Shown: piece by piece, positions 1 through 64,000 of the stretch | Numbering within the stretch: position 1 is the first letter of the stretch | Layout: each line of letters starts with the position of its first letter | Assembly: GCF_054482525.1 (NCBI RefSeq) | Contig: NZ_CM137006.1 | Length of the DNA: 64,000 nucleotides | Direction: 5' to 3' (one strand) | Translations under genes and position numbers: made by a program | The notes under the pieces: generated by a model | What the model was told of the DNA's origin: nothing | Databases searched by the model: none | What the model saw: the letters and a program-made list of their open reading frames with translations, nothing else

Positions 1-839
1 TGATCTTTGTTGGCCGGGTTCATTAAAATTCCCAGCAAATACAGCAACTCTTCTGCCGTACCCACACCGCCAGGGAAGATAATGATACCGTGAGCGATAC
101 GGACAAACGCTTCCAGACGTTTTTCGATATCTGGCATGATGATCAATTCGTTGACCAGCGGGTTAGGCGGTTCAGCGGCGATAATCGACGGCTCTGTCAT
201 ACCAATAAAACGACTGTCTTTGTAACGCTGCTGTGCGTGTCCGACCGCAGCGCCTTTCATCGGCGCTTCCATCGCTCCCGGACCACAGCCGGTGCAGATA
301 TTCAGCTCACGCAGGCCCAGCTGATTCCCGACGCGACGGGCATACAAATACTCGTTTTCGTTAATTGAGTGCCCGCCCCAGCAGACCACCATATTTGGCG
401 CTTCACCGACATGCAGTGCGCGAGCGTTACGCAAGATGGAAAAGACCAGGTTAGTGATGTGGACGGAGTTGTCGAGATTCAGGTTGGGAAAACGAACGGT
501 GTTATGGATTTGCCCGTAAACGAAGAGAATGTCACGCAGAACCGCGAACAAGTTGGCCTGCAAAGCGCGAATAATTCGCCCATCGACAAAAGCCTCTTCC
601 GGGGGATTAATCAGTTCCAGCTTTACGCCGCGTTCACGGCGCAGGACGTTAATATCGAAATTTTCAAAACGAGACAGCAATTCTTTGCTGTTATCGGTTA
701 AACTACCGGAGTTCAGTACGGCAAGTGAACAGTTGCGAAACAGTTGATAGAGGTCGCTGCTGGCGGTGCGTTTAAGCATATCCACTTCCAGCTGCGACAA
801 CATATCCATGGAGCCAAGCGGGCTAATATGTGTAATCAA
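1..839 (-). CDS. ppnN: Nucleotide 5'-monophosphate nucleosidase PpnN (YgdH), N-terminal 279 codons; gene runs off the window start
   Basis: Minus-strand frame translates [25 protein letters not shown]... from a TTG at 839-837, preceded by AAGGAG; recognised as PpnN/YgdH; sits downstream of queF as in K-12. Confidence 0.8.
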
Positions 840-950
840 GAAAAACTCCTTATGGGACGAATATCGTCATTCCCTTTGATTACAATAGCCCTGCCTGATG
901 ACCTTTCACAACCTTCTGCGTGAATCCAGCACGCAAAATTGAGAAAAAAT

Positions 951-1799
951 TTATTGCCGAACCAGTCTTGTGGTCGATGGGACAAAATCGCTATTACTGC
1001 GCCACGGGTTAATGTCCAGACCGCCACGACGGGTATAACGTGCGTAAACGCTCAATTTCTCTGGCTGGCAGAAGCGTAACAGGTCATTAAAGATGCGTTC
1101 CACGCACTGTTCGTGGAACTCGTTGTGATGACGGAAAGAAACCAGGTAACGCAGCAGTTTTTCTCTGTCAATTTGGCGTCCACGATACTGAATTTGGATC
1201 GATCCCCAATCTGGTTGATGGGTGATCAGGCAGTTTGATTTCAGCAGGTGGCTGACGAGCGTCTCTTCTACTACTTTTTCGCCACTGGTGGCATTCTCCA
1301 GATAGTCAGTAGTGAATTCATAGTTATCGATAGTGATATCCTGGTCATCAATGCAAGTGCCATTGAAATGACCTATCGGTTGGCCTTCCAGTTCATCAAG
1401 ACGATATAACGCCACGCTAACCTTACCCTGGGCGCAAGTGCTTAAGTCGCGCTCCAGCGTCTGGCGCACCTCATCCCAGTTATTAAAACGCGTCTGGTTA
1501 AAACTGTTGAGATAGAGCTTAAAACTCTTCGACTCAATCAGATTTGCGCTGGTGTAATCAAGTTCAACATGACCGACGGCGACCTGCGGCAAACCTTTCG
1601 CATTCAGCCAGGAAAGTTCATACAGCGTCCAGATATCCGTACCGTGAAAAGGCAGGTTATCCGCTTTCAGACCCAGCGGATCGCGATTCAGACTACGCGG
1701 AACGCCTTGCAGTAGGCTGGCGTCATAGGTATCCCGGTAATCGGTTGATTTTCCAAGAGTCAGGCCCGCAAGTGCCTGATGGTTTGCATAAGAAGACAT
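951..1799 (-). CDS. queF: NADPH-dependent 7-cyano-7-deazaguanine (preQ0) reductase QueF
   Basis: 282-aa [47 protein letters not shown]..., recognised as E. coli QueF. Confidence 0.93.
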
Positions 1800-1866
1800 G
1801 TTTCACCGTCATAAACCAGATAAACTAAACGACAAGTGTATCTGGTTTAAGTGAAGAGAGAAATTA

Positions 1867-2412
1867 GTGGACGATTTGACCGCACAAGCCCTGAAAGATT
1901 TTACTGCACGCTACTGCGATGCGTGGCATGAAGAGCATAAAAGCTGGCCGTTAAGTGAGGAACTGTACGGCGTTCCTTCACCGTGCATTATTTCAACCAC
2001 CGAAGATGCCGTATACTGGCAACCCCAGCCGTTTACCGGGGAACAAAATGTAAACGCGGTTGAACGCGCTTTTGATATTGTGATACAACCCACAATTCAT
2101 ACCTTTTATACGACTCAGTTTGCCGGGGATATGCATGCGCAGTTTGGCGATATCAAACTGACATTGCTACAAACCTGGAGTGAAGACGACTTCCGTCGGG
2201 TGCAGGAAAATCTGATTGGTCATCTGGTGACTCAGAAAAGGCTAAAATTGCCGCCCACGCTATTTATCGCGACGCTGGAAGAAGAGTTAGAGGTCATCTC
2301 GGTGTGTAATCTCTCCGGTGAAGTGTGTAAAGAGACGCTGGGAACACGTAAACGGGCGCATTTAGCCTCAAATCTTGCGGAATTCCTTAATCAACTTAAG
2401 CCTCTTCTGTAA
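1867..2412 (+). CDS. syd: SecY-interacting protein Syd
   Basis: 181-aa ORF (GTG start) [27 protein letters not shown]..., recognised as Syd; divergent from queF. Confidence 0.9.
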
Positions 2413-2431
2413 TCCAAATACCCCATCTGGT

Positions 2432-2449
2432 TGTGAGAGATCTCTTACA
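2432..2449. promoter_or_regulatory. 18-bp palindrome TGTGAGAGATCTCTTACA upstream of csrB; UvrY(SirA)-type binding box
   Basis: Perfect inverted repeat about 190 bp upstream of the csrB start; matches the UvrY/SirA box described for csrB promoters. Confidence 0.6.
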
Positions 2450-2623
2450 GACTCTGTAGGAGATCGCCAGGAAATAAGCGAATACTTAAAAAGATAAGAA
2501 TCGTTATTTTCATTTAAAATCAATATATTGCTTGTTAATCCTTAACTTTCATATGAAATTTTCCTTAAGGCATTGTCTGTAAGCGCCTTGTAAGACTTCG
2601 CGAAAAAGACGATTCTATCTTCG

Positions 2624-2989
2624 TCGACAGGGAGTCAGACAACGAAGTGAACATCAGGATGATGACACTTCTGAAGGACACACCAGGATGGTGTTTCAGG
2701 GAAAGGCTTCTGGATGAAGCGAAGAGGATGACGCAGGACGCGTTAAAGGACACCTCCAGGATGGAGAATGAGAACCGGTCAGGATGATTCGGTGGGTCAG
2801 GAAGGCCAGGGACACTTCAGGATGAAGTATCACATCGGGGTGGTGTGAGCAGGAAGCAATAGTTCAGGATGAACGATTGGCCGCAAGGCCAGAGGAAAAG
2901 TTGTCAAGGATGAGCAGGGAGCAACAAAAGTAGCTGGAATGCTGCGAAACGAACCGGGAGCACTGTGAATACAGTGCTCCCTTTTTTTA
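2624..2989 (+). ncRNA. csrB: CsrB small RNA (CsrA-sequestering decoy RNA)
   Basis: About 365 nt carrying around 20 CAGGA(U/A)G / GGA motifs (caggatg, aaggatg, ccaggatgg...), ending in a GC-rich hairpin ccgggagcactgtgaatacagtgctccc plus T7 at 2954-2988; lies between syd and yqcC as in K-12; 5' end approximate. Confidence 0.88.
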
Positions 2990-3033
2990 TTCCTGCTATC
3001 CTTCGCGGCAGTTTTTCTTATTGAGGTTGCTTT

Positions 3034-3363
3034 ATGACCACTCATGACCGCGTTCGTCTCCAGTTGCAGGCGCTTGAAGCGTTACTGCGTGAACATCAGC
3101 ACTGGCGAAACGATGAACCCCAGCCGCATCAATTTAACAGTACCCAACCGTTCTTTATGGACACCATGGAACCACTGGAGTGGTTGCAGTGGGTGCTTAT
3201 TCCGCGAATGCACGATTTGTTAGATAACAACCAGCCGTTACCGGGCGCTTTTGCCGTTGCTCCCTATTATGAAATGGCGCTGGCGACGGACCATCCGCAA
3301 CGCGCGCTTATTCTGGCTGAGCTGGAAAAACTGGATGCTCTTTTTGCGGATGATGCGAGCTAA
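3034..3363 (+). CDS. yqcC: DUF446-family protein YqcC
   Basis: 109-aa ORF MTTHDRVRLQLQALEALLREHQHWRNDEPQP..., immediately upstream of truC. Confidence 0.85.
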   Translation: MTTHDRVRLQLQALEALLREHQHWRNDEPQPHQFNSTQPFFMDTMEPLEWLQWVLIPRMHDLLDNNQPLPGAFAVAPYYEMALATDHPQRALILAELEKLDALFADDAS

Positions 3364-4145
3364 TGCTGGAAATACTCTATCAGGATGAATGGCTGGTTGC
3401 GGTAAATAAACCCTCCGGCTGGCTGGTTCACCGCAGCTGGCTGGATCGCGACGAGAAAGTAGTGGTCATGCAAACCGTGCGTGACCAGATAGGACAGCAT
3501 GTTTTTACTGCTCATCGTCTGGACCGACCCACTTCTGGTGTGTTGTTGATGGGATTATCCAGCGAGGCCGGACGGCTGCTGGCACAACAGTTTGAACAGC
3601 ACCAAATCCAGAAACGTTACCATGCGATTGTGCGCGGCTGGTTGATGGAAGAAGCGGTGCTGGATTATCCACTGGTGGAAGAACTGGACAAAATCGCTGA
3701 TAAATTTGCCCGCGAAGATAAAGGCCCGCAGCCAGCAGTGACGCATTACCGCGGTCTGGCGACCGTAGAAATGCCGGTAGCGACCGGACGTTACCCGACC
3801 ACGCGCTACGGCCTGGTGGAACTGGAGCCGAAAACCGGACGCAAACATCAGCTTCGCCGACATCTTGCCCATTTGCGCCACCCGATTATTGGCGATAGCA
3901 AACATGGCGATTTACGCCAGAATCGCAGCGGTGCTGAACATTTTGGTCTTCAGCGGTTAATGCTGCATGCCAGTCAGTTGTCATTGACGCATCCTTTTAC
4001 TGGCGAGCCGCTGACTATTCACGCGGGCCTGGACGACACCTGGATGCAGGCGTTATCACAATTTGGCTGGCGCGGTCTGCTTCCTGAAAATGAAAGGGTT
4101 GAGTTCAGTGCGCCATCGGGTCAGGATGGAGAGATAAGTTCCTAA
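3363..4145 (+). CDS. truC: tRNA pseudouridine(65) synthase TruC
   Basis: 260-aa [35 protein letters not shown]... with RluA-family motif [12 protein letters not shown]. Confidence 0.9.
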
Positions 4146-4162
4146 TCCAGGGAGAAAACGGT

Positions 4163-4612
4163 ATGGCGGAAATTGGTATTTTTGTCGGCACCATGTACGG
4201 AAATTCGCTGTTAGTGGCGGAAGAAGCAGAAGCAATTCTGACCGCACAGGGCCACAAAGCAACGGTATTTGAAGATCCTGAATTAAGCGACTGGCTGCCC
4301 TATCAGGATAAGTATGTTCTGGTGGTTACGTCCACGACCGGGCAGGGCGACCTTCCTGATAGCATTGTGCCGCTCTTTCAGGGAATCAAAGATAGTCTGG
4401 GCTTCCAGCCGAATCTGCGTTATGGCGTGATTGCGCTCGGCGACAGCAGTTATGTGAATTTCTGCAATGGCGGCAAACAGTTCGATGCCTTGTTGCAGGA
4501 ACAGAGCGCTCAGCGGGTTGGCGAAATGCTGTTGATTGACGCCAGTGAGAACCCGGAACCGGAAACGGAATCAAATCCGTGGGTCGAACATTGGGGCACG
4601 CTGTTGTCCTGA
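4163..4612 (+). CDS. yqcA: Flavodoxin-like protein YqcA
   Basis: 149-aa [29 protein letters not shown]... with flavodoxin fold signature. Confidence 0.88.
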
Positions 4613-5046
4613 TATGTTCAGCGAGCGGTAAATGCCGTTTTAGCGGTGCTGAATCGAATCTTTTCAGGCAAATGCCAGTAAAAACTGCTTCATAGCGCGG
4701 ATTTTTACTGGCGTTTGCCTGGAGTCAAGCGATCCATTTCATACTCTTCTTTATTTCTTCGTTTTAACCCTTCCTTTCTTGTTTTTGTTTTCATTTCCGT
4801 GAAGTGGATTCCACCGTCCAGGGCTAATGCCAAAATCGGGCCTCATTGAACGCATTAATGTTGTGTTGTTGCACGGTGAGCCGCTATGGCGCGCTTTTTA
4901 TACTGCTATTGCCAGATATAAACACGCGCCGTATTCGGCGAACGACCTATAAAAACGGCAAAAAACACCCTACGTCACCTCTGATTTCCTGGCGATGTCG
5001 CAGTCCAGAGTGAGCGTGGCTAACGCGAATTTTCAGGAGTGCAACA

Positions 5047-6399
5047 ATGAGTTCTTTAAGTCAGGCTGCGAGCAGTGTGGAAAAACGCACGAATGCTCGT
5101 TACTGGATAGTGGTGATGTTGTTTATCGTCACATCCTTCAACTACGGCGACCGCGCTACGCTCTCTATCGCCGGTTCGGAAATGGCCAAAGATATCGGCC
5201 TTGATCCTGTGGGAATGGGCTATGTGTTCTCTGCTTTCTCATGGGCTTATGTTATCGGGCAGATCCCTGGTGGCTGGTTGCTGGACCGTTTTGGTTCAAA
5301 ACGCGTCTACTTCTGGTCGATCTTTATCTGGTCGATGTTTACCTTGCTGCAAGGCTTCGTCGATATTTTTAGTGGATTCGGCATTATCGTTGCCCTGTTT
5401 ACGCTGCGCTTCCTGGTCGGGCTTGCTGAAGCGCCATCTTTCCCCGGTAACAGTCGCATTGTAGCGGCCTGGTTTCCGGCGCAGGAAAGGGGAACGGCGG
5501 TGTCGATTTTTAACTCCGCTCAATACTTCGCAACGGTGATCTTCGCGCCGATTATGGGCTGGCTGACGCATGAAGTGGGCTGGTCACACGTCTTTTTCTT
5601 TATGGGCGGTCTGGGCATTGTCATCAGCTTTATCTGGTTGAAAGTCATCCACGAGCCAAATCAACATCCGGGTGTAAATCAGAAAGAGCTGGAGTACATC
5701 GCTGCGGGTGGCGCGCTGATCAATATGGATCAGCAAAACACCAAAGTTAAAGTACCGTTCAGCGTGAAGTGGGGGCAGATCAAACAGCTGCTCGGGTCAC
5801 GGATGATGATCGGCGTTTATATCGGTCAGTACTGTATCAACGCCCTGACTTACTTCTTTATTACCTGGTTCCCGGTTTATCTGGTGCAGGCGCGCGGGAT
5901 GTCGATTCTTAAAGCGGGCTTTGTGGCTTCCGTTCCGGCGGTTTGCGGTTTTATCGGCGGTGTGCTGGGTGGGATTATTTCCGACTGGCTGATGCGCCGC
6001 ACGGGATCGCTGAACATTGCGCGTAAAACACCGATCGTAATGGGCATGTTGCTGTCGATGGTGATGGTGTTCTGCAACTACGTCAACGTTGAGTGGATGA
6101 TCATCGGCTTTATGGCGCTGGCCTTCTTCGGTAAGGGCATCGGGGCGCTGGGTTGGGCAGTAATGGCAGATACCGCGCCAAAAGAGATCAGCGGTCTTTC
6201 CGGTGGCCTGTTCAACATGTTCGGTAACATTTCTGGCATCGTCACGCCAATCGCAATTGGTTATATCGTTGGCACGACTGGCTCCTTTAATGGGGCGCTG
6301 ATTTATGTTGGTGTTCATGCCTTAATCGCGGTACTGAGCTACCTGGTGCTGGTGGGCGATATCAAGCGTATCGAGCTGAAACCTGTCGCGGGGCAATAA
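5047..6399 (+). CDS. gudP: MFS glucarate/galactarate transporter GudP
   Basis: 450-aa polytopic membrane ORF, first gene of the gudPXD arrangement. Confidence 0.9.
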
Positions 6400-6400
6400 G

Positions 6401-7741
6401 ATGACGACACAATCCAGTCCTGTTATTACTGATATGAAAGTCATTCCGGTCGCCGGGCACGATAGCATGTTGCTTAATATTGGTGGGGCGCATAACGCAT
6501 ATTTCACTCGCAATATTGTGGTACTCACCGATAACGCCGGGCATACCGGCATTGGTGAAGCGCCAGGCGGAGAGGTGATTTATCAGACGCTTGTCGATGC
6601 TATTCCGATGGTTCTGGGCCAGGAAGTTGCGCGCCTGAATAAAGTGGTCCAGCAGGTGCATAAAGGTAATCAGGCCGCCGATTTTGATACCTTCGGTAAA
6701 GGGGCCTGGACCTTTGAATTACGCGTTAACGCCGTGGCGGCGCTGGAAGCCGCCTTGCTTGACCTGCTAGGTAAGGCGCTGAATGTTCCGGTCTGCGAAC
6801 TGTTAGGGCCAGGTAAGCAACGCGAGGCTATTACCGTCCTCGGTTATCTGTTTTATATCGGTGATCGGACCAAAACCGATCTTCCTTATCTGGAAAATAC
6901 GCTGGGCAACCATGAGTGGTATCAGTTGCGCCATCAGAAAGCGATGAACAGCGAAGCCGTTGTGCGTCTGGCGGAAGCCTCACAGGATCGCTACGGCTTT
7001 AAAGATTTCAAACTTAAGGGCGGCGTGTTACCTGGCGAGCAAGAAATCGACACTGTTCGTGCATTGAAGAAACGCTTCCCGGATGCGCGGATTACCGTTG
7101 ATCCCAACGGTGCATGGCTGCTTGATGAAGCCATTTCTTTGTGCAAAGGGCTGAATGATGTTCTTACCTATGCCGAAGATCCATGCGGCGCAGAACAGGG
7201 CTTCTCCGGACGTGAAGTGATGGCGGAGTTTCGGCGGGCGACCGGCTTGCCCGTCGCGACTAACATGATCGCCACCAACTGGCGCGAAATGGGCCATGCG
7301 GTAATGCTCAATGCGGTGGATATTCCACTTGCCGATCCGCATTTCTGGACGCTTTCCGGTGCAGTCCGCGTGGCGCAGCTTTGCGACGACTGGGGGCTGA
7401 CCTGGGGCTGCCATTCCAATAACCACTTTGATATCTCTCTGGCGATGTTTACCCATGTGGGCGCGGCGGCACCGGGTAATCCCACCGCTATCGATACCCA
7501 CTGGATTTGGCAGGAGGGCGATTGTCGCCTGACCCGAAATCCGCTGGAGATTAAAAACGGAAAAATTGCCGTTCCTGATGCGCCCGGTCTGGGCGTGGAA
7601 CTGGACTGGGAACAGGTACAAAAGGCACATGAGGCCTATAAACGTCTGCCTGGCGGTGCGCGTAACGACGCAGGCCCGATGCAGTACCTGATCCCCGGCT
7701 GGACCTTTGACCGTAAACGTCCCGTTTTCGGCCGTCATTGA
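6401..7741 (+). CDS. gudX: Glucarate dehydratase-related protein GudX (enolase superfamily)
   Basis: 446-aa [41 protein letters not shown]..., paralogous to the following gudD. Confidence 0.9.
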
Positions 7742-7761
7742 TTCTGAAAAAGGACATAAAT

Positions 7762-9102
7762 ATGAGTTCTCAATTTACGACGCCTGTTGTTACTGAAATG
7801 CAGGTCATCCCGGTGGCGGGCCATGACAGTATGCTGATGAATCTGAGTGGTGCACACGCACCGTTCTTCACGCGTAATATTGTGATTATCAAAGATAATT
7901 CTGGTCACACCGGGGTAGGGGAAATTCCCGGCGGCGAGAAAATCCGTAAAACGCTGGAAGATGCGATTCCGCTAGTGGTGGGTAAAACGCTGGGTGAATA
8001 CAAAAACGTTCTGACGCTGGTGCGTAATACATTTGCCGATCGTGATGCCGGCGGGCGCGGTTTGCAGACATTTGATTTGCGGACCACTATTCATGTGGTT
8101 ACCGGGATAGAAGCGGCAATGCTGGATCTGCTGGGGCAGCATCTGGGGGTTAACGTGGCATCCCTGCTGGGCGATGGTCAACAGCGTAGCGAAGTCGAAA
8201 TGCTCGGTTATCTGTTCTTCGTCGGTAATCGCAAAGCCACACCGCTGCCGTATCAAAGCCAGCCGGATGATAAATGTGACTGGTATCGCCTGCGTCACGA
8301 AGAAGCGATGACGCCGGATGCGGTGGTGCGCCTGGCGGAAGCGGCATATGAAAAATATGGCTTCAACGATTTCAAACTGAAGGGCGGTGTACTGGCCGGG
8401 GAAGAAGAAGCAGAATCTATTGTGGCACTGGCGCAACGCTTCCCACAGGCGCGTATTACCCTCGATCCTAACGGTGCCTGGTCGCTGAACGAAGCGATTA
8501 AAATTGGTAAATACCTGAAAGGTTCGCTGGCTTATGCAGAAGATCCGTGTGGTGCGGAGCAAGGTTTCTCCGGGCGTGAAGTGATGGCAGAGTTCCGTCG
8601 CGCAACTGGCCTGCCGACCGCAACCAATATGATCGCCACCGACTGGCGGCAGATGGGCCATACGCTCTCCCTGCAATCCGTTGATATCCCGCTGGCGGAT
8701 CCGCATTTCTGGACGATGCAAGGTTCGGTACGTGTGGCGCAAATGTGCCATGAATTTGGCCTGACCTGGGGTTCACACTCTAACAACCACTTCGATATTT
8801 CCCTGGCGATGTTTACCCATGTAGCCGCTGCTGCACCGGGTAAAATTACTGCTATTGATACGCACTGGATCTGGCAGGAAGGCAATCAGCGTCTGACCAA
8901 AGAACCGTTTGAGATCAAAGGCGGGCTGGTTCAGGTGCCGCAAAAACCAGGATTGGGCGTAGAAATCGATATGGATCAGGTGATGAAAGCCCACGAGCTG
9001 TATCAGAAACATGGGCTTGGCGCGCGTGACGATGCGATGGGAATGCAGTACCTGATTCCTGGCTGGACGTTCGATAACAAGCGTCCGTGCATGGTGCGTT
9101 AA
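7762..9102 (+). CDS. gudD: D-glucarate dehydratase GudD
   Basis: [42 protein letters not shown]... (446 aa from the ATG at 7762; the track ORF begins 8 codons earlier at 7738). Confidence 0.9.
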
Positions 9103-9113
9103 GACAGAAAACC

Positions 9114-9140
9114 AAAACCGGCTCTGTCAGGAGCCGGTTT
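9114..9140. terminator. Hairpin aaaaccggctctgtcaggagccggttt between convergent gudD and barA (bidirectional terminator candidate)
   Basis: GC-rich inverted repeat flanked by A-run and T-run, 12 bp after the gudD stop. Confidence 0.6.
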
Positions 9141-9164
9141 GAGTCTGATGCCAAACGCAAAATT

Positions 9165-9260
9165 GCCTGTTGCGCTACGTATCAGGCCTACATTATTTTT
9201 TTAATTCATTGAATTTAATTGGTGTTTATGCCGAATAAGGCGTTAACGCCGCATCCGGCA
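9165..9260. repeat. REP-like palindromic units in the gudD-barA intergenic region
   Basis: gcctgttgcgctacgtatcaggcctac and tgccgaataaggcgttaacgccgcatccggca resemble REP consensus (..GCCTGATGCG.. / ..GCCGGATGCGGCG..). Confidence 0.5.
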
Positions 9261-9334
9261 TAAACACAGGCACCTTGTCACCAGTCTGAAACCAGCGTCA
9301 TAAAAAGCCGATTGCTACTCGGCAAGACGGTCCA

Positions 9335-12091
9335 TTACCCTAGAATTTTGCTGGCTTCGCGCGCTACATTATCCATCTCGTCCAACAGTTCCAGCAGCTC
9401 CGGCTCCAAATCTTCTTCTTTAGTACCGCTACGTAGCTGTTGTTCGATCAGTTGGCAGAGATTCTTCATACGCGGCACACCGCTATAGCCGCAACTGCCA
9501 TGCAGTTTATGAATCAAATCAACCAGGCCTTCCGGGTTTTCTCCAACCAGCTGTTCCTCAACTTTGTTGCGAACTTCAGGCAGGAAATCGAGTAACATTT
9601 GCAGCATATCGCGCGCTAAATCGGTTTTTCCTGCTGCCTGGCGTAGTGCCAGTTGCCAGTCGAGGGTCGCATTCGGGTTCACCACAATTTCGTTGACTTC
9701 GGGCGTCACGACGCGAGAGGAAATACCGCTGCCAGGCTTGTAGCGCAACAGCAAATTATGCAATCGCTCTTCTTCAATCGGTTTCGCCAGATAATCGCTC
9801 ATCCCTGCGCCAAGCAGCTTCTCTTTTTGCCCGGCCATTGCATGCGCCGTTACCGCGATAACTGGCGTTTGTTGCTGATGGGGGAGCTGGTGGATGAGTT
9901 CGCAGGCCCGAATGCCGTCCATGTCCGGCATTTGAATATCCATTAAGATCAAATCGAACGGCATCTGTTTCGCCCGTTCAACCGCCTGATGCCCGCTATC
10001 GCAAAGTTCCACATGTTGCACCATATCTTCCAGCAATGCGCCGATAAGTTTCAGGTTAGCGGGGTTGTCATCAACCGCCATGACTGTCATTGCCAGCTTA
10101 CTTTCATCGGTTACAGGCAAAAGCGTGTTTTGTTTGTGATGACAAAATTCCGTCAGGGCAGGTAACAGGCGCGTAGGTGTTAATGGTTTCAGCAGACACG
10201 CGCCGATACCATCTTGCTTAAGTTTTTCAGCATTGACTTGTGCATGGCAAGGAAGTGCCAGCATGAGAAAATCGGTCATCGATACCGCTTTCGCTAATCG
10301 CTCATGTTGCATTGTTAGCGGCTCGCGGAAGGTCACCGCAATGCCTAATAACATCATGTCGTAATGCGCGGGAGGCAGCGCGGAGAACGTTGGGCTATAA
10401 ACCACTTCCAGCGGCGTTTCACTTAAAATATCCAGCGTGCATTGCGCTGCTGCGGAGTTTGGTTCGACATAGGCCAGGCGCTTGCCGGCGAGGCACTGGG
10501 TGGATGGCCCTTCGATAATAATGTTCGGGTTCAGATCGAGATTAATGTGGAACCAGAAAGTTGAACCGCGATTCGGCTGGCTATGGAACGAAATATCGCC
10601 GCCCATTTCATTAACCAGTTTTTGTGTAATCACCAGCCCCAGCCCGGTGCCACCATGACGGCGGGAAATACTGGCATCAGCCTGTCGGAAGGCCTGGAAT
10701 AAGCGCGATTGATCGCGTTCAGGAATACCAATGCCGGTATCCCGAATCTGCACTTCAATCTGAACTTTGGTATTACTCAGCGCACGTTTTTCTACCAGAA
10801 TATCAATGTTGCCATTCTCGGTGAATTTAATTGCATTCCCTACCAGGTTAGTGATGATTTGCTGTAATCGCAGTGGGTCGCCAATTACGTTATCGGGCAC
10901 GTCGCTCTTAATATTGAGCGTCAGTTCCAGCCCTTTATCGTGAGAAGAATGTGCCAGCAGGGTAACTACTTCATCCAGCGTGCTGCGTAGTGGGAATGGA
11001 ATACTTTCCAGAATCAGCTTACCTGCTTCCAGTTTCGAGAAGTCGAGAACATCATTAATAATTGCCAGCAAATTATTTGCCGAACGTTCAATCGTATTCA
11101 GGTGATCGCGCTGCGTTGGTGTTAATTCTGTTTTCAGCGTCAGGCGGGTAAAGCCAATAACACCATTCAGTGGTGTACGCAGCTCGTGTGACATATTTGC
11201 CAAAAACTCGGATTTAATACGCGCCGCTTCCTGGGCGCGCTTTTTCGCCAGATCCAACTCAACGTTCTGAATTTCCATCTGCTCCAGCGTTTCACGCAGA
11301 TCGGACGTCGCCTGGTCGATATTGTGCTGCATCTCTTCGTGATAAGCAGCCAGCGACATTGCCATCGAGTTGATACCGTTTTTCAGCATATCCAGCTCGC
11401 CGAGCATAAATCCTTCCACCCGGCTGTCGAGTTGCCCGCGACGGATGCGGTCGACGGTATTCACCATATTGCGAATCGGACCGGTTACATCGCGCATTAA
11501 GCGCCAGCCAAAAATAAGCGCAATACCGATACAAAACAGCATCATCACGCTGGAAATAAAGATCTCTTTATATTGCTGCAAGCGAACCGATTTAAGATCC
11601 AGCTCAAGCGCAATATATCCCAACATATTTTGACTATTTTTGGCATCGCTACTGGGCGATTCGTCGGGGGAGTAACTCTCAGAAATAATCGGCGTGCGGA
11701 GGATCATAATATCGCCGTCACGAGTGACAGTGAGCTGGCGAGGAAACGGCACGTTGCTGCCGAGCTGCATTGATGAGGGATCAAGATGAAAATTGGAGGT
11801 GACAAAGAGTCGGTTATTTTCATCATAAACCGAAATCGCGCGAACAATATCGGAATGGCGACGATGCAGTACGCTTATTAACTGACCGATAGATTCGCGA
11901 TTTTGCAGGCTCATGCCATATTCAGTAGAAACTGCAAGCGGCTCAATAATGCTGGCACCGGCATCTTCCAGTTGACGCTGCAAGTCGTTATAGCGATGCA
12001 CAACGAAAAAGATACTCAGCAATAAACCAATAAGGACGGTCGGTGCCAGGATCAGAATCATCATGCGTGCGCGCAGGCTGTAGTTGGTCAT
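9335..12091 (-). CDS. barA: Hybrid sensor histidine kinase BarA (BarA/UvrY two-component system)
   Basis: 918-aa [48 protein letters not shown]... with HisKA/HATPase, receiver and HPt regions. Confidence 0.95.
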
Positions 12092-12147
12092 GGAGTTCCG
12101 TTATGGGACAATTAAGGTCACACTGTTAAATTGAGAAAGTCTCGCCA

Positions 12148-13449
12148 ATGGCGCAATTCTACTCTGCAAAACGACGCACGACGACGCGTCAGATCATAAC
12201 TGTTTCAGTCAACGACCTCGACTCTTTTGGTCAGGGCGTGGCACGACATAACGGCAAAGCGTTATTTATTCCTGGATTACTGCCACAGGAAAACGCGGAA
12301 GTTACTGTTACTGAAGATAAAAAACAGTACGCCCGCGCTAAAGTCGTGCGCCGGTTAAGCGATAGCCCGGAACGCGAAACGCCACGCTGCCCTCATTTTG
12401 GCGTATGCGGTGGCTGTCAGCAACAACACGCCAGCGTGGATTTACAGCAGCGAAGCAAAAGTGCGGCACTCGCCCGATTAATGAAACACGAAGTCTCTGA
12501 AGTGATCGCCGATGTTCCCTGGGGCTATCGCCGTCGCGCGCGTTTAAGTCTGAACTACTTACCGAAAACACAGCAACTTCAGATGGGGTTTCGCAAAGCG
12601 GGCTCCAGTGACATTGTCGACGTTAAACAATGCCCCATTTTAGTGCCCCAACTTGAAGCATTGCTGCCCAAAGTCAGGGCATGCCTGGGCAGCTTACAAG
12701 CTATGCGCCATCTTGGTCATGTTGAACTGGTACAGGCAACCAGCGGCACGCTGATGATTTTGCGCCATACCGCACCGCTAAGTTCGGCAGATCGCGAAAA
12801 ACTGGAACGCTTTTCGCATTCTGAAGGCCTGGATCTGTATCTCGCCCCCGATAGTGAGATACTCGAAACCGTCTCTGGTGAGATGCCCTGGTATGACTCA
12901 AACGGGTTGCGCTTAACTTTTAGCCCGCGCGATTTTATTCAGGTCAATGCGGGTGTGAACCAAAAAATGGTAGCGCGTGCGTTGGAATGGCTGGATGTAC
13001 AACCTGAAGATCGCGTACTGGATCTGTTCTGCGGTATGGGCAACTTTACACTGCCATTGGCGACACAAGCTGCCAGTGTGGTGGGTGTAGAAGGCGTTCC
13101 GGCGCTGGTGGAAAAAGGCCAGCAGAATGCGCGTCTTAATGGCTTACACAATGTGACGTTTTATCACGAAAATCTTGAAGAAGATGTCACAAAGCAGCCG
13201 TGGGCGAAAAACGGCTTCGATAAAGTGTTGCTGGACCCGGCGCGAGCAGGTGCCGCAGGTGTTATGCAGCAAATTATAAAACTGGAACCTATTCGTATAG
13301 TTTATGTATCCTGTAACCCTGCAACGCTGGCTCGGGATAGCGAAGCGTTATTAAAAGCAGGATATACCATTGCGCGACTGGCGATGCTGGATATGTTCCC
13401 ACACACGGGACATCTGGAATCGATGGTACTTTTCTCGCGCGTTAAATAG
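12148..13449 (+). CDS. rlmD: 23S rRNA (uracil1939-C5)-methyltransferase RlmD (RumA)
   Basis: 433-aa ORF with TRAM domain, Fe-S cysteine cluster [11 protein letters not shown] and SAM methyltransferase fold. Confidence 0.93.
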
Positions 13450-13496
13450 TTACGATTTGCCGATTTCGGCAGGTCTGGTCCCTAAAGGAGAGGACG

Positions 13497-15731
13497 ATGG
13501 TTGCGGTAAGAAGTGCACATATCAATAAGGCTGGTGAATTTGATCCGGAAAAATGGATCGCAAGTCTGGGTATTACCAGCCAGAAGTCGTGTGAGTGCTT
13601 AGCCGAAACCTGGGCGTATTGTCTGCAACAGACGCAGGGGCATCCGGATGCCAGTCTGTTATTGTGGCGTGGTGTTGAGATGGTGGAGATCCTCTCGACA
13701 TTAAGTATGGACATTGACACGCTGCGGGCGGCGCTGTTGTTCCCTCTGGCCGATGCCAACGTAGTCAGCGAAGATGTGCTGCGTGAGAGCGTCGGTAAGT
13801 CGGTCGTTAACCTTATTCACGGCGTGCGTGATATGGCGGCGATCCGCCAGCTGAAAGCGACGCATACCGATTCTGTTTCCTCCGAACAGGTCGATAACGT
13901 TCGCCGGATGTTATTGGCGATGGTCGATGATTTTCGCTGCGTGGTCATCAAACTGGCAGAGCGTATTGCTCATCTGCGCGAAGTAAAAGATGCGCCGGAA
14001 GATGAACGTGTACTGGCGGCAAAAGAGTGCACCAATATCTACGCGCCGTTGGCGAACCGTCTTGGGATTGGGCAACTGAAATGGGAGCTGGAAGATTACT
14101 GCTTCCGTTATCTCCACCCGACCGAATACAAACGCATCGCAAAACTGCTGCATGAACGCCGTCTCGACCGCGAACACTATATCGAAGAGTTTGTCGGCCA
14201 TCTGCGCGCTGAGATGAAAGCTGAAGGCGTTAAAGCTGAAGTGTATGGTCGACCGAAACACATCTACAGCATCTGGCGCAAAATGCAGAAAAAGAACCTC
14301 GCCTTCGATGAGCTGTTTGATGTGCGTGCGGTACGTATTGTCGCCGAGCGTTTACAGGATTGTTATGCCGCACTGGGGATAGTGCACACTCACTATCGCC
14401 ACCTGCCGGATGAGTTTGACGATTACGTCGCTAACCCGAAACCAAACGGTTATCAGTCTATTCATACCGTGGTTCTGGGACCGGGTGGAAAAACCGTTGA
14501 GATCCAAATCCGCACTAAACAGATGCATGAAGATGCAGAGTTGGGTGTTGCTGCGCACTGGAAATATAAAGAGGGCGCGGCAGCTGGCGGCGCACGTTCG
14601 GGACATGAAGACCGGATTGCCTGGCTGCGTAAACTGATTGCGTGGCAGGAAGAGATGGCTGATTCCGGCGAAATGCTCGACGAAGTACGTAGCCAGGTCT
14701 TTGACGACCGGGTGTACGTCTTTACGCCGAAAGGTGATGTCGTTGATTTGCCTGCGGGATCAACACCGCTGGACTTCGCTTACCACATCCACAGTGATGT
14801 CGGACACCGCTGCATCGGGGCAAAAATTGGCGGGCGCATTGTGCCGTTCACCTACCAGCTGCAGATGGGCGACCAGATTGAAATTATCACCCAGAAACAG
14901 CCGAACCCCAGCCGTGACTGGTTAAACCCAAACCTCGGTTACGTCACAACCAGCCGTGGGCGTTCGAAAATTCACGCCTGGTTCCGTAAACAGGACCGTG
15001 ACAAAAACGTTCTGGCTGGGCGGCAAATCCTTGACGACGAGCTGGAACATCTGGGGATCAGCCTGAAAGAAGCAGAAAAACATCTGCTGCCGCGTTACAA
15101 CTTCAATGATGTCGACGAGTTGCTGGCGGCGATTGGTGGCGGGGATATCCGTCTCAATCAGATGGTGAACTTCCTGCAATCGCAATTTAATAAGCCGAGT
15201 GCCGAAGAGCAGGACGCCGCCGCGCTGAAGCAACTTCAGCAAAAAAGCTACACGCCGCAAAACCGCAGTAAAGATAACGGTCGAGTGGTAGTAGAAGGTG
15301 TCGGTAACCTGATGCACCACATCGCGCGCTGCTGCCAGCCGATCCCTGGAGATGAGATTGTCGGCTTCATTACCCAGGGACGCGGTATTTCAGTACACCG
15401 CGCCGATTGCGAACAACTGGCGGAACTGCGCTCCCATGCGCCAGAACGTATTGTTGATGCGGTATGGGGCGAGAGCTACTCCGCCGGATATTCGCTGGTG
15501 GTCCGCGTGGTGGCTAATGATCGTAGTGGGTTGTTACGTGATATCACGACCATTCTCGCCAATGAGCAAGTGAACGTGCTTGGCGTTGCCAGCCGTAGCG
15601 ATACCAAACAGCAACTGGCGACCATCGACATGACCATTGAGATTTACAACCTGCAAGTGCTGGGCCGCGTGCTGGGTAAACTCAACCAGGTGCCGGATGT
15701 TATCGACGCGCGTCGGTTGCACGGGAGTTAG
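13497..15731 (+). CDS. relA: GTP pyrophosphokinase / (p)ppGpp synthetase I RelA
   Basis: 744-aa ORF MVAVRSAHINKAGEFDPEKWIASLGITSQKSCECLAETWAYCLQQTQG... Confidence 0.95.
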   Translation: MVAVRSAHINKAGEFDPEKWIASLGITSQKSCECLAETWAYCLQQTQGHPDASLLLWRGVEMVEILSTLSMDIDTLRAALLFPLADANVVSEDVLRESVGKSVVNLIHGVRDMAAIRQLKATHTDSVSSEQVDNVRRMLLAMVDDFRCVVIKLAERIAHLREVKDAPEDERVLAAKECTNIYAPLANRLGIGQLKWELEDYCFRYLHPTEYKRIAKLLHERRLDREHYIEEFVGHLRAEMKAEGVKAEVYGRPKHIYSIWRKMQKKNLAFDELFDVRAVRIVAERLQDCYAALGIVHTHYRHLPDEFDDYVANPKPNGYQSIHTVVLGPGGKTVEIQIRTKQMHEDAELGVAAHWKYKEGAAAGGARSGHEDRIAWLRKLIAWQEEMADSGEMLDEVRSQVFDDRVYVFTPKGDVVDLPAGSTPLDFAYHIHSDVGHRCIGAKIGGRIVPFTYQLQMGDQIEIITQKQPNPSRDWLNPNLGYVTTSRGRSKIHAWFRKQDRDKNVLAGRQILDDELEHLGISLKEAEKHLLPRYNFNDVDELLAAIGGGDIRLNQMVNFLQSQFNKPSAEEQDAAALKQLQQKSYTPQNRSKDNGRVVVEGVGNLMHHIARCCQPIPGDEIVGFITQGRGISVHRADCEQLAELRSHAPERIVDAVWGESYSAGYSLVVRVVANDRSGLLRDITTILANEQVNVLGVASRSDTKQQLATIDMTIEIYNLQVLGRVLGKLNQVPDVIDARRLHGS

Positions 15732-15826
15732 TCTTACATAGCTGGATATGGCGTCAGCCGTATCCAGCGATATCTTTTACTCGAAGGTATTACACCTGAC
15801 AGACCCGCAATTTTCAGGACAATTCA

Positions 15827-16618
15827 ATGAATCAAATCGACCGTTTGCTCACTATTATGCAGCGCCTGCGCGATCCGGAAAACGGCTGCCCGTGGGATAA
15901 AGAGCAGACATTTGCCACCATTGCGCCTTACACCCTTGAAGAAACCTACGAAGTGCTGGACGCCATTGCCCGTGAAGATTTTGACGATCTGCGCGGTGAA
16001 CTCGGCGATCTGCTGTTCCAGGTGGTGTTTTACGCACAAATGGCCCAGGAAGAAGGGCGCTTTGACTTTAATGATATTTGCGCCGCGATCAGCGATAAAT
16101 TAGAACGTCGCCATCCGCATGTTTTTGCTGACAGTTCTGCCGAAAACAGTAGTGAAGTGCTTGCCCGTTGGGAGCAAATCAAAACCGAAGAGCGCGCGCA
16201 GAAAGCGCAGCATTCGGTGCTGGACGATATTCCTCGTAGTTTACCGGCTTTAATGCGTGCGCAAAAAATCCAGAAACGTTGCGCCAACGTTGGTTTTGAC
16301 TGGACGACGCTTGGCCCGGTAGTCGATAAAGTCTACGAAGAGATCGATGAGGTGATGTACGAAGCGCGGCAGGCTGTTGTCGACCAGGCTAAACTGGAGG
16401 AGGAAATGGGTGACCTGCTGTTTGCCACAGTCAATCTGGCTCGTCATTTAGGGACAAAAGCGGAAATCGCATTGCAAAAAGCGAACGAAAAATTCGAGCG
16501 TCGTTTTCGCGAAGTGGAGCGTATTGTTGCCGCGCGTGGACTGGAAATGACAGGTGTTGACCCCGAAACAATGGAAGAAGTCTGGCAACAGGTAAAACGG
16601 CAGGAAATTGATCTCTAA
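15827..16618 (+). CDS. mazG: Nucleoside triphosphate pyrophosphohydrolase MazG
   Basis: 263-aa ORF MNQIDRLLTIMQRLRDPENGCPWDKEQTFATIAPYTLEETYEV...; begins only 95 bp after the relA stop. Confidence 0.93.
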   Translation: MNQIDRLLTIMQRLRDPENGCPWDKEQTFATIAPYTLEETYEVLDAIAREDFDDLRGELGDLLFQVVFYAQMAQEEGRFDFNDICAAISDKLERRHPHVFADSSAENSSEVLARWEQIKTEERAQKAQHSVLDDIPRSLPALMRAQKIQKRCANVGFDWTTLGPVVDKVYEEIDEVMYEARQAVVDQAKLEEEMGDLLFATVNLARHLGTKAEIALQKANEKFERRFREVERIVAARGLEMTGVDPETMEEVWQQVKRQEIDL

Positions 16619-16830
16619 GGGAATTACGCGGTCAAGCGCCATTTGTGTCATTTTTTAAATGACAAGCGCTTGATTTGCGTCAAAAACATTTACCCCAAAG
16701 GGGCTATTTTCTCACTCCTGATTTCAATAGTGCGCTGGCGAAGAGGAGGGATAATGAAAGTTTGTGGCACAGGTCATGTTCGGGTATACTGCTTTCCCGT
16801 CCTGGTTATTCCATCGTCTTTTCAACCTAA

Positions 16831-18483
<1,653 letters not shown>

Positions 18484-18554
18484 GAAAAAAGTTAGAACGG
18501 CAACGCGTACCCTGGGTACGCGTTGTTTGTCTGGAGTTTCAGTTTAACTAGTGA

Positions 18555-19868
<1,314 letters not shown>

Positions 19869-19887
19869 GTCTGACTTTATCTGATTT

Positions 19888-19919
19888 AAAAATGCCAGCC
19901 TTCGGGCTGGCATTTTTTA
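19888..19919. terminator. Rho-independent terminator shared by convergent eno and ygcG
   Basis: aaaaatgccagccttcgggctggcattttttat: GC stem with A-run on one side and T-run on the other. Confidence 0.75.
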
Positions 19920-19927
19920 TGGTTGAG

Positions 19928-20800
19928 TTACCAGCGACCGGACGCGCCGCCACCGCCAGAAGAACCGCCACCACCGCTAAATCCGCCGCCACTTGAGCCG
20001 CCACCGGAACCGCTGTTGTCTGAATGATAACTTCTACCAGATGCTTTTTTCTGAAGTACACATAAACAGGTAAAGACCATAATGGTGGTGAAAGTAAAAA
20101 AGAAGAAAAATACAGCAATGGAAAAAGTTTTATCGGAGAACAGGAATAAATCTAAAAGATAGATTGCTGAAATACAGACACTGCTTTTACATGCGCGACA
20201 AAAATTACTGCCTTGATGAAAAAACCAGAAAGGGAAGAACATCACTGCAAATACCCAAAAAATAGCAAAGTAGTAATGATCGCTGGAAGACGCTGATTCA
20301 CTTTCTGAAGGATTAGCCGAATATTGGTGTTGTGAAGTGAGTTGGTTATTCAAAGCGATTATAGCTAACTCTAATCCCTTAGCTAATTTTTGTTGTTTAA
20401 ATGCGGGTATCATGTTGCTACGGATGATATCTCCAGCCAGAGCATCGGTTACCTTTTCTTCCAGCCCATAACCTACCTGGATGCGGACAGTGCGATCCGA
20501 CCAGGCAACAATGATCAGTATCCCATCATTGCGTTTGGCATCTCCTAAACGCCAATTGTTAAAAACCCTTGTAGCATATTGTTCAATTGTCTCGTCTTTG
20601 GTTGTGGGAATAATTAATACAGCAATTTGTACTTGGGTATTATTGAAAATAGATTCTAACTTGTACGTCAGTTCTTTCTTTTCTTGTGAGTTTAAGCTAC
20701 TCGTAAGATCCGTAACTTGTTGCTGTAATTGTGGGACAATAGTTGGTTGGGCTGCAACAAAGGAACACACGAATGTGAATATTAGTATGAAATAGCGCAT
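19928..20800 (-). CDS. ygcG: TPM-domain membrane protein YgcG with C-terminal Gly/Ser-rich tail
   Basis: [29 protein letters not shown]... ending ...[27 protein letters not shown]; start taken at the MRYF codon (290 aa) although the track ORF extends to 20845. Confidence 0.8.
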
Positions 20801-21093
20801 TATAAATGTCTCATTAAATCTGGATAAATAAATTGACGGCGGCATCGGTAATTTGAGATTCGTTATAATTAAAAACGAACACAGAAAAAATAAGTATAAT
20901 TTTGGTGAATGTTTTTGACATGATTAAATCCCTTTACTTTATTTATTTCTGACATAATACGTTACCCCCTTTTATTATTAACGATCTGTTTCTCATTTTT
21001 CTTTAAACCTGCCTGTAACAGAATGTTAATAAGACATGATTGTTGTGGCAGGATCTGCAATAATTAACAATTATCCACTTCACAGAGAATGCT

Positions 21094-21765
21094 ATGCAGT
21101 ACCCGATTAACGAGATGTTCCAGACCCTGCAAGGTGAGGGTTACTTTACCGGCGTCCCCGCCATTTTTATTCGTTTACAGGGATGCCCGGTTGGCTGTGC
21201 CTGGTGCGACACCAAACACACCTGGGAAAAGCTTGAGGATCGGGAAGTTTCCCTTTTCAGCATTCTGGGTAAAACGAAAGAGAGTGATAAGTGGGGAGCA
21301 GCAAGCAGTGAAGACTTACTCGCAGTCATCGGTCGTCAGGGATACACCGCGCGTCACGTGGTGATTACGGGTGGTGAACCTTGTATTCATGATTTGCTGC
21401 CACTGACTGACCTGCTCGAAAAGAACGGTTTCAGTTGTCAGATAGAAACCAGCGGTACTCATGAAGTGCGTTGTACGCCGAATACCTGGGTCACCGTGTC
21501 GCCAAAGCTAAATATGCGTGGTGGTTATGAAGTATTGTCGCAAGCCCTGGAGCGAGCTAACGAAATTAAACACCCAGTTGGACGTGTACGTGATATCGAA
21601 GCACTGGATGAATTGCTTGCGACGCTGACCGATGATAAACCGCGAGTCATTGCACTGCAGCCGATTAGCCAAAAGGATGATGCCACACGTTTGTGCATTG
21701 AAACTTGCATTGCGCGTAACTGGCGTTTGTCGATGCAAACACATAAATATTTAAATATTGCCTGA
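21094..21765 (+). CDS. queE: 7-carboxy-7-deazaguanine synthase QueE (radical SAM)
   Basis: 223-aa ORF MQYPINEMFQTLQGEGYFTGVPAIFIRLQGCPVGCAWCDTKHTW... with the CxxxCxxC radical-SAM-like cluster. Confidence 0.93.
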   Translation: MQYPINEMFQTLQGEGYFTGVPAIFIRLQGCPVGCAWCDTKHTWEKLEDREVSLFSILGKTKESDKWGAASSEDLLAVIGRQGYTARHVVITGGEPCIHDLLPLTDLLEKNGFSCQIETSGTHEVRCTPNTWVTVSPKLNMRGGYEVLSQALERANEIKHPVGRVRDIEALDELLATLTDDKPRVIALQPISQKDDATRLCIETCIARNWRLSMQTHKYLNIA

Positions 21766-22019
21766 TTACACATTTATATGCGTTATAAATGGGTGGAACC
21801 TGTAAAGACTTCCACTCATTTATATTTTTTGTCGCCTCTGAAAACTCATCCATTTTGCCCATTCCGGACTAATCATTGTCATTCTCTACAAATTCTGTGG
21901 CGTTAATTTTTCTCTGGGGTGAAAATTATTGCGGTAAAGTTTGGTAGATTTTAGTCGGTATAGGATTACTTTAAATATTTAGCTTTTCAATCAATGAATT
22001 AAGTGCTCTTTAACATAAT

Positions 22020-22104
22020 GGATGTGTTGTTTGTGTGATACTGTAAAGTTGGTAGATTGTGACTGGCTTAAAAAATCATTAATTAATAATAGGTTATGTT
22101 TAGA
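22020..22104 (+). promoter_or_regulatory. AT-rich CRISPR leader immediately upstream of the first repeat
   Basis: ...ctggcttaaaaaatcattaattaataataggttatgtttaga directly abuts repeat 1; matches my recollection of the type I-E leader at the ygcE-queE CRISPR of E. coli. Confidence 0.7.
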
Positions 22105-22255
22105 GAGTTCCCCGCGCGAGCGGGGATAAACCGAAAACCACGACCTGGCGATCGGCGTGCTGGATGAGTTTCCCGCGCGAGCGGGGATAAACCGGATAGG
22201 TGTTACACATATGACCAGGCACTGGCGAGTTCCCCGCGTCAGCGGGGATAACCAT
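22105..22255 (+). CRISPR. Short type I-E CRISPR array: 3 repeats (third degenerate), 2 spacers of 32 bp
   Basis: 29-bp repeats gagttccccgcgcgagcggggataaaccg (22105-22133), gagtttcccgcgcgagcggggataaaccg (22166-22194), degenerate gagttccccgcgtcagcggggataaccat (22227-22255); spacers aaaaccacgacctggcgatcggcgtgctggat and gataggtgttacacatatgaccaggcactggc; no cas genes in the window. Confidence 0.85.
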
Positions 22256-22300
22256 TCAGGTATGTTCAGGCCGGGCAGTTTCCCGCCCGGCCTTCCTCAC

Positions 22301-23779
22301 TTACGCATTCGACCAGCTCTGGATCGAATCTTCATTCCCCAGCTCACCATGCATCACTTCATACGATTTTTTCAGGATCACATCAGTGTGCTTGGTTAGG
22401 TCTTTGAAAATGCCTTTATTCATCGCGTCGTAGCGTTTGGCATTGCTCTCAACAGGCATAAAGATATCTTTCACGCGAACCATTTTGTCGACAGCCGTTG
22501 CGTAATCCGGGTATAGCCCCAGACCTACCGCCGTATTAATCGCTGCCCCCAGACTTGCACAACCATTAATGGCGTTACGGCGTGCCGGAAGGTTGAACAC
22601 GTCGGCAAAAATCTGCATAAACAGATCGCTGTTCGAACCGCCGCCAGTAATGATCACATGCTTTGCAAAGTGATTCATTTCATTACACATATTGTCGTAA
22701 TTGTTCTTCAGCGTCAGCGCCACGCTTTCCAGTATCGAACGATATATCCATGCGTAATCCATGCTGGAATCAAAGCCGATCATAATCCCGCGTTTGTACG
22801 GTTCCCACGGATTGGTCAGCCAGTCCAGCACCGTCATCAGCCCATTACAGCCAGGTGGCACACTAGAGGCTTTCTTGTTGAGTAAATCTTCCGGTGAAAG
22901 ATCCTGCGCCCTGGCATCCTGAATTAACGACTCGCCTAACATGTCGCGTAGCCAGCTCACCGTCCACATGCCTTTGCGAATACCGTAACCTTCATACAGC
23001 AAGGTTTGCGGAATAGAAGACATAATCGGCCAGTACGCTACCGGATCTTTCGGCAGTGCTTTACCGTTCATCATCAGCGCGATGTAGGTGCCAAGAGAAA
23101 TCACCGCCGTTTCATCATCCAGTAATCCGGCTCCCAGAGCTTCTACCGGTTTATCACTGGTGGTACAAACAACCGGCAGCCCTGCTGGGAAATGTGTCGC
23201 CAGCGCGGCTTGAGGAGTGATATGCCCAAGAACAGTGCCCGGCATTTGCACATCAAACAGCATATGACGGGGGATATTAAACTTCTCCATGACTGCGGCA
23301 TCTTCACTCCATGCCCAGGTCTTATAATCCACCGGCCACTGACCAAAATAGTTGGCGATATTATCTTTAAACTCGCCGGTTAAGCGATGCGTCAGATAAC
23401 CTGAAAAAGAGGTGACATAGGCCACGTCAGGATTCGTATGTTCGTAAGGGCGTGTAACGCGTGCATCCTGCCAGCTGATCAACGGTGCAGCTGGCGTGCC
23501 ATCGGCTTTCAATAACGCACGGCAGCAACGGATGGATCCCAGACCAATACCGACAATATCGTCTTTATTCCCGGCAAACTGACTCATCAAATCGTGACCG
23601 GCAAAACATAATGATGCCCATAAATCGTCGTCAGGATGTTCTGCAGTATCGGCATCTGGCGTGTGCATCGGCTGTAATAAGCCTTTGCCTTCGCAAACCA
23701 CGTTACCTTCCAGATCGTACATCACCACTTTTGTGCTCTGACTTCCGCCATCAATCCCTATGATGTATTTTTTCGACAT
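22301..23779 (-). CDS. ygcE: FGGY-family carbohydrate kinase YgcE
   Basis: 492-aa ORF MSKKYIIGIDGGSQSTKVVMYDLEGNVVCEGKG..., FGGY kinase N-terminal signature. Confidence 0.88.
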   Translation of the reverse strand: MSKKYIIGIDGGSQSTKVVMYDLEGNVVCEGKGLLQPMHTPDADTAEHPDDDLWASLCFAGHDLMSQFAGNKDDIVGIGLGSIRCCRALLKADGTPAAPLISWQDARVTRPYEHTNPDVAYVTSFSGYLTHRLTGEFKDNIANYFGQWPVDYKTWAWSEDAAVMEKFNIPRHMLFDVQMPGTVLGHITPQAALATHFPAGLPVVCTTSDKPVEALGAGLLDDETAVISLGTYIALMMNGKALPKDPVAYWPIMSSIPQTLLYEGYGIRKGMWTVSWLRDMLGESLIQDARAQDLSPEDLLNKKASSVPPGCNGLMTVLDWLTNPWEPYKRGIMIGFDSSMDYAWIYRSILESVALTLKNNYDNMCNEMNHFAKHVIITGGGSNSDLFMQIFADVFNLPARRNAINGCASLGAAINTAVGLGLYPDYATAVDKMVRVKDIFMPVESNAKRYDAMNKGIFKDLTKHTDVILKKSYEVMHGELGNEDSIQSWSNA

Positions 23780-23805
23780 GATTTTTCTCCTGTAATTTTC
23801 TGGAC

Positions 23806-25083
23806 TTACTTGCTGCTAGCCATAGCAGGGGCGCTATCAGCAGTACGAATTTTTTGGAACAGCAAAAAGGTAAAGACGATCACCATGGCAAGCGCCGCCA
23901 TGCCCATCAGCCACATATTGCGGTAGGCTTCTGCTGCGGGCAGGGTGTCTTGCCAGTGGCCGATAATTGGGTAAACGAAGACATCCGGCAGGAATCCAAT
24001 CACCGAACAAATACCTACCGTGGTGCCCATAATGTAAGACGGTGTTCTCGCTTCGCCAGGGCAGGCCCAGTACAGCCCGCGTGAGGCGTAACAGGTGAAT
24101 CCCAGAAGTAAAATCAGACCAATCCCCATCGCGACCGATTGCGGGTTAGAGTTCGTGATGAGCAGGGCAGTTAACGCCAGCAGGCCGAGTACGGAAAGGA
24201 TTTGGATCACGCGGGTAGGGGATTTCACTTTGCTGTAAGTGGTGATAATGCCGCCAAGCGGACCGCACAGTGCGCGGAAGATTTTGTTGATCACAATCCC
24301 CATGTAGCTCGCCGCCACCAGCGACATACCGTACATTTCGGTCAGATAGTTGGTGGAGTAACTCAGAATGGCGTAGATGGTGAAGACACCAAAAATCACC
24401 ATGCTGCAATACCAGGTGGTGCTGATGCGCAAAACGGCCAGGATGTCGCTAAGCTGGAATGACTGTTTTTCTTCGTTATTGGTATTGCGTAGGTTGTTGT
24501 TATCGCTAACAAAAAACCAACACAAAATGCCCAGCAGAATGTAAACCACACTGTAGATGATAATGACCGTTTTCAGGCTGGCGCTGTCATCCGGTGCAAA
24601 GCGAGAAAAGACCCACATGGTAAACACCGCCAGCGACATTACACCGACGCCGCGCAGCCCTTCCATCCAGCCCATAATTTTCCCTTGCTCGCTATGATCG
24701 CCCAGCAACGATGCGGCTTTAATCGACACCGACCACAGCATTAAAATCGTCGTTATCGCAAAGGCGACCTGAATACAGAGCATTACCCACAGCGGTGGAT
24801 ATGTTGCCATTAACAGACCCAGTAATCCGGTAATGATCATCGCGGAAGTAATCATTTTGCGGTGTGAAAATTTATCGGCAATAACGCCGCTGGGGGCATA
24901 AAGAATAATAGCCGCAATACCAAAGGTACTCATTATTAAACCTATCTCGGTATTGCTGAATCCCATAAATTTTGCCATGGGAATTTGATAAATATAACGT
25001 AAATAAGCCAGGTCGAAACTAACGCCGCCGCTAAAACTAATTATCGCGAGGGTTATCCAACGGCGATATGAGTTGTGTTGCAT
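23806..25083 (-). CDS. yqcE: MFS-type transporter YqcE
   Basis: 425-aa polytopic membrane ORF MQHNSYRRWITLAIISFSGGVSFDLAYLRYIYQIPMAKFMGF... Confidence 0.85.
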   Translation of the reverse strand: MQHNSYRRWITLAIISFSGGVSFDLAYLRYIYQIPMAKFMGFSNTEIGLIMSTFGIAAIILYAPSGVIADKFSHRKMITSAMIITGLLGLLMATYPPLWVMLCIQVAFAITTILMLWSVSIKAASLLGDHSEQGKIMGWMEGLRGVGVMSLAVFTMWVFSRFAPDDSASLKTVIIIYSVVYILLGILCWFFVSDNNNLRNTNNEEKQSFQLSDILAVLRISTTWYCSMVIFGVFTIYAILSYSTNYLTEMYGMSLVAASYMGIVINKIFRALCGPLGGIITTYSKVKSPTRVIQILSVLGLLALTALLITNSNPQSVAMGIGLILLLGFTCYASRGLYWACPGEARTPSYIMGTTVGICSVIGFLPDVFVYPIIGHWQDTLPAAEAYRNMWLMGMAALAMVIVFTFLLFQKIRTADSAPAMASSK

Positions 25084-25261
25084 ATCGTATTCCCATTTGT
25101 AATAGACAAAAAAAAGAGAAAAGTAAGCCGCCCTTTCAGGTGGATTACTTTTCTCAGGTCTCTAGTAATTGCAATAAGAAATAACATGGAAAGCAGAGGT
25201 GTTGTGTGAGAGTAATCACGCTTCTGCTTTTTAAAATTATTTGACAATTCGAATATCACAC

Positions 25262-25277
25262 TGTGATTACGATCACA
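25262..25277. promoter_or_regulatory. CRP-type box TGTGA-N6-TCACA in the yqcE/ygcW divergent intergenic region
   Basis: tgtgattacgatcaca has both half-sites perfect; a TTGACA hexamer lies 7 bp upstream (25250-25255). Confidence 0.45.
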
Positions 25278-25330
25278 TTAGCGATTATGCCCTTATGATA
25301 AAAATTATCTCCAGTTACCAGAGATAATGA

Positions 25331-25377
25331 GAAAGGTAACTTCCCTCTCGCGGGGGAAGTTACCTTTCTTTTTTTTT
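25331..25377 (+). terminator. Perfect 15-bp stem hairpin followed by T9, 25 nt upstream of the ygcW start codon
   Basis: gaaaggtaacttccc-tctcgcgg-gggaagttacctttc followed by ttttttttt; classical intrinsic-terminator architecture on the + strand. Confidence 0.55.
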
Positions 25378-25401
25378 GCCTTACGGAAATTGGAGCTAAC
25401 T

Positions 25402-26187
25402 ATGTCAATCGAATCTCTCAATGCGTTCTCAATGGATTTTTTCTCCCTGAAAGGTAAAACCGCAATTGTTACCGGCGGGAATAGCGGTTTAGGCCAGGCA
25501 TTTGCCATGGCGCTGGCCAAAGCAGGCGCAAATATCTTTATTCCAAGCTTCGTTAAAGATAACGGCGAAACAAAGGGAATGATTGAAAAACAGGGTGTTG
25601 AAGTTGATTTTATGCAGGTGGATATCACCGCAAAAGGCGCGCCGCAGAAGATAATCGCCGCCTGTTGCGAACGTTTCGGTACCGTCGATATTCTGGTTAA
25701 CAATGCCGGTATTTGTAAGCTGAATAAGGTGCTGGACTTCGGTCGTGCCGACTGGGATCCAATGATTGATGTGAACCTGACCGCCGCATTCGAGTTAAGC
25801 TATGAAGCTGCAAAAATTATGATCCCGCAGAAAAGCGGTAAAATCATTAATATCTGTTCATTGTTCTCTTACTTAGGTGGACAATGGTCACCTGCTTATT
25901 CTGCCACTAAACATGCTCTTGCCGTATTCACCAAAGCCTATTGCGATGAATTAGGTCAATATAATATTCAGGTGAATGGTATTGCTCCGGGATATTACGC
26001 TACCGATATCACTCTGGCGACCCGTAGTAATCCAGAAACTAACCAGCGCGTTCTTGATCATATTCCGGCAAACCGTTGGGGCGATACTCAGGATTTAATG
26101 GGCGCAGCCGTATTCCTCGCAAGTCCGGCATCGAATTATGTCAACGGACATTTATTAGTGGTTGATGGCGGTTATTTAGTGCGCTAA
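25402..26187 (+). CDS. ygcW: Short-chain dehydrogenase/reductase YgcW
   Basis: ORF from MSIESLNAFSMDFFSLKGKTAIVTGGNSGLGQAFA... (Rossmann TGxxxGxG); the upstream in-frame extension in the track spans the terminator hairpin and is unlikely to be coding. Confidence 0.85.
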   Translation: MSIESLNAFSMDFFSLKGKTAIVTGGNSGLGQAFAMALAKAGANIFIPSFVKDNGETKGMIEKQGVEVDFMQVDITAKGAPQKIIAACCERFGTVDILVNNAGICKLNKVLDFGRADWDPMIDVNLTAAFELSYEAAKIMIPQKSGKIINICSLFSYLGGQWSPAYSATKHALAVFTKAYCDELGQYNIQVNGIAPGYYATDITLATRSNPETNQRVLDHIPANRWGDTQDLMGAAVFLASPASNYVNGHLLVVDGGYLVR

Positions 26188-26256
26188 TCCATAACGGTGG
26201 TTTCTGTTTTCTCTTATTAATGATTATTCCATTTTTATTATCAGGAAGGAATTACT

Positions 26257-27711
26257 ATGTCTTTATCTCGCGCAGCGATTGTCGACCAGCTAAAGGAAAT
26301 TGTTGGTGCAGATCGCGTAATTACCGATGAAACAGTATTAAAGAAAAACAGTATTGACCGTTTTCGTAAATTTCCGGATATTCATGGTATTTATACTTTG
26401 CCGATTCCGGCAGCGGTCGTAAAACTCGGTTCCACAGAACAAGTCTCCCGTGTGCTGAATTTTATGAATGCGCACAAAATTAACGGTGTGCCGCGTACCG
26501 GCGCTTCCGCCACTGAAGGTGGGCTGGAAACCGTTGTGGAAAACTCGGTGGTGCTCGACGGCTCCGCCATGAATCAAATCATTAATATTGATATTGAGAA
26601 TATGCAGGCCACGGCGCAATGTGGCGTTCCGCTGGAAGTGCTGGAAAACGCGTTGCGTGAAAAAGGTTACACCACGGGGCATTCTCCGCAGTCAAAGCCG
26701 CTGGCGCAGATGGGCGGCCTGGTAGCAACCCGCAGTATCGGGCAGTTCTCCACACTCTACGGCGCAATCGAAGATATGGTCGTTGGTCTGGAAGCAGTAT
26801 TGGCTGATGGCACCGTGACACGCATTAAAAACGTGCCACGTCGCGCGGCTGGCCCGGACATTCGTCACATCATCATCGGCAACGAAGGTGCATTGTGCTA
26901 TATCACTGAAGTAACAGTGAAAATCTTTAAATTCACCCCAGAAAACAACCTCTTCTACGGCTATATCCTGGAAGACATGAAAACCGGCTTCAACATCCTG
27001 CGTGAAATCATGGTGGAAGGGTATCGTCCGTCGATCGCTCGTTTGTATGACGCTGAAGATGGCACCCAACACTTCACCCATTTTGCCGATGGTAAATGTG
27101 TGCTGATCTTTATGGCTGAAGGTAACCCTCGCATTGCGAAGGCGACAGGCGAAGGGATTGCTGAAATCGTGGCACGTTACCCGCAATGCCAGCGAGTGGA
27201 CAGCAAGCTGATCGAAACCTGGTTTAATCACCTGAACTGGGGGCCGGATAAAGTGGCCGCTGAACGTGTGCAGATCCTCAAAACCGGCAACATGGGCTTT
27301 ACCACCGAAGTGTCCGGCTGCTGGAGCTGCATCCACGAAATCTACGAAAGCGTTATTAACCGTATTCGTACCGAGTTCCCGCACGCCGACGACATCACCA
27401 TGCTGGGCGGTCACTCCTCTCACAGCTACCAGAACGGCACCAACATGTACTTCGTTTACGACTACAACGTTGTTGACTGTAAGCCGGAAGAGGAAATCGA
27501 CAAGTACCACAATCCGCTCAACAAAATCATCTGCGAAGAAACCATTCGCCTCGGCGGTTCGATGGTGCACCACCACGGTATTGGTAAACATCGCGTTCAC
27601 TGGAGCAAACTGGAACACGGCAGCGCGTGGACGTTGCTGGAAGGTCTGAAAAAACAGTTCGATCCTAACGGCATTATGAATACGGGTACTATCTATCCGA
27701 TTGAAAAATAA
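26257..27711 (+). CDS. ygcU: FAD-linked oxidase YgcU (alkyl-DHAP synthase-like)
   Basis: 484-aa ORF MSLSRAAIVDQLKEIVGADRVITDETVLKKNSIDRF... with FAD-binding PCMH-type domain. Confidence 0.88.
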   Translation: MSLSRAAIVDQLKEIVGADRVITDETVLKKNSIDRFRKFPDIHGIYTLPIPAAVVKLGSTEQVSRVLNFMNAHKINGVPRTGASATEGGLETVVENSVVLDGSAMNQIINIDIENMQATAQCGVPLEVLENALREKGYTTGHSPQSKPLAQMGGLVATRSIGQFSTLYGAIEDMVVGLEAVLADGTVTRIKNVPRRAAGPDIRHIIIGNEGALCYITEVTVKIFKFTPENNLFYGYILEDMKTGFNILREIMVEGYRPSIARLYDAEDGTQHFTHFADGKCVLIFMAEGNPRIAKATGEGIAEIVARYPQCQRVDSKLIETWFNHLNWGPDKVAAERVQILKTGNMGFTTEVSGCWSCIHEIYESVINRIRTEFPHADDITMLGGHSSHSYQNGTNMYFVYDYNVVDCKPEEEIDKYHNPLNKIICEETIRLGGSMVHHHGIGKHRVHWSKLEHGSAWTLLEGLKKQFDPNGIMNTGTIYPIEK

Positions 27712-27803
27712 TATGTCAGGCAGCGTTCCGCTATGAGGGGCGTTGCCTTTTCGGCTTCTCAGGCGAGAAGCCGTTCTTATTACCGGACAATGAAGGGGTA
27801 AAA

Positions 27804-29141
27804 ATGAACACTTCACCGGTGCGAATGGATGATTTACCGCTTAACCGTTTTCACTGCCGCATTGCTGCGCTCACTTTCGGCGCGCACCTGACCGACGGTT
27901 ATGTTCTCGGCGTCATTGGTTACGCCATTATTCAGCTTACACCCGCCATGCAACTGACGCCGTTTATGGCGGGAATGATTGGCGGCTCGGCGCTACTTGG
28001 CCTGTTTATCGGTAGCCTGGTTTTGGGGTGGATCTCCGACCATATTGGTCGGCAAAAAATCTTCACCTTCAGCTTTTTGCTGATTACGCTCGCTTCGTTC
28101 TTACAATTTTTTGCCACCACGCCAGAGCATCTTATTGGACTGCGCATTTTGATCGGCATTGGTCTGGGAGGCGATTACTCAGTAGGTCACACTTTGCTGG
28201 CTGAATTTTCTCCGCGCCGCCATCGCGGTATTTTGCTGGGCGCATTCAGCGTGGTGTGGACCGTAGGCTATGTGCTGGCAAGTATTGCCGGACATCACTT
28301 TATTAGCGAAAGCCCGGAGGCCTGGCGCTGGCTGCTGGCATCGGCAGCTCTGCCCGCATTGTTGATTACGTTATTACGCTGGGGAACGCCAGAATCGCCA
28401 CGCTGGCTACTGCGCCAGGGGCGTTTTGCAGAAGCTCACGCTATCGTGCATCGCTATTTTGGTCCCCATGTTTTACTGGGCGATGAAGTGGCAACGGCGA
28501 CCCATAAACACATCAAAACCTTGTTCTCTTCGCGCTACTGGCGGCGCACAGCGTTTAACAGCGTCTTCTTTGTCTGCCTCGTAATCCCATGGTTTGTGAT
28601 TTATACCTGGCTGCCAACTATCGCCCAAACTATTGGTCTGGAAGATGCGCTGACCGCTAGCCTGATGCTTAATGCGTTGTTAATTGTGGGCGCGCTGCTG
28701 GGATTAGTTCTGACGCACCTGCTGGCACATCGCAAGTTTTTGCTGGGAAGTTTTTTGCTGCTGGCGGCAACGCTGGTAGTAATGGCCTGTTTGCCTTCCG
28801 GCAGTTCATTAACGCTGCTGCTTTTTGTTCTCTTCAGCACCACCATTTCGGCAGTCAGTAATCTGGTGGGCATTTTGCCTGCGGAAAGTTTTCCTACTGA
28901 CATTCGCTCGCTGGGCGTCGGTTTTGCCACCGCCATGAGTCGGTTGGGCGCGGCAGTAAGTACGGGCCTGCTGCCGTGGGTGCTGGCGCAGTGGGGAATG
29001 CAAGTCACCTTATTGCTCCTGGCGGCAGTGTTGTTGGTTGGTTTTGTCGTGACCTGGCTATGGGCACCAGAAACCAAAGCACTCCCGCTGGTGGCGGCGG
29101 GAAATGTTGGAGGTGCGAATGAACATTCTGTTAGCGTTTAA
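27804..29141 (+). CDS. ygcS: MFS transporter YgcS
   Basis: 445-aa polytopic membrane ORF MNTSPVRMDDLPLNRFHCRIAALTFGAHLTDGYVLGVIGYA... Confidence 0.85.
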   Translation: MNTSPVRMDDLPLNRFHCRIAALTFGAHLTDGYVLGVIGYAIIQLTPAMQLTPFMAGMIGGSALLGLFIGSLVLGWISDHIGRQKIFTFSFLLITLASFLQFFATTPEHLIGLRILIGIGLGGDYSVGHTLLAEFSPRRHRGILLGAFSVVWTVGYVLASIAGHHFISESPEAWRWLLASAALPALLITLLRWGTPESPRWLLRQGRFAEAHAIVHRYFGPHVLLGDEVATATHKHIKTLFSSRYWRRTAFNSVFFVCLVIPWFVIYTWLPTIAQTIGLEDALTASLMLNALLIVGALLGLVLTHLLAHRKFLLGSFLLLAATLVVMACLPSGSSLTLLLFVLFSTTISAVSNLVGILPAESFPTDIRSLGVGFATAMSRLGAAVSTGLLPWVLAQWGMQVTLLLLAAVLLVGFVVTWLWAPETKALPLVAAGNVGGANEHSVSV

Positions 29142-29898
29142 AGCCGAACCGGATGCCGGAATGCTGGCGGAAAAAGAGTGGCAGGCGGCGGCTCAGGGTA
29201 ATAGCGGACCGGATGTTTCGCTTCTGCGAAGTTTACTCGGTGCTGATGAACAGGCTGCCGCCGCGCTGCTGTTGACGCAGAGAAAAAACGGTACGTCGAT
29301 GTCTTTAACCGCGTTGAGCATGGGGGATGAACGGGCGTTGCACTGGCTGCGCTATCTCATGGCTCTTGGGTTTGAGGAAGCTGTATTACTGGAGACGGCG
29401 GCAGATCTGCGCTTTGCGCCGGAATTTGTCGCTCGCCATATTGCCGAATGGCAGCGTCAGAATCCGCTGGATCTGATAATTACCGGCTGCCAAAGCAGCG
29501 AAGGGCAGAATGGGCAAACGCCATTTTTGCTGGCGGAAATGCTGGGCTGGCCCTGCTTCACCCAGGTGGAGCGTTTTACTCTCGAAGCGCCGTTTATCAC
29601 CCTCGAACAGCGTACTGAAAACGGGCTGCGCTGTTGCCGGGTTCGCTTGCCTGCGGTGATTGCCGTGCGTCAGTGCGGTGAAGTGGCCTTGCCAGTACCG
29701 GGAATGCGCCAGCGAATGGCGGCGGGGAAAGCAGAAATTATCCGTAAAACTGTTGCTGCCGAATTGCCAGCGATGCTGTGTCTGCAACTGGCAAGAGCAG
29801 AGCAACAACGCGGAGCGACGCTGATTGATGGGCAAACGGTAGCAGAAAAAGCGCAAAAGCTATGGCAGGACTATTTACGTCAAAGGATGCAGCCATGA
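29119..29898 (+). CDS. ygcR: Electron-transfer-flavoprotein beta-subunit-like protein YgcR
   Basis: ORF from MNILLAFKAEPDAGMLAEKEWQAAAQGN... (259 aa); overlaps the ygcS end and ygcQ start, suggesting translational coupling. Confidence 0.82.
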   Translation: MNILLAFKAEPDAGMLAEKEWQAAAQGNSGPDVSLLRSLLGADEQAAAALLLTQRKNGTSMSLTALSMGDERALHWLRYLMALGFEEAVLLETAADLRFAPEFVARHIAEWQRQNPLDLIITGCQSSEGQNGQTPFLLAEMLGWPCFTQVERFTLEAPFITLEQRTENGLRCCRVRLPAVIAVRQCGEVALPVPGMRQRMAAGKAEIIRKTVAAELPAMLCLQLARAEQQRGATLIDGQTVAEKAQKLWQDYLRQRMQP

Positions 29899-30755
29899 AT
29901 ATCGCAATTGTGACAATAAATCAGGAGAATGCCGCAATAGCGAGCTGGCAGGCGGCGCAGGATTTCAGCGGTTGTACCCTGGCGCACTGGAAGATTGAAC
30001 CTCAGCCCGCTGTGGCGGAACAGGTGCTGGATGCGCTGGTGGAACAGTGGCAGCGAACGCCTGCGGACGTTGTTCTCTTTCCGCCGGGAACGTTTGGCGA
30101 TGAACTGTCGACCCGGCTGGCCTGGCGTTTACATGGTGCAAGCATCTGCCAGGTGACTTCGTTAGATATTTCAACCGTAAGCGTGCGCAAATCCCACTGG
30201 GGAAATGCGCTAACGGCGACGCTGCAAACAGAAAAACGCCCGCTATGCCTTTCCCTTGCCCGCCAGGCGGGAGCAGTGAAAAACGCCACGTTGCCCTCTG
30301 GTATGCAGCAACTGAACATTGTCCCAGGTGCGCTTCCCGACTGGCTGGTTAGCATAGAAAACCTGAAAAATGTTACCCGCGACTCATTAGCTGAAGCCAG
30401 ACGGGTGCTGGTGGTGGGGCAGGGCGGAGAGGCAGATAACCAGGAAATCGCTATGCTGGCAGAAAAGCTGGGAGCCGAAGTGGGCTACAGTCGGGCGCGA
30501 GTAATGAACGGTGGTGTTGATGCCGAAAAAGTGATTGGTATTTCCGGACATTTGCTGGCACCTGAGGTGTGTATTGTTGTTGGCGCTTCCGGCGCAGCAG
30601 CATTAATGGCGGGCGTACGCAATAGCAAGTTTGTGGTGGCGATTAATCATGACGCCAGCGCGGCGGTATTTTCACAGGCAGATGTTGGCGTGGTTGATGA
30701 CTGGAAAGCGGTGCTGGAGGCACTGGTGACAACCATTCACGCAGATTGCCAATAA
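29895..30755 (+). CDS. ygcQ: Electron-transfer-flavoprotein alpha-subunit-like protein YgcQ
   Basis: ORF from MNIAIVTINQENAAIASWQAAQDF... (286 aa). Confidence 0.82.
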   Translation: MNIAIVTINQENAAIASWQAAQDFSGCTLAHWKIEPQPAVAEQVLDALVEQWQRTPADVVLFPPGTFGDELSTRLAWRLHGASICQVTSLDISTVSVRKSHWGNALTATLQTEKRPLCLSLARQAGAVKNATLPSGMQQLNIVPGALPDWLVSIENLKNVTRDSLAEARRVLVVGQGGEADNQEIAMLAEKLGAEVGYSRARVMNGGVDAEKVIGISGHLLAPEVCIVVGASGAAALMAGVRNSKFVVAINHDASAAVFSQADVGVVDDWKAVLEALVTTIHADCQ

Positions 30756-30760
30756 CTTGC

Positions 30761-30866
30761 TGCCGGATGATCCTGCCTACGGTTCTGGCCTGGGGACTTG
30801 TAAGCCTGATAAGACGCGTCAAGCGTCGCATCAGGCGCTGAATGTCGGATGTGGCGTGCAGCCTAC
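30761..30866. repeat. REP/BIME-like palindromic units between convergent ygcQ and ygcP
   Basis: tgccggatgatcctgcctacgg ... gcctgataagacgcgtcaagcgtcgcatcaggc ... gtcggatgtggcgtgcagcctac. Confidence 0.6.
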
Positions 30867-30901
30867 AAATCACACAAATTCAATTCGTTACGATTATCCC
30901 G

Positions 30902-31477
30902 TCAAAGCAATTTTTTCGCTAGCGTCCAGACCCCGGTATTTGTGGTGGAAAGCGCCACGACACCTGCGTTAATCGCATTACGCGCATCTTCTTCATCGCA
31001 CACCAGCCCGCCGGCAATCAGCGGTTGGCGGATTTTCTCCGTCACCCAGCCCAGCACTTTAGGCATACAGCCTGGCAGGATCTCAATACAATCCGGATTC
31101 GATTGCGCAACTTGCTTATCAATGTTGTGAAACGAAATCGAATCAACAATAAACAGGCGATGAATACAGAAAAAACCTTCCGCTCTTGCCGCTTTCAACA
31201 TTGAGGCTTTGGTACTGATAATGCCGTCCGCCTCAGTCACCAGTTTCAAAAACTGAATCACCACTTCTTTATTTGACGCGCCTTCCAGCAAATCAACATG
31301 AATAAAAGCATATTTTCCGGCATTTTTAATCTTTTTAACGATTTGACTAATGGTGCAGATATTGCCGTACAACACGGAAATAAACTGGCATTCAGAGTCG
31401 ATTGCCAGTTGCAGGCTGGCATTATCTTTAACGGCAGCAATCACCGGATTCTGGCGGAGCAGGTGTAAGAGGGGCAT
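30902..31477 (-). CDS. ygcP: GlpP-like glycerol-3-phosphate-responsive antiterminator family protein YgcP
   Basis: 191-aa ORF MPLLHLLRQNPVIAAVKDNASLQLAIDSECQFISVLYGNICTI... Confidence 0.82.
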   Translation of the reverse strand: MPLLHLLRQNPVIAAVKDNASLQLAIDSECQFISVLYGNICTISQIVKKIKNAGKYAFIHVDLLEGASNKEVVIQFLKLVTEADGIISTKASMLKAARAEGFFCIHRLFIVDSISFHNIDKQVAQSNPDCIEILPGCMPKVLGWVTEKIRQPLIAGGLVCDEEDARNAINAGVVALSTTNTGVWTLAKKLL

Positions 31478-31493
31478 AAATTATCCTTATTAT

Positions 31494-31754
31494 TTATCCA
31501 AAGCGGTAGGTGATGCCGAATCCGGAAGGCGGATAGTGCCACTGTTGTAGCGTTTTTTCATCGCACAGCAAACGGCAGGTGCCGCACTCCAGACAATTAC
31601 GATAATCAACGTGAAAATCACCTTCCGGTGTGAGCGAAAAAAGACCAGCCGGACAAGCGTTAATCAACTGTTGTGCCGTCTGGCGCTCAACGGAGTCAGC
31701 CGGAACAATGTGCGGCGCATCGGCAACGCGCCAGAGATTACGGGCTACAGACAT
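31494..31754 (-). CDS. ygcO: Ferredoxin-like protein YgcO (FixX-like)
   Basis: ORF from MSVARNLWRVADAPHIVPADS... (86 aa) with cysteine motif CLECGTCRLLC; start chosen to abut ygcN. Confidence 0.78.
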   Translation of the reverse strand: MSVARNLWRVADAPHIVPADSVERQTAQQLINACPAGLFSLTPEGDFHVDYRNCLECGTCRLLCDEKTLQQWHYPPSGFGITYRFG

Positions 31755-33016
31755 CGCAGACTCCTGATAACATCGCCCGCCAGATGCCACAGGCCGTGAC
31801 GACGTAAATGACGCCAGAATAACTGGCGCAGCGGTGGAACAGGTTTATCACCCTGATCCCATAAATCGCGGGAAATATCCTGCATTAACGCAGGCCACGC
31901 ACGGTACCATCCAGGGCGTTGCAAAAGCGCCGGAACATGCTGATAACGTTGTAGAACATCCCATAGCAGGCTGCGCTCGACGTTGTGATGATAAAGCGCA
32001 AACAGATTTTGCGGCTCGCGGTGCTGGCAGGCGCTTATCAGCGTTTGTGCCGCCGCCTGCGCGCCAGTTAGCGCCATATCCATGCCGCGCACGGAAATTC
32101 CGGTATTGACGCAACTGCGCAACGCATCGCCCACCAGCAGCCAGCCGTTACCGGCGTATTGCATCGGCATACTGTGTAAGCCACCTTCTGGAACCAGATG
32201 CGCACCATACTCCAGTGATTCCGTGTTTTTGATAAGCGGGCGCACTGCCGGATGCGTTTTAAAGCGAGCCAGCAGCTCGCTTGCCGGAACACGACTTTGC
32301 GTAAGTGAAGAGAGCGGGCAAACAATCCCTAACGAGAGCGTTTGTTGATTAGTATAAAGAAATGCGCCGCCGGGTAAGTCATCACAGATTCCGCCGCTGA
32401 ACAGCAACGCTGCGCCTTCGTTATTCTCCAGATGAAAACGTTCTTCAATAGCGGATGTTTCCAGCGCCAGCACTTCTTTGATCCCCAACGCCATCGCTTC
32501 GCCAGCAGGACGAGTCACTAACCCGTGACGCTCAGCCAGGACGCTGTTGGCACCTTCTGCCAGCACCACATAACGGGCGCGGAGAATATCGTCACCACAA
32601 ATGACACCACACACCCTGCCGTTTTCTTCATACAGCGCATCCACCGTCGCACCAGGGATGCATTCGACACCTTCTTTTTCGGCTTCGGCAACCAGCCATG
32701 GATCGAACCGTGCACGTAATACGCTCCAGGATTCACCGCCGGGCTGTAAGCTGGAAAACGTCGTTGCGCCATCCGGCGTTAACAGGGAAAGGCTTTCGTG
32801 AGTGATGCGTCGTTCAAGAGGCGCGCTCAGATGAAATTGCGGGAGGAGTTCCGCGAGCGCATGGGTGTATAAACGCCCGCCGGAAAGATTTTTGCTGCCG
32901 GGAATTTCAGCGCGTTCCAGTAACAGAACGGACAAACCTGCCCGCGCGCAGCGTAAAGCACAAGCGGTGCCTGCTATACCCGCACCAATAATAATAATGT
33001 CGCAGTCGTCTTCCAT
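31745..33016 (-). CDS. ygcN: FAD-dependent oxidoreductase YgcN (FixC/ETF-QO-like)
   Basis: ORF from MEDDCDIIIIGAGIAGTACALRCARAGLSVLLLER... (423 aa), FAD-binding GxGxxG. Confidence 0.85.
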   Translation of the reverse strand: MEDDCDIIIIGAGIAGTACALRCARAGLSVLLLERAEIPGSKNLSGGRLYTHALAELLPQFHLSAPLERRITHESLSLLTPDGATTFSSLQPGGESWSVLRARFDPWLVAEAEKEGVECIPGATVDALYEENGRVCGVICGDDILRARYVVLAEGANSVLAERHGLVTRPAGEAMALGIKEVLALETSAIEERFHLENNEGAALLFSGGICDDLPGGAFLYTNQQTLSLGIVCPLSSLTQSRVPASELLARFKTHPAVRPLIKNTESLEYGAHLVPEGGLHSMPMQYAGNGWLLVGDALRSCVNTGISVRGMDMALTGAQAAAQTLISACQHREPQNLFALYHHNVERSLLWDVLQRYQHVPALLQRPGWYRAWPALMQDISRDLWDQGDKPVPPLRQLFWRHLRRHGLWHLAGDVIRSLRCL

Positions 33017-33093
33017 GTCATGCCCCAGATATCCAGAACACAACACCCTAACATGGCGTTACTTAAGGGAAATTGACCGCCAACACACTCTTA

Positions 33094-33459
33094 TCATTCG
33101 CCGCGATAGATACAGCCTGCAGTACAGGTTTCTTTCACCATCACCGCACTTAACAGCGGCACAACGGGTTTAACTTGATCCCAAATCCATTTTGCTAAAA
33201 CTTCGCTGGTTGGGTTTTCCAGACCTGGAATATCATTGAGATAATAGTGATCGAGGCGATCATAGGTTGGTTTAAATGCCGCTTTCAGTTCAGCGAAATC
33301 GATAATCCAGCCCGTATGCGGATCGACTTCCCCGGTAATTTCCAGTCGCACCATAAAGGAATGCCCGTGCAGGCGACCACATTTATGCCCTTCCGGGACG
33401 TGTGGTAAGCGGTGAGCGGCTTCGAAGGTGAAATCTTTAAATAACGTGGTGGACATCAT
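33094..33459 (-). CDS. queD: 6-carboxy-5,6,7,8-tetrahydropterin synthase QueD
   Basis: ORF from [35 protein letters not shown]... (121 aa). Confidence 0.9.
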
Positions 33460-33774
33460 AATTTCTCTACATGACGATAAAACCGCCGTAGAGTACCGGA
33501 AAGGCTGTTTTTTCGCATTATCTAAAACGACTTTGTTGCGCAAAATCGCTGATTTATCTTATTGATGGGCAATATTCATTTGTTTTTCATTGGGTTGGTT
33601 AATCTATTTTGTTGTTAAAGACTATTGCTAAAACAGGTTAGTCGATTTGGTTATTAGTTATCGCTATCCCGTCTTTAATCCACACCGTTCACCCCGTTAA
33701 CCTTACCTTCTCTTCTGTTTTATGGGCGCTGACAGGGCGCAGAAACAGCTTTGCTTACTGGAACATAACGACGC

Positions 33775-35574
33775 ATGACGACACAGGTCCCACCTTCCGC
33801 GTTGCTTCCGTTGAACCCGGAGCAACTGGCACGCCTTCAGGCGGCCACGACCGATTTAACTCCCACCCAGCTTGCCTGGGTTTCTGGCTATTTCTGGGGC
33901 GTACTCAACCAGCAGCCTGCAGCGCTTGCAGCGACGCCAGCGCCCGCCGCAGAAATGCCGGGTATAACTATTATCTCCGCTTCGCAAACCGGCAATGCGC
34001 GCCGGGTTGCTGAAGCATTACGCGATGATTTATTAGCGGCAAAACTGAACGTTAAGCTGGTGAACGCGGGCGACTATAAATTCAAACAAATCGCCAGCGA
34101 AAAACTGCTCATCGTGGTGACGTCAACGCAAGGGGAAGGGGAACCGCCGGAAGAAGCCGTCGCGCTGCATAAGTTCCTGTTCTCCAAAAAAGCGCCAAAG
34201 CTGGAAAACACTGCATTTGCCGTGTTTAGCCTCGGCGATAGCTCTTATGAATTTTTCTGCCAGTCCGGGAAAGATTTTGACAGCAAGCTGGCGGAACTGG
34301 GCGGTGAACGCCTGCTCGACCGTGTCGATGCCGACGTTGAATACCAGGCTGCTGCCAGCGAGTGGCGCGCCCGCGTGGTTGATGTTCTGAAGTCCCGTGC
34401 GCCTGTCGCGGCACCTTCGCAATCCGTCGCTACTGGCGCGGTAAATGAAATCCACACCAGCCCGTACAGCAAAGACGCGCCGCTGGTGGCGAGCCTTTCG
34501 GTTAACCAGAAAATTACCGGGCGTAACTCTGAAAAAGACGTTCGCCATATCGAAATTGACTTAGGTGACTCTGGCCTGCGTTATCAGCCGGGTGACGCGC
34601 TGGGCATCTGGTATCAGAACGATCCGGCACTGGTGAAAGAACTTGTCGAACTGCTGTGGCTGAAAGGCGATGAACCTGTCACCGTTGAGGGCAAAACGCT
34701 GACCCTGAGCGAAGCGCTCCAGTGGCACTTTGAACTCACCGTCAACACCGCGAATATTGTTGAGAACTACGCCACGCTTACCCGCAGCGAAACGCTGCTG
34801 CCGCTGGTGGGCGATAAAGCGAAGTTACAGCATTACGCCGCGACCACGCCGATTGTTGACATGGTGCGTTTCTCTCCGGCGCAACTGGATGCCGAAGCGC
34901 TGATTAACCTGCTGCGCCCGCTGACCCCGCGCCTGTATTCCATCGCCTCCTCGCAGGCGGAAGTCGAGAACGAAGTACATGTCACCGTTGGTGTGGTGCG
35001 TTACGACGTGGAAGGCCGAGCCCGTGCCGGTGGTGCCTCCAGCTTCCTCGCGGATCGCGTGGAAGAAGAGGGCGAAGTCCGCGTCTTTATCGAACATAAC
35101 GATAACTTCCGCCTGCCAGCCAACCCGGAAACCCCGGTGATTATGATTGGCCCAGGCACCGGCATCGCGCCGTTCCGCGCCTTTATGCAGCAACGCGCCG
35201 CTGACGAAGCGCCAGGTAAAAACTGGCTGTTCTTTGGCAACCCGCACTTTACGGAAGATTTCCTCTACCAGGTGGAGTGGCAGCGCTACGTGAAAGAAGG
35301 CGTATTGAGCCGCATCGATCTTGCCTGGTCGCGCGACCAAAAAGAAAAAGTTTATGTACAAGACAAACTGCGCGAACAGGGCGCGGAGCTGTGGCGCTGG
35401 ATCAATGACGGTGCCCACATTTATGTCTGCGGCGACGCTAATCGCATGGCGAAAGACGTTGAGCAGGCACTTCTGGAAGTGATTGCCGAATTTGGTGGCA
35501 TGGACACCGAAGCGGCGGATGAATTTTTAAGTGAGCTGCGCGTAGAGCGCCGTTATCAGCGAGATGTCTACTAA
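33775..35574 (+). CDS. cysJ: Sulfite reductase [NADPH] flavoprotein alpha subunit CysJ
   Basis: 599-aa ORF with flavodoxin, FAD and NADPH domains. Confidence 0.95.
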
Positions 35575-37286
35575 TGAGCGAAAAACATCCAGGGCCTTTA
35601 GTGGTCGAAGGAAAACTGACAGACGCCGAGCGCATGAAGCTTGAAAGCAACTACCTGCGCGGCACCATTGCGGAAGATTTAAACGACGGTCTGACCGGCG
35701 GCTTTAAGGGCGATAACTTCCTGCTGATCCGCTTCCACGGCATGTATCAGCAGGATGACCGCGACATCCGCGCCGAACGTGCTGAACAGAAGCTGGAGCC
35801 ACGTCATGCAATGCTGTTGCGCTGTCGTCTGCCGGGTGGGGTGATTACCACCAAACAGTGGCAGGCGATCGATAAATTTGCCGGTGAAAACACCATCTAT
35901 GGCAGCATTCGCCTGACCAACCGCCAGACGTTCCAGTTCCACGGCATTCTGAAAAAGAACGTCAAACCGGTGCACCAGATGCTGCACTCGGTCGGTCTTG
36001 ATGCGCTGGCGACCGCCAACGATATGAACCGTAACGTGCTGTGCACTTCGAACCCTTACGAGTCGCAGTTGCACGCGGAAGCATATGAATGGGCGAAGAA
36101 AATCTCTGAACATCTGCTGCCACGTACCCGCGCGTATGCGGAGATCTGGCTCGATCAGGAAAAAGTCGCCACTACTGATGAAGAGCCGATCCTTGGTCAG
36201 ACCTACCTGCCGCGTAAGTTCAAAACCACGGTAGTGATCCCGCCGCAGAACGATATCGATCTGCACGCCAACGACATGAACTTCGTGGCGATCGCCGAAA
36301 ACGGCAAGCTGGTGGGCTTTAACCTGCTGGTGGGCGGTGGGCTTTCTATCGAACACGGCAACAAGAAAACCTACGCCCGCACCGCGAGTGAGTTTGGCTA
36401 TCTGCCGCTGGAGCATACGCTGGCAGTGGCGGAAGCCGTCGTGACAACTCAGCGTGACTGGGGTAACCGAACCGATCGTAAAAATGCCAAAACCAAATAC
36501 ACGCTGGAGCGCGTGGGGGTTGAGACGTTTAAAGCGGAAGTGGAGCGTCGCGCGGGGATCAAATTTGAACCGATCCGTCCGTATGAGTTCACCGGACGCG
36601 GCGATCGTATTGGCTGGATTAAGGGCATTGATGATAACTGGCACCTGACGCTGTTTATCGAAAATGGTCGCATCCTTGATTATCCTGGGCGTCCGCTGAA
36701 AACCGGCCTGCTGGAGATCGCGAAGATCCACAAAGGCGATTTCCGCATTACGGCGAACCAGAATCTGATCATCGCCGGTGTGCCGGAAAGCGAGAAAGCG
36801 AAGATCGAGAAGATCGCCAAAGAGAGCGGGTTAATGAATGCCGTCACGCCGCAGCGTGAAAACTCGATGGCCTGCGTGTCATTCCCGACTTGCCCGCTGG
36901 CGATGGCCGAAGCCGAGCGTTTCCTGCCGTCTTTTATCGACAACATCGATAATTTAATGGCGAAACATGGTGTCAGCGATGAGCATATCGTGATGCGTGT
37001 AACAGGCTGCCCGAACGGTTGTGGTCGCGCGATGCTGGCGGAAGTGGGTCTGGTGGGGAAAGCGCCGGGTCGCTACAACCTGCATCTTGGCGGCAACCGC
37101 ATTGGGACACGTATCCCACGGATGTATAAAGAAAACATCACCGAGCCGGAAATCCTGGCGTCGCTTGATGAACTGATAGGGCGCTGGGCGAAAGAGCGCG
37201 AAGCGGGTGAAGGCTTCGGCGACTTTACGGTGCGTGCGGGCATCATTCGCCCGGTGCTCGATCCGGCGCGCGATTTGTGGGATTAA
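35574..37286 (+). CDS. cysI: Sulfite reductase [NADPH] hemoprotein beta subunit CysI
   Basis: 570-aa [47 protein letters not shown]...; start overlaps the cysJ stop (TAATG). Confidence 0.95.
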
Positions 37287-37302
37287 CTATCAGCCCGGTC
37301 TT

Positions 37303-37338
37303 GTAGGCCTGATAAGACGTGTGAGCGTTGCATCAGGC
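37303..37338. repeat. REP element between cysI and cysH
   Basis: gtaggcctgataagacgtgtgagcgttgcatcaggc. Confidence 0.6.
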
Positions 37339-37359
37339 AAGGCAAACAGTGAGGAACTT

Positions 37360-38094
37360 ATGTCCAAACTCGATCTAAACGCCCTGAACGAACTGCCGAA
37401 GGTAGATCGCATTCTGGCGCTGGCAGAAACTAACGCCGAACTGGAAAAACTGGATGCTGAAGGCCGCGTTGCCTGGGCGCTGGATAATCTGCCCGGTGAA
37501 TATGTACTTTCTTCCAGTTTCGGCATTCAGGCGGCGGTGAGCCTGCATCTGGTGAATCAGATTCACCCGGATATCCCGGTGATCCTGACCGATACGGGTT
37601 ATCTGTTCCCGGAAACCTACCGCTTTATTGACGAGTTAACGGACAAACTCAAGCTCAACCTGAAAGTGTACCGCGCTACCGAAAGCGCCGCCTGGCAGGA
37701 AGCGCGCTACGGCAAACTGTGGGAGCAGGGTGTTGAAGGCATTGAAAAGTACAATGACATCAACAAAGTCGAACCGATGAACCGGGCGCTGAAAGAACTG
37801 AATGCGCAAACGTGGTTTGCTGGCCTGCGCCGCGAACAATCCGGCAGTCGCGCCAATTTACCGGTGCTGGCAATTCAGCGTGGCGTATTTAAAGTGCTGC
37901 CGATTATCGACTGGGATAACCGAACTATTTATCAGTACCTGCAAAAGCATGGCCTGAAATATCACCCATTATGGGACGAAGGATATTTATCGGTGGGCGA
38001 TACCCATACAACCTGTAAATGGGAACCCGGCATGGCGGAAGAAGAAACGCGTTTCTTTGGCTTAAAAAGGGAATGTGGGTTACACGAAGGGTAA
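37360..38094 (+). CDS. cysH: Phosphoadenosine phosphosulfate (PAPS) reductase CysH
   Basis: ORF from [60 protein letters not shown]... (244 aa); the upstream in-frame extension in the track crosses the REP element. Confidence 0.93.
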
Positions 38095-38112
38095 ATATTG
38101 CCGGATAAATTA

Positions 38113-38150
38113 AACGCCTCTGTCAGAAATGATGGGGGCGTTTTTATTTT
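38113..38150 (+). terminator. Weak hairpin plus T-run after cysH
   Basis: aaacgcc...ggcgttttt attttg; short stem with a large loop, so not a strong terminator. Confidence 0.35.
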
Positions 38151-38358
38151 GCGAGCAGCATTCCGGCATTTAAAGGTGAACATCGCAGGGAGAATTAACA
38201 GGTATAGAATGGAGTTGGGTGCTTGAGGCTGTCTGGCGTTAAGCATTCGCGAGGTTCCAGATGGACAAAAGCCCCAGGCGATATTTCTATCAACCTGAGG
38301 CCAGCGTTCGAACCTAAGCAATTCGAATGTTAGTCTCTTCTTTGCAGGGAGGCAAGAC

Positions 38359-38511
38359 ATGCTGACAAAATATGCCCTTGTGGCAATCATCGTACTGTGT
38401 TGTACAGTACTGGGATTCACGCTGATGGTAGGCGACTCGTTGTGTGAGTTGAGTATCAGAGAACGTGGTATGGAGTTTAGGGCAGTTCTCGCTTACGAAT
38501 CGAAGAAGTAG
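38359..38511 (+). CDS. Hok/Gef-family membrane toxin (type I toxin-antitoxin; hokX/sokX-type locus at the cysH-iap position)
   Basis: 50-aa [53 protein letters not shown]: N-terminal TM segment, conserved DSLCE and AYES motifs, closest to HokE as I recall it; putative mRNA 5' end gggtgcttgaggct near 38217. Confidence 0.8.
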
Positions 38512-38532
38512 CCACCACGCGGGGGTAAAACC

Positions 38533-39871
38533 CATAAGCGCTAACTTAAGGGTTGAACCATCTGAAGAATGCGACGCCTCGGTGCCTCGTTAAGACGATG
38601 CCTCGCGTTCTTCAATTGCGTTTTGTAGGCTGTCAGGGATACTGTCCCACGAATGGCCACCTGTAAGCTCCAGATGACCATTTTTGTTATTCTCCACAAC
38701 GAGTTAGTTCTTCTTTTCGGATCCGGCACTTCTGGGGGGGAAATCCAGCGATGGCTGGATTATGTCGTCAATTAAAAATGCGGCGAGTAGATTAGCAAAT
38801 ATCCACGCTTTCGCGAGTTCAGGTTCCTTTGCACGCAAAGCATCCAGGTGCAGCAAACTTTTGAGCCGCTTAAAAGCCAGTTCAATTTGCCATCGCAGAC
38901 GGTAACAATCAGCCACTTGCTCTGCTGAATATTCATCTTCCGGTAATGATGTTAGCAATAGCACATGGCCCGCTGCTTCCAGCGTTTCCGCCTGAACTAC
39001 TCGTCCTTTTCGACGATTCTCGCTGAGCAGTCGGGTTTTACTGATTAATGCTTTTTCGGGAGGAAGTGATACGGCAATGAGACGTGCCGGAAAGGGAGCT
39101 CCGGCTTTTTTATTACCTGAATTGCCTATCATTACAGTGGTTTCACCGTTCTTACCGCAATCCAGCCCGCGCAGAAAACCCATCATGTCAAAGCGCATTC
39201 CTTCTGCAGTTAACCAGCGCAATCCTCGCCAGTGAACCCGGACGATATAATCAGCTTCTCCAAAAGCAAGTGAGCGGATACATTCGGGACGCGAACCGAA
39301 TCCCCGGTCAGCAATGCGTATCTCGTCTGCCGTTTGCGCAAATCGGTCCAGCCGTTCAGCGTCTCTGCTGTCGGTTAGCTCAAAATCAGTGAACTGACAG
39401 GTATGAGGATCATATCCCATATGTAGTCGCCATTCAGCGCTGCCGCCCCCGGGCGCACTGATTGCTGTTCCATCGACAAGACGCAATCTCTTTCCGCTTG
39501 TACAACCCGTAACTGCGGCGCGTACAGCAAGTGTTTGTGCGGCAAGTATGCCAAACCAGTCGGCGGCATTCCGCAGCCGCTTCAGGAGAGCCACGTCAGA
39601 TAATGTTGCAACGTCATGGAGCTGAGCCCATGCAGTGACTTCACGTAATGACATCCCCCCGGGGCCGTAAGCCAGCCCCAGACGTAGCAGAGTTGCAGCA
39701 TCACGAATTTCGCGGCGGCGGGTTAGAGCCCCGGCATTACGTGCCGAAGTATCCAGTTCTTCGGGCTTACCAATATGGGCCAGAATTGCTGACCAGTTAT
39801 CGTGAGAGTAATTCATCGGCACGTTAAATCATATCAGGCGTAATACCACAACCCTTAAGTTAGCGCTTATG
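38533..39871 (-). mobile_element. IS186 (IS4 family) insertion sequence, about 1339 bp, flanked by a 10-bp target-site duplication gggtaaaacc
   Basis: Terminal inverted repeats cataagcgctaacttaagggttg (left) and caacccttaagttagcgcttatg (right); direct repeat gggtaaaacc on both flanks; target is the palindrome cgcgggggtaaaaccccgcg. Confidence 0.9.
38704..39816 (-). CDS. insL: IS186 transposase InsL
   Basis: ORF MNYSHDNWSAILAHIGKPEELDTSARNAGALTRRREIRDAATLLRLGLAYGPGGMSLREV... (370 aa from the MNYSHD start). Confidence 0.9.
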   Translation of the reverse strand: MNYSHDNWSAILAHIGKPEELDTSARNAGALTRRREIRDAATLLRLGLAYGPGGMSLREVTAWAQLHDVATLSDVALLKRLRNAADWFGILAAQTLAVRAAVTGCTSGKRLRLVDGTAISAPGGGSAEWRLHMGYDPHTCQFTDFELTDSRDAERLDRFAQTADEIRIADRGFGSRPECIRSLAFGEADYIVRVHWRGLRWLTAEGMRFDMMGFLRGLDCGKNGETTVMIGNSGNKKAGAPFPARLIAVSLPPEKALISKTRLLSENRRKGRVVQAETLEAAGHVLLLTSLPEDEYSAEQVADCYRLRWQIELAFKRLKSLLHLDALRAKEPELAKAWIFANLLAAFLIDDIIQPSLDFPPRSAGSEKKN

Positions 39872-39986
39872 GGGTAAAACCCCGCGTATTGAATTGTTAA
39901 AGTTTGGCCTCCTGCACCCCTTTTTTATACTCTGTTTCTGGTGGCATTGATTTCCTGCAGGCAAGGGAGTAATCATTTCAAACCCA

Positions 39987-41024
39987 TCAAGACGCCTTCG
40001 CCAGCTCCTTCACCAGCGGTAGCATTATCCGCATAACGTCACGGCAGCGACGTTCTATTCTTCCAGGAAGTGCCTTATCAATATGTTGTTGATTATCCAG
40101 TCTTACGTCATGCCAGCTATTTCCCGCAGGGAATGCAGCTGTTTTTGCGCGTTGCTGATAACCATCCTTATTCCCAAGATTCCAATTTGTTGCTTCTACC
40201 GAAAGTACGGCAATACCGGCTTTGTCGAAAACTTCGGCGTCATTACAACAGCCAGTACCCTTCGGATAATTTTTATTCAAACCCGGATTGATCGTTGCGG
40301 CAATTCCATGACTACGCGCAATTGCCAGTGCCCTGTCGCGCGTTAATTTCCTTACTGCTTCAGGGGTTTTTACACCACTGTTGAAATACAATTTATCGCC
40401 AACAATTAAGTTATCGAGATTAATCACCAGCAGCGTATTTTTCTTTTCGGTGTCACTCATCCGCTTGAGTAAATTCTCAGCACCTAATTTCCCTTCCTCT
40501 TCACCACTGGTCGCCACAAATCGAATACCATACTCGGTAGGCGTATTTTTCAGGCGTTCTGCCAGTTCCAGCATGACACCTAAACCTGCGGCATTATCAT
40601 CCATTCCTTGTAACGTCAGCCCGCCGAGATTGGCATCGGCGTCAGCATCGCTCAGCGGGGCGTAAGTATCCAGATGCGCCATAATGATGATCTGCTGCGG
40701 CGCTTTGCCTTCATGAGCGGCAATCACCGTACTTCCCGTCACGTTATGCCAGCTCTTGCGATTATCGCGGGCGGTATAAATATACCGACTATTAAATGTC
40801 CGAATATCACTGCGATAACCCATTTGCTGAAACTGTTGGCGAATATAATCGGCAGATAACATTTCTGCAGGAGTTCCGGTCATGCGTCCCGGAAAGAAAG
40901 TAGCAATATGTCGTGCCTGGGTATTAGCAAAATCGCCAGGTTTAGGTGACGAGGCGTGTACGGGGAGAATAAAGCATACGCCGAGCGCCAGGGCAGCGGT
41001 ACGGTGGCGCAATGCGGAAAACAT
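39987..41024 (-). CDS. iap: Alkaline phosphatase isozyme conversion aminopeptidase Iap
   Basis: 345-aa ORF MFSALRHRTAALALGVCFILPVHASSPKPGDFANTQARHIATFFPGRMTG... Confidence 0.88.
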   Translation of the reverse strand: MFSALRHRTAALALGVCFILPVHASSPKPGDFANTQARHIATFFPGRMTGTPAEMLSADYIRQQFQQMGYRSDIRTFNSRYIYTARDNRKSWHNVTGSTVIAAHEGKAPQQIIIMAHLDTYAPLSDADADANLGGLTLQGMDDNAAGLGVMLELAERLKNTPTEYGIRFVATSGEEEGKLGAENLLKRMSDTEKKNTLLVINLDNLIVGDKLYFNSGVKTPEAVRKLTRDRALAIARSHGIAATINPGLNKNYPKGTGCCNDAEVFDKAGIAVLSVEATNWNLGNKDGYQQRAKTAAFPAGNSWHDVRLDNQQHIDKALPGRIERRCRDVMRIMLPLVKELAKAS

Positions 41025-41275
41025 AGTGAGTCCTTAAATACCATGCAAATTTTTTTACCGCCATAGTATGAAACTGCCGCTGCGCTAAAACAATTTCAAA
41101 TCTTCCTAAACGCCCGAAATCCGGTGCCTTAAGCACTTTTTGATATTAGCTTTGCCAAATCGTTATTCCGTTAAGGAACTACTCATTCTAATTGGTAATT
41201 TCATTCGTTCTCTTACGCTCCCTATAGTCGAAACATCTGATGGCAAGAAAATAGCGGTATTGCAAAGGAACGGTT

Positions 41276-42184
41276 ATGGATCAAAAACGACTTACTCACC
41301 TGCGGCAACTGGAGGCGGAAAGCATCCACATTATTCGCGAGGTGGCGGCAGAATTCTCAAATCCGGTGATGCTCTACTCTATCGGTAAAGATTCCAGCGT
41401 CATGTTGCATCTGGCGCGCAAGGCGTTTTATCCAGGTACGCTGCCTTTCCCGTTGCTGCATGTCGATACCGGCTGGAAATTCCGCGAGATGTATGAGTTC
41501 CGCGATCGTACGGCGAAAGCCTACGGCTGCGAGCTGCTGGTGCATAAAAACCCGGAAGGCGTGGCGATGGGGATTAATCCATTCGTGCACGGCAGCGCGA
41601 AACATACCGATATTATGAAAACTGAAGGCCTGAAACAGGCGCTGAATAAATACGGTTTTGATGCCGCCTTCGGTGGTGCGCGCCGTGACGAAGAGAAATC
41701 TCGCGCTAAAGAGCGAATCTACTCTTTCCGTGACCGCTTCCATCGCTGGGATCCGAAAAATCAGCGCCCGGAGCTGTGGCACAACTACAACGGGCAAATT
41801 AACAAAGGCGAAAGCATCCGCGTCTTCCCGCTCTCTAACTGGACCGAGCAGGATATCTGGCAATACATCTGGCTGGAAAATATCGACATTGTTCCGCTGT
41901 ATCTCGCTGCGGAACGACCGGTTCTGGAACGCGACGGTATGTTGATGATGATTGATGACAACCGTATCGACCTGCAACCGGGCGAAGTGATTAAAAAACG
42001 GATGGTGCGTTTCCGTACGCTGGGCTGCTGGCCGCTGACCGGTGCGGTGGAGTCAAATGCACAAACACTGCCGGAGATCATCGAAGAGATGCTGGTTTCC
42101 ACCACCAGTGAACGTCAGGGCCGCGTGATTGACCGCGACCAGGCGGGGTCTATGGAGCTGAAAAAACGTCAGGGGTATTTTTAA
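41276..42184 (+). CDS. cysD: Sulfate adenylyltransferase subunit 2 CysD
   Basis: 302-aa [54 protein letters not shown]... Confidence 0.95.
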
Positions 42185-42185
42185 G

Positions 42186-43613
42186 ATGAACACCGCACTT
42201 GCACAACAAATCGCCAATGAAGGCGGCGTCGAAGCCTGGATGATTGCGCAACAACATAAAAGCCTGCTGCGTTTTCTGACCTGTGGTAGCGTCGATGACG
42301 GCAAAAGTACCCTGATTGGTCGCCTGCTGCACGATACCCGCCAAATCTACGAAGATCAGCTCTCATCGCTGCATAACGACAGTAAACGTCACGGCACCCA
42401 GGGCGAAAAGCTGGATCTGGCACTGCTGGTGGACGGCCTGCAAGCTGAGCGCGAACAGGGCATCACCATTGACGTGGCTTACCGTTATTTCTCTACCGAG
42501 AAGCGTAAATTTATTATCGCCGACACCCCTGGGCACGAGCAGTACACCCGCAATATGGCGACTGGCGCATCGACATGTGAACTGGCGATCTTACTGATCG
42601 ATGCCCGTAAAGGCGTGCTCGATCAAACCCGTCGTCACAGTTTTATCTCCACACTGTTGGGGATCAAACATCTGGTCGTGGCGATCAACAAAATGGATCT
42701 GGTGGATTACAGTGAAGAGACGTTCACCCGTATTCGTGAAGATTATCTGACCTTTGCCGGGCAGCTGCCGGGTAATCTGGATATCCGCTTTGTGCCGCTC
42801 TCCGCACTGGAAGGCGACAACGTGGCTTCGCAAAGTGAAAGTATGCCGTGGTACAGCGGTCCGACACTGCTCGAAGTGCTGGAAACCGTGGAGATCCAGC
42901 GAGTGGTGGATGCACAGCCTATGCGCTTCCCGGTGCAGTACGTTAACCGCCCGAATCTCGATTTTCGTGGTTACGCCGGAACGCTGGCATCCGGTCGCGT
43001 GGAAGTTGGGCAACGTGTCAAAGTGCTGCCCTCTGGTGTGGAATCAAACGTCGCGCGGATCGTGACTTTTGATGGCGATCGCGGAGAAGCCTTTGCCGGA
43101 GAAGCGATCACCCTGGTGCTGACGGATGAGATCGACATCAGCCGTGGCGATCTGCTGCTGGCGGCAGACGAAGCGTTACCGGCTGTGCAGAGCGCGTCGG
43201 TGGATGTGGTATGGATGGCGGAACAGCCGCTTTCCCCAGGCCAGAGTTACGACATCAAAATTGCCGGTAAGAAGACGCGTGCTCGTGTTGATGGCATTCG
43301 TTATCAGGTTGATATTAATAACCTTACCCAACGCGAAGTTGAAAACCTGCCGCTGAACGGCATCGGCCTGGTGGATCTCACTTTTGACGAGCCACTGGTG
43401 TTAGATCGTTATCAGCAAAATCCGGTTACCGGTGGGCTGATTTTTATCGATCGCCTGAGCAATGTGACCGTGGGTGCCGGTATGGTGCACGAGCCAGTTA
43501 GCCAGGCAACTGCTGCGCCATCTGAATTCAGTGCATTCGAACTGGAATTGAATGCCCTGGTTCGTCGCCACTTTCCGCACTGGGGCGCGCGCGATTTGCT
43601 GGGGGATAAATAA
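42186..43613 (+). CDS. cysN: Sulfate adenylyltransferase subunit 1 CysN (GTPase)
   Basis: 475-aa ORF with GTP-binding motifs [19 protein letters not shown]. Confidence 0.95.
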
Positions 43614-44218
43614 TGGCGCTGCATGACGAAAACGTCGTCTGGCATAGCCATCCGGTCACTGTGCATCAACGCGAGCTACACCACGGTCATCGTGGTGTAG
43701 TGCTGTGGTTTACCGGCCTCTCCGGGTCCGGTAAATCAACGGTCGCCGGGGCGCTGGAGGAGGCGTTACATAAACTCGGCGTCAGTACGTATCTGCTGGA
43801 TGGCGACAATGTTCGCCACGGATTATGCAGCGATCTCGGTTTTAGCGATGCCGATCGTAAAGAGAATATCCGTCGCGTCGGTGAAGTGACGAATTTGATG
43901 GTTGAAGCCGGACTGGTGGTGCTGACCGCATTCATCTCGCCACACCGCGCCGAACGCCAGATGGTTCGTGAACGCGTAGGAGAAGGGCGCTTTATCGAAG
44001 TGTTTGTCGATACGCCGCTGGCGATTTGCGAAGCCCGCGATCCAAAAGGCTTATATAAGAAAGCGCGTGCCGGTGAACTGCGCAACTTTACGGGAATAGA
44101 TTCCGTTTACGAAGCGCCTGAATCGGCAGAAATTCATCTCAATGGTGAACAATTAGTAACAAATTTGGTACAGCAATTATTAGATCTGTTGAGACAGAAC
44201 GATATTATCAGATCCTGA
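43613..44218 (+). CDS. cysC: Adenylyl-sulfate (APS) kinase CysC
   Basis: 201-aa ORF with P-loop GLSGSGKST. Confidence 0.95.
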
Positions 44219-44267
44219 GACACCACCGGGTTTCCATGCCCGGTTCGTCAAAGTAACAGGATCAAAT

Positions 44268-44591
44268 ATGCGTAATAGCCATAACATTACACTAACAAAT
44301 AACGACAGCCTTACTGAGGATGAAGAAACCACATGGTCACTGCCTGGTGCCGTGGTCGGTTTTATCTCATGGTTATTTGCGCTGGCGATGCCGATGTTGA
44401 TTTATGGCTCTAACACTCTGTTCTTCTTTATCTACACCTGGCCTTTCTTTCTGGCACTGATGCCCGTCGCGGTAGTGGTGGGGATTGCGCTGCATTCATT
44501 GATGGACGGAAAGCTACGCTACAGTATTGTTTTCACCCTGGTGACAGTAGGCATTATGTTTGGCGCACTGTTTATGTGGCTACTGGGCTAA
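44268..44591 (+). CDS. ygbE: Inner-membrane protein YgbE (DUF3561)
   Basis: 107-aa hydrophobic ORF MRNSHNITLTNNDSLTEDEETTWSLPGAVVGFISWLFALAMPML... Confidence 0.8.
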   Translation: MRNSHNITLTNNDSLTEDEETTWSLPGAVVGFISWLFALAMPMLIYGSNTLFFFIYTWPFFLALMPVAVVVGIALHSLMDGKLRYSIVFTLVTVGIMFGALFMWLLG

Positions 44592-44784
44592 TTTGTACTT
44601 TCTTGTCTCCTCTGTTCATAATTCAAACCGTAACTAATAATGAGATTATGTTCTGCACGCCCTGGGTATACGTAACAATGGACAAATGTGGTACATTTGC
44701 CCGCGTTGTCGCGGTATCCCCAACAGAGGATGTAGAGTCGTCTTCGGATGCATGGGATGATGATGCCGTTTTTCAGGGGGCAGG

Positions 44785-45096
44785 ATGGGTAAACTAACGC
44801 TGCTGTTGCTGGCTATTCTGGTCTGGCTACAGTATTCGCTGTGGTTCGGTAAGAACGGTATACATGACTATACCCGCGTCAATGATGATGTGGCGGCACA
44901 GCAAGCTACAAACGCGAAACTTAAAGCGCGAAACGATCAACTTTTTGCCGAAATTGACGATCTCAATGGCGGCCAGGAGGCGCTCGAAGAGCGTGCGCGT
45001 AATGAACTCAGCATGACCAGGCCGGGCGAAACTTTTTATCGTCTGGTGCCTGACGCGTCGAAGCGCGCACAGTCTGCGGGGCAAAACAATCGATAA
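44785..45096 (+). CDS. ftsB: Cell division protein FtsB
   Basis: 103-aa [66 protein letters not shown]... Confidence 0.92.
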
Positions 45097-45114
45097 ATCA
45101 GCCCAGGAATTAAC

Positions 45115-45825
45115 ATGGCAACCACTCATTTGGATGTTTGCGCCGTGGTTCCGGCGGCCGGATTTGGCCGTCGAATGCAAACGGAATGTCCTAAGCAATA
45201 TCTCTCAATCGGTAATCAAACCATTCTTGAACACTCGGTGCATGCGCTGCTGGCGCATCCCCGGGTGAAACATGTCGTCATTGCCATAAGTCCTGGCGAT
45301 AGCCGTTTTGCACAACTTCCTCTGGCGAATCATCCGCAAATCACCGTTGTAGATGGCGGTGATGAGCGTGCCGATTCGGTGCTGGCAGGTCTGAAAGCCG
45401 CTGGCGACGCGCAGTGGGTATTGGTGCATGACGCCGCTCGTCCTTGTCTGCATCAGGATGACCTCGCGCGATTGTTGGCGTTGAGCGAAACCAGCCGCAC
45501 GGGGGGGATCCTCGCCGCACCAGTGCGCGATACGATGAAACGTGCCGAACCGGGCAAAAATGCCATTGCTCATACCGTTGATCGCAACGGCTTATGGCAC
45601 GCGCTGACGCCGCAATTTTTCCCTCGTGAGCTGTTACATGACTGCCTGACGCGCGCTCTAAATGAAGGCGCTACCATTACCGACGAAGCCTCGGCGCTGG
45701 AATATTGCGGATTTCATCCGCAGTTGGTCGAAGGCCGCGCGGATAACATTAAAGTCACGCGCCCGGAAGATTTGGCACTGGCCGAGTTTTACCTCACCCG
45801 AACCATCCATCAGGAGAATACATAA
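45115..45825 (+). CDS. ispD: 2-C-methyl-D-erythritol 4-phosphate cytidylyltransferase IspD
   Basis: 236-aa [45 protein letters not shown]... Confidence 0.93.
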
Positions 45826-46304
45826 TGCGAATTGGACACGGTTTTGACGTACACGCCTTTGGCGGTGAAGGCCCAATTATCATTGGTGGCGTACGCATTC
45901 CTTACGAAAAAGGATTGCTGGCGCATTCTGATGGCGACGTGGCGCTCCATGCGTTGACCGATGCATTGCTTGGCGCGGCGGCGCTGGGGGATATCGGCAA
46001 GCTGTTCCCGGATACCGATCCGGCATTTAAAGGTGCCGACAGCCGCGAGCTGCTACGCGAAGCCTGGCGTCGTATTCAGGCGAAGGGTTATACCCTGGGC
46101 AACGTCGATGTCACTATCATCGCTCAGGCACCGAAGATGTTGCCGCACATTCCACAAATGCGCGTGTTTATTGCCGAAGATCTCGGCTGCCATATGGATG
46201 ATGTTAACGTGAAAGCCACTACTACGGAAAAACTTGGATTTACCGGACGTGGGGAAGGGATTGCCTGTGAAGCGGTGGCGCTACTCATTAAGGCAACAAA
46301 ATGA
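45825..46304 (+). CDS. ispF: 2-C-methyl-D-erythritol 2,4-cyclodiphosphate synthase IspF
   Basis: 159-aa [47 protein letters not shown]... Confidence 0.95.
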
Positions 46305-47330
46305 TTGAGTTTGATAATCTCACTTACCTCCACGGTAAACCGCAAGGCACCGGGCTGCTGAAAGCCAATCCGGAAGACTTTGTGGTGGTGGAAGATTTGG
46401 GCTTTGAGCCTGATGGTGAAGGTGAGCATATTCTGGTTAGAATCCTCAAAAACGGCTGCAATACCCGTTTTGTGGCGGATGCACTGGCGAAATTCCTTAA
46501 AATTCATGCCCGTGAAGTCAGCTTCGCTGGGCAAAAAGACAAACATGCTGTAACGGAACAGTGGTTATGTGCTCGCGTGCCGGGCAAGGAAATGCCCGAT
46601 CTGAGCGCCTTTCAACTGGAAGGCTGCCAGGTGCTGGAGTATGCGCGGCACAAGCGCAAGCTGCGTTTAGGCGCGCTGAAAGGTAACGCCTTTACCCTGG
46701 TTCTGCGCGAAGTGAGCAATCGCGATGACGTTGAACAACGTCTGATCGATATTTGCGTAAAAGGTGTACCGAACTACTTCGGTGCCCAACGTTTTGGGAT
46801 TGGCGGTAGCAACTTGCAGGGCGCGCTGCGCTGGGCGCAAACCAATACTCCGGTGCGCGATCGCAATAAACGGAGTTTTTGGTTGTCGGCAGCCCGCAGT
46901 GCGTTGTTTAATCAGATTGTTGCTGAGCGCCTCAAAAAAGCAGACGTTAATCAAGTTGTTGACGGCGATGCGCTACAATTAGCCGGACGTGGTAGCTGGT
47001 TTGTTGCAACCACCGAAGAACTGGCGGAATTACAGCGTCGCGTCAACGATAAAGAGCTAATGATAACCGCCGCATTGCCGGGCAGTGGCGAATGGGGAAC
47101 TCAGCGTGAAGCGCTGGCATTCGAACAAGCAGCTGTCGCCGCAGAAACTGAATTACAAGCCTTACTGGTGCGCGAAAAAGTTGAAGCCGCGCGCAGAGCG
47201 ATGCTGCTGTATCCGCAACAATTAAGCTGGAACTGGTGGGATGACGTCACCGTAGAAATCCGTTTCTGGCTTCCGGCGGGTAGTTTTGCAACCAGCGTTG
47301 TCAGGGAACTTATCAACACAACAGGTGATT

Positions 47331-47350
<20 letters not shown>
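46301..47350 (+). CDS. truD: tRNA pseudouridine(13) synthase TruD
   Basis: 349-aa [51 protein letters not shown]... Confidence 0.92.
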
Positions 47351-48712
<1,362 letters not shown>

Positions 48713-48851
48713 AACGTGAGGAAATACCTGGATTTTTCCTGGTTATTTTGCCGCAGGTCAGCGTATCGTGAACATCTTTTCCAGTGTTCAGTATGGTGCC
48801 TTGCACGGTAATTATGTCACTGGTTATTAACCAATTTTTCCTGGGGGATAA

Positions 48852-49991
48852 ATGAGCGCGGGAAGCCCAAAATTCACCGTTCGCCGCATTGCGGCTTTGT
48901 CACTGGTTTCGCTATGGCTGGCAGGCTGTTCTGACACTTCAAATCCACCGGCACCGGTCAGCTCCGTTAATGGCAATGCGCCTGCAAATACCAATTCTGG
49001 TATGTTGATTACGCCGCCGCCGAAAATGGGGACGACGTCTACAGCGCAGCAACCGCAAATTCAGCCGGTACAGCAGCCACAAATTCAGGCTACTCAACAA
49101 CCGCAAATCCAGCCAGTACAGCCAGTAGCTCAGCAGCCGGTACAGATGGAAAACGGACGCATCGTCTACAACCGCCAGTATGGGAACATTCCGAAAGGCA
49201 GTTATAGCGGCAGTACCTATACCGTGAAAAAAGGCGACACACTTTTCTATATCGCCTGGATTACTGGCAACGATTTCCGTGACCTTGCTCAGCGCAACAA
49301 TATTCAGGCACCATACGCGCTGAACGTCGGTCAGACCTTACAGGTGGGTAATGCTTCCGGTACGCCAATCACTGGCGGAAATGCCATTACCCAGGCCGAT
49401 GCAGCAGAGCAAGGAGTTGTGATCAAGCCTGCACAAAATTCCACCGTTGCTGTTGCGTCGCAACCGACAATTACGTATTCTGAGTCTTCGGGTGAACAGA
49501 GTGCTAACAAAATGTTGCCGAACAACAAGCCAACTGCGACCACGGTCACAGCGCCTGTAACGGTACCAACAGCAAGCACAACCGAGCCGACTGTCAGCAG
49601 TACATCAACCAGTACGCCTATCTCCACCTGGCGCTGGCCGACTGAGGGCAAAGTGATCGAAACCTTTGGCGCTTCTGAGGGGGGCAACAAGGGGATTGAT
49701 ATCGCAGGCAGCAAAGGACAGGCAATTATCGCGACCGCAGATGGCCGCGTTGTTTATGCCGGTAACGCGCTGCGCGGCTACGGTAATCTGATTATCATCA
49801 AACATAATGATGATTACCTGAGTGCCTACGCCCATAACGACACAATGCTGGTCCGGGAACAACAAGAAGTGAAGGCGGGGCAAAAAATAGCAACCATGGG
49901 TAGCACCGGAACCAGTTCAACACGCTTGCATTTTGAAATTCGTTACAAGGGGAAATCCGTAAACCCGCTGCGTTATTTGCCGCAGCGATAA
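48852..49991 (+). CDS. nlpD: Lipoprotein NlpD (LysM plus M23 peptidase-like activator of amidase)
   Basis: 379-aa ORF with lipobox LAGC and a Q/P-rich tandem repeat ([25 protein letters not shown]). Confidence 0.93.
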
Positions 49992-50053
49992 ATCGGCGGA
50001 ACCAGGCTTTTGCTTGAATGTTCCGTCAAGGGATCACGGGTAGGAGCCACCTT

Positions 50054-51046
50054 ATGAGTCAGAATACGCTGAAAGTTCATGATTTAAATGAAGATGCGGA
50101 ATTTGATGAGAACGGAGTTGAGGTTTTTGACGAAAAGGCCTTAGTAGAAGAGGAACCCAGTGATAACGATTTGGCCGAAGAGGAACTGTTATCGCAGGGA
50201 GCCACACAGCGTGTGTTGGACGCGACTCAGCTTTACCTTGGTGAGATTGGTTATTCACCACTGTTAACGGCCGAAGAAGAAGTTTATTTTGCGCGTCGCG
50301 CACTGCGTGGAGATGTTGCCTCCCGCCGCCGGATGATCGAGAGTAACTTGCGTCTGGTGGTAAAAATTGCCCGCCGTTATGGCAATCGTGGTCTGGCGTT
50401 GCTGGACCTGATCGAAGAGGGCAACCTGGGGCTGATCCGCGCGGTAGAGAAGTTTGACCCGGAACGTGGTTTCCGCTTCTCAACATACGCAACCTGGTGG
50501 ATTCGCCAGACGATTGAACGGGCGATTATGAACCAAACCCGTACTATTCGTTTGCCTATTCACATCGTAAAGGAGCTGAACGTTTACCTGCGAACCGCAC
50601 GCGAGTTGTCCCATAAACTGGACCACGAACCAAGTGCGGAAGAGATCGCAGAGCAACTGGATAAGCCAGTTGATGACGTCAGCCGTATGCTTCGTCTTAA
50701 CGAGCGCATTACCTCGGTAGACACCCCGCTGGGTGGTGATTCCGAAAAAGCGTTGCTGGACATCCTGGCCGATGAAAAAGAGAACGGTCCGGAAGATACC
50801 ACGCAAGATGACGATATGAAGCAGAGCATCGTCAAATGGCTGTTCGAGCTGAACGCCAAACAGCGTGAAGTACTGGCACGTCGATTCGGTTTGCTGGGGT
50901 ACGAAGCGGCAACACTGGAAGATGTAGGTCGTGAAATTGGCCTCACCCGTGAACGTGTTCGCCAGATTCAGGTTGAAGGCCTGCGCCGTTTGCGCGAAAT
51001 CCTGCAAACGCAGGGGCTGAATATCGAAGCGCTGTTCCGCGAGTAA
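50054..51046 (+). CDS. rpoS: RNA polymerase sigma factor RpoS (sigma-38), full length
   Basis: ORF from [66 protein letters not shown]... (330 aa); no internal stop. Confidence 0.95.
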
Positions 51047-51061
51047 GTAAGCATCTGTCAG

Positions 51062-51098
51062 AAAGGCCAGTCTCAAGCGAGGCTGGCCTTTTTCTTTT
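51062..51098 (+). terminator. rpoS rho-independent terminator
   Basis: aaaggccagtctcaagcgaggctggcctttttctttt. Confidence 0.7.
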
Positions 51099-51165
51099 GG
51101 TTGGGGAGCCGGTGTGTTTGTGGGCTGGATAAGCCGCGATAGCGTCGCATCCGGCAATTTGCACC

Positions 51166-51573
51166 CTATGTGTTCATCATCTTGCGCACCAACTGCATAA
51201 ACAGCTCCTTCTCTTCTGCACTCAAACGCCCCAAAAATTCCTCATCCACACTGTCACCAATCGGTATCGCCGCAGCAAGTACCTTTTCTCCTTCGGCAGT
51301 CAGCCAGACAAAGCGACGCCGCTTGTCAGCGGTGTCATGTTCGCGTCTGACTAAGCCACGATTTTCCATTCTTGCCAACATTTCTGCCAGCGTTGCTTTG
51401 GTGCTGACGGCTGCTTCCATCAGTGCCACCTGTTCGATACCTGGTTTATCAGCAATGGCGCGCATCACCGCGTACTGTGGTTTGGTCAGGTCAGGTAACT
51501 CGTGCTGCCAGCGAGCCGTATGCTGCTGAAAAAGCTGTCGTAACTGATGGAACGCTTTATTTCGTAACGCCAT
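51166..51573 (-). CDS. MarR/SlyA-family transcriptional regulator, divergent from the decarboxylase operon
   Basis: 135-aa ORF MALRNKAFHQLRQLFQQHTARWQHELPDLTKPQYAVMRAIADKPGIEQVALMEAAVSTKATLAEMLARMENRGLVRREH... (winged-helix MarR signature). Confidence 0.8.
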   Translation of the reverse strand: MALRNKAFHQLRQLFQQHTARWQHELPDLTKPQYAVMRAIADKPGIEQVALMEAAVSTKATLAEMLARMENRGLVRREHDTADKRRRFVWLTAEGEKVLAAAIPIGDSVDEEFLGRLSAEEKELFMQLVRKMMNT

Positions 51574-51597
51574 GTAAACTCCGGGCTAATTCTCTGT

Positions 51598-51610
51598 CGC
51601 TATCATAGCG
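51598..51610. promoter_or_regulatory. Palindrome cgctatcatagcg just upstream of the MarR-family gene (operator candidate)
   Basis: 13-bp perfect palindrome 25 bp upstream of the regulator start codon. Confidence 0.35.
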
Positions 51611-51687
51611 GTTTTTCAGTGACGAAGAAGATGTTGTTACTTTTCAATCCTTGCCGCTGTGGAAATGAAGGACTATGTTAATAATAA

Positions 51688-51701
51688 CGTTCGTATACGA
51701 A
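51688..51701. promoter_or_regulatory. Palindrome gttcgtatacgaac just upstream of the UbiX-like gene (operator candidate)
   Basis: 14-bp perfect palindrome about 20 bp upstream of the start codon at 51720. Confidence 0.35.
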
Positions 51702-51719
51702 CAATTAAGAGAGTAAGCA

Positions 51720-52313
51720 ATGAAACTGATCGTCGGGATGACAGGGGCTACCGGTGCGCCTCTTGGTGTGGCATTACTGCAAGCGCTGCGGGAGATGCCG
51801 AATGTCGAGACTCATCTGGTGATGTCGAAGTGGGCGAAAACCACTATTGAACTGGAAACGCCTTACAGCGCTCGCGATGTTGCCGCCCTCGCAGACTTCA
51901 GCCATAACCCGGCGGATCAGGCGGCGACTATCTCTTCCGGCTCCTTTCGTACCGACGGCATGATCGTTATTCCATGCAGTATGAAAACGCTCGCCGGTAT
52001 CCGCGCTGGTTACGCCGATGGTCTCGTAGGGCGCGCGGCGGACGTCGTGCTCAAAGAAGGCCGCAAACTGGTGCTGGTGCCGCGTGAAATGCCGCTTAGC
52101 ACAATCCATCTCGAAAATATGCTCGCACTTTCGCGCATGGGCGTGGCGATGGTGCCGCCCATGCCTGCCTTTTATAACCATCCCGAAACGGTAGATGACA
52201 TTGTCCACCACGTGGTAGCCCGCGTGCTGGATCAATTTGGCCTCGAACATCCTCACGCCAGGCGCTGGCAAGGATTGCCGCAGGCCCGGAATTTTTCTCA
52301 GGAGAATGAATAA
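51720..52313 (+). CDS. UbiX/Pad1-family flavin prenyltransferase (B subunit of a non-oxidative hydroxyarylic acid decarboxylase; EcdB/BsdB-like)
   Basis: 197-aa ORF MKLIVGMTGATGAPLGVALLQAL... (UbiX N-terminal GMTGATG signature). Confidence 0.85.
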   Translation: MKLIVGMTGATGAPLGVALLQALREMPNVETHLVMSKWAKTTIELETPYSARDVAALADFSHNPADQAATISSGSFRTDGMIVIPCSMKTLAGIRAGYADGLVGRAADVVLKEGRKLVLVPREMPLSTIHLENMLALSRMGVAMVPPMPAFYNHPETVDDIVHHVVARVLDQFGLEHPHARRWQGLPQARNFSQENE

Positions 52314-53740
52314 TGGCATTTGATGATTTACGCAGCTTTTTACAGGCGCTTGATGACCACGGCCAGTTACTGAAAATCAGCGAAGAGGTGAACGCGGAAC
52401 CGGATCTGGCTGCCGCTGCCAACGCCACCGGGCGTATCGGCGATGGTGCACCGGCTCTGTGGTTTGACAATATTCGCGGCTTTACCGATGCCCGCGTGGC
52501 GATGAATACCATCGGTTCCTGGCAGAACCACGCGATTTCCCTCGGCCTGCCGCCAAACACCCCGGTTAAAAAACAGATTGATGAGTTTATCCGCCGCTGG
52601 GATAACTTCCCCATTGCCCCGGAGCGCCGCGCCAATCCAGCCTGGGCGCAGAACACCGTCGATGGCGACGAGATCAACCTGTTCGATATTCTGCCACTGT
52701 TTCGTTTAAACGACGGTGATGGCGGTTTCTATCTCGACAAAGCGTGCGTGGTTTCCCGCGATCCGCTTGATCCGGATAACTTCGGCAAGCAGAACGTCGG
52801 CATCTACCGTATGGAAGTGAAGGGTAAGCGTAAGCTCGGTCTGCAACCGGTGCCGATGCACGATATCGCCCTGCATCTGCATAAAGCGGAAGAGCGCGGT
52901 GAAGATCTGCCGATTGCAATCACGCTCGGTAACGATCCGATCATCACCCTGATGGGGGCCACGCCGCTGAAATACGATCAGTCTGAGTATGAAATGGCAG
53001 GCGCGCTGCGCGAAAGCCCGTATCCGATCGCCACCGCGCCATTGACCGGTTTTGATGTGCCGTGGGGCTCGGAGGTGATCCTCGAAGGAGTCATCGAAAG
53101 CCGCAAACGCGAGATTGAAGGGCCATTCGGTGAGTTTACCGGCCACTACTCAGGCGGGCGCAATATGACCGTCGTGCGCATTGATAAAGTCTCTTATCGC
53201 AGCAAACCCATTTTTGAATCGCTCTATCTCGGGATGCCGTGGACGGAAATCGACTACCTGATGGGTCCAGCCACCTGCGTGCCGCTGTATCAGCAACTGA
53301 AAGCCGAGTTCCCGGAAGTGCAGGCGGTGAACGCCATGTACACCCACGGCCTGCTGGCGATTATCTCCACCAAAAAACGCTACGGTGGCTTTGCCCGCGC
53401 GGTGGGCCTGCGTGCGATGACCACGCCACACGGTCTGGGCTACGTGAAGATGGTGATTATGGTCGATGAAGACGTTGATCCGTTCAACCTGCCGCAGGTG
53501 ATGTGGGCGCTCTCTTCGAAAGTGAACCCGGCAGGGGATTTGGTGCAGTTGCCGAATATGTCCGTGCTGGAACTCGACCCAGGCTCAAGCCCAGCAGGGA
53601 TCACCGACAAGCTGATTATCGACGCCACCACGCCTGTCGCCCCGGACAACCGTGGTCACTACAGCCAGCCCGTGGTGGATTTGCCGGAAACCAAAGCCTG
53701 GGCTGAAAAACTGACCGCTATGCTGGCCGCACGTAAATAA
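52313..53740 (+). CDS. UbiD-family decarboxylase (C subunit; EcdC/BsdC-like)
   Basis: 475-aa ORF MAFDDLRSFLQALDDHGQLLKISEEVNAEPDLAAAANATGR...; start overlaps the upstream stop. Confidence 0.85.
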   Translation: MAFDDLRSFLQALDDHGQLLKISEEVNAEPDLAAAANATGRIGDGAPALWFDNIRGFTDARVAMNTIGSWQNHAISLGLPPNTPVKKQIDEFIRRWDNFPIAPERRANPAWAQNTVDGDEINLFDILPLFRLNDGDGGFYLDKACVVSRDPLDPDNFGKQNVGIYRMEVKGKRKLGLQPVPMHDIALHLHKAEERGEDLPIAITLGNDPIITLMGATPLKYDQSEYEMAGALRESPYPIATAPLTGFDVPWGSEVILEGVIESRKREIEGPFGEFTGHYSGGRNMTVVRIDKVSYRSKPIFESLYLGMPWTEIDYLMGPATCVPLYQQLKAEFPEVQAVNAMYTHGLLAIISTKKRYGGFARAVGLRAMTTPHGLGYVKMVIMVDEDVDPFNLPQVMWALSSKVNPAGDLVQLPNMSVLELDPGSSPAGITDKLIIDATTPVAPDNRGHYSQPVVDLPETKAWAEKLTAMLAARK

Positions 53741-53750
53741 GGAGAACAAG

Positions 53751-53987
53751 ATGATTTGTCCACGTTGTGCCGATGAACAGATTGAAGTGATGGCGAAATC
53801 GCCGGTAAAAGATGTCTGGACGATCTATCAGTGCCAGCATTGCCTCTATACCTGGCGCGATACCGAACCGCTACGCCGCACCAGCCGCGAACATTATCCC
53901 GAAGCGTTCCGCATGACGCAGAAAGATATTGATGACGCGCCGATGGTGCCGAGCATCCCGCCGCTGCTGGCGGAAGGTAAGCGCTAA
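53751..53987 (+). CDS. Small subunit D of hydroxyarylic acid decarboxylase (EcdD/BsdD-like; Cys-rich zinc-ribbon-like)
   Basis: 78-aa ORF MICPRCADEQIEVMAKSPVKDVWTIYQCQHCLYTWRD... with CxxC...CxxC. Confidence 0.75.
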   Translation: MICPRCADEQIEVMAKSPVKDVWTIYQCQHCLYTWRDTEPLRRTSREHYPEAFRMTQKDIDDAPMVPSIPPLLAEGKR

Positions 53988-53989
53988 AT

Positions 53990-54020
53990 AAAAGGTCCGA
54001 TGCCCATCGGACCTTTTTAT
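53990..54020. terminator. Bidirectional terminator hairpin between the decarboxylase operon and ygbN
   Basis: aaaaggtccgatgcccatcggacctttttat. Confidence 0.6.
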
Positions 54021-54025
54021 TAAGG

Positions 54026-55390
54026 TCAAATTACCGCCCATACGCACCAGGTAATTAAGAATCCGGTAAAACCGAGAATGGTCGTTAACACTGTCCAGGT
54101 TTTCAGACCGTCTGCTACCGACAACCCCAGATATTTGGTCACAATCCAGAACCCTGAGTCATTAATATGTGACGCGCCAAGCCCACCAAAGCAGGCTGCC
54201 AGCGTCACCAATACGCACTGAATCGGATTCAATCCCATCACCGCTTCTGAGAGTAACCCGCCGGTTGTCAGGATTGCTACGGTTGCTGACCCCTGCGATG
54301 CACGCAGCGCCAGTGAAATAATAAATGCGGCTGGTAACAGAGGCAGGTCAATCATTTGTAGCATGTTGGCAAGGGCTTTGCCGACGCCCGATTCCACCAG
54401 CACTTTGCCAAATACCCCTCCAGCACCAGTAACCAAAATCACTACCGCCGCAGTGGGAAGGGCTGAGCCCATAATGTCGCTGGTGTGTTGTAAGCTCCAG
54501 CCGCGACGTAAAGCCAATAACCAGAATGCCAGCACCAGCGCAATCATTAGAGCTACCATTGGTGAGCCGATCAGCTGTAGCGTACCAAGCAGGGGATGCG
54601 AAGGCGGCATCAGTGTTGCGGAAACCGTACCCGCCATGATAATCGCGATAGGAATAACAATTAGCGAGGTGACCAGCGCGACGCCCGGTGGATTTATTTT
54701 ATCGCTTAATTTTGTCGCGCCTTCCTCACTGGCCGGAGCCAGTTGCATCTGTTCCAGTACTTCCACCGACATCGCATATTGGCGCTTATTGATTATTTTC
54801 GCTGCAAAGTAGCCAACAATCCCTGCTGGAATAGAAATCGCAATACCGATGATGGTTAGCCAGCCGATGTCTGCGTGGAGTAACCCCGCTGCGGCGACAG
54901 GGCCTGGATGCGGCGGTACCGCCACATGAACAGTTAGCATGATTCCAGCGACAGGCAGGCCAAATTTGAGTGGCGATATTTTGGCAACCTTGGCAAAACC
55001 GTAAATGATTGGCGCAAGAATAATAAAGCCGACATCAAAGAAGACGGGAATACCGAGGAAGAACGCTGCCAGAGTCAGCGCAGCGATAGTTCGTTTGTCA
55101 CCTAACTTGCGACTGAAATAATTAGCCAGTGACTCTGCACCACCAGAGTGTTCGATCATACGCCCCAGCATAGCGCCCAGACCAATAATAATAGTGACGG
55201 AACCAAGCACACCGCCCATCCCGGCGATCATCACTTTACCCACTTCGCCCGCTGGTATACCCGCCGCAAGTGCGACTAACAGGCTGACGAGGAGCAGAGC
55301 AACGAATGGTTGTACCTTTGCCTTGATGACCAGCAGCAACAGCATGATTACGCCAGTTAACGCAATGCATAACAATGTAATTGTGGACAT
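54026..55390 (-). CDS. ygbN: GntP-family permease YgbN
   Basis: 454-aa polytopic membrane ORF MSTITLLCIALTGVIMLLLLVIKAKVQPFVALLLVSLLVALAAG... Confidence 0.88.
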   Translation of the reverse strand: MSTITLLCIALTGVIMLLLLVIKAKVQPFVALLLVSLLVALAAGIPAGEVGKVMIAGMGGVLGSVTIIIGLGAMLGRMIEHSGGAESLANYFSRKLGDKRTIAALTLAAFFLGIPVFFDVGFIILAPIIYGFAKVAKISPLKFGLPVAGIMLTVHVAVPPHPGPVAAAGLLHADIGWLTIIGIAISIPAGIVGYFAAKIINKRQYAMSVEVLEQMQLAPASEEGATKLSDKINPPGVALVTSLIVIPIAIIMAGTVSATLMPPSHPLLGTLQLIGSPMVALMIALVLAFWLLALRRGWSLQHTSDIMGSALPTAAVVILVTGAGGVFGKVLVESGVGKALANMLQMIDLPLLPAAFIISLALRASQGSATVAILTTGGLLSEAVMGLNPIQCVLVTLAACFGGLGASHINDSGFWIVTKYLGLSVADGLKTWTVLTTILGFTGFLITWCVWAVI

Positions 55391-55478
55391 GGGAAACCCT
55401 GTCTGAAAGTTATAGTTAACCTACCCCATCCGTAGATGGGGGGATGTATGGGTACGTTGTAATTAGGGATTTAACGAA

Positions 55479-56255
55479 TTAGCGCCAGGCGTCAAACCAG
55501 CCAAGCCCTTCTTCGGTGAGGCCACGAGGTTTATATTCACAACCGATCCAGCCCTGATATCCCACCTCATCGAACAGGCGGAACAGCCACGGATAGTTGA
55601 TTTCTCCATCGTCCGGTTCATGTCGATCAGGTAGTCCGGCAATTTGTACGTGCGCATATTTCCCGGCGTAGTCGCGGATTAAATGCGTCAGGTTGCCATC
55701 TACTTTTTGCGCATGAAAAGTATCTAGTTGAATAAACACGTTATCTCGCGCAACTTCTTCAACAATAGCCAGTGCCTGATACTGGCTGGAGAAGAGATAA
55801 TGAGGCTTAACGCCGGGGCTGAGTGCTTCAACTAATATTCGCTTGCCGTGTGGTGCAAAGCGGTCGGCAGCGTAGCGGATATTATCGATAAATACTGCCC
55901 TGTACCGTTCAGCATCTTCGCCAGCGGGCACGACGCCTGCCATCACATGGACTTGTTCACAATTGAGCGCCAATGCATATTCCAGTGCCAGGTCGATGTC
56001 TGCGTGTGCTTCGTGCTCACGTCCGGGAAGGGCGGATAATCCCCATTCCCCCGCATTAATATCTCCGGGAGCGGTATTGAACAGCGCCAGTGTCAGATGG
56101 TTTTGCTCCAGTTGCTTTTGGATTTGCAGGGTGGAGTAGTTATAGGGAAACAGAAATTCCACAGCATCGAACCCGGCTTTTCGCGCTGCGGCGAAGCGTT
56201 CAATAAAAGGCACTTCGGTGAACATCATGGATAAATTAGCTGCAAAACGAGGCAT
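55479..56255 (-). CDS. ygbM: Sugar-phosphate isomerase-like protein YgbM (2-oxo-tetronate isomerase OtnI; hydroxypyruvate isomerase family)
   Basis: 258-aa [41 protein letters not shown]... Confidence 0.85.
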
Positions 56256-56259
56256 TGCA

Positions 56260-56898
56260 TTAACTCCTTAATTCCGCAATTTCACCTGCGGTCAGATAAC
56301 GGATCGGGCGGTCACCGAGAATAAAAATCAGCTTTGCCGTTTCCTCCAGCTCTTCCATATTGTTGGCGGCTTCTTGCAGGCTTTCACCGCAAACCACTGG
56401 GCCATGATTTGCCAGTAAAAAAGCCTGATTGTCTGCTGCCAGTTCCGCCAGATCCTGTGCGATGCGTTTATCGCCCGGTCGGTAATAAGGCACCAGCGGG
56501 ATATTTCCCATCCGCATCACCACGTATGGTGTGAACGGACGAATAACGTTGCTGCTGTCCAGCCCTTGCAGGCAGGAAAGCGCCGTCGACCATGTGCTGT
56601 GCAAATGCACCACCGCTTTACAGCGCGGATTGTTGCGATACAGCGCCAGATGAAAGAGCACCTCTTTCGAGGGTTTGTCACCACTTAACCATTCGCCATC
56701 CGCGGCGACTTTGGAAAGCCGCTGCGGATCGAGATTGCCCAGGCATGAACCTGTCGGTGTCGCCAGTAAATTCCCGTCAGGTAAAAGCAGCGACAGATTG
56801 CCAGCCGAACCGGTTGCATAGCCGCGCTGAAAGAATGAACTGGCAATCCGCGTCATCTCCTCTCGCAAAGACTGCTCTACTTTTGCGAAATCGCTCAT
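56260..56898 (-). CDS. ygbL: Class II aldolase/adducin-family decarboxylase YgbL (OtnC)
   Basis: 212-aa [42 protein letters not shown]... Confidence 0.85.
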
Positions 56899-58157
56899 GA
56901 TAAAAACTCTCTTTGGGCTCGTGAAAAAAAGGCTTCATCACCGAAGTTGCCAGATTTAAGGGCGAGTGAGACAGGCTTATCCAGTGCGTTTACCCACGGC
57001 ACGCCGGGGGAAATGGTTGGGCCAATATGAAACCCTTTTATTCCCAGGCTCTGTGTGACTACGCCGGAGGTCTCACCGCCTGCGACAATAAAGCGTGTCA
57101 CGCCTTCCGCGGCTAACCGCGTCGCTAGTTGAGAAAACAGTGTTTCTACTGCCTGACTGGCTTTTTGTGCACCGTATTGCTGTTGAATTGCTGCCAATGC
57201 GTCAGTGCTGGCGGTGGCAAAAACCAGTGGAGCAAGTACACTTTCCTGGCCCAGAACCCACTCTGCCAGTTCGTGTGCATAAGCGGCCAGAGTTTCAATT
57301 GAGAGGCAGCGTGCCACATCAACTTCACGGGCTGGTGCAATTTGACGGTAATGTGCTACCTGGCGGTTGGTCATTTGAGAGCATGAACCGGAGAGCACTA
57401 CGCCGCGCCCAGCGAGCGGATGCCCTGCTTTGCGAGCCTGGTTACCGTTTTCTTGCGCCCACTGCCGGGCAAGGCCAATCGCCAGACCAGAACCGCCCGT
57501 TACCAGTGGGGCATCGCGCAAGGCTTCTCCCTGAATTTCCAGATGGTGTTCGGTCAGCGCATCAAGCACCGCGTAGCGGTAGCCCTCTTGCTGTAAGCGA
57601 GCCAGCTCTTGACGAACGGCATCCACACCTTGTTCGAAAACATGTGCCGAAACGACGCCGCAGCGCCCTGTGGATTGCGCTTCAACCAGACGGGGAAGAT
57701 AGCTGTCGGTCATGGGATTTACCGGGTGATGGCGCATCCCAGATTCGGCCAGCAGTTGATTCATTACGAACAAATACCCCTGATAAACCGTACGTCCGTT
57801 GACCGGCAGGGCCGGAGAGAAGACCGTAAACGGCGTGTCGAGAGCATCCATTAATGCATCGGTAACCGGGCCGATATTACCTTTCGCCGTACTGTCGAAA
57901 GTAGAGCAGTATTTGAAATAGATCTGTTTGCAACCTTGCTGTTGCAACCAGCTCAGAGCCGCCAGCGATTGCTGTGTGGCTTCAACCACCGGACAGGAAC
58001 GCGTTTTCAGGCTGATCACCAGTGCGTCGATTGCTTCCGGCATTTTACCTGTTGGAACACCGTTAATTTGTACCGTTGGTAGACCGTTTTCCACCAGAAA
58101 ACTGGCGATATCCGTCGCGCCGGTAAAATCATCGGCGATAACGCCAATCTTGATCAT
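56895..58157 (-). CDS. ygbK: Four-carbon acid sugar kinase YgbK (OtnK)
   Basis: 420-aa ORF MIKIGVIADDFTGATDIASFLVENGLPTVQINGVPTG... Confidence 0.85.
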   Translation of the reverse strand: MIKIGVIADDFTGATDIASFLVENGLPTVQINGVPTGKMPEAIDALVISLKTRSCPVVEATQQSLAALSWLQQQGCKQIYFKYCSTFDSTAKGNIGPVTDALMDALDTPFTVFSPALPVNGRTVYQGYLFVMNQLLAESGMRHHPVNPMTDSYLPRLVEAQSTGRCGVVSAHVFEQGVDAVRQELARLQQEGYRYAVLDALTEHHLEIQGEALRDAPLVTGGSGLAIGLARQWAQENGNQARKAGHPLAGRGVVLSGSCSQMTNRQVAHYRQIAPAREVDVARCLSIETLAAYAHELAEWVLGQESVLAPLVFATASTDALAAIQQQYGAQKASQAVETLFSQLATRLAAEGVTRFIVAGGETSGVVTQSLGIKGFHIGPTISPGVPWVNALDKPVSLALKSGNFGDEAFFSRAQREFLS

Positions 58158-59062
58158 GATTTCGCTCCCGGTAGAGTGATGCCAGAGAAAATCTTGATAA
58201 CTGCGCTATCGTCTTCTTTCCCGTAACCCGCGTTACTGGCGCTGGTGAACATATTCAATGCTGTTGAGGCCAATGGCAGCGGGAAGTGCAGGGCTTTGGC
58301 TGTATCGGCAACCAGACCAAGATCCTTAACAAAAATATCGACGGCTGAATGCGGGGTGTAATCGCCATCCACCACATGACGCATCCGGTTTTCGAACATC
58401 CAGGAATTTCCGGCGGCATTGGTCACGACGTCATACATCACATCCAGCGGGATCCCCGCACGGGCTGCAAGTGCCATCGCTTCGGCTCCGGCAGCAATAT
58501 GTACGCCCGCTAACAACTGGTGAATAATTTTTACGGTCGAACCTAGTCCCGGTTCTGCACCTATGCGATAAACTTTTCCGGCAACGGCTTCCAGCACGGG
58601 TGCCAGTCGTTCAAAGGCAATATTGCTACCGGAGGCCATGACAGTCATTTCACCGTTAGCGGCTTTTACTGCACCACCAGAAACTGGCGCATCCAGCATT
58701 TCCAGATCGAATCCAGCCAGAGCGGTAGCAATTTCTTGCGCATCAGCACTAGCGATAGTGGAAGAAACCATTACTGCCGTACCGGGTTTCAGATGTTGTG
58801 CAACGCCTGTTTCACCAAACAGCACCTGTTTAACCTGGGCCGCATTGACCACCAGCACCAGCAGAGCGTCCAGTTTTTCGGCAAACGTCGCGGCGTTATC
58901 AGAAACCCCGCAAGCACCTGCCTCTTTCAACGTAGCGCAGGCATTGCTGTTCAGGTCTGCGCCCCAGGTAGAAAGACCTGCGCGGACACATGACAGTGCT
59001 GCTCCCATTCCCATTGACCCTAAGCCAACGATACCGACATGAAACTCAGATCCCGTTTTCAT
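58154..59062 (-). CDS. ygbJ: NAD-dependent L-threonate dehydrogenase YgbJ (LtnD; 3-hydroxyisobutyrate dehydrogenase family)
   Basis: 302-aa ORF MKTGSEFHVGIVGLGSMGMGAALSCVRAGLSTWGADLN... Confidence 0.85.
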   Translation of the reverse strand: MKTGSEFHVGIVGLGSMGMGAALSCVRAGLSTWGADLNSNACATLKEAGACGVSDNAATFAEKLDALLVLVVNAAQVKQVLFGETGVAQHLKPGTAVMVSSTIASADAQEIATALAGFDLEMLDAPVSGGAVKAANGEMTVMASGSNIAFERLAPVLEAVAGKVYRIGAEPGLGSTVKIIHQLLAGVHIAAGAEAMALAARAGIPLDVMYDVVTNAAGNSWMFENRMRHVVDGDYTPHSAVDIFVKDLGLVADTAKALHFPLPLASTALNMFTSASNAGYGKEDDSAVIKIFSGITLPGAKS

Positions 59063-59257
59063 CTGCTCTCCTTGTTAATTTAAGTGATATTTTGTTTGAT
59101 ATTGTGAATATAAGCGCTGGAAGATAACGATATGGTGAGCTGATTCACATAAATTAACATTGTGTGTTATTTTATGTGAACTAAGTGTTAGTTGCGCCGC
59201 GCACGTTTCGCAGGCAAATAGCGTAGAATGTCAGCAGGACAAAGGAAGGAGCAAAAG

Positions 59258-60025
59258 TTGATACCCGTAGAGCGTCGCCAAATCATCCTTGAGATGGTAG
59301 CTGAAAAAGGCATTGTCAGTATTGCTGAACTAACGGACAGAATGAATGTGTCACATATGACCATTCGTCGGGATTTACAAAAACTGGAGCAGCAGGGAGC
59401 CGTTGTGCTGGTGTCCGGAGGCGTCCAGTCTCCGGGACGCGTGGCGCATGAACCTTCTCATCAGGTAAAAACTGCGCTGGCAATGACGCAAAAAGCGGCT
59501 ATTGGCAAGCTGGCGGCAAGTCTTGTTCAGCCGGGAAGTTGTATCTATCTGGATGCGGGAACGACCACGCTAGCGATAGCACAGCATCTGATTCACATGG
59601 AGTCACTGACTGTGGTCACAAACGATTTCGTTATTGCGGACTACTTGCTCGACAACAGTAATTGCACAATTATTCACACTGGCGGTGCAGTGTGTCGGGA
59701 AAACCGTTCCTGTGTCGGGGAAGCCGCTGCGACCATGCTGCGCAGCCTGATGATTGATCAGGCTTTTATTTCTGCATCGTCATGGAGTGTGCGGGGGATT
59801 TCTACGCCAGCGGAAGATAAAGTCACGGTGAAACGGGCGATTGCCAGTGCCAGCCGCCAGCGAGTTTTGGTCTGTGATGCGACGAAATATGGTCAGGTGG
59901 CGACATGGCTGGCGTTACCATTAAGCGAGTTTGATCAGATTATTACAGACGACGGTTTGCCGGAGAGTGCCAGTCGCGCGCTGGCGAAGCAGGATCTCTC
60001 TTTGCTGGTAGCGAAAAATGAATAA
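59258..60025 (+). CDS. ygbI: DeoR-family transcriptional regulator YgbI
   Basis: ORF (M)IPVERRQIILEMVAEKGIVSIAELTDRMNVSHMTIRRDLQKLEQQG... from a TTG at 59258 preceded by AGGAAGGA (255 aa); an alternative in-frame ATG lies at 59228. Confidence 0.8.
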   Translation: MIPVERRQIILEMVAEKGIVSIAELTDRMNVSHMTIRRDLQKLEQQGAVVLVSGGVQSPGRVAHEPSHQVKTALAMTQKAAIGKLAASLVQPGSCIYLDAGTTTLAIAQHLIHMESLTVVTNDFVIADYLLDNSNCTIIHTGGAVCRENRSCVGEAAATMLRSLMIDQAFISASSWSVRGISTPAEDKVTVKRAIASASRQRVLVCDATKYGQVATWLALPLSEFDQIITDDGLPESASRALAKQDLSLLVAKNE

Positions 60026-60075
60026 TGGCCTGCAATAACACCGGGTTACTCATGCTTCACAGAAGAAGCATGAGA

Positions 60076-60732
60076 CTACTTTATTTTATAAAATGACAGC
60101 CGCCCGCTTTTCGGCGATCCGGTATCAATATAAATCTGGTTAGCGAACGTCTGAATGTTATCAAACATCATATGTCCAAATATAAAATAATCAGCGCCGT
60201 TTATTTGTTGTAACTCGCCATTAAGCGATTTCTGCACACGATCAACAGGCCAGAGTAGTTCTCTCTCCGCTATTTCTTTGCCAAAGAGATATTCACTCCC
60301 CGGATAATCTGCATGCGCGATGACATATTTTATTATGTCGTTAGTGATTTCAATAATATGTGGAAGGTGATGAAATTTCAGCAACAGATCTATTGCTTCT
60401 TGTTGTTCCGTCTCATTTAATTCAAAGAACCAGTCGCCGCCGCTGGCAAGCCACATATTGCCATCGCCGGTCGCGAACGCATCCAACGCCATCGCTTCAT
60501 GGTTGCCTTTAACCGACGTAAACCAGGGCTGGTTTAGCAGGCGCAGCACGTTAAGACTCTCCGGCCCACGATCAATATTATCGCCGACAGAAATAAGTAA
60601 GTCGGTTTCAGGGCAAAAAGAGAGTTGATGTAAGCGGGATTGTAATAATTGATAGTCACCATGAATATCACCAACGGCCCATATATGGCGATAGTGATGG
60701 GCATTGATTTTTTGATAGCGTGTAGATGGCAT
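60076..60732 (-). CDS. pphB: Serine/threonine protein phosphatase 2 PphB (PrpB)
   Basis: 218-aa ORF MPSTRYQKINAHHYRHIWAVGDIHGDYQLLQSRLHQLSF... (metallophosphatase GDxHG motif). Confidence 0.88.
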   Translation of the reverse strand: MPSTRYQKINAHHYRHIWAVGDIHGDYQLLQSRLHQLSFCPETDLLISVGDNIDRGPESLNVLRLLNQPWFTSVKGNHEAMALDAFATGDGNMWLASGGDWFFELNETEQQEAIDLLLKFHHLPHIIEITNDIIKYVIAHADYPGSEYLFGKEIAERELLWPVDRVQKSLNGELQQINGADYFIFGHMMFDNIQTFANQIYIDTGSPKSGRLSFYKIK

Positions 60733-60837
60733 GGTTTTACCCTGTAAAATAAGATTTCCTATTATACAGGGTATTTTTATTTGATTCGTCAGTTGTCGTT
60801 AATATTCCCGATAGCAAAAGACTATCGGGAATTGTTA

Positions 60838-63399
60838 TTACACCAGACTCTTCAACCGATAAATCCACTCCAGCGCCTGACGCGGAGTCAGTGAATCCGG
60901 GTCGAGGTTTTCCAGTGCCTCGACCGCAGGCGAAGTTTCTTCTGGTACGGACAGCAAAGACATTTGCGTACCATCCACTTGCGTAGCGGCGGCGTTCGGC
61001 GAAATGCTTTCCAGCTCACGCAGTTTTTGCCGTGCGCGCTTAATCACCTCTTTTGGCACGCCCGCCAGAGCAGCAACCGCCAGGCCGTAGCTTTTGCTCG
61101 CCGCGCCGTCCTGTACGCTGTGCATAAAGGCGATGGTGTCGCCGTGCTCCAGCGCATCGAGGTGCACGTTAGCCACGCCTTCCATTTTCTCCGGCAGTTG
61201 AGTCAGCTCGAAGTAATGGGTGGCAAACAACGTCAATGCCTTAATCTTATTCGCCAGATTTTCAGCGCACGCCCACGCCAGCGACAGACCATCGTAAGTG
61301 GACGTTCCACGCCCAATCTCATCCATCAGCACCAGACTGTACTCGGTGGCGTTATGTAAAATATTGGCGGTTTCTGTCATCTCCACCATAAAGGTTGAAC
61401 GCCCGGATGCCAGATCATCCGCTGCCCCTACGCGGGTAAAGATGCGATCGATAGGTCCAATCTCGACTTTTTGTGCCGGTACATAGCTGCCGATGTAGGC
61501 CATCAGCGCAATCAGTGCGGTCTGGCGCATATAGGTACTTTTACCGCCCATATTCGGACCGGTAATGATCAACATGCGACGCTGCGGCGACAGGTTCAGC
61601 GGGTTGGCGATAAACGGCTCATTCAGCACCTGTTCAACCACCGGATGGCGGCCTTCGGTGATGCGAATACCCGGTTTATCAATAAAGGTCGGGCAGGTGT
61701 AGTTCAGGGTATAGGCCCGTTCCGCCAGGTTAACCAGTACGTCGAGTTCCGCCAGCGCGCTTGCGCTCTGTTGCAACGCTTCCAGATGCGGCAACAGCAG
61801 GTCGAACAGCTCTTCATAAAGCTGTTTTTCCAGAGCCAGTGCTTTGCCTTTTGAAGTGAGGACTTTATCTTCGTACTCTTTTAGCTCTGGAATGATGTAG
61901 CGCTCGGCGTTTTTCAGCGTCTGGCGACGCATGTAGTTGATGGGTGCCAGATGGCTTTGCCCACGGCTGATTTGAATGTAGTAGCCGTGCACCGCATTAA
62001 AGCCAACTTTCAGCGTGTCCAGGCCGGTACGTTCACGCTCGCGGACTTCCAGACGCTCCAGATAATCGGTCGCGCCGTCAGCCAGCGCGCGCCACTCATC
62101 CAGCTCTTCGTTATAGCCTGATGCGATAACACCACCGTCGCGTACCAGCACTGGCGGTGTGTCGATGATTGCTCGCTCCAGCAGATCGCGCAGCTCGGCA
62201 AACTCGCCCATCTTTTCACGCAGCGCCTGTACCGGTGCACTATTGACAGTTTCTAACTGCGCACGCAGCTCCGGCAGTTGCTGGAAAGCGTGACGCATAC
62301 GGGCCAGATCGCGTGGGCGAGCGGTACGCAACGCCAGACGCGCCAGAATACGTTCCAGGTCGCCGACCTGACGTAGTACCGGCTGCAGCTCGGCGGTGAA
62401 ATCCTGCAATGCGCCAATAGTTTGCTGGCGCTCAAGCAACACGCGAGTATCGCGCACTGGCATATGCAGCCAGCGTTTCAGCATACGACTACCCATCGGC
62501 GTGACGGTGCAGTCGAGCACAGAAGCCAGCGTATTTTCCGCACCGCCCGCCAGGTTCTGAGTAATTTCCAGGTTACGACGCGTCGCGGCATCCATAATGA
62601 TGCTGTCCTGCTCACGTTCCATGGTGATAGAACGTATATGCGGCAGGGTCGTGCGTTGGGTATCTTTCGCATACTGCAACAGACACCCGGCAGCACAAAG
62701 TCCGCGCGGCGCGTTCTCGACGCCAAAACCGACCAGATCGCGGGTCCCAAATTGCAGATTCAACTGCTGGCGCGCGGTGTCGATTTCAAACTCCCACAGC
62801 GGACGACGGCGCAGACCGCGACGACCTTCAATTAACGACATTTCAGCAAAATCTTCTGCATACAGCAGTTCCGCAGGATTAGTGCGTTGCAGTTCTGCCG
62901 CCATCGTTTCCCGGTCAGCCGGTTCGCTCAGGCGAAAACGACCGGAACTGATATCCAGCGTCGCGTAGCCGAAACCTTTGCTGTCCTGCCAGATAGCTGC
63001 CAGCAGGTTATCCTGACGCTCCTGCAACAGCGCTTCATCGCTGATGGTGCCCGGCGTAACGATACGCACAACTTTGCGCTCAACCGGACCTTTGCTGGTC
63101 GCTGGATCGCCAATTTGTTCGCAGATGGCAACGGACTCGCCCTGATTCACCAGTTTGGCGAGGTAGTTTTCCACCGCATGGTAGGGGATCCCCGCCATCG
63201 GGATCGGCTCTCCCGCCGAAGCACCGCGTTTGGTCAGTGAAATATCCAGCAGTTGCGACGCGCGTTTTGCGTCGTCATAAAACAGTTCATAAAAATCACC
63301 CATCCGGTAAAACAGCAGGATCTCGGGATGCTGGGCTTTCAGCTTGAGATATTGCTGCATCATGGGCGTATGGGCATCGAAATTTTCTATTGCACTCAT
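60838..63399 (-). CDS. mutS: DNA mismatch repair protein MutS
   Basis: 853-aa [51 protein letters not shown]... with Walker [10 protein letters not shown]. Confidence 0.96.
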
Positions 63400-63645
63400 G
63401 GGTTTATGTCCGGTTCCCTGATATTAAATGGGGTGTGATGGTTTTTATTTTCGTTGTAATCACATAAGGCGCACATGATACCGGAGTTAATCATTTCAGG
63501 GGAAGAAGCGAACGGCGAGTTCTTGATGCTGGTTCCGGGAAAGATGCTGTTTTGCAGCTTTTGCGTGATGCTTATGAAGCAAGTACGCAAAATTGCGTCG
63601 GTTGAATAAACCTCCTCCTTCAGAGCCATAGTCCCCTTTCAAATT

Positions 63646-63668
63646 AAGTTGTAGTATAAATACATCTT
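63646..63668. promoter_or_regulatory. NsrR-like operator upstream of ygbA
   Basis: aagttgtagtataaatacatctt: the right half AAATACATCTT matches the NsrR consensus half-site; 18 bp upstream of the ygbA ATG. Confidence 0.5.
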
Positions 63669-63685
63669 AATGAGGTGGAGGCAGC

Positions 63686-64000
63686 ATGTCCGGCAAGCGT
63701 ATCTCTCGTGAAAAACTGACGATTAAAAAAATGATCGATCTTTATCAAGCGAAATGCCCGCAGGCGTCAGCGGAGCCGGAGCATTACGAGGCGTTGTTTG
63801 CTTACGCGCAAAAGCGGCTGGATAAATGTGTGTTCGGCGAAGAGAAACCAGCCTGTAAGCAGTGTCCGGTGCACTGTTACCAGCCTGCAAAGCGTGAAGA
63901 GATGAAACAGATTATGCGTTGGGCCGGGCCGAGAATGCTGTGGCGTCATCCGATCTTAACCGTGCGTCATCTCATCGATGACAAGCGTCCGGTGCCGGAG
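63686..64000 (+). CDS. ygbA: YgbA (nitrosative-stress-inducible, NsrR-regulon protein), N-terminal 105 codons; runs off the window end
   Basis: Open frame MSGKRISREKLTIKKMIDLYQAKCPQASAEPEHYEALFAYAQKRLDKCVFGEEKPACKQCPVHCYQ...; not in the ORF track because it has no stop within the window. Confidence 0.8.
   Translation, partial: MSGKRISREKLTIKKMIDLYQAKCPQASAEPEHYEALFAYAQKRLDKCVFGEEKPACKQCPVHCYQPAKREEMKQIMRWAGPRMLWRHPILTVRHLIDDKRPVPE

Follow-up and report, generated by a model that had tools for sequence, protein, structure and literature searches.

Twin terminated leaders in the Escherichia coli ygcW-yqcE spacer and a candidate role for the GlpP-family protein YgcP in their read-through

How does transcription reach ygcW, when a strong hairpin followed by a run of T residues stands directly in front of the gene? 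The sequence analysed here (referred to throughout as the window) is a 64-kb stretch of E. coli chromosome, matching strain N3 at 100% identity across the query, in which yqcE (ATG at 25083, minus strand) and ygcW (ATG at 25402) diverge from a spacer of 318 bp. An initial annotation, made from the letters of the window, had proposed that transcripts stop at the hairpin unless antiterminated, and had named the nearby protein YgcP as the candidate antiterminator; this core reading is supported by the analysis below. The classic antitermination switch of E. coli catabolic operons is that of bgl; to our knowledge, very few protein-dependent switches of this type serve such operons in E. coli K-12.

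The gene order across the locus is relA-mazG-pyrG-eno-ygcG-queE-CRISPR, followed by ygcE and yqcE (minus strand), ygcW-ygcU-ygcS-ygcR-ygcQ (plus strand) and ygcP-ygcO-ygcN (minus strand), with encoded proteins of the PF04309, SDR, FGGY, FAD-oxidase, ETF and MFS families. Among complete E. coli genomes, ~93% contain the ygcE-ygcW-ygcU-ETF cluster. No enzyme of the cluster attains an NCBIfam equivalog cut-off, the ygcW-yqcE spacer carries no annotation in RefSeq, and our literature search for ygcP, ygcE/U/N/Q/S and ecr2774/ecr2775 (two short RNAs treated below) found no functional study. YgcP itself, encoded in the same locus as the leaders, is a full-length match to the PF04309 "G3P_antiterm" family (E = 1.4e-62), with PDB relatives 3KTS and 1VKF; it is ~55-62% identical to some clostridial homologs and distant from Listeria GlpP (phmmer E = 8.5e-28). 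The name of YgcP derives from homology alone.

Two terminated leaders and their short RNAs

The hairpin before ygcW is a real transcription stop signal. Its arms, AGAAAGGTAACTTCCC (25330-25345) and GGGAAGTTACCTTTCT (25354-25369), form 16 perfect Watson-Crick pairs, or 19 pairs when G-U is admitted, around a loop of 4 nt, and nine T residues follow (25369-25377). The annotated hairpin and T run thus hold, with two corrections: the perfect stem has 16 pairs and not 15, and the run stops 24 nt short of the ygcW ATG, which begins at 25402 and not at 25403. Folding yields -37.5 kcal/mol (z = -7.1), with 0 of 200 shuffled sequences folding as well, and a terminator scan returned 7 sites in 700 nt, where 0.6 would be expected. 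Since the T run and the start codon are just 24 nt apart, no promoter fits downstream of the terminator, leaving no room for ygcW transcription to begin past 25377. Leader-peptide attenuation was rejected, as the sole ATG further upstream (25327) falls within the loop/terminator, has no Shine-Dalgarno sequence, and is missing from the yqcE and Firmicute copies of the element. Also set aside was a small hairpin at 25304-25328, obtained when the fold was started at 25300, which lies mostly upstream of the likely transcript start and is unconserved.

Annotated as a single element, the hairpin instead turns out to be one of a pair. On the minus strand, a mirror-image terminator composed of GAGAAAAGUAAUCCACC...GGCGGCUUACUUUUCUC and U8 (25155..25108) stops 24 nt short of the yqcE start, folding at -22 kcal/mol (z = -4.0), and the ygcW and yqcE leaders align along ~115 nt; judged by this alignment, the two leaders are homologous. 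A covariance model of the leader (R1, described below) produces exactly two strong matches in the 64-kb window (76 and 74 bits), namely 25313-25377 on the ygcW leader (76.1 bits) and 25170..25108 on the yqcE leader (73.7 bits). The ygcNOP operon bears no copy of the motif. Feature coordinates are collected in Table 1.

Table 1. Features of the ygcW-yqcE spacer and the ygcP gene, in window coordinates
Feature	Position	Strand	Description
CRP box 1	25205..25220		TGTGAGAGTAATCACG; 9/10 consensus positions; centre 25212.5; CRP-like; assigned to minus-strand yqcE promoter
CRP box 2	25262..25277		perfect TGTGATTACGATCACA; centre 25269.5; assigned to plus-strand ygcW promoter
TTGACA hexamer	25241..25246	+	probably outside operative promoters; unconserved middle between the CRP boxes
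Extended -10, ygcW leader promoter	25296..25304	+	TGaTAAAAA; start predicted at ~25311; RNA 5' end ~25309
Extended -10, yqcE leader promoter	25178..25186	-	TGtTATTTC; start predicted at 25171; RNA 5' end ~25170
P1 5' strand, ygcW leader	25313..25319	+	AGUUACC; pairs with 25335-25341; covariation
Purine-rich loop, ygcW leader	25320..25334	+	AGAGAUAAUGAGAAA; two GAGA-like repeats; proposed YgcP contact
P1 3' strand, ygcW leader	25335..25341	+	GGUAACU; common to terminator 5' arm
Intrinsic terminator, ygcW leader	25329..25377	+	19-bp stem 25329-25370, U9 25369-25377; from folding, covariance model and ecr2774 end
ygcW Shine-Dalgarno and start codon	25392..25404	+	GGAG 25392-25395; ATG 25402
Twin leader, yqcE	25108..25170	-	P1 AUUACU (25169..25164) with AGUAAU (25149..25144); loop AGAGACCUGAGAAA; terminator 25155..25116; U8 25115..25108
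ygcP	30902..31477	-	GlpP-family (PF04309) putative antiterminator, proposed for both leaders; Pfam match, motif co-occurs with homologs

Both leaders coincide with published transcripts. By RNA-seq, Romero et al. 2014 (PMC4681348) reported two "potential novel sRNAs" in the ygcW-yqcE spacer, i.e., ecr2774 (73 nt, ygcW strand) and ecr2775 (63 nt, yqcE strand, seen on a northern blot). Their positions were converted through the K-12 record, the alignment of K-12 with the window, and an estimated offset of 1977-1979 nt between two K-12 genome versions, which places ecr2774 at ~25309-25382 (plus strand) and ecr2775 at ~25170-25107 (minus strand); the latter agrees within 1 nt with the covariance-model match on the yqcE leader. 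As both RNAs map onto the leaders, both terminators are active in cells grown in LB or M9-glucose. The annotation had anticipated a short plus-strand RNA ending near 25377, for which ecr2774 is the counterpart, with its beginning at ~25309 also providing a plus-strand start upstream of the hairpin; the RNA measures ~65-73 nt, in place of the ~100 nt that had been estimated.

These RNAs invite another explanation, in which ecr2774 and ecr2775 are stand-alone functional sRNAs, e.g., trans-acting, or in which the leaders are constitutive damping attenuators devoid of regulated read-through. Both transcripts are indeed abundant enough to have been called as sRNAs, one is visible on a northern blot, and both carry the long U tails typical of Hfq-binding sRNAs. 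Against this, the ~24 nt to the start codons offer no space for another promoter, such that failure to read through would leave both operons silent despite CRP-dependent promoters conserved in 30 loci, and conservation centres on an alternative pairing and its loop as opposed to a seed-like single-stranded region. We consider this explanation very improbable. Besides attenuation, the short RNAs may nonetheless have a role in trans.

Probable back-to-back CRP-dependent promoters

The perfect TGTGA-N6-TCACA box that the annotation had placed upstream of the ygcW hairpin was located at 25262-25277, and TGTGATTACGATCACA is its sole perfect instance within the 64-kb window. This site is occupied in vivo in ETEC by ChIP-seq (PMC4287617), bound in vitro in footprint-seq with a Kd of ~1.7 nM (PMC12871828), and is also a PhyloScan prediction. 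For the opposite direction, expression data place yqcE-ygcE in a Crp-activated group (PMC8085971). H-NS acts on the ygcW-yqcE region as well, as does CRP.

Comparison across genomes defines where each promoter should lie. Divergent motif pairs were available from 30 Enterobacterales and Vibrio loci, every one of which contains two CRP boxes. The distance from CRP centre to the first base of the leader motif is 41.5-44.5 nt, mostly 42.5 or 43.5, in these same loci, although the leaders themselves are separated by anything from 123 to 290 bp; the corresponding values in the window are 42.5 and 43.5 nt. From this fixed CRP-motif distance, transcripts are predicted to begin 1-2 nt ahead of P1, the 5' helix of the leader. 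At both promoters, the first base of the -10 hexamer lies 29.5 nt from the CRP centre, and TGnTAAAAA is kept across genera in the promoter-region alignment, in which the window is opposite in orientation to the loci, with blocks therefore read in that sense and not off the conservation line. Together, the spacings fit class-II-type CRP geometry with an extended -10 at both promoters, with predicted starts at 25311 (plus strand) and 25171 (minus strand). The 5' end of ecr2774 lies ~4 nt upstream of the motif, making the ygcW-leader start uncertain by a few nucleotides.

The annotation had also pointed to a TTGACA hexamer. The hexamer is present, and a part for it in the likely promoter finds no backing, given that it is both unconserved and misplaced, i.e., ~65-70 nt upstream of the likely ygcW-leader start. 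As a -35 element of the conserved promoters it was rejected because the sequence in which it sits, between the CRP boxes, is unconserved. In the SELEX paper of Shimada, TTGACA with TGTGAT is a promoter by prediction only; TTGACA-15/16-TGTGAT may be a weak CRP-independent promoter.

A mutually exclusive helix and its spread across genomes

The leader opens with AGUUACY, which pairs with RGUAACU within the terminator 5' arm; the loop thereby closed holds two GAGA-like repeats. For comparative purposes, 80 loci (1.49 Mb) were fetched by YgcP homology and searched by BLAST, by regular expression, and then with the covariance model R1, built from 57 distinct copies. The resulting consensus is 5'-AGUUACU-AGAG-N3-5-GAGAAA-AGUAACU-UCC...GGA...GCUUUUCUC-U7-9, in which loop positions G9 A10 G11 and G17 A18 G19 are invariant in 57/57 distinct copies. 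P1 is paired in 94.5% of cells, against 15-55% when the partner is slid, and covaries at pair 2:29 (GC in 40 copies, AU in 16) and pair 7:24 (UA in 42, CG in 12). Columns 2 and 29 lie outside the regular expression used to collect the copies; their covariation is thus no ascertainment artefact. The independent P1 events are few, since the signal is owed mainly to the contrast between ygcW-type and yqcE-type paralogs, with contributions from Sporomusa and one MAG. P1 is also short (6-7 bp). Pairing in the outer stem of the terminator stands at 97%, and both partners have changed in 6 of its pairs.

P1 and the terminator compete for the same nucleotides. The last 6 nt of the ygcW loop are the first 6 nt of the terminator 5' arm, and the P1 3' strand together with loop GAGAAA supplies 13 of the 19 nt of that arm, rendering the two structures mutually exclusive. 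By itself, P1 is worth -6.7 kcal/mol in the ygcW leader and -1.4 kcal/mol in the yqcE leader, weak next to terminators of -34 and -22 kcal/mol, respectively; naked RNA should therefore terminate, in keeping with the termination observed, and a stabilising factor would be needed to hold P1.

Matches to R1 of 43-82 bits occur in essentially all of the 80 loci that have a YgcP homolog at least 53% identical and enough flanking sequence. Motif-bearing Enterobacterales comprise Citrobacter, Klebsiella, Enterobacter, Yokenella, Mixta, Cedecea, Serratia, Rahnella and Budvicia, with Vibrio in addition; the Firmicutes comprise Geosporobacter, Halobacillus, Thalassobacillus, Salibacterium, Salsuginibacillus, Dethiosulfatibacter and Sporomusa, and an Anaerolineaceae MAG bears the motif as well. 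In the two Firmicute loci inspected, the motif precedes both SDR+FGGY-kinase genes and FAD-oxidase+ETF genes in Geosporobacter, and SDR+FGGY-kinase genes in Halobacillus, from which it follows that at least the core of the cluster travels with the regulator and the RNA element. Approached from the motif instead, an exact scan of metagenome contigs found 7, of which 5 have the terminator, all 5 in ygc-type clusters; a YgcP homolog is present in 4/4 terminator-bearing contigs long enough to tell. The two other matches (L084, L085) were discarded as chance occurrences in a single ORF-poor sequence that has no terminator.

Altogether, leader motif and PF04309 gene co-occur in at least 45 loci, and within the sequence searched (the 1.49 Mb of YgcP-homology loci, the 64-kb window and the one metagenome scan) the motif was seen only near PF04309 genes. 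Within ygc-type loci, this association with YgcP cannot be fully disentangled from one with the conserved cluster as a whole. A search of the region against Rfam 15 returned no family, its best match being rliE (26 bits against a gathering score of 90, E = 0.19), and nothing was found in Rfam at the motif positions of three related loci (L042, L048, L058).

Such data leave next to no probability for chance palindromes or REP-like repeats devoid of a regulatory role. There are just two copies in the window, their positions are fixed relative to CRP boxes and start codons, and compensatory changes and conservation extend from Firmicutes to E. coli; the comparative data already contradict this idea.

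Likeness to the canonical targets of GlpP bears on what holds P1. In B. subtilis, GlpP acts with glycerol-3-phosphate as an antiterminator at the leaders of glpD, glpFK and glpTQ, and the protein binds RNA of the glpD leader. The glpD 5' UTR, with sequence from the supplement of PMC9604022, contains GGUC-CUGAGAUGAGGAGA-GACC, continuing as GACCACAGC and then the terminator, i.e., a 4-bp helix round a loop with two GAGA-like repeats, the 3' strand of the helix beginning the terminator arm. The glpF/glpD leaders of Priestia megaterium and Lysinibacillus have the same layout, which is shared by leaders in Lachnospiraceae and Blautia lying 20-250 nt from a glpP gene, the helices of which all differ (CGCA/UGCG, CGCU/AGCG, CGCUU/AGGCG, UUGCUU/AAGCAG, UGGUU/GACCA, UGUG/CACG and UGCC/GGCA). 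R1 scores below 25 bits on these canonical glp leaders (the class denoted GGAGAAUNGGAGA), and the connection was thus made by an architecture scan and a loop-first search. The former, permissive for 4-bp helices, gave 115 candidates versus 16 on reversed sequences. The latter ([GA]GAGAAT.?[GA]GAGA, with no pairing imposed) gave 10 matches, 7 of them beside glpP genes; all 7 are flanked by helices of 4-5 bp, for which the chance at a random position is 0.26. The ygc leaders resemble a proven GlpP target in architecture, not by a covariance-model match.

These comparisons weigh on two further explanations. The first is a protein-independent riboswitch, in which a metabolite would be bound by the 5' hairpin and loop themselves and YgcP would have its role elsewhere; mutually exclusive helices and a highly conserved loop in the leader are features one would expect of it, and the confounded linkage within ygc-type loci would accommodate it. 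The candidate aptamer is, however, only ~29 nt in size, made up of a helix of 6-7 bp and a purine loop that has no structure, and Rfam offers no matching family. Canonical glpF/glpD leaders, moreover, share the loop-helix layout, and there the literature has GlpP as both required and bound to the leader. What speaks most for a protein-dependent switch is that the RNA architecture accompanies the PF04309 family even where the regulated genes differ; a riboswitch we judge very improbable.

The second explanation assigns antitermination or processing to a factor other than YgcP, be it another RNA-binding protein, Rho/NusG effects, or temperature. It draws on H-NS and CRP also acting on the region, and on the fact that we infer the link between YgcP and the leaders; restriction of the motif to the vicinity of PF04309 genes in the sequence searched, and the likeness to a proven GlpP target, nonetheless make it highly unlikely.

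Proposed YgcP-dependent antitermination and its relation to known systems

We consider it probable that the ygc leaders are CRP-activated attenuators with YgcP-dependent antitermination, of which YgcP binding, its ligand dependence, and regulated read-through are the parts that we infer. The spacer constitutes a nearly symmetric divergent unit, with each side carrying a CRP box, a probable class-II-type extended -10 promoter, and a leader of ~65 nt that begins within a few bases of AGUUACY/AAUUACU and ends in a strong terminator ~24 nt before the start codon. CRP-cAMP would turn on both promoters, with transcripts predicted to start 1-2 nt before P1. Without inducer, the terminators would form and polymerase would stop, releasing the short leaders detected as ecr2774 and ecr2775. 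With inducer, presumably a phosphorylated metabolite produced by the FGGY kinase YgcE (on the model of GlpK and glycerol-3-phosphate), YgcP would bind the 5' hairpin, composed of P1 and the loop with its two GAGA-like repeats. Stabilised in this way, the P1-loop hairpin would sequester the terminator 5' arm and so prevent the terminator from forming, allowing read-through into ygcW-ygcU-ygcS-ygcR-ygcQ and yqcE-ygcE.

A broader reading, for and against which we find the balance about equal, is that the ygc leaders are the best-conserved members of an uncatalogued RNA target general to the GlpP/PF04309 family, in which a short helix of free sequence and a loop carrying (A/G)GAG(A) twice are joined to an intrinsic terminator. 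The ygc genes would then be a catabolic module shared with Firmicutes, possibly transferred horizontally together with its protein-RNA switch and answering a phosphorylated metabolite other than glycerol-3-phosphate, while ecr2774/ecr2775 could also act in trans.

Ultimately, this analysis (i) provides YgcP with two concrete candidate RNA targets, (ii) accounts for two orphan "sRNAs" of a published transcriptome as attenuation products, and (iii) defines the promoter logic of the ygc spacer as two back-to-back promoters, probably of CRP class II. It also (iv) offers a comparative consensus for a GlpP-family RNA element that is absent from Rfam; at least one study reconstructing regulons explicitly left that of GlpP out of its comparative genomics. 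Read-through of leader-lacZ fusions would be a simple reporter with which to look for the inducer of the ygcE-ygcW-ygcU-ETF cluster, and hence for its substrate. Compact and portable as it is, the element would be useful in synthetic biology, where the B. subtilis glpD leader is already employed.

GlpP-type antitermination itself is known; what is new is a probable GlpP-type attenuator at ygc. As in B. subtilis GlpP leaders, the ygc 5' UTRs contain a terminator, the 5' arm of which is opened by the 3' strand of a short helix closing a two-repeat loop; a PF04309 gene is nearby, the regulon includes an FGGY kinase that could make a phosphorylated inducer, and catabolite control is added. The ygc system differs in residing in a Gram-negative host, in serving an uncharacterised SDR/FAD-oxidase/ETF/MFS/FGGY cluster and not glycerol genes, and in having a longer P1 (6-7 bp, GUUAC/GUAAC) at the very 5' end of the transcript. 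It further has two back-to-back leaders and probable CRP class-II activation in place of CcpA, and its ligand may differ from glycerol-3-phosphate.

The proposal also recalls the RAT systems of BglG, SacY and LicT (E. coli bgl, B. subtilis sacB and licS), where an RNA-binding protein that responds to sugar stabilises a weak 5' hairpin, which overlaps the terminator, and short terminated leaders pile up without inducer. In contrast to these, ygc would operate with a PF04309 domain instead of CAT-PRD and without PTS phosphorylation logic, on an RNA that differs in sequence and shape; no CAT-PRD was found among the cluster proteins, and no RAT-like or Rfam match in the leaders. HutP, acting on hut, likewise reads short purine triplets (NAG), repeated upstream of a terminator and overlapping it, whereas in ygc the two GAGA-like repeats lie within one hairpin loop. 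Finally, the ygc promoters are akin to class II CRP promoters of the galP1 type, with a CRP centre predicted near -41.5, a TGn extended -10 and no -35 element, but are distinguished by being two in number, facing away from one another, and each feeding an attenuator.

Start codons and regulatory layers in the ygc cluster

Because of an in-frame ATG at 25327, the mechanical ORF list stretched ygcW across the terminator; this ATG was rejected as the start codon, with the real start instead located at 25402 and served by a Shine-Dalgarno GGAG at 25392-25395. For the ygcW/yqcE spacer, H-NS binding is marked in the table of Shimada et al. 2014 (RpoD SELEX); H-NS silencing may therefore constitute a third layer of control at this site.

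Further along the cluster, the RefSeq annotation of the identical E. coli strain N3 begins ygcS at the equivalent of 27733, versus 27804 for the first ORF ATG, and ygcR starts within the 3′ end of ygcS. The leader motif is absent from the ygcN-ygcO-ygcP operon; the covariance model returned only two matches in the window. This operon is the source of the putative regulator, YgcP.

Features and their coordinates
Feature	Sequence	Position	Remark
relA-mazG gap	window	~14590-14684	L001:1590-1686 in strain N3
CRISPR array	window	~20963-21662	between queE and ygcE; annotation
ygcW/yqcE spacer	window	25084-25401
ygcW, mechanical ORF	window	25327..26187
ygcS	window	27733-29141
ygcN-ygcO-ygcP	window	31478-33100
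Geosporobacter cluster	L042	1500-9750
Clostridiales-2 RNA	L042	20079-20161	RF02937, 89 bits
Halobacillus cluster	L048	4237-5829
Canonical glp leaders	L090	7600-7700; 10175-10260	AAGUU(A/C)AUA start
Canonical glp leaders	L092	5170-5255; 7590-7680	AAGUU(A/C)AUA start

Neighbouring loci in the window

In the annotation of strain N3, mazG comes directly after relA, with a gap of 95 bp. As the mazEF toxin-antitoxin pair occupies this position in K-12, the strain of the window appears to lack mazEF. A CRISPR array is annotated between queE and ygcE, and the 24.5-kb stretch examined has no annotated cas genes.

Firmicute relatives and canonical glp leaders

The related Geosporobacter cluster contains two copies of the motif, and its FAD-oxidase and ETF-beta-like genes are duplicated. 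At a distance of 10 kb there is a Clostridiales-2 RNA. In the Halobacillus cluster, a BCCT (betaine/carnitine/choline) transporter takes the place of the MFS transporters, which may be a clue to the cluster substrate.

All canonical Bacillaceae glp leaders (i.e., those of L090, L092, and B. subtilis glpD, the latter 5′ UTR sequence being from the PMC9604022 supplement) start with AAGUU(A/C)AUA directly after the −10 element. This 5′ end, which is similar to the AGUUACU with which the ygc-type motif opens, may serve as a second protein contact or as a 5′-end stability element.

Follow-up and report, generated by a model that had tools for sequence, protein, structure and literature searches.

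A described cas-less allele of the iap-cysH region carrying a simple IS186 insertion in an Escherichia coli strain close to PCN033

The closest described relative of the locus studied here is arrangement B of the E. coli iap-cysH region (Almendros et al. 2014, mBio, PMC3903273). It consists of cysH, a conserved intergenic region, hok/sok, IG3, a short IG6 and iap; it has no cas-E genes, leader or CRISPR2.1 and keeps the orphan array CRISPR2.3 at ygcE-queE. The same organization has also been named 'Region B without CRISPR-Cas components' (PMC12736100), in a work where the iap-cysH region of urinary isolates was without CRISPR-Cas in 54% of cases and hok and sokX adjoined cysH in 90%. In the parsimony model of PMC3903273, a deletion in a cas-E1 ancestor gave rise to the cas-less arrangement. 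The same paper gives the target preference of IS186 as a GC-rich GGGG(N)CCCC-type site and places a hot spot for this element at the boundary of IG2 and IG3; in the text of that paper, IS186 at IG2/IG3 is described for the cas+ arrangements D-F, and the derivative of B (arrangement C) bears an uncharacterized IS, 'ISu'. For gef/hokC, an IS186 located downstream is thought to break up the fold-back element of the mRNA (PMC3562002).

The window, i.e. the whole stretch of 64,000 nucleotides that was analysed, contains the components of arrangement B in the same order and differs from it by an additional IS186 at the IG2/IG3 hot spot. The list of open reading frames and the sequence itself place the cysH stop at 38094 and the iap stop at 39987, exactly where the original prediction had put them. 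The DNA between these two points contains nothing beyond the cysH terminator, the hok/sok locus, a single intact IS186 and a spacer of 58 bp. With the IS removed the interval is 546 bp long, and every base pair of it could be assigned to non-cas features. Its left border is cysH (37360-38094, plus strand), encoding PAPS reductase, which was identified as an ORF with a match to Pfam PAPS_reduct (E=2e-58) and is 100% identical to cysH of PCN033. A terminator scan located the intrinsic terminator of this gene, a 14-bp stem followed by a T-run, at 38112-38153 (plus strand). An Rfam ctRNA_p42d match at 38110-38152 scored 24.9 bits, below the gathering score, and was rejected; it is really the hairpin of the cysH terminator. 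The right border is iap (39987-41024, minus strand), encoding an M28 aminopeptidase (Pfam Peptidase_M28). The 11 bp next to iap (39976-39986) are part of 'IG6' and are common to all Escherichia alleles, both cas+ and cas-; when the K-12, BL21 and cas-E1 loci were aligned to the window, homology restarted at 39976.

The toxin locus adjoining cysH begins with the 5′ leader of the hok mRNA and the antisense sok region (38217-38374, plus strand). Here the Rfam sok family (RF01794) matched over its full length with 111.7 bits (E=6.6e-26), well above its gathering score of 59, and K-12 sokX, carried over from the K-12 annotation by alignment, falls at 38261-38319 on the minus strand. The hok-family toxin CDS of this 'hokX' locus codes for 50 aa (38359-38511, plus strand; Pfam HOK_GEF, 38.3 bits), and the equivalent position is annotated 'Hok/Gef family protein' in PCN033, BL21, ETEC1738 and O157:H7. 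For the overlapping mok frame, which would couple hok translation and was compared only with K-12 mokC, no ATG, GTG or TTG lies in frame upstream of the hok ATG as far as the preceding stop. Downstream of the hok stop lies the left half of a GC hairpin, CGCGGGGG-TAAAA-CCCCGCG (38518-38532, plus strand), which is the target of IS186 and holds the left copy of the target duplication. The displaced 3′ end of the hok mRNA (39882-39928, plus strand) corresponds to 'IG3' of Almendros 2014. Within it, the right arm of the hairpin is followed by GGCCTCCTGCACCCC, the fold-back element (39906-39920), and by a T-run at 39921-39926. The 3′ element GGCCUCCUGCACCC is complementary to GGGUGCUUGAGGC on the 5′ side with two internal mismatches (predicted duplex -24.3 kcal/mol). 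In the fold of lowest predicted energy, however, the partner of the 3′ element is the hok Shine-Dalgarno region and not the 5′ end of the mRNA. The element is kept in hok loci of other genera; in the window it is now 1.35 kb off, with IS186 in between. The original prediction also described the hok 3′ region as almost touching the 3′ end of iap, and the distance from the hok 3′ end to the iap stop is indeed about 60 bp.

IS186 (IS4 family; 'IS421' in the RefSeq annotation) occupies 1339 bp in the minus orientation (38533-39871). Its ends are terminal inverted repeats of 23 bp (38533-38555 and 39849-39871), and it encodes an intact transposase of 370 aa (38704-39816, minus strand; Pfam DDE_Tnp_1). 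There are 0 differences between this copy and those of BL21 and K-12 (IS186A), and the transposase is the same as that of BL21. The element is located in a GGGG-N-CCCC hairpin 21 nt past the hok stop. The duplication test identified a 10-bp target duplication, GGGTAAAACC, at 38523-38532 and 39872-39881 (plus strand). It sits inside CGCGGGGGTAAAACCCCGCG, a GC-rich GGGG(N)CCCC-type target, and its length is within the approximately 10-12 bp typical of IS186. The IS186 hot spot at the lon promoter likewise fits a preference for GC-rich targets. When both flanks of the element are rejoined they give an uninterrupted hairpin, and such a hairpin is found in PCN033 and in 1106 genomes.

The comparison with PCN033 shows what the insertion changed. 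Over 41 kb the window is collinear with this genome and 99.99% identical to it, four SNPs and the IS186 being all the differences. PCN033 carries the uninterrupted cas-less site with flanks 100% identical to those of the window. As the sole structural difference from a 99.99%-identical genome, the IS186 insertion is recent and simple, and nothing was removed by it. The original prediction had taken the element for a simple insertion with an intact duplication that was not the agent of a deletion, and the exact empty site in PCN033 supports this. IS186 is present at the hairpin in at least 619 genomes when a longer query is used, and the right junction is intact in 331. A figure of 1371 genomes obtained with a 90-bp left junction was discarded as inflated, since the K-12 hokC-IS186A junction also aligns with that query at 86.7%. 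In the window the insertion would part the body of the hok mRNA from its 3′ fold-back element. The toxin locus may thereby be deregulated or inactivated, as has been proposed for K-12 hokC/gef.

A type I-E system, recognized by cas3, the Cascade genes, cas1 and cas2, was not found in the 64-kb window by tblastn: searches with Cas3, CasA, Cas7 and Cas1 (one or both E. coli I-E variants) returned zero matches across it. A pattern search allowing up to 3 mismatches detected no I-E repeat between cysH and iap. The best local alignment of the I-E repeat to the IS-free interval lies on the hok hairpin and is not significant (p about 0.10, Smith-Waterman with shuffles). Thus the statement that this interval holds neither a cas ORF nor a CRISPR repeat stands under sensitive alignment as well, and the search for repeat or leader remnants by local alignment to the I-E repeat, recommended together with that statement, yielded nothing significant. 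The alignment with K-12 and with cas-less E. coli, recommended likewise, identified the interval as the known cas-less allele, in which the cas-E genes are missing altogether, as are the leader and CRISPR2.1. PCN033, which is nearly identical, lacks I-E cas genes at cysH-iap, and its clpA-infA interval contains no I-F cas genes. The appropriate record for the strain of the window is absence of type I-E CRISPR-Cas from the canonical site, as in about one fifth of complete E. coli genomes.

The allele is widely distributed. Its 59-bp junction was found in 1127 of 5426 complete E. coli genomes (approximately 21%), ST131 and E2348/69 among them, always in one copy and with an identity of at least 99% in 1119 of the 1127. 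The empty-site allele, 952 bp long, occurs without a break in 1106 of the 5426 genomes, three of which are 100% identical to it. Arrangement B combined with IS186 and its duplication was seen only in ETEC1738 among the 5426. The cas-less allele also occurs, in diverged form, in E. whittamii, Escherichia sp. E1V33 and 'E. coli E69', where its divergence is similar to that of iap and cysH. The arrangement is already described, common and ordinary; the common junction and the presence in sister Escherichia species indicate that the allele is old.

A segment of 47 bp, ACTCTGTTTCTGGTGGCATTGATTTCCTGCAGGCAAGGGAGTAATCA (39929-39975, no strand assigned), is peculiar to the cas-less allele and absent from the cas-E1, K-12 and BL21 loci. 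The cas-E1 strains O157:H7 and NMBU-W13E19 are homologous to the window from 38095 through 39925/39928. Relative to these strains about 9.8 kb, from the end of the hok mRNA to 11 bp beyond the iap stop, is swapped for 47 unrelated bp. Smith-Waterman alignment with shuffles detected no significant similarity of the segment to the repeat consensus, the terminal repeat region, the leader or the cas3-side intergenic regions (p 0.48-1.0), nor to the K-12 intergenic regions. A likeness noticed by eye between CCTGCAGGCAAG in the segment and CCTGCGGTAGAA in the terminal degenerate repeat was rejected, as its scores do not exceed the shuffle mean. When all complete E. coli genomes were searched by blastn, the segment was returned from the junction alone, in 1127 genomes; in 80 iap loci of other species (blastn-short) it was found only at Escherichia cas-less loci. 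It is 84-91% identical in E. whittamii, E1V33 and 'E. coli E69', where iap is 92-96% identical. Because the 47 bp have no detectable source, plain deletion of any cas+ allele examined is insufficient to produce the junction, and the published 'deletion of the IG6-IG3 intervening region' is incomplete at base level. The 47 bp left unexplained by plain deletion go beyond the published description. So does the allele in sister Escherichia species, which makes the polarity of gain and loss here less settled than the parsimony model suggests.

The only sequence of the window in which 29-bp repeats, 32-bp spacers and a leader come together is the orphan type I-E array CRISPR2.3 between queE/ygcF and ygcE (22105-22255, plus strand). 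The array has three repeats, the last one degenerate, and two spacers of 32 bp, and an AT-rich leader lies upstream of it (about 21800-22104). Both spacers together are common only to PCN033, SCU-102 and 19KM1776. The trailer-end spacer is common to approximately 39 genomes, among which the leader-proximal spacers differ. B2 strains too retain the terminal degenerate repeat of this array (UM146). To our knowledge such arrays are built only by the I-E Cas1-Cas2 proteins, which implies that ancestors of the lineage, or donors of the segment, possessed a I-E system. The array might itself come from a cas+ donor by recombination. Its differences from related strains might reflect differential spacer loss and not new acquisition.

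Taken together, the interval is most probably the known cas-less allele (arrangement B) in a strain near PCN033 with a recent simple IS186 insertion, the absence of cas being an old loss. The orphan I-E array with lineage-specific spacers 16 kb away suggests that the ancestors had a working I-E system, and the array would survive from that state. The loss might be the ancestral deletion proposed in the literature. Alternatively, recombination in the conserved cys genes may later have put the circulating cas-less allele in place of a cas+ one. The original prediction supposed that cas was never present in this lineage; in that form it is not supported, given a I-E array with a leader and lineage-specific spacers in the same window. 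It is partly favoured by the finding that the loss was neither recent nor local, the same junction being present in 1127 genomes and in sister species.

The explanation nearest to that supposition is that cysH-hok-iap is the ancestral empty site of Escherichia, that cas-E was never here, and that the I-E cassette was inserted later elsewhere and replaced the 47 bp. We regard it as distinctly unlikely, although several observations agree with it. The interval bears no scar of repeats, leader or cas, the 47 bp are unrelated to any part of a cas+ allele, and the arrangement in E. whittamii, E1V33 and 'E. coli E69' is alike. Moreover, hok adjoins iap without cas in Pseudocitrobacter, Atlantibacter, Lelliottia and another enterobacterium, and iap and cysH are direct neighbours in many Citrobacter and Enterobacter species. 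Against it stand the orphan I-E array with its leader and lineage-specific spacers in the window, the terminal repeat kept in B2 strains, and the published parsimony analysis, which prefers deletion (PMC3903273). In addition, I-E CRISPR-cas is found at the 3′ end of iap in E. albertii, Salmonella, Citrobacter, Klebsiella, Raoultella and others, suggesting an old association. The iap tail with IG6, GCGTCTTGATGGGTTTGAAA, seems slightly nearer to the tails that border CRISPR in Salmonella and C. amalonaticus than to those of other genera in which hok abuts iap. As a sign of an earlier CRISPR the tail was given little weight: cas+ and cas- Raoultella share a tail of their own, so it follows the lineage and not the cassette.

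An unlikely extension of the same idea would make the cas-less allele the original empty site of the genus, maintained as a long-lived trans-species polymorphism. The I-E cassette would then be a movable block, precisely inserted and removed between iap and the point where the hok transcript ends, and exchanged via the conserved cys genes. If so, the 47 bp would be the sole surviving piece of the pre-insertion site, and the block would extend from the cas3 promoter region through the terminal repeat.

A different reading makes IS186 the cause of the cas loss in the window, as in E. coli B/BL21: the element would have deleted the DNA beside it, or two of its copies would have recombined. Recombination of IS186 is proposed in the literature for the BL21-type arrangement (PMC3903273), and in BL21, REL606, E. 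coli C and many others the left junction is exactly the same, with cas gone and the CRISPR array on the right-hand side truncated. For the window this is very improbable: the 10-bp duplication is perfect and the flanks join into an uninterrupted hairpin, the cas-less junction (39929-39975) is at least 50 bp from IS186 and occurs in 1106 genomes without IS186 there, and the uninterrupted cas-less site of PCN033 with its 100% identical flanks refutes it. The probability is negligible that cas is missing only because the assembly collapsed or was wrongly joined at the IS186 repeat. IS elements are often points of mis-joining in short-read assemblies, but the IS186 junctions rejoin to a site contiguous in 1106 finished genomes, PCN033 is collinear with the flanks for 41 kb, and in the complete genome of ETEC1738 the layout is identical down to IS186 and its duplication.

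The locus of BL21(DE3), or E. coli B ('arrangement G'), resembles the window in its hok locus, in the position, orientation, left junction and identical sequence of IS186, and in the absence of cas. It differs in the right flank, where IS186 is followed by GGGGTTTTTCCCC and then by five full and one degenerate I-E repeats, and it has no target duplication, hok 3′ element or 47-bp segment. By these flanks, the BL21 locus is an IS-associated deletion of a cas+ allele and not the cas-less allele. The two loci thus provide a diagnostic contrast: a simple IS186 insertion has a duplication and an empty site that rejoins, whereas the IS186-associated cas deletion of B-type strains has the same left junction and a foreign right flank.

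K-12 MG1655 (cas-E2, 'arrangement H') shares with the window the flanking genes, the cysH terminator, the sokX part (window 38095-38361) and the 11 bp beside iap. Its annotated order is iap, CRISPR, cas2, cas1, casEDCBA, cas3, sokX and cysH, and what the original prediction stated about K-12 is correct. Where the window has the hok CDS, its 3′ region and the 47 bp, K-12 has 9.68 kb comprising the CRISPR, the leader, cas2 to cas3 and 92 bp. Only sokX remains of the toxin locus there, and homology to the window stops at 38361. The interruption of the toxin locus has its counterparts in K-12 hokC (gef) and hokE, paralogous loci elsewhere in the chromosome, where IS186 is found 22 and 21 nt past the stop, respectively, in the equivalent GGGG-N-CCCC hairpin and parts the ORF from the fold-back element; at hokE the IS186 is oppositely oriented. 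Beyond correct annotation the significance of the locus is small; the strain retains an orphan array and a hok/sok locus freshly interrupted by IS186.

The interval between cysH and iap is bounded by the cysH stop at 38094 and, on the minus strand, by the iap stop at 39987, both where the original prediction had placed them. An intrinsic terminator of cysH (38112-38143, then a T-run) comes first. The leader of hok mRNA, with the sok antisense region, follows at 38217-38374 (an Rfam sok match of 111.7 bits, the gathering score being 59), and then a Hok/Gef ORF of 50 amino acids (38359-38511). A second Rfam match, ctRNA_p42d at 38110-38152, scored 24.9 bits, below threshold, and was discarded as a false lead, being the cysH terminator hairpin. 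A GC hairpin (CGCGGGGG-TAAAA-CCCCGCG) is interrupted by IS186 (38533-39871, 1339 bp), which has 23-bp terminal inverted repeats, an intact DDE transposase of 370 amino acids on the minus strand and a 10-bp direct duplication, GGGTAAAACC, on both sides. The leftover 3′ end of the hok transcript (39882-39928), an unassigned 47-bp segment (39929-39975) and 11 bp adjoining the iap stop follow.

The prediction that this interval holds neither cas genes nor CRISPR was borne out. The I-E repeat was absent in a search tolerating up to three mismatches, and its top local alignment to the IS-free interval was not significant and lay at the hok hairpin. Analysis by tblastn with Cas3, Cas7 and Cas1 from both E. 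coli I-E cas variants (cas-E1 and cas-E2), and CasA from one of them, gave no match to I-E Cas proteins anywhere in the window. No cas remnants or repeats, set beforehand as the refuting evidence, were detected by sensitive search of the interval, and the K-12 order assumed in the prediction (iap, CRISPR, cas2, cas1, casEDCBA, cas3, sokX, cysH) is correct. I-F cas genes were not found between clpA and infA in strain PCN033; that interval (L091 43479-44343), only some 865 bp long, is occupied by serW together with a feature labelled 'RtT sRNA'.

IS186 had been proposed to be a simple insertion and not the agent of a deletion. This is supported by the duplication and by the IS-free sequence being contiguous in PCN033. 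Only four substitutions over 41 kb, plus IS186, separate the window from PCN033, and the insertion is therefore very recent as well as simple. Among complete genomes only ETEC1738 combines the cas-less allele with IS186 and the duplication in this way; since its flanks differ from those of the window, the two insertions probably occurred independently. The ETEC1738 copy is 1338 bp long, one G short in a G-run (L001 3830-3850), and its transposase is annotated as frameshifted. The flanks in ETEC1738 encode the Hok variant of BL21, pointing to either an independent insertion or a background that is recombinant.

At least 619 genomes carry IS186 at this same point; the hok 3′ end is intact after it in 331 of these, nearly all with the flank variant of the cas-E1 comparison strains. 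K-12 has IS186A 22 nt past the stop of hokC and IS186B 21 nt past that of hokE, in both cases within a GGGG-N-CCCC hairpin equivalent to the one in the window. The same structural position has been hit in three paralogous hok loci. The boundary of the published intergenic regions IG2 and IG3 has been named a GC-rich IS186 hot spot (PMC3903273), and the insertion described here is a routine one.

The hok 3′ element GGCCUCCUGCACCC (39906-39919) now lies 1.35 kb away from the hok ORF. Both the 5′ end of hok mRNA and the region where ribosomes bind hok are complementary to it. Folding of the reconstructed mRNA gives a minimum-energy structure in which the element (39906-39920) pairs with the Shine-Dalgarno region UGCAGGGAGGCAAG (38334-38350) and not with the 5′ end, both pairings being possible. 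IS186 3′ of gef/hokC is thought to disrupt normal processing of the mRNA as well as its fold-back element (PMC3562002); we infer that the hok locus of the window would be deregulated or inactive.

With IS186 removed in silico, cysH-hok-iap is found as one uninterrupted stretch in 1106 of 5426 complete E. coli genomes, with 100% identity in PCN033, SCU-102 and 19KM1776. The 59-bp junction of the cas-less allele is present in exactly one copy per genome in 1127 genomes, with at least 99% identity in 1119 of them, ST131 and E2348/69 included. Strain 2012C-4221 (L087 35389-37705) has this junction, yet it encodes the same Hok protein as BL21 and the same Iap protein as NMBU-W13E19, a cas+ strain. 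This hints that the junction moves from one background to another in short recombination tracts.

It had also been proposed that cas was never present in this lineage, and of this an old cas-less state stands. E. whittamii, Escherichia sp. E1V33 and 'E. coli E69' are organised in the same way, their iap being 92-96% identical and their versions of the 47 bp 84-91% identical, and in Pseudocitrobacter, Atlantibacter and Lelliottia hok lies directly against the iap stop without cas. No relative of the 47-bp segment was detected in any cas+ allele examined, so a plain deletion does not produce this layout, arrangement B of the published CRISPR-I locus types. On our reading the absence of cas is old, either inherited or gained as a ready-made allele; the local IS186 did not cause it. 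In Pseudocitrobacter (L025 and L030, ~11030-12260) hok/sok and cysH DNA is 91-98% identical to that of E. coli and the neighbouring iap 73%, which looks like horizontal transfer of a cysH-hok segment between genera.

The word 'never', however, was not supported. The iap 3′ end carries I-E CRISPR-cas in E. albertii, Salmonella, Citrobacter, Klebsiella, Raoultella and other genera, and the window itself contains an orphan array of type I-E, leader included, at the CRISPR2.3 site between queE and ygcE (21800-22255). Two spacers of 32 bp separate its three repeats, located at 22105, 22166 and 22227. Of these spacers the one nearer the leader, AAAACCACGACCTGGCGATCGGCGTGCTGGAT, and hence the pair, was found only in PCN033, SCU-102 and 19KM1776, and the trailer-end spacer GATAGGTGTTACACATATGACCAGGCACTGGC is common to about 39 genomes. 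All of the latter that were cross-checked by name against matches to the IS-free allele, and two that were inspected, are cas-less; the inspected strains, 1190 and 2012C-4221, have leader-proximal spacers unlike those of the window and unlike each other. To our knowledge such arrays are made only by I-E Cas1-Cas2, so I-E was active in ancestors of the clade or in donors of the segment. We therefore take I-E activity to be part of the history of this lineage.

K-12, which carries cas-E2, matches the window from cysH through 38361 (the hok start codon) and again homologous from 39976, but has 9.68 kb where the window has the hok ORF, the hok 3′ region and the 47 bp. The cas-E1 strains O157:H7 FWSEC0004 and NMBU-W13E19 retain the complete hok locus, as does the window, and match it up to 39925/39928, the T-run closing the hok transcript; beyond this they have AT-rich sequence from upstream of cas3, and homology resumes at 39976. 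BL21(DE3) shares the left IS186 junction; unlike in the window, there is no duplication, and CRISPR repeats come after a right-hand flank of GGGGTTTTTCCCC. This sequence (L002 4971-5000) is a second IS186-type target immediately before the first repeat, and the flank fits removal of cas by recombination of two IS186 copies or by adjacent deletion. IS186-associated cas loss looks like BL21(DE3), and the window does not show such a pattern. Almendros et al. 2014 defined nine CRISPR-I arrangements, with A (cas-E1 with hok/sok) regarded as ancestral, the cas-less B as derived from a cas-E1 ancestor through deletion, and G, the B-strain type, as having arisen via IS186 recombination (PMC3903273). 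In a 2025 survey, CRISPR-Cas was missing from iap-cysH in 54% of urinary isolates, and hok and sokX together lay beside cysH in 90% (PMC12736100). The original observation is thus correct but ordinary, the allele being already known and common: the window has arrangement B plus an additional IS186.

Follow-up and report, generated by a model that had tools for sequence, protein, structure and literature searches.

IS186 in the post-stop hairpin of the chromosomal hokX toxin gene of Escherichia coli

In the stretch of E. coli DNA analyzed here (64,000 nucleotides, in the following called the window), a gene for a Hok-type toxin is located downstream of cysH, and a complete copy of IS186 lies in the hairpin that follows its stop codon. 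This raises the question of how the element came to this position and what the insertion means for the toxin mRNA. The best explanation, which we hold to be highly probable, is that IS186 hit its target site in the stem-loop of hokX and that the hok transcript was thereby cut off from the hairpin and from the fold-back (fbi) element behind it.

The genes in the window are arranged in the order cysJ/cysI/cysH, a short intergenic unit, iap (on the minus strand) and cysD. Since the strain carries no type I-E CRISPR-Cas cassette, the hokX locus directly abuts iap. The following features were assigned:

38112 to 38143, plus strand: terminator-like hairpin and T-run after cysH, separating cysH from the hok unit
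38205 to 38210, plus strand: putative -10 hexamer TAGAAT of the hok promoter, 6 nt 5′ of the inferred +1, read from the sequence
38217 to 38230, plus strand: putative 5′ end of the hok mRNA with the tac element GGGTGCTTGAGGCT, to which position 1 of the Rfam model RF01794 aligns
38217 to 38374, plus strand: structured hok leader with metastable 5′ hairpin, Sok target and Shine-Dalgarno region (RF01794)
38261 to 38319, minus strand: SokX antisense RNA gene, by homology to the annotated K-12 sokX (b4701)
38327 to 38355, minus strand: putative sokX promoter with -10 TAACAT (38332-38327), a 17-nt spacer and -35 TTGCCT (38355-38350), likewise read
38327 to 38365, plus strand: 12-codon upstream ORF (ATG...TGA) from three-frame translation, ending 4 nt past the hok ATG (ACATGCTGA)
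38348 to 38352, plus strand: hok Shine-Dalgarno sequence GGAGG
38359 to 38511, plus strand: hok (hokX) toxin ORF, 50 amino acids, by Pfam match and identity to HokE
38518 to 38532, plus strand: left half of the split post-stop hairpin, CGCGGGG-GTAAAA-CC
38533 to 39871, minus strand: IS186 (IS4 family), 1339 bp, with perfect terminal inverted repeats of 23 bp
38704 to 39816, minus strand: IS186 transposase ORF, antisense to hok (NCBIfam NF033592)
39872 to 39886, plus strand: right copy of the target duplication (39872-39881) and right hairpin arm CCCCGCG
39906 to 39926, plus strand: fbi-like 3′ element GGCCTCCTGCACCCC with a stretch of six thymidines (TTTTTT), complementary to nucleotides 1-14 of the mRNA

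A weak match to the ctRNA_p42d family at 38110-38152 was discarded, as its 24.9 bits are below the Rfam gathering score of 50 and the match corresponds to the terminator hairpin of cysH.

Judged by homology, the cysH-linked unit is a chromosomal type I toxin-antitoxin locus, hokX/sokX, consisting of a HokE-like paralogue and a standard IS186. In most E. coli, hokX/sokX is located just 3′ of cysH. The combination of hokX and IS186 is a known locus in a common configuration which has already been described, and the preliminary description of this DNA is correct but concerns an ordinary case. The literature contains the locus name hokX/sokX, the IS186 hot spot and, for hokX of E. coli B, the inactivation by insertion sequences. 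A hok/sokX module beside cysH was reported for 90% of urological strains (PMC12736100), and a hok sok system together with IS186 at the GC-rich boundary of IG2 and IG3 was named among the building blocks of the CRISPR-I locus arrangements (Almendros et al., 2014; PMC3903273). The same authors termed sites like the IG2-IG3 boundary IS hot spots. A preprint on Hok diversity (bioRxiv 10.1101/2025.08.07.668861) contains no mention of IS186, cysH or fbi.

The ORF of 50 codons, which had been proposed as a Hok/Gef toxin gene from its sequence, encodes a member of this family according to the Pfam profile HOK_GEF (PF01848; E = 1.1e-9), with residues 5-46 aligned to positions 1-42 of the 42 model positions. 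The protein is identical to K-12 HokE in 39 of 50 residues (78%) and contains the DSLCE motif. It is not HokA itself, since it scores 52.8 bits against the NCBIfam HokA equivalog with a cutoff of 89; the other NCBIfam Hok models also remain below their naming cutoffs. In related genomes, the ORF is labeled "Hok/Gef family protein" by PGAP.

The 158-nt leader matches the Rfam family RF01794 ("sok") on the hok-sense strand and over the full model (positions 1-157), with 111.7 bits at a gathering score of 59 (E = 1e-25). The match begins exactly at the mRNA 5′ element that had been suggested at 38217. Its tac element is invariant across all aligned alleles, and the 5′ end of K-12 hokC carries the same motif. 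The -10 hexamer of hok was missed by a consensus promoter scan because the -35 region is weak.

On the opposite strand, the 59-nt sokX of K-12 aligns antisense to hok at 38261-38317 (score 55). This cis-antisense Sok RNA has a candidate promoter as well as a candidate terminator. The spacing of the putative promoter predicts a +1 at 38319, which is the 5′ end of K-12 sokX, and the predicted terminator consists of the hairpin GCCTCAGG...CCTGGGGC followed by TTTT. The putative -35 region of sokX overlaps the Shine-Dalgarno sequence of hok.

No canonical long mok frame overlapping hok was found in the three-frame translation of the locus in the window. The 12-codon upstream ORF is a putative non-canonical "mok". 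It is kept in all aligned alleles, and hokE possesses an in-frame extension of 12 codons at the same place.

The prevalence of the locus was analyzed by junction queries in a set of 5,426 complete E. coli genomes. At least 4,142 of these have leader, ORF and left hairpin arm in one uninterrupted stretch, with an identity of 94-100%, and most hok-bearing genomes are free of an insertion sequence at hokX. In K-12-like strains the hok ORF is lost and only the leader/sokX part is kept, the homology stopping at the hok ATG.

These data bear on the possibility that hokX had already been non-functional when IS186 arrived and that the insertion had no phenotypic effect. The locus has just the 12-codon ORF in place of a canonical mok frame over hok, in K-12-type strains sokX is all that remains here, the hok ORF being entirely lost, and work cited in PMC7232551 describes the hok loci on the K-12 chromosome as inactive, all of which would suit such an early loss. 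It is nevertheless unlikely, considering that ORF, leader, hairpin and fbi are contiguous in the at least 4,142 genomes mentioned above, that tac does not vary and the single change in fbi preserves the pairing, and that the arrangement with the upstream ORF is conserved and resembles hokE.

The inserted element is a complete IS186 which shows no mismatch to the K-12 copies IS186A and IS186B (100% identity over 1339 bp), and its transposase reaches 133 bits against NCBIfam NF033592 (IS4 transposase; cutoff 115). As described before, it begins 21 bp past the hok stop codon inside the loop of a palindrome and is flanked by a 10-bp target duplication, GGGTAAAACC, at 38523-38532 and 39872-39881. 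A repeat search extends this duplication to 12 nt (GGGGTAAAACCC), as the element's own terminal C and G are ambiguous. When IS186 and one repeat copy are removed in silico, the hairpin CGCGGGG-GTAAAA-CCCCGCG is restored at a distance of 7 nt from the hok stop codon. This IS-free reconstruction of 547 bp is 100% identical to the allele of E. coli PCN033, in which cysH, hok and iap are adjacent.

The restored site GGGG-GTAAAA-CCCC is an exact IS186 target of the type GGGG(N6)CCCC, and the 10-bp duplication accompanies it. IS186 is directed to GGGG(N6/N7)CCCC sites, which are hit repeatedly and in either orientation (Lee et al., 2016; PMC5009759). Such sites are rare, with 19 N6 sites in K-12 (PMC5009759). 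In the 64-kb window, no intact GGGG(N6)CCCC motif is present at a chance expectation of 0.72, because the one at hokX was split by IS186.

The post-stop hairpins of the hok paralogues were compared with the occurrence of IS186 in them:

hokX (window): CGCGGGG-GTAAAA-CCCCGCG, IS186 present
hokC: GGCGGGG-AGTGAT-CCCCGCC, IS186 present in K-12, in the same orientation as in the window
hokE: TGCGGGG-AGTAAT-CCCCGCA, IS186 present in K-12, in the opposite orientation
hokB: GGGG-ATTTT-CCCC (N5 loop), no IS186 in K-12
hokA: GGG/CCC stem, no IS186 in K-12
hokD: imperfect hairpin, no IS186 in K-12

The statement that hok loci of K-12 carry insertion sequences placed in the same way proved right, as IS186 is found in hokC and hokE at the same nucleotide position of the homologous hairpins and with a 10-bp duplication, which was checked on the K-12 sequence. 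Each of the three E. coli hok loci with an exact GGGG(N6)CCCC hairpin harbors IS186 at the same base in numerous genomes, and the hok loci with near-miss hairpins have none there in K-12. In the comparison within K-12, IS186 is confined to hok loci with the exact motif; the target of a transposon is here tied to a functional RNA structure.

At hokX, IS186 is estimated to be present in about 617 genomes in the orientation of the window and in about 166 in the opposite one (about 780 of 5,426), with E. coli B among them. For hokE, about 1,790 genomes were counted, of which about 1,564 have IS186 oriented as in K-12 and about 222 have it reversed. The uncorrected junction counts of 839 and 1,728 genomes were rejected as inflated by hokE-IS186 junctions, which also covered the hokX query because hokE is about 88% identical; these cross-matches were removed by means of identity bands and a listing of the match spread. 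Both orientations of IS186 at hokX are seen in the cas3-bearing strains Ecol_545 and WCHEC005784, with identical duplications. The exact arrangement of the window (IS186, fbi, iap) occurs in only one other complete genome, ETEC1738, which has a different upstream allele.

The recurrence at hokX, hokC and hokE can be ascribed to the target specificity of IS186 acting on a conserved hok RNA structure. Of the two possibilities named in the preliminary description, a recurrent domestication of hok or a plain preference of IS186 for the hairpin, the latter has held up: the exact target (PMC5009759) and the use of both orientations make target-site preference enough to explain the recurrence, and domestication is not needed. 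Selection for the insertion, by which removal of fbi and hairpin would disarm a costly toxin so that IS186 alleles rise repeatedly, appears quite improbable. It could draw on the heavy occupation of three paralogous loci, with hokC also commonly hit besides hokX and hokE, and on the existence of several IS-bearing haplotypes in both orientations (98.3-99.7% identity for a 300-bp junction query, half of which is IS186). Furthermore, insertions of IS150 beside hok/sok loci recur in experimental evolution (PMC5419217), and Lee et al. explicitly posed the question whether IS186 target sites are selected (PMC5009759). However, GGGG(N6)CCCC sites are hit often under near-neutral mutation accumulation, with up to 16 independent hits per site (PMC5009759), and therefore the recurrence needs no selection. 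Clonal inheritance inflates the genome counts, which do not represent events, the Hok ORF is intact in the IS-bearing alleles, and the majority of hok-bearing genomes have remained IS-free.

Downstream of IS186, a complement of the mRNA 5′ end with a T-run behind it is present as the preliminary description had supposed, but it was placed about 10 nt off, at about 39916-39940 instead of 39906-39926. Nucleotides 1-14 of the predicted mRNA can pair with GGCCUCCUGCACCC in 12 of 14 positions (11 Watson-Crick pairs and one G-U pair), leaving an internal loop of 2 nt. The energy of the tac-fbi duplex is predicted as -24.1 kcal/mol, compared to -13.7 ± 2.4 kcal/mol for 1000 dinucleotide-shuffled versions of the 3′ region (60 nt), of which one reached the observed value. 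The 3′ element is hence a complement of the 5′ tac, and it is now cut off from hok by IS186.

Folding of the IS-free transcript, which had been proposed as a further check, gave a divided answer. When the full-length transcript is forced into the tac-fbi pairing, its energy is -126.8 kcal/mol versus -127.1 kcal/mol for the minimum free energy (MFE) structure, so that the fold-back is predicted to be competitive (within 0.3 kcal/mol, iso-energetic) but not the optimum. The MFE structure itself does not contain the tac-fbi helix; in it the 5′ end folds locally (nt 1-32) and the 3′ element lies on the Shine-Dalgarno region of hok. When the 3′ element is present, the Shine-Dalgarno sequence is unpaired with a predicted probability of 0.22; omission of the element raises this value to 0.41-0.51. 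In direction, these predictions agree with a loss of silencing.

The MFE structure leads to another interpretation, namely that the 3′ element acts on hok chiefly as an anti-Shine-Dalgarno silencer, with GGCCUCCUGC pairing to GCAGGGAGGC just 5′ of the hok AUG. The presence of this pairing in the MFE, its duplex energy of -20.9 kcal/mol and the change in Shine-Dalgarno accessibility are in its favor. The conserved part of the 3′ element, however, is GCACCC, the complement of the 5′ GGGUGC. GCACC(C) ends 34 nt past the hairpin in the window, 34 nt in hokC and 33 nt in hokE, and GCACCC is also located about 30-34 nt past the hairpin in hokB, hokA and hokD, which makes six hok loci of K-12 and the window in all. 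The anti-Shine-Dalgarno part (CCUCC), on the other hand, is not conserved in hokC, hokE, hokA, hokB and hokD, and its duplex is weaker than that of tac and fbi. Among the E. coli alleles no covariation of tac and fbi was found: tac is invariant and the sole change in fbi is a C to T in cas-bearing strains, which results in a G-U pair and suits both pairings. Altogether, the comparison of the paralogous sequences favors the fold-back pairing, and we give an anti-Shine-Dalgarno element as the main silencer little credence.

The homology between cas-bearing and cas-less strains ends directly after the T-run (query position 484, corresponding to 39927 in the window), which fits the end of the hok unit. 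A local intrinsic terminator hairpin was sought before the T-run at 39921-39926 and none was found.

For the favored explanation, an IS186 hit in the hokX stem-loop, the following course of events can be proposed. The IS-free ancestor would have produced a transcript of about 360 nt starting at 38217 and comprising the Sok target, the hok ORF and a GC-rich stem-loop 7 nt past the stop codon. Behind the stem-loop, a tail of 40 nt would have followed, the last 15 nt of which before the T-run may have paired with the 5′ end in the tac-fbi fold-back. IS186 would then have transposed into the GGGG-GTAAAA-CCCC stem-loop and duplicated 10 bp. Transcripts of hok would now enter IS186 antisense to the transposase gene and probably terminate inside the element, and with such an end they would possess neither the processing-stop hairpin, which would otherwise stop 3′ trimming, nor fbi. 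By analogy to hok of plasmid R1 and to hokC/gef of K-12, this mRNA would not be able to accumulate as a stable, translationally silent pool. Since it would stay in the open, SokX-binding form, the locus would presumably remain transcribed and antisense-controlled, without delayed killing of the post-segregational type. A new 3′ end of the transcript and the loss of fold-back inhibition can soundly be inferred, in line with reports on gef/hokC (PMC3562002) and with the predicted folding.

It is very doubtful that the post-stop stem-loop of hok is maintained as a landing pad for IS186, whereby the insertion would be a favored recurrent switch from a killing-competent to a harmless, Sok-controlled locus and IS186 would gain safe harbors; were it so, there would be a reason why the hok paralogues account for a considerable part of the few GGGG(N6)CCCC sites of E. 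coli.

The main value of the analysis lies in the correct annotation of the locus as hokX/sokX carrying IS186, in a strain without the type I-E CRISPR-Cas cassette. In addition, natural pairs of IS-free and IS-bearing alleles, e.g., those of PCN033 and the strain of the window, are suited for studying the 3′ end of a chromosomal hok gene.

The arrangement corresponds to the cas-less arrangement B with IS186 at the IG2-IG3 boundary (Almendros et al., 2014; PMC3903273). Other hot spots of IS186, such as the lon promoter of E. coli B and the sites listed in PMC5009759, show the same palindromic GC flanks around a 6-nt core and insertions in either orientation. In contrast to these, the target in hokX doubles as a functional stem-loop in the mRNA of a toxin, and it recurs across several paralogous loci.

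The closest parallels are hokC (gef)/sokC with IS186A and hokE/sokE with IS186B in K-12, in which the same post-stop hairpin with a 7-bp stem and a 6-nt loop was hit as in the window. Both were described by Pedersen and Gerdes (1999), as cited in PMC7232551, and are also treated in PMC3562002. They are other paralogues at other chromosomal sites, HokE being 78% identical to the Hok protein of the window and HokC being distant, and hokC has a long in-frame mokC whereas the locus in the window has no such frame. For gef/hokC in K-12, IS186 is thought to disrupt fbi and the processing of the mRNA, which is still made, ends inside IS186 and stays antisense-regulated (PMC3562002).

With the hok/sok system of plasmid R1, which mediates post-segregational killing, the locus shares the Hok/Gef toxin, the RF01794 leader, the cis-antisense Sok RNA, the pairing of the 5′ and 3′ ends and a 3′ tail that extends about 40 nt past the GC hairpin. 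It differs in being chromosomal and in lacking both a canonical mok and a local terminator hairpin after fbi.

Finally, E. coli B REL606 carries the same ORF, leader and SokX at the same chromosomal position, and its left hok-IS186 junction and the orientation of the element are identical to those in the window. In E. coli B, however, the far side of IS186 is joined to a CRISPR remnant, with loss of fbi and the cas genes, and the leader is interrupted by an IS150. The window, which is free of CRISPR-Cas, has by contrast retained both copies of the target duplication and an intact fbi.

The 3′ element located beyond IS186 (39906-39920) is complementary to the 5′ end of the hok mRNA (-24.1 kcal/mol), and it is also complementary to the hok Shine-Dalgarno region at 38343-38353 (-20.9 kcal/mol). 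The pairing with the Shine-Dalgarno region is the one present in the MFE structure. No local hairpin was found upstream of the T-run which follows the 3′ element, and therefore only long-range stems abut this T-run.

A short upstream ORF is located at the start of hok:

38327-38365, 12-codon upstream ORF, whose TGA stop codon overlaps the hok start (ACATGCTGA)

The equivalent ATG of hokE is in frame with hok and leads to a 12-codon extension, whereas the ORF in the window stops at the TGA. This arrangement is kept in every allele aligned, and the ORF may be a short coupling ORF which substitutes for a canonical mok.

Two structures inside IS186, both antisense to its transposase, are candidate ends of hok read-through transcripts:

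38563-38614, + strand, 19-nt imperfect inverted repeat with a T-rich stretch after it, close to the hok-facing end of IS186
39086-39105, + strand, terminator-like hairpin with T6, deeper inside IS186

Furthermore, the window contains a CsrB gene, which is an ordinary neighbour without relation to the hok-IS186 finding:

2632-2991, + strand, CsrB small RNA (Rfam RF00018, 382.9 bits)

A comparison of the hok promoter region (38165-38215) with the loci L007, L008 and L009 revealed two allele classes, which differ at several positions immediately 5′ of the tac element, itself invariant. The window and the IS-free allele of E. coli PCN033 fall into one class. ETEC1738, the sole genome matching the IS186-fbi-iap arrangement of the window, belongs to the other class, which implies recombination or an independent insertion.

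IS186 was also found in hok hairpins of other sequences. Plasmid NZ_CP100960.1 (L011, 1666-3177) carries a HokC-like gene, annotated as hokD, with IS186 in the post-stop GGCGGGG hairpin. The flanking 10-mers are unlike each other (GGATTACTCC and GGAGAGATCC), which suggests that IS186 copies in two hok hairpins have recombined. In E. coli B REL606 (L010, 2562-5831), hokX lies between an IS150 in the Sok region of its leader and an IS186 in the hairpin. At its distal end this IS186 abuts a CRISPR remnant (flank GGGTTTTTCC), a junction that fits a deletion of the cas genes and fbi via recombination between two IS186 copies.

In the cysH to iap region (38095-39990), the strain has neither the type I-E CRISPR-Cas cassette nor a CRISPR array between cysH/hok and iap, which corresponds to arrangement B (Almendros 2014). 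In K-12 this interval is occupied by cas3 through the CRISPR array, and a deletion starting exactly at the hok ATG has removed the hok ORF.

Follow-up and report, generated by a model that had tools for sequence, protein, structure and literature searches.

The Escherichia coli gene nlpD encodes an outer-membrane lipoprotein whose N-terminal part carries a glutamine- and proline-rich repeat, and the DNA that encodes this repeat is itself arranged in tandem a short way upstream of rpoS. Such an arrangement raises the question of what the repeat does in NlpD, how often its copy number changes among strains, and whether such changes could reach beyond NlpD to the expression of the neighbouring sigma factor gene. 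These points were addressed for one copy of the gene lying in a window of 64,000 nucleotides (contig NZ_CM137006.1 of assembly GCF_054482525.1), a term that stands here for the whole stretch of DNA analysed and to which all positions refer unless another sequence is named. The features that bear on the argument are collected in Table 1.

Table 1. Features of nlpD, its tandem repeat and the adjoining rpoS gene, with their positions in the window.
Feature	Position	Strand	Basis or remark
nlpD CDS, murein hydrolase (AmiC) activator lipoprotein, 379 aa + stop	48852..49991	+	ORF and NCBIfam
Lipoprotein signal peptide, lipobox L-A-G-C	48852..48929	+	Translation; Cys26 is the lipidated residue
N-terminal linker, residues 27-122, from lipid anchor to LysM	48930..49217	+	Limits from Pfam domains
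Repeat unit 1, CAGCAACCGCAAATTCAGCCGGTA, QQPQIQPV, residues 66-73	49047..49070	+	Tandem Repeats Finder and codon register
Repeat unit 2, CAGCAGCCACAAATTCAGGCTACT, QQPQIQAT, residues 74-81	49071..49094	+	Tandem Repeats Finder and codon register
Repeat unit 3, CAACAACCGCAAATCCAGCCAGTA, QQPQIQPV, residues 82-89	49095..49118	+	Codon register
Perfect 2 x 9-nt tandem, CAGCCAGTA (QPV-QPV)	49110..49127	+	Tandem Repeats Finder, 100%; most frequent place of length change (1 or 3 copies)
Degenerate tail, QPVAQQPVQ, residues 90-98	49119..49145	+	9-14/24 nt identical to units 1-3
LysM domain, residues 123-165, septal-localisation/peptidoglycan-binding module	49218..49346	+	Pfam PF01476, E 2.7e-12; function per Tsang 2017
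Main intragenic rpoS promoter, TTGCGT, 17 nt, TATTCT, start ~49487	49453..49487	+	Published 567-nt leader and ATG 50054; outside the repeat
Peptidase_M23 (degenerate LytM), residues 279-372, amidase-activating module	49686..49967	+	Pfam PF01551, E 4.6e-33
rpoS CDS (context)	50054..51046	+	ORF starting MSQNTLKV; annotated rpoS at homologous loci

The encoded protein matches the NCBIfam equivalog NF008123 from residue 4 to residue 379 (679 bits; cut-off 311) and displays the succession of parts by which NlpD is recognised, namely a signal peptide with a lipobox cysteine, a LysM domain and a C-terminal M23/LytM domain. The residues G25 and C26 show no variation among 38 homologues, and the relatives of the M23 domain in the PDB are DipM and EnvC. 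In the protein, the degenerate LytM domain activates AmiC, and the LysM domain is responsible for localisation (Tsang 2017, PMC5533458). The open reading frames of the window follow the order surE-pcm-nlpD-rpoS, RefSeq loci are annotated likewise, and nlpD is annotated in 5,420 E. coli genomes.

Two details of the gene deserve mention apart from the repeat. The RefSeq/PGAP annotation starts nlpD at a TTG (48897) that lies 45 nt downstream of the ATG at 48852, giving a protein of 364 aa. From the upstream ATG, which has GGGGGA 4 nt ahead of it, the product is 379 aa long and its signal-peptide n-region is basic (K7, R11, R12); to judge from these signals, the ATG looks like the better start. 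Within the LysM-coding part, a hairpin that resembles a terminator, with a T-run behind it, is found on the minus strand at 49232-49257; it is probably due to chance, since two such sites were counted against a shuffle mean of 1.8.

Downstream of rpoS, an open reading frame assigned to the MarR family occupies 51166-51573 on the minus strand, the Pfam MarR match being at the homologous locus in GCA_026283405.1. A further open reading frame at 51720-52313 on the plus strand seems to resemble a UbiX-type flavin prenyltransferase, and this is presumably the variable mutS-rpoS region that is absent from K-12. Three database proteins (P0101, P0059 and P0106) reproduce the first 81-85% of NlpD at 100% identity and then run into another domain, which is either Sigma70_r4 (protein of 403 aa) or of the UbiD family (550-560 aa). 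They have the appearance of natural deletions by which nlpD became fused with rpoS or with genes further downstream, and may as such be rpoS-loss alleles.

A preliminary description of this locus had placed an in-frame Q/P-rich tandem repeat with the consensus QQPQIQ(P/A)(V/T) at 49050-49145. The open reading frame, the NlpD family match and the codon register bear out such a repeat within nlpD, and its consensus is exact; of the two coordinates the end stands, and the start had been set one codon late, as the array begins at 49047. The good QQPQIQxx units are three and not four, the fourth stretch being the degenerate tail. Tandem Repeats Finder reports one array at 49050-49114 (period 24, 2.7 copies, 70% matches, score 67) and a second at 49110-49127 (period 9, 2.0 copies, 100%), and both units, of 24 and 9 nt, are multiples of three and lie in the nlpD codon register. 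In pairwise comparison the three units are identical at 15-21 of 24 nt, and units 1 and 3 have identical peptides, their DNA differing at three synonymous sites. Residues 66-98, which comprise 16 Q, 7 P, 4 V and 3 I among 33, fall inside the linker 27-122, ahead of the LysM domain. At period 8, NlpD shows 16 of 24 self-matches, where 2000 shuffles averaged 6.8 and never exceeded 11, and the observed periodicity was reached neither by any of 2000 shuffles of the whole protein nor by any of 2000 shuffles of the Q/P-rich linker alone. Composition alone does not explain the periodicity.

The repeat as such is already known. Ichikawa, Li, Fu and Clarke are said to have described, in 1994 (J Bacteriol 176:1630), E. 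coli NlpD with its P/Q-rich amino-acid repeat, and in the same year Lange and Hengge-Aronis reportedly also dealt with the protein and its P/Q-rich repeat. The P/Q repeat of NlpD is likewise treated by Tidhar et al. 2009 (PMC2736372), and the earlier statement that it is a known feature of the protein agrees with both Ichikawa 1994 and Tidhar 2009. The published repeat and that of the window coincide in gene, protein length (379 aa) and position, and the window allele shows no difference from it. The present analysis adds a tally of length alleles and the signature of slippage.

For the census, a query of 301 nt centred on the repeat (window 48950-49250) was compared with 5,426 complete E. coli genomes. 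Matches were obtained in 5,420 of them, at 95% identity or more in 5,419 and at 84% in one outlier, and the band of 90-95% identity was empty among these matched genomes; six complete genomes gave no match at all to this part of nlpD. In a control with a synthetic 2-unit allele, megablast aligned the 24-nt gap in one piece, at about 92% identity. Since gaps of 24 nt are aligned whole and the 90-95% band is empty, the gain or loss of one unit (+24 or -24 nt) does not occur among the complete genomes matched. The synthetic 2-unit allele itself was matched by no complete genome, and the same search brought real alleles of -9 and +48 nt to light.

The -9 allele, in which a single copy of CAGCCAGTA is left (dQPV), is carried by exactly seven genomes from bovine and human strains, which were the sole full-length matches to the -9 query at 95% or more, all remaining full-length matches lying at 93% or below. 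The +9 allele, with three 9-mers (+QPV), is present in at least four genomes, and inspection of the sequences reveals two origins, as CAGCCAGTA is tripled in 13P460A and CAGCCAGTG occurs twice before CAGCCAGTA in Rb-50. A +48-nt allele with five units is found in PapRG-04-4 only, a strain from a baboon in the Gambia. Length variants therefore amount to at least 12 of 5,420 complete genomes (about 0.2%), 99.8% keeping the canonical length, in a census that is blind to indels of 3-6 nt, which identity bands do not separate from SNPs, and to alleles of +/-48 or 72 nt on divergent backgrounds. About 63 records aligned only in part to the +9 and -9 queries. A synthetic 1-unit query found nothing at 99% or more in the complete genomes, a search that is not exhaustive for divergent backgrounds, and a synthetic +72 query does not discriminate, since two overlapping parts of it are each matched at 100% by canonical alleles. 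Most of the variation thus detected concerns the 3'-terminal QPV sub-repeat of 9 nt, and the number of 24-nt units is three except in the one variant genome that the searches could detect.

The three most divergent same-length alleles returned by the 301-nt search, taken as a stand-in for the partially aligned records, each have three units and the canonical length, and in RM9387, the outlier at 84%, three units are accompanied by an extra Ile codon. In this strain, the whole surE-pcm-nlpD-rpoS stretch (NZ_CP009104.1, 1-3267, corresponding to about 47490-50750 of the window) shares no more than 89.8% identity with the window, and the N-terminus of its NlpD matches the E. fergusonii-type protein P0024, including the extra Ile before the repeat. 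Either the segment was introgressed or the lineage is mislabelled.

A wider range of lengths is found in a collection of 15 billion proteins, which was consulted by exact-sequence look-ups and in which the counts are of contigs. The canonical NlpD of 379 aa, present verbatim under the UniRef name NLPD_ECOLI, is encoded on at least 1000 contigs. The dQPV form (376 aa) follows with 633 contigs on a T228A background and 83 on the canonical background, and the +QPV form (382 aa) with 234. Changes in unit number are far scarcer, with six contigs for five units (395 aa), three for four units (387 aa) and a single one for two units (371 aa, Shigella flexneri). A homology search adds a 1-unit allele (P0022), an E. 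coli +72-nt allele of five units (P0017) and a 7-unit allele (P0018). The last of these (GCA_026283405.1, contig RDNP01000004.1, 1693-1860) arose from a 4-unit base by a perfect duplication of 72 nt, and the genome that carries it, being only about 91% identical to the window, belongs to another Escherichia species. All nine length alleles differ by 9, 24, 48 or 72 nt, stay in frame and encode full-length NlpD. Repeat copy number is thus not identical in all strains, and the length polymorphism for which the preliminary description had seen a potential is real, with alleles of -9, +9 and +48 nt in complete genomes and other unit numbers in the wider collections, but it is rare and consists mostly of 9-nt steps.

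The structure of these alleles offers hints about how they arise. The longest exact matches in register are of 9 nt at period 24 and of 11 nt, CAACCGCAAAT, at period 48, to which the perfect 9-nt doublet must be added. Allele frequency tracks this identity, the changes in the perfect doublet being the commonest and those of whole units very rare. In PapRG-04-4, one unit of the duplication is a hybrid that begins as unit 3 and ends as unit 1, the junction falling within the 11-nt identity CAACCGCAAAT, and such a hybrid is what a misalignment of unit 1 with unit 3 would be expected to produce. These junctions suggest that the length alleles were generated by slipped-strand mispairing or by unequal exchange. 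The process would start with replication slippage, or with exchange, between short identical stretches, either the 9-nt doublet or the 9-11-nt identities between units, and the surviving products, which are all multiples of 3 nt and all rare, would be close to neutral. In the B2 lineages ST131 and ST1193, the doublet is imperfect, CAGCCTGTG-CAGCCAGTA (positions 181-311 of the extracted loci), and in the window (49110-49127) it is perfect, so that the substrate for slippage depends on the allele and the proneness to slippage should differ between lineages.

The exact unit is present 0-1 times in 105 homologues that belong to other enterobacterial genera, where the region has the form of a degenerate Q/P/V stretch, yet the distance from the lipidated Cys to the LysM domain is nearly constant (79-102 aa, median 92, sd 2.7); the rest of NlpD is 78-90% identical outside Escherichia. 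The NlpD of Yersinia has no P/Q repeat and is nevertheless required for cell separation (Tidhar 2009, PMC2736372). Length changes in this part of the gene are also met outside Escherichia. In Salmonella Typhimurium UK-1 there is a 12-bp in-frame deletion in nlpD (PMC3391293), which can be read as encoding TPQQ and hence as lying within the homologous Q/P stretch, and Salmonella NlpD proteins of 377 and 373 aa are consistent with this placement. In addition, the proteins P0086-P0088, P0091 and P0093, of which P0086 and P0087 are named as NlpD of Kosakonia cowanii, contain runs of QPV/QSV/QPI triplets in varying number, giving linkers of 90 versus 96 aa; these differences indicate that the length of triplet runs varies in another genus too.

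Taken together, these data make it likely that the repeat is a low-complexity spacer, in which an approximate length and a Q/P-rich composition are under constraint and the exact sequence is not, that it plays no part in rpoS as DNA or RNA, and that it slips on rare occasions. The linker would tether the LysM and dLytM domains of the outer-membrane NlpD to the lipid anchor, and residues 66-98 would most likely act as a flexible or extended spacer only. The scarcity of the exact unit in other genera, together with the nearly constant linker length, points to a spacer, and a constraint at the level of the protein is indicated by the synonymous differences both between units 1 and 3 and among strains, which differ at third codon positions of the repeat and keep the peptide. 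Both linkers of NlpD are predicted to be disordered by DISOPRED (Tsang 2017, PMC5533458). An AlphaFold2 model from a 38-sequence alignment, with a mean pLDDT of 34.8 and a pTM of 0.23, is too poor throughout to inform on disorder, as residues 1-119 fall below 50 but the folded M23 domain does so too, and a search of the PDB found no chain that matches the N-terminal linker.

The spacer reading has to be weighed against the possibility, which seems unlikely, that the repeat is a specific interaction motif whose peptide sequence matters, binding peptidoglycan, a component of the divisome or of the Tol-Pal system, or LolA/LolCDE. The peptide QQPQIQ is present three times and has persisted through synonymous divergence in E. 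coli, in alleles of the E. fergusonii type and in a third lineage of Escherichia, a conservation that, as far as the alleles tell, would exceed what a pure spacer needs. A fusion with the N-terminal linker alone is weakly enriched at midcell (Tsang 2017, PMC5533458), which hints at some specific interaction. Moreover, when linker residues 29-64 are deleted, about 60% of NlpD stays in the inner membrane and complementation is impaired (El Rayes, bioRxiv 10.1101/2021.01.05.425367). This deletion ends one residue before the repeat and retains it intact, 60 linker residues being left, so that the parts of the linker would not be interchangeable, and the Q/P part may differ from a generic disordered linker, given how poorly the protein is sorted with those 60 residues left. 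However, the LysM domain alone suffices for localisation (PMC5533458), natural alleles range from one to seven units, and a motif on which binding depends would have to be reconciled with its absence in Yersinia and with its loss or reduction to a single copy in genera where the other parts of NlpD are still 78-90% identical.

A role for the number of copies, as opposed to the sequence, would make the repeat an adaptive tuning knob or molecular ruler for the reach of NlpD from the outer membrane to septal peptidoglycan, with lineages selecting particular lengths. Linker length has been shown to matter for Pal (PMC12826056) and, as cited there, for RcsF; the dQPV allele is fairly successful, given its 633 contigs on one background, and the +QPV allele arose at least twice. 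The allele spectrum renders such a ruler improbable, as the canonical length is retained by 99.8% of complete genomes, the common variants alter just 3 of 96 linker residues, and the larger changes are confined to 1-6 contigs each, which is what transient, neutral or slightly deleterious slippage products would give. A still more specific form of the idea, in which unit number would set the reach of NlpD or its hand-over to the Lol pathway, and the length alleles would be selected variants tuning the activation of septal amidases, is very improbable.

The remaining question is related to rpoS. The main intragenic start site of this gene has been placed 567 nt before its ATG, and promoters upstream of nlpD give rise to a bicistronic nlpD-rpoS transcript (PMC10948607). 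Applied to the window, the published leader puts the start at about 49487, and the hexamers TTGCGT (49453-58) and TATTCT (49476-81) can be read by eye ahead of it; the repeat, which ends at 49145, lies some 340 nt upstream, and its earlier placement ahead of the promoter region holds. When 48700-50100 was scanned for consensus promoters, no sigma-70-like site emerged and the documented rpoS promoter was missed too, and an Rfam scan of the repeat region on both strands returned no family. With this position, the repeat is part of the weak bicistronic transcript and is absent from the major rpoS mRNA, and a role in the rpoS leader was rejected because the repeat precedes the start site. That the repeat acts as nucleic acid, for instance as a structure or a binding site, on read-through transcription from nlpD into rpoS or on translation, is largely refuted already and hardly credible, since apart from its place within the bicistronic transcript everything points the other way: its distance from the main start, the scans of the region, and the predominance of synonymous differences among units and strains, which denotes a constraint on the protein.

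The window carries the canonical K-12-type allele of a locus whose polymorphism is real and of low frequency, with slippage concentrated in the 9-nt doublet. For annotation and typing, nlpD length variants at this site, with products of 361, 364, 367 or 380 aa (RefSeq numbering), ought not to be taken for errors or pseudogenes, and variants in repeat length should leave the rpoS promoter unaffected. The natural alleles of one to seven units could serve as ready reagents on whether linker length matters for NlpD.

Apart from the published NlpD repeat itself, known systems that come near are the disordered linkers of outer-membrane lipoproteins such as RcsF and Pal, which, as in NlpD, follow the lipidated Cys and the sorting residues, are of low complexity, are predicted to be disordered and are conserved in length. 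Most such linkers are not periodic, whereas the NlpD repeat is. At the level of DNA, the repeat behaves as one of the in-frame coding tandem repeats (VNTR- or minisatellite-like) of bacterial envelope proteins, with which it shares head-to-tail units, lengths in multiples of three, copy-number polymorphism and slippage-type junctions. However, the units of NlpD are diverged (15-21/24 nt), which accounts for a low rate of polymorphism (about 0.2% of genomes), and the nlpD repeat would be a poor typing marker. With phase-variable contingency loci, only the mechanism of slippage is held in common, as the 9- and 24-nt units of nlpD keep the frame; a contingency locus was considered and rejected, all alleles being in frame and incapable of on/off switching. 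A last comparison is offered by TonB, whose (Glu-Pro)n/(Lys-Pro)n region is a proline-rich spacer that spans the periplasm and is likewise periodic, proline-containing and non-globular, bridging a distance. Compared with that of TonB, the repeat of NlpD is uncharged and rich in Gln, and it is anchored to the outer rather than to the inner membrane.

Follow-up and report, generated by a model that had tools for sequence, protein, structure and literature searches.

A predicted HosA-controlled hydroxyarylic acid decarboxylase operon beside rpoS in Escherichia coli and its likely loss from K-12-type lineages

The region between rpoS and mutS was described as a known polymorphic hot spot in a first-pass annotation of the DNA analysed here, and the literature documents it as such (PMC4209514). 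In the 64-kb stretch that we analysed (the window), a regulator gene and three enzyme genes lie between rpoS and ygbN, and their presence or absence has been documented as "pattern IV" of the o454-nlpD region. This raises the questions of what the segment encodes, how it is controlled, and whether it was gained by the strains that carry it or lost by those that do not. The unit covers about 51095-53986 (2.89 kb) and is bounded by the terminators of rpoS and ygbN; the genes and terminators are as follows:

50054-51046: rpoS, left neighbour of the unit
51060..51093, + strand: intrinsic terminator of rpoS (terminator scan; fold -24.5 kcal/mol, z -3.5)
51166..51573, - strand: hosA, 135 aa, MarR-family
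51720..52313, + strand: subunit B (VdcB/EcdB/Pad1), 197 aa
52313..53740, + strand: subunit C (VdcC/EcdC), 475 aa
53751..53987, + strand: subunit D (VdcD/EcdD), 78 aa
53990..54021, both strands: bidirectional terminator (hairpin -17.6 kcal/mol on +, -17.1 on -; z -5.0 and -4.6; U-runs on both strands)
54026-55390, - strand: ygbN, right neighbour of the unit

All four open reading frames of the first-pass annotation are present where it placed them, and its segment coordinates were right to within a few bases of the K-12 junctions (about 51095 and 53987). The left edge of the polymorphic segment is the rpoS terminator, where homology with K-12 stops at about 51095 when the junction is read directly. 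The right edge is the terminator at 53990..54021, which serves both the BCD operon and ygbN, its convergent neighbour; homology with K-12 restarts at 53987. B, C and D are adjacent and co-oriented on the + strand in the order B-C-D, the start codon of C overlapping the stop codon of B by 1 nt and a gap of 10 nt separating C from D. An Rfam gathering scan of 46000-58000 gave no match, which indicates that no known sRNA or riboswitch in this interval is involved.

Comparison with K-12 MG1655 bore out the earlier suggestion that K-12 lacks the segment: the match to 51100-54025 was limited to the final 39 bases, and 6 bp separate the rpoS and ygbN terminators in MG1655. Among 5426 complete E. coli genomes, 2380 (~44%) carried the unit and 1942 (~36%) had the K-12-type junction. 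The DNA allele of the window (PCN033) is rare, being found in 3 of the 5426 genomes, and the next closest allele is 96.6% identical. Locus, gene order and operator are the same as in E. coli O157:H7 (EcdBCD, or Pad1-YclC-YclD) and around hosA of EPEC E2348/69 and UPEC UMN026, but the O157:H7 and EPEC loci are only 95-96.6% identical to the window in DNA, with nearly all differences synonymous. On the right flank the window has ygbN, as in EPEC ('pattern IV'), whereas O157 has pphB-mutS instead.

The product of hosA scored 48 bits against the MarR Pfam model PF01047 (cut-off 24.6) and is identical at 132/135 positions to PDB 8AGA, the 'Transcriptional regulator HosA' of EPEC, and at 129/135 to the O157 protein. 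None of the three substitutions relative to 8AGA (M52I, T81A and K122Q) is at a ligand residue, and the published contact residues for 4-hydroxybenzoate (4-HBA), F8, H9, R12, F15, H18, K31 and D110, are all present. These features identify the regulator as HosA, a MarR-family repressor predicted to sense 4-hydroxybenzoate. Its role, which had been called not evident, is in fact published: as relayed by a citing paper, Roy & Ranjan 2016 (doi 10.1021/acs.biochem.5b01163) report HosA to be a repressor of its own gene and of the HAD operon that is released by 4-hydroxybenzoate and has its site downstream of the transcription start. For UMN026 HosA, relief of DNA binding by 4-HBA has been followed by EMSA, BLI and ITC, with a KD of 4.7 uM for 4-HBA.

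Three elements were located in the intergenic region between hosA and B:

51598..51610, no strand assigned: 13-bp palindrome CGCTATCATAGCG, with the core CTATCATAG
51651..51679, + strand: predicted sigma-70 promoter of BCD, with -35 TTGCCG (51651-56), a 17-nt spacer and -10 TATGTT (51674-79)
51689..51702, no strand assigned: candidate HosA operator GTTCGTATACGAAC, a 14-bp palindrome 17 nt upstream of the B start codon

The 14-mer GTTCGTATACGAAC is contained in one published HosA oligonucleotide (d-PAGE T_H), and the other published binding-site oligonucleotides appear in print as a 15-mer that has an additional T. Its arms GTTCG/CGAAC are found with at most 1 mismatch in 82/82 intergenic regions from about 80 species, where 0.06 sites would be expected by chance. 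This match identifies 51689..51702 as the presumptive counterpart of the published HosA operator. It is a single copy, and a search of the 64-kb window allowing up to 1 mismatch found no second HosA operator. In contrast, the intergenic region of Klebsiella and Enterobacter is about 25 bp longer and contains, at -73 to -77, an additional distal operator-like site (GATCG-N4-CGAAC), which is degenerate in this window; several members of that group also have an extra ~2.6 kb between hosA and rpoS. The operator of the window lies 115 bp from the hosA start codon, and the sequence does not account for autorepression in Escherichia by one such operator.

The first-pass annotation had pointed to two intergenic palindromes as possible sites for the regulator. 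Both are present, and the one at 51689-51702 alone is a conserved operator. By footprinting over 70-80 species, conservation of the palindrome at 51598-51610 is limited to its core CTAT(C/G)ATAGC, which in most loci keeps a fixed distance of 24-26 nt to the hosA start codon; beyond Escherichia and Citrobacter the outer arms are variable. It is probably the -10 box of hosA (TATGAT on the hosA strand, the complement of 51601-51606) and not an operator. A terminator-like call at 51596-51612 was dropped, as it consists of this palindrome and a T-run after it, within a promoter region, and its arms lack conservation. A simple sigma-70 consensus scan of 50900-54200 called no promoter, so the proposed BCD promoter rests instead on conservation across genera, in which CTTGC and GTA..TT blocks are kept. 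Its position agrees with the published location of the operator downstream of the transcription start. We infer both the exact BCD promoter and the hosA -10 box from sequence.

HosA might instead act chiefly as a global regulator of motility, fliC and virulence, the role first described for it in EPEC, with the control of BCD incidental; EPEC hosA mutants are reported to make less flagellin. However, in 78 of the 80 recovered species loci hosA lies divergently next to BCD or CD (of the remaining two, one contig is cut inside B and one locus has no match to B, C or D), an invariant operator without a further copy in the window lies at the BCD promoter, and the effector is the substrate of the enzyme itself. 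Although the two roles are mutually compatible, we regard a chiefly global HosA as unlikely and favour the control of BCD as its main function.

How did the unit come to be present in some E. coli strains and absent from others? The order nlpD-rpoS-hosA-BCD is kept across genera, and the unit adjoins rpoS in most genera of the Enterobacteriaceae: hosA-BCD is found beside rpoS in Escherichia, Citrobacter, Klebsiella, Enterobacter, Kluyvera, Kosakonia, Atlantibacter and others. Identity at third codon positions is 57-67% for C, 60-78% for rpoS and 55-64% for nlpD. The C protein is 96-99% identical across genera; recent transfer between genera was considered as a cause of this identity and dropped on the third-codon-position divergence. 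Because the unit keeps its place beside rpoS throughout the Enterobacteriaceae and has diverged in step with its neighbours, it appears that K-12 lost the unit and not that the other strains gained it. The unit would thus be an ancestral segment removed by a 2.89-kb deletion in K-12-like lineages, and the label 'island' in the first-pass annotation is misleading.

The opposite history, in which a horizontally acquired, pathogen-associated islet was inserted beside rpoS, goes back to the original reading of the O157:H7 '2.9-kb insert', and a 2024 preprint also claims transfer, deriving hosA from Shigella. It fits the absence from K-12, the location in a known recombination hot spot, the mosaic and raised divergence within the unit among E. 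coli strains, and the GC content (55.3% in the unit vs 51-52% in the flanks), a feature often taken as a sign of acquisition. This rise in GC is modest, and only B, C and D show it. Shigella falls phylogenetically within E. coli, so that the identity of 97.6% is mere within-species similarity. Besides the shared position next to rpoS in many genera and a synonymous divergence that follows rpoS and nlpD, there is no integrase, no tRNA among the open reading frames and no flanking direct repeat at the junctions. The unit is also carried by non-pathogens such as E. coli W, and no genuine plasmid copy was found in E. coli, the three 'plasmid' hits being records of 4.8-4.9 Mb, i.e. chromosomes. The comparative data thus speak against the repeated claim of a pathogen-specific, horizontally acquired islet, which we consider improbable, and favour ancestral presence followed by deletion.

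Published names for the operon are EcdBCD, KpdBCD, VdcBCD, BsdBCD and pad1-yclC-yclD. The UbiX-like, UbiD-like, small Cys-rich and MarR families proposed at first reading all exceeded curated cut-offs in HMM searches, and the gene order together with the VdcB, VdcC and VdcD scores confirmed the BsdBCD/EcdBCD-type architecture of a hydroxyarylic acid decarboxylase. B scored 312 bits against NCBIfam VdcB NF041206 (cut-off 290) and 246 bits against TIGR00421 (cut-off 109), matched PDB 1SBZ, the flavin prenyltransferase of O157:H7, at E=1.6e-129, and is identical to the O157:H7 UbiX/Pad1 at 196/197 positions, with H164 kept. The O157 enzyme is biochemically active, making prFMNH2 from DMAP or DMAPP. 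On this evidence we assign B as a UbiX-type flavin prenyltransferase expected to make prFMN.

C scored 790 bits against NCBIfam VdcC NF041204 (cut-off 650) and matched PDB 7AE4 at E=8e-160. The catalytic and substrate-positioning residues R166, E269, E274, H345 and Y377 are kept; E269 and E274 (EGPFGEF) align with E273 and E278 of ShVdcC, and the E(D)-R-E motif is present. These matches place C as a predicted UbiD-family, prFMN-dependent 4-hydroxybenzoate decarboxylase. D scored 120.5 bits against NCBIfam VdcD NF041205 (cut-off 30) and matched ShdD in 7AE4 at 4e-11. Its Cys3, 6, 28 and 31 form two CXXC knuckles, and the zinc ligands of ShVdcD carry the same numbering (C3, C6, C28 and C31; PMC8379154). 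D can be assigned as the putative zinc-ribbon activator subunit of C.

Among known systems, the 4-hydroxybenzoate decarboxylases of Klebsiella (KpdBCD) and Enterobacter cloacae P240, which turn 4-HBA into phenol, are orthologous and syntenic with rpoS, with 96-97% amino-acid identity in C. The VdcCD/BsdBCD enzymes of Sedimentibacter hydroxybenzoicus and Bacillus subtilis (PDB 7AE4) have the three-subunit system, the E(D)RE motif and the D zinc ribbon in common with the window, but they are distant by the E-values given above for C and D, their regulators differ, and D has 78 aa in the window vs 68 aa in theirs, a difference of 10 residues. For the O157:H7 'EcdCD' enzyme, 4-hydroxybenzoate is listed as the best substrate, so the substrate, first described as not evident, had already been published. 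C and D of the window are identical to the O157:H7 proteins at 473/475 and 77/78 positions, and we predict decarboxylation of 4-hydroxybenzoate and vanillate by its BCD. Vanillate is what we take to be the second listed substrate of the O157:H7 enzyme. That B and C are instead a spare UbiX/UbiD pair of the ubiquinone pathway, acting on 3-octaprenyl-4-hydroxybenzoate and not on free phenolic acids, is scarcely credible. B and C are indeed members of these two superfamilies, share their prFMN chemistry and folds, and in the case of C match E. coli UbiD structures at E about 1e-47. But C scored 174 bits against the UbiD equivalog model NF008175, far under the cut-off of 788 and in contrast to its VdcC score, the system needs and has a VdcD partner, which the ubiquinone enzyme does not use, and the regulator senses the free 4-HBA that is the best reported substrate of the O157 enzyme.

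Taken together, we hold with high confidence that the unit is a HosA-controlled operon for non-oxidative hydroxyarylic acid decarboxylation, including the following mechanism and the ancestral history with K-12-type loss. In the absence of inducer, a HosA dimer would occupy GTTCGTATACGAAC, and since this operator lies just downstream of the predicted BCD -10 box, HosA there would block transcription. Binding of 4-hydroxybenzoate at the HosA dimer interface (D110, R12 and H9) would cause HosA to leave the DNA, and B, C and D would then be produced from one translationally linked message. B would prenylate reduced FMN to give the prFMN cofactor, with which C, as a hexameric UbiD-family enzyme, would decarboxylate both 4-hydroxybenzoate, yielding phenol, and vanillate, and D, a zinc-ribbon protein bound to C, would keep the catalytic E-R-E loops in position. 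For near-identical proteins, others have shown that HosA binds the operator and is released from it by 4-HBA, that B is an active prenyltransferase, and which substrates the O157 enzyme accepts; for homologues, they have shown how C and D are built and that D is required.

The operon, its prFMN enzymology, the regulator, its effector and operator, and the mutS-rpoS presence/absence polymorphism are all already known. Added here are the counts in E. coli genomes, the proposed history of ancestral presence and loss, and the reading of the second palindrome as a probable -10 box of hosA. We predict that the strain converts 4-hydroxybenzoate to phenol in the gut, and phenyl sulfate, a uraemic toxin, derives from phenol. 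HosA is already employed in 4-hydroxybenzoate biosensors, and the map of operator and promoter over about 80 species is a resource for their design.

A broader reading, which we put forward tentatively and think rather less likely to hold than to fail, is that hosA-BCD has been associated with rpoS in the Enterobacteriaceae since ancient times, inherited vertically and held under unusually strong purifying selection. In E. coli, deeply diverged, recombining alleles together with a common deletion allele would then suggest balancing or niche-dependent selection on the detoxification of phenolic acids, and CTAT(C/G)ATAGC could be the site of a second regulator and not a -10 box.

Two smaller observations concern the locus. 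An IS91 element was confined to a derivative strain. Inside the segment missing from K-12, an element at 51120..51156 (- strand), flanked by the terminator of rpoS and the stop codon of hosA, can be assigned by the REP consensus as a putative REP (repetitive extragenic palindrome) element; its core GCCGGATGCGRCGY occurs in 3 copies in the window, against 0.23 expected.

Between the rpoS and ygbN terminators we found four open reading frames, placed as the first-pass annotation had them, and the annotation of the public record matches this layout.

Features of the rpoS-ygbN region
50054-51046: rpoS, intact, 330 aa, starting MSQNTL; terminator at 51060-51093
51120-51156, minus strand: what we take to be a REP element, flanked by the rpoS terminator and the hosA stop codon, within the stretch that K-12 has lost
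51166-51573, minus strand: hosA, MarR-type regulator, 135 aa (ORF)
51720-52313, plus strand: B, 197 aa (ORF)
52313-53740, plus strand: C, 475 aa (ORF), its start codon sharing one base with the B stop codon
53751-53987, plus strand: D, 78 aa (ORF), preceded by a GGAG ribosome-binding site
53990-54021: hairpin with a good fold on both strands, a terminator common to D and ygbN
54026-55390, minus strand: ygbN, convergent on BCD

Sequence comparison showed that the window is identical to the E. coli PCN033 chromosome over the interval 51100-54025. The REP core motif occurs in three copies in the window against 0.23 expected, and no Rfam family was present in the region.

B, C and D were searched against NCBIfam profiles with curated cut-offs, and Pfam was used for domains. 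All three scored above the cut-offs, as VdcB (312 bits, cut-off 290), VdcC (790 bits, cut-off 650) and VdcD (120.5 bits, cut-off 30), which bears out the earlier reading of a UbiX/UbiD/small-subunit decarboxylase. As the ubiquinone enzyme UbiD, C fell below the equivalog model (174 vs 788) and was rejected. Pfam found a Flavoprotein domain in B and three UbiD domains in C. In the PDB, B matches 1SBZ (Pad1/UbiX-like, E. coli O157:H7; E=1.6e-129), and C and D match the VdcC/ShdC (E=8e-160) and ShdD chains of 7AE4, respectively. Alignment to E273, E278, H349 and Y381 of ShVdcC assigned the residues of C, which retains the UbiD E-R-E catalytic residues R166, E269 and E274 (in EGPFGEF) as well as H345 and Y377, the His/Tyr proposed to position the substrate. 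B retains H164, which has been discussed in connection with how the O157 enzyme tolerates DMAP/DMAPP. In D, Cys 3, 6, 28 and 31 are numbered identically to the four zinc ligands of ShVdcD. VdcC requires VdcD for activity; VdcD is a zinc-ribbon protein that activates it allosterically.

The regulator carries a MarR domain (Pfam) and shares 132 of 135 residues with "Transcriptional regulator HosA" (PDB 8AGA; six more entries match). The residues reported to hold 4-hydroxybenzoate in HosA (H9, R12 and D110) are present, as are the nearby F8, F15, H18 and K31, and none of the three positions that differ from the EPEC protein is a ligand residue. According to a published summary of Roy and Ranjan (2016), HosA from the uropathogenic E. 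coli strain UMN026 represses its own gene and the decarboxylase operon; its palindromic binding site lies downstream of the transcription start, and 4-hydroxybenzoate releases it from the DNA. HosA has also been studied independently by EMSA, biolayer interferometry and calorimetry, with a KD of 4.7 uM for 4-HBA (PMC6261655); GTTCGTATACGAAC, contained in oligonucleotides of that paper, is the window palindrome 51689-51702. A review table citing Lupa et al. 2005 gives 4-hydroxybenzoate as the best substrate of E. coli O157:H7 EcdCD, with one more substrate. The O157:H7 B protein (WP_000767724, annotated as subunit B of the O157 locus) uses DMAP or DMAPP to form prFMNH2. The orthologous Klebsiella system, KpdBCD, forms phenol from 4-hydroxybenzoate. 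The second EcdCD substrate in the review table is presumably vanillate. Because B, C and D are nearly identical to the O157:H7 proteins (196/197, 473/475 and 77/78 residues), the substrate and the role of the regulator, which the first-pass annotation had left open, are already known from published work. The observation is real and its interpretation correct; others have already described each functional element of hosA-BCD and tested it on near-identical sequences. What the present analysis adds is modest: ancestral inheritance with loss as the likely history, a predicted promoter/operator map, and a proposed reassignment of the second palindrome.

The hosA-B intergenic regions were footprinted across about 80 species (82 regions). 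The operator arms GTTCG/CGAAC occur with at most one mismatch in all 82, against a chance expectation of 0.06 sites per shuffled region. In most of the loci with an adjacent B, the site lies 15-21 nt ahead of the start codon of B. Conserved blocks directly upstream of the operator fit a sigma-70 promoter, with a predicted -35 box TTGCCG (51651-56) and -10 box TATGTT (51674-79) separated by 17 nt. The operator would then span roughly +1 to +20, where bound HosA could act as a roadblock; a site downstream of the transcription start is also what has been published. In the other palindrome (51598-51610), conservation is limited to the core CTAT(C/G)ATAGC, which in most loci is 24-26 nt away from the hosA start codon and gives TATnAT on both strands; we infer that this core may be the hosA -10 box. 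A second operator-like site, GATCG-N4-CGAAC, sits just upstream of the -35 box, 73-77 nt ahead of the start codon of B, in 35 of the 82 regions (comparison loci L009, L014, L017, L021, L023-L027, L031, L035, L036, L039-L050, L052-L057 and L062-L065). Its carriers are Klebsiella, Enterobacter, Kluyvera, Lelliottia, Leclercia and Pseudocitrobacter; within the 82-region set, none was found in Escherichia, Citrobacter or Salmonella, where the intergenic region is shorter (by about 25 bp in Escherichia).

Direct comparison confirmed that the unit is absent from K-12 MG1655, in which no more than the final 39 bases of 51100-54025 find a match: homology stops at about 51095, just past the rpoS terminator, and restarts at 53987, the final base of the D stop codon, so that the missing segment is about 2.89 kb. 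This segment is the "2.9-kb" difference of LeClerc and colleagues, and "pattern IV" in PMC4209514 (slyA/kpdR-kpdBCD with o454=ygbN present, EPEC-like). At the K-12 junction (2994-2999 of locus L001), a 6-bp filler, GTGCAC, that matches neither end of the unit joins the rpoS and ygbN terminators, and comparison of this junction with the window showed the deletion boundaries to be free of direct repeats. In the set of 5426 complete E. coli genomes, 2380 carry the unit (at least 80% of its length), 1942 have the K-12-type junction and 5416 have rpoS. O157:H7 has the unit, with pphB-mutS as the right flank where the window has ygbN. In strain 2009C_3612, an IS91-family transposase and a hypothetical gene (L003 1826-4256) replace the hosA 5' end, the whole of B and most of C, an independent route to operon loss. 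No genuine E. coli plasmid with the unit was found. Both the K-12 MG1655 record compared here (L001 1954-2946; internal stop) and E2348/69 (L084 1454-2447; frameshift) list rpoS as a pseudogene.

The DNA allele of the unit in the window is rare, being identical in 3 of the 5426 genomes, with the next closest at 96.6%. Compared with other E. coli copies (L084, L085 and L086), identity in the unit is patchy (90-99% per 250-bp bin), and the nlpD-rpoS and ygbN flanks are 98-100% identical. Since the unit proteins differ from these copies by 1-6 residues, the allele diversity is almost wholly synonymous and mosaic; the patchy divergence fits a region known as a recombination hot spot.

A HosA scan of one genome per species recovered 80 loci. 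The nlpD-rpoS-hosA-BCD order of the window recurs in Escherichia species, Citrobacter, Klebsiella, Enterobacter, Kluyvera, Kosakonia, Lelliottia, Atlantibacter and others. Relative to nlpD-rpoS, hosA-BCD is inverted in Salmonella enterica subsp. arizonae and diarizonae and in Phytobacter/Kosakonia sp. S29, with D rather than hosA facing rpoS (L016, L019, L032, L038, L058 and L068), and the unit lies away from rpoS in Rahnella, Erwinia and Leminorella. In the Klebsiella oxytoca-group and in many Enterobacter, Lelliottia and Leclercia genomes, an additional stretch of about 2.6 kb lies between hosA and rpoS (L014, L021, L024, L041-L045, L047-L049, L055, L062 and L065). Eight species loci, from Pluralibacter, Superficieibacter, Cedecea, some Rahnella, Erwinia and Mangrovibacter, have hosA beside C-D without B (L052, L060, L066, L067, L076, L079, L081 and L083); these enzymes presumably rely on the housekeeping UbiX for prFMN. 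Across genera, third codon positions agree with the window at 57-67% for C, comparable to the 60-78% of rpoS and 55-64% of nlpD, and in this comparison the C proteins are 96-98% identical. Over the wider set of enterobacterial loci L009-L073, amino-acid identity of C is 93-100%, almost the conservation of RpoS, with 64-81% for HosA and 79-93% for B. Because the third-codon divergence of C is like that of its neighbours, its conservation reflects very strong purifying selection and not recent transfer; the unit has thus diverged jointly with its neighbours under strong purifying selection. A preprint proposed that hosA was acquired from Shigella, a view contradicted by the divergence of the unit in step with rpoS and nlpD. 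Thus, we favour reading the unit as an ancestral segment that K-12-like lineages have lost by deletion. The one feature of it that resembles an island is its GC content, moderately above that of the flanks (55.3% vs 51-52%).

Follow-up and report, generated by a model that had tools for sequence, protein, structure and literature searches.

Between a MarR-family regulator gene and the UbiX-like decarboxylase gene transcribed away from it lie 146 bp of DNA (51574-51719) with two short palindromes, and the question raised by this arrangement is which of them, if either, the regulator binds. A preliminary description had reported two perfect palindromes in this divergent region, both of which we confirm, and had proposed either or both as operators of the MarR-type dimer. 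Positions are those of the window, the whole 64-kb stretch of DNA that was analysed. Our best explanation is that these 146 bp hold the control elements of the HosA/vdcBCD switch, which governs 4-hydroxybenzoate decarboxylation. In the account given here the palindrome nearer to vdcB (palindrome 2) is the operator, and the one nearer to hosA (palindrome 1) would be a hosA −10 box or its relic and no operator; we consider this account as a whole very likely.

The hosA-vdcBCD island

Sequence comparison gave a 100% match of the window to E. coli strain PCN033. The region belongs to the variable segment that follows rpoS (50018-51046), and the island is the hosA-pad1-yclC insert that the literature places in the mutS-rpoS polymorphic region. 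We found it in 2404 of 5426 complete E. coli genomes, in the chromosome in every case. Its genes and their probable ribosome-binding sites are as follows.

51166-51573, minus strand: hosA, MarR-family winged-helix repressor, 135 aa (open reading frame with NCBIfam MarR-family matches; MarR family regulator in RefSeq)
51571-51573, minus strand: hosA start codon, read as the complement (from the open reading frame)
51579-51582, minus strand: GGAG, probable hosA ribosome-binding site, 5 nt before the ATG (CTCC on the plus strand, 88-100% conserved)
51709-51713, plus strand: GAGAG, probable vdcB ribosome-binding site, 6 nt before the ATG (from the alignment; GAGG in other genera)
51720-52313, plus strand: vdcB (ecdB, pad1), UbiX-family flavin prenyltransferase, subunit B of the non-oxidative hydroxyarylic acid decarboxylase
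52313-53740, plus strand: vdcC (yclC), UbiD-family decarboxylase subunit C (NCBIfam VdcC NF041204, 790 bits, cut-off 650)
53751-53987, plus strand: vdcD, small subunit D (NCBIfam VdcD NF041205, 120.5 bits, cut-off 30)

The NCBIfam matches bear out the earlier reading of a MarR-family regulator divergent from a UbiX-like decarboxylase, with hosA on the minus and vdcBCD on the plus strand. VdcB was called with NF041206 (312 bits against a cut-off of 290), in agreement with the RefSeq annotation, and a GntP-family transporter gene on the minus strand comes next after vdcD. The window's HosA is identical at 132 of 135 residues (98%, E=2e-83) to PDB 8aga, 'Transcriptional regulator HosA', one of the entries (with six further ones) for the crystallised protein; the three residues that differ are M52I, T81A and K122Q, window residue first. 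The conservation of CTCC was counted in 59 non-Escherichia species, and GGAG is the probable Shine-Dalgarno site of hosA, as GAGAG, judged from the alignment, probably is that of vdcB.

Two side observations concern the island's surroundings and variants. A strong terminator-like hairpin (51060-51093, a 15-bp stem and then a T-run) follows directly on the stop codon of rpoS, ahead of the 3′ end of hosA, and is presumably the rpoS terminator. In RefSeq the vdcC of E. coli O145:H28 strain 12E115 (locus L083, from 1212-1297 onward in locus coordinates) is entered as a pseudogene interrupted by an internal stop; the strain's hosA, vdcB and operator are intact.

Palindrome 2 is the HosA operator

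The two palindromes are listed here; neither is assigned to a strand.

51598-51610: palindrome 1, CGCTATCATAGCG, a perfect palindrome only in Escherichia
51689-51702: palindrome 2, GTTCGTATACGAAC, the HosA operator, identical to the 14-bp HosA site and, counted from the predicted vdcB start, at about +3 to +16

Palindrome 1 is a perfect 6+1+6 repeat that begins 24 nt from the hosA start codon, exactly at the position first given for it. Palindrome 2 is a perfect 7+7 repeat at 51689-51702, not at 51688-51701 as had been stated, and ends 17 nt before the vdcB ATG at 51720, for which the earlier 'about 20 bp upstream' was a fair figure.

Repeats of this kind have a chance expectation that can be counted. 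The whole 64-kb window contains 5 perfect 14-mer palindromes (~3.9 expected) and 20 of the 6+1+6 type (~15.6 expected); neither type is enriched in it, and neither palindrome is significant alone. Perfect palindromes whose arms measure 6 or more and whose gap is 0 or 1 occur at a rate of 0.075 per 146 bp; two of them share 146 bp in ~0.4% of the real windows of that size, and in 0.46% of cases when the region is resampled with a first-order Markov model. These statistics alone may point to something and decide nothing. Conservation is the real test: in the alignments used here palindrome 2 stands up to it, and palindrome 1, taken as a dyad, does not.

Letter for letter, GTTCGTATACGAAC is the 14-bp site that was published, in its native flanks, as bound by HosA. 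Cao et al. 2018 (PMC6261655) described a 14-bp palindromic HosA TFBS, demonstrated binding by EMSA and biolayer interferometry (BLI), and found by EMSA, BLI and ITC on the exact sequence that 4-hydroxybenzoate (4-HBA) dissociates HosA from the site. The probe in their Table S1 has the native flanks, TAATAATAAC-[site]-AATTAAGAGAATAAACAATGAG; once corrected it matches the genome of E. coli 7/2 exactly, and its alignment to the window leaves GTTCGTATACGAAC unchanged.

The corrections concern the machine-read text of that table, where the site is printed on both strands as the 15-mer GTTTCGTATACGAAC (GTTTCG...) and the forward probe lacks one A at a line break. We rejected the 15-mer as the true site: the article speaks of 14 bp, the genome carries the 14-mer, and a non-palindrome cannot read identically on both strands; we took it for a reading or typographic error. 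A probe copied from the Table S1 text would carry a non-native site.

According to secondary accounts, Roy & Ranjan 2016 (Biochemistry 55:1120) found that HosA represses the HAD operon and itself, that its palindromic site lies downstream of the TSS, and that 4-HBA derepresses. The accounts consulted speak of one palindromic HosA site. Their system, the HosA/HAD operon of E. coli UMN026, is the same locus and system as ours, with the identical 14-bp site GTTCGTATACGAAC, the same flanks (TAATAATAAC...AATTAAGAGA) and the same hosA/vdcBCD divergent gene order. It differs from the window in allelic differences only; the predicted −10 reads TATGTT in the window and TATTTT in the probe-type allele, and there are a few SNPs near the ribosome-binding site.

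Palindrome 2 is the known HosA operator, and both the switch and its ligand are already published and used in biosensors, in which the operator has been reused (Cao et al. 2018, PMC6261655; Liang et al. 2019). The ligand-responsive switch that had been proposed from the sequence thus exists, with 4-hydroxybenzoate releasing HosA; the epithet 'self-contained' is slightly too strong, because HosA is reported, in accounts of this same kind, to affect fliC and motility, outside the island. As a system that is published, crystallised and already employed in in-vitro biosensors it has little discovery value. For annotation of the window, palindrome 2 can be entered as the HosA operator and palindrome 1 should not be.

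We scanned the hosA locus in one genome per species, which gave 80 loci from ~20 genera of Enterobacterales, 72 of them with a divergent vdcB. The motif GTTCG-N4-CGAAC is present in all 72 of the latter. In 68 of these it stands, with zero mismatches, 15-24 nt before the ATG of the first gene; the other four are Rahnella loci, where it lies 35-36 nt before the ATG and, in three, has one mismatch (ATTCG). Among the 59 non-Escherichia species every one of the ten outer bases is invariant (100%), against a mean identity to the window of 50% for the intergenic region. The central N4 varies (TATA, TGTA, TACA, TATG, CATA) and is mostly pyrimidine-purine, so that the consensus from the 72 species is GTTCG-YRYR-CGAAC.

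The operator is also kept in eight of the nine loci without vdcB, next to an operon starting with a VdcC-like gene, and is lost in the ninth, that of Rahnella perminowiae (L077). In the eight (L049, L057, L063, L064, L073, L076, L078 and L080, with no vdcB within 3 kb) it is found at ~2820-2880 in locus coordinates, and in at least some of them the divergent gene starts with a VdcC-like N-terminus (MxFDDLRSFL...). Enterobacteriaceae bacterium LSJC7 (L067) has a hosA-vdcB gap of 598 bp against the usual ~170 bp, with the operator 16 nt before vdcB; its intergenic region presumably holds an insertion. A further position, A51704, two bases past the right end of palindrome 2, is 100% conserved, and its left mirror, 51687, is not symmetric to it. 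A51704 could be part of a minus-strand −35 (TTGTTC), a HosA flank contact or a feature of the vdcB leader.

Within the 64-kb window GTTCG-N4-CGAAC occurs once, even with one mismatch allowed, and the window's hosA-vdcB intergenic region has no second site at up to 2 mismatches. The weak HosA-like TTTCAGTGACGAAG at 51614-51627, which fits 7 of the 10 positions, was rejected as a candidate; by our own arithmetic ~0.5 such matches per region are expected by chance.

The mechanism that we propose takes palindrome 2 as the single high-affinity operator of a HosA dimer. Each winged-helix domain would read one of the invariant half-sites, GTTCG or CGAAC, with the variable N4 centre as spacer. HosA bound just past the predicted vdcB start would block RNA polymerase, and 4-hydroxybenzoate on HosA would cause release from the operator and so induction of the decarboxylase.

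Could the palindromes instead act as RNA hairpins, either terminators or 5′-UTR structures? A terminator scan does flag both, palindrome 1 with TTTTT behind it on the plus strand and palindrome 2 with a T-rich run behind it on the minus strand, and close to the 5′ end of the vdcB mRNA palindrome 2 would fold into a stem of 5 bp closed by a loop of 4 nt. However, the predicted fold is no better than that of shuffled sequence (z=0.35), and the stems of palindrome 2 are invariant in 72 species with no covariation, which together speak for protein-DNA recognition. A hairpin of palindrome 1 would have to close with a loop of a single nucleotide, and the T-run behind it is not conserved; moreover, neither strand has an upstream gene to terminate, rpoS having its own terminator at 51060-51093. 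We give the hairpins almost no credence.

Besides the UMN026 switch, three known systems stand closest to this one. MarR/marO of E. coli is the archetype of the family: a dimer sits on a short palindrome overlapping promoter or start elements, and a phenolic ligand derepresses. The marO region carries two MarR sites, whereas only one HosA site is detectable in Escherichia, and the half-site sequence differs. PcaV of Streptomyces coelicolor (PDB 4fht, 4g9y) is the next-best solved relative of HosA (E=4.7e-16). It is a MarR-family repressor of protocatechuate catabolism and is released by a hydroxybenzoate-type ligand, but is distant in sequence, has another operator and target pathway, and is no orthologue. 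The bsdBCD (yclBCD) genes of Bacillus subtilis encode the same three-subunit UbiX/UbiD-type hydroxyarylic acid decarboxylase and are induced by its phenolic-acid substrates. Their regulator BsdA is of the LysR type, not MarR, so that the operator logic of bsdBCD is unrelated to that of HosA.

Promoters and palindrome 1

The built-in scan for sigma-70 promoters, at its threshold of 9/12, found no site in the region. Our own PWM scan is more permissive, and it and the alignments gave the following elements.

51651-51656, plus strand: TTGCCG, predicted −35 of vdcBCD (PWM scan; TTG 100% conserved)
51674-51679, plus strand: TATGTT, predicted −10 of vdcBCD, 17 bp after the −35 (TA..TT 92-100% conserved)
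51704-51699 and 51680-51675, minus strand: TTGTTC (−35) and TAACAT (−10) with an 18-bp spacer, speculative candidate hosA promoter over the operator
51602-51607, minus strand: TATGAT, −10-like hexamer, core of palindrome 1 (letters TAT.AT 98% conserved)

For vdcBCD, TTGCCG-17-TATGTT is the best plus-strand candidate, with a PWM score of 10.9 bits (top 2% of random 146-nt segments), and the equivalent TTGnCn-17-TAnnTT, at the same distance from the ATG, is the top candidate in ~60 of the 72 species. Counted from this −10, the predicted vdcB +1 would fall near 51686 and the operator at ~+3 to +16. That would put the operator downstream of the start, in agreement with the statement in the literature.

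The hosA promoter is less plain. Two minus-strand candidates straddle palindrome 2, TTGTTC-18-TAACAT and TTAATT-16-TATTAT; at 8.2 bits each they are tied as the best in the window, yet reach only the top 13% of random segments. The conserved A51704, which lies outside the dyad, fits the TTG of the first −35 and is no proof of it. If hosA does start from a weak promoter overlapping palindrome 2, HosA on a single operator would repress in both directions, and the autorepression that is reported would be accounted for.

The conserved part of palindrome 1 suggests where hosA starts in other genera. From the outer to the inner arm pair, complementarity is kept in 19%, 2%, 63%, 88%, 98% and 97% of the 59 non-Escherichia species, and other genera have CTCTATGATAGCC and similar sequences at this position. 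Several genera show a decayed left arm (TCAT, CCAT) with the hosA-direction TATCAT kept, and the Rahnella equivalent of the core is TAAGAT, which is non-palindromic. The outer pair is broken inside Escherichia too, in E. coli 7/2 and Escherichia sp. E1V33. Palindrome 1 is otherwise near-invariant within Escherichia, as is most of 51574-51650, so that its conservation there is uninformative.

Judged by the alignment, the conserved letters spell a −10 hexamer together with part of an extended −10. The hexamer ends 27-31 nt before the hosA ATG across species, all 59 non-Escherichia species keep the G at −14 (complement of C51609), and the conserved string in the hosA direction is G(-14)-C-T-A-T-n-A-T. 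TTAAAA-17-TAT[C/G]AT, with its end 28-30 nt ahead of the hosA start codon, is the top minus-strand sigma-70 candidate in ~45 of the 72 species, and TATCAT, TATGAT or TAAGAT also occurs in most of the vdcB-less loci. We propose that TATGAT (minus strand), at the core of palindrome 1, is a −10 hexamer inherited from an ancestral hosA promoter. TAT.ATA-type −10 boxes are nearly self-complementary, which is why a short palindrome arises at all, and the CG/GC flanks in Escherichia would merely happen to turn this core into a perfect 13-mer.

This promoter has changed in Escherichia. Set against other genera, all Escherichia sequences examined show an alignment gap of ~27 bp in the stretch that separates palindrome 1 from the vdc −35 (51611-51650); the hosA-vdcB intergenic length is 145-147 bp in Escherichia, where most genera have ~170 bp. 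The gap takes away the conserved TTAAAA, the hosA −35 of other genera, which Escherichia may have lost by a deletion of that size. Neither the window nor other Escherichia have a −35-like hexamer 16-18 bp upstream of TATGAT. The window's best option, TTCTTC at 16 bp, makes a promoter of 5.7 bits, and the loss of the −35 in the gap accounts for this background score. Whether the palindrome 1 promoter currently functions in E. coli is, on this sequence evidence, doubtful. That palindrome 1 is a promoter element, live or relic, we nevertheless hold to be likely.

A functionless relic of the ancestral hosA −10, kept in Escherichia because the lineage is young, would be consistent with the deleted −35 partner, the background score and the neighbouring, non-functional-looking sequence that is just as invariant within the genus. 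We regard it as a possibility of lesser weight: the hexamer still agrees with TATAAT at 5 of 6 positions and has its G at −14, initiation that is −35-independent or activator-dependent could use it, and a hosA promoter must exist somewhere while the alternatives are weak too.

Two further readings would give palindrome 1 a bound protein. Were both palindromes HosA operators, palindrome 2 would repress vdcBCD and palindrome 1 hosA. The secondary accounts do report hosA autorepression, and palindrome 1, overlapping the conserved −10-like element of hosA, would be an effective spot for it; two perfect palindromes in 146 bp are also unusual (the ~0.4% given above), and the two MarR sites of the marO region are a precedent. 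But palindrome 1 is unlike GTTCG-N4-CGAAC, of which the intergenic region has no second copy at up to 2 mismatches, its outer arms are asymmetric in other genera, and its half-site centres would be spaced more tightly than those of palindrome 2. The second HosA-like site that some other genera do have is recognisable as GATCG-N4-CGAAC and lies elsewhere, beside the vdc −35, and the accounts consulted name one palindromic site. We therefore judge a pair of HosA operators in the window very improbable. The earlier suggestion of either or both as operators holds for palindrome 2, the published HosA site, and is not supported for palindrome 1, which has no half-site likeness and whose outer arms lose their symmetry in other genera.

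The core of palindrome 1 (CTAT-S-ATAGC) might instead be the site of a different transcription factor that controls hosA. The conservation does extend slightly past the −10 hexamer (C51609 100%, G51608 and G51611 86-88%), and the 4+1+4 core is palindromic in most Enterobacteriaceae. However, the additional conserved G at −14 is in keeping with a partial extended −10, the left arm breaks the symmetry in several genera and Rahnella has none of it, and a promoter would explain a −35 at exactly 17 bp in ~45 species, which an operator would not. To our knowledge no transcription-factor consensus matches CTAT-S-ATAGC, and we consider such a site unlikely. From these comparisons palindrome 1 is probably not an operator but the −10 box of the hosA promoter or its relic.

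A distal HosA-like site in other genera

Many loci outside Escherichia have a second HosA-like site, usually GATCG-N4-CGAAC, 56-57 bp upstream of the main operator (centre to centre), with the vdc promoter's −35 following a few bases later. We found it in 34 of 71 species, against ~0.06 per region expected by chance. It is present in Enterobacter (10/10), Klebsiella (6/7), Kluyvera (6/8) and Pseudocitrobacter (3/3), and also in Leclercia and Lelliottia. None was found in Escherichia, Citrobacter or Salmonella, and it is absent from 51574-51719 of the window; the stretch that would hold it is not alignable across the ~27-bp gap.

These sites allow a reading in terms of operator turnover, in which Enterobacter, Klebsiella, Kluyvera and relatives would bracket the vdc core promoter with two HosA sites, the main operator (O1) and the distal one. 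A rearrangement would have cost Escherichia the distal site together with the hosA −35, and palindrome 1, perfect over 13 bp in this genus alone, may have compensated for the loss as a new low-affinity HosA site or as a site for another factor controlling hosA. We see only a slim chance of this whole sequence of events.

The consensus GTTCG-YRYR-CGAAC and the distal site in about half of the species could serve the engineering of HosA sensors and studies of MarR operator evolution. The loci in our scan that carry the distal site are L006, L011, L014, L018, L020-L024, L028, L032-L033, L036-L048, L050-L054 and L059-L062.
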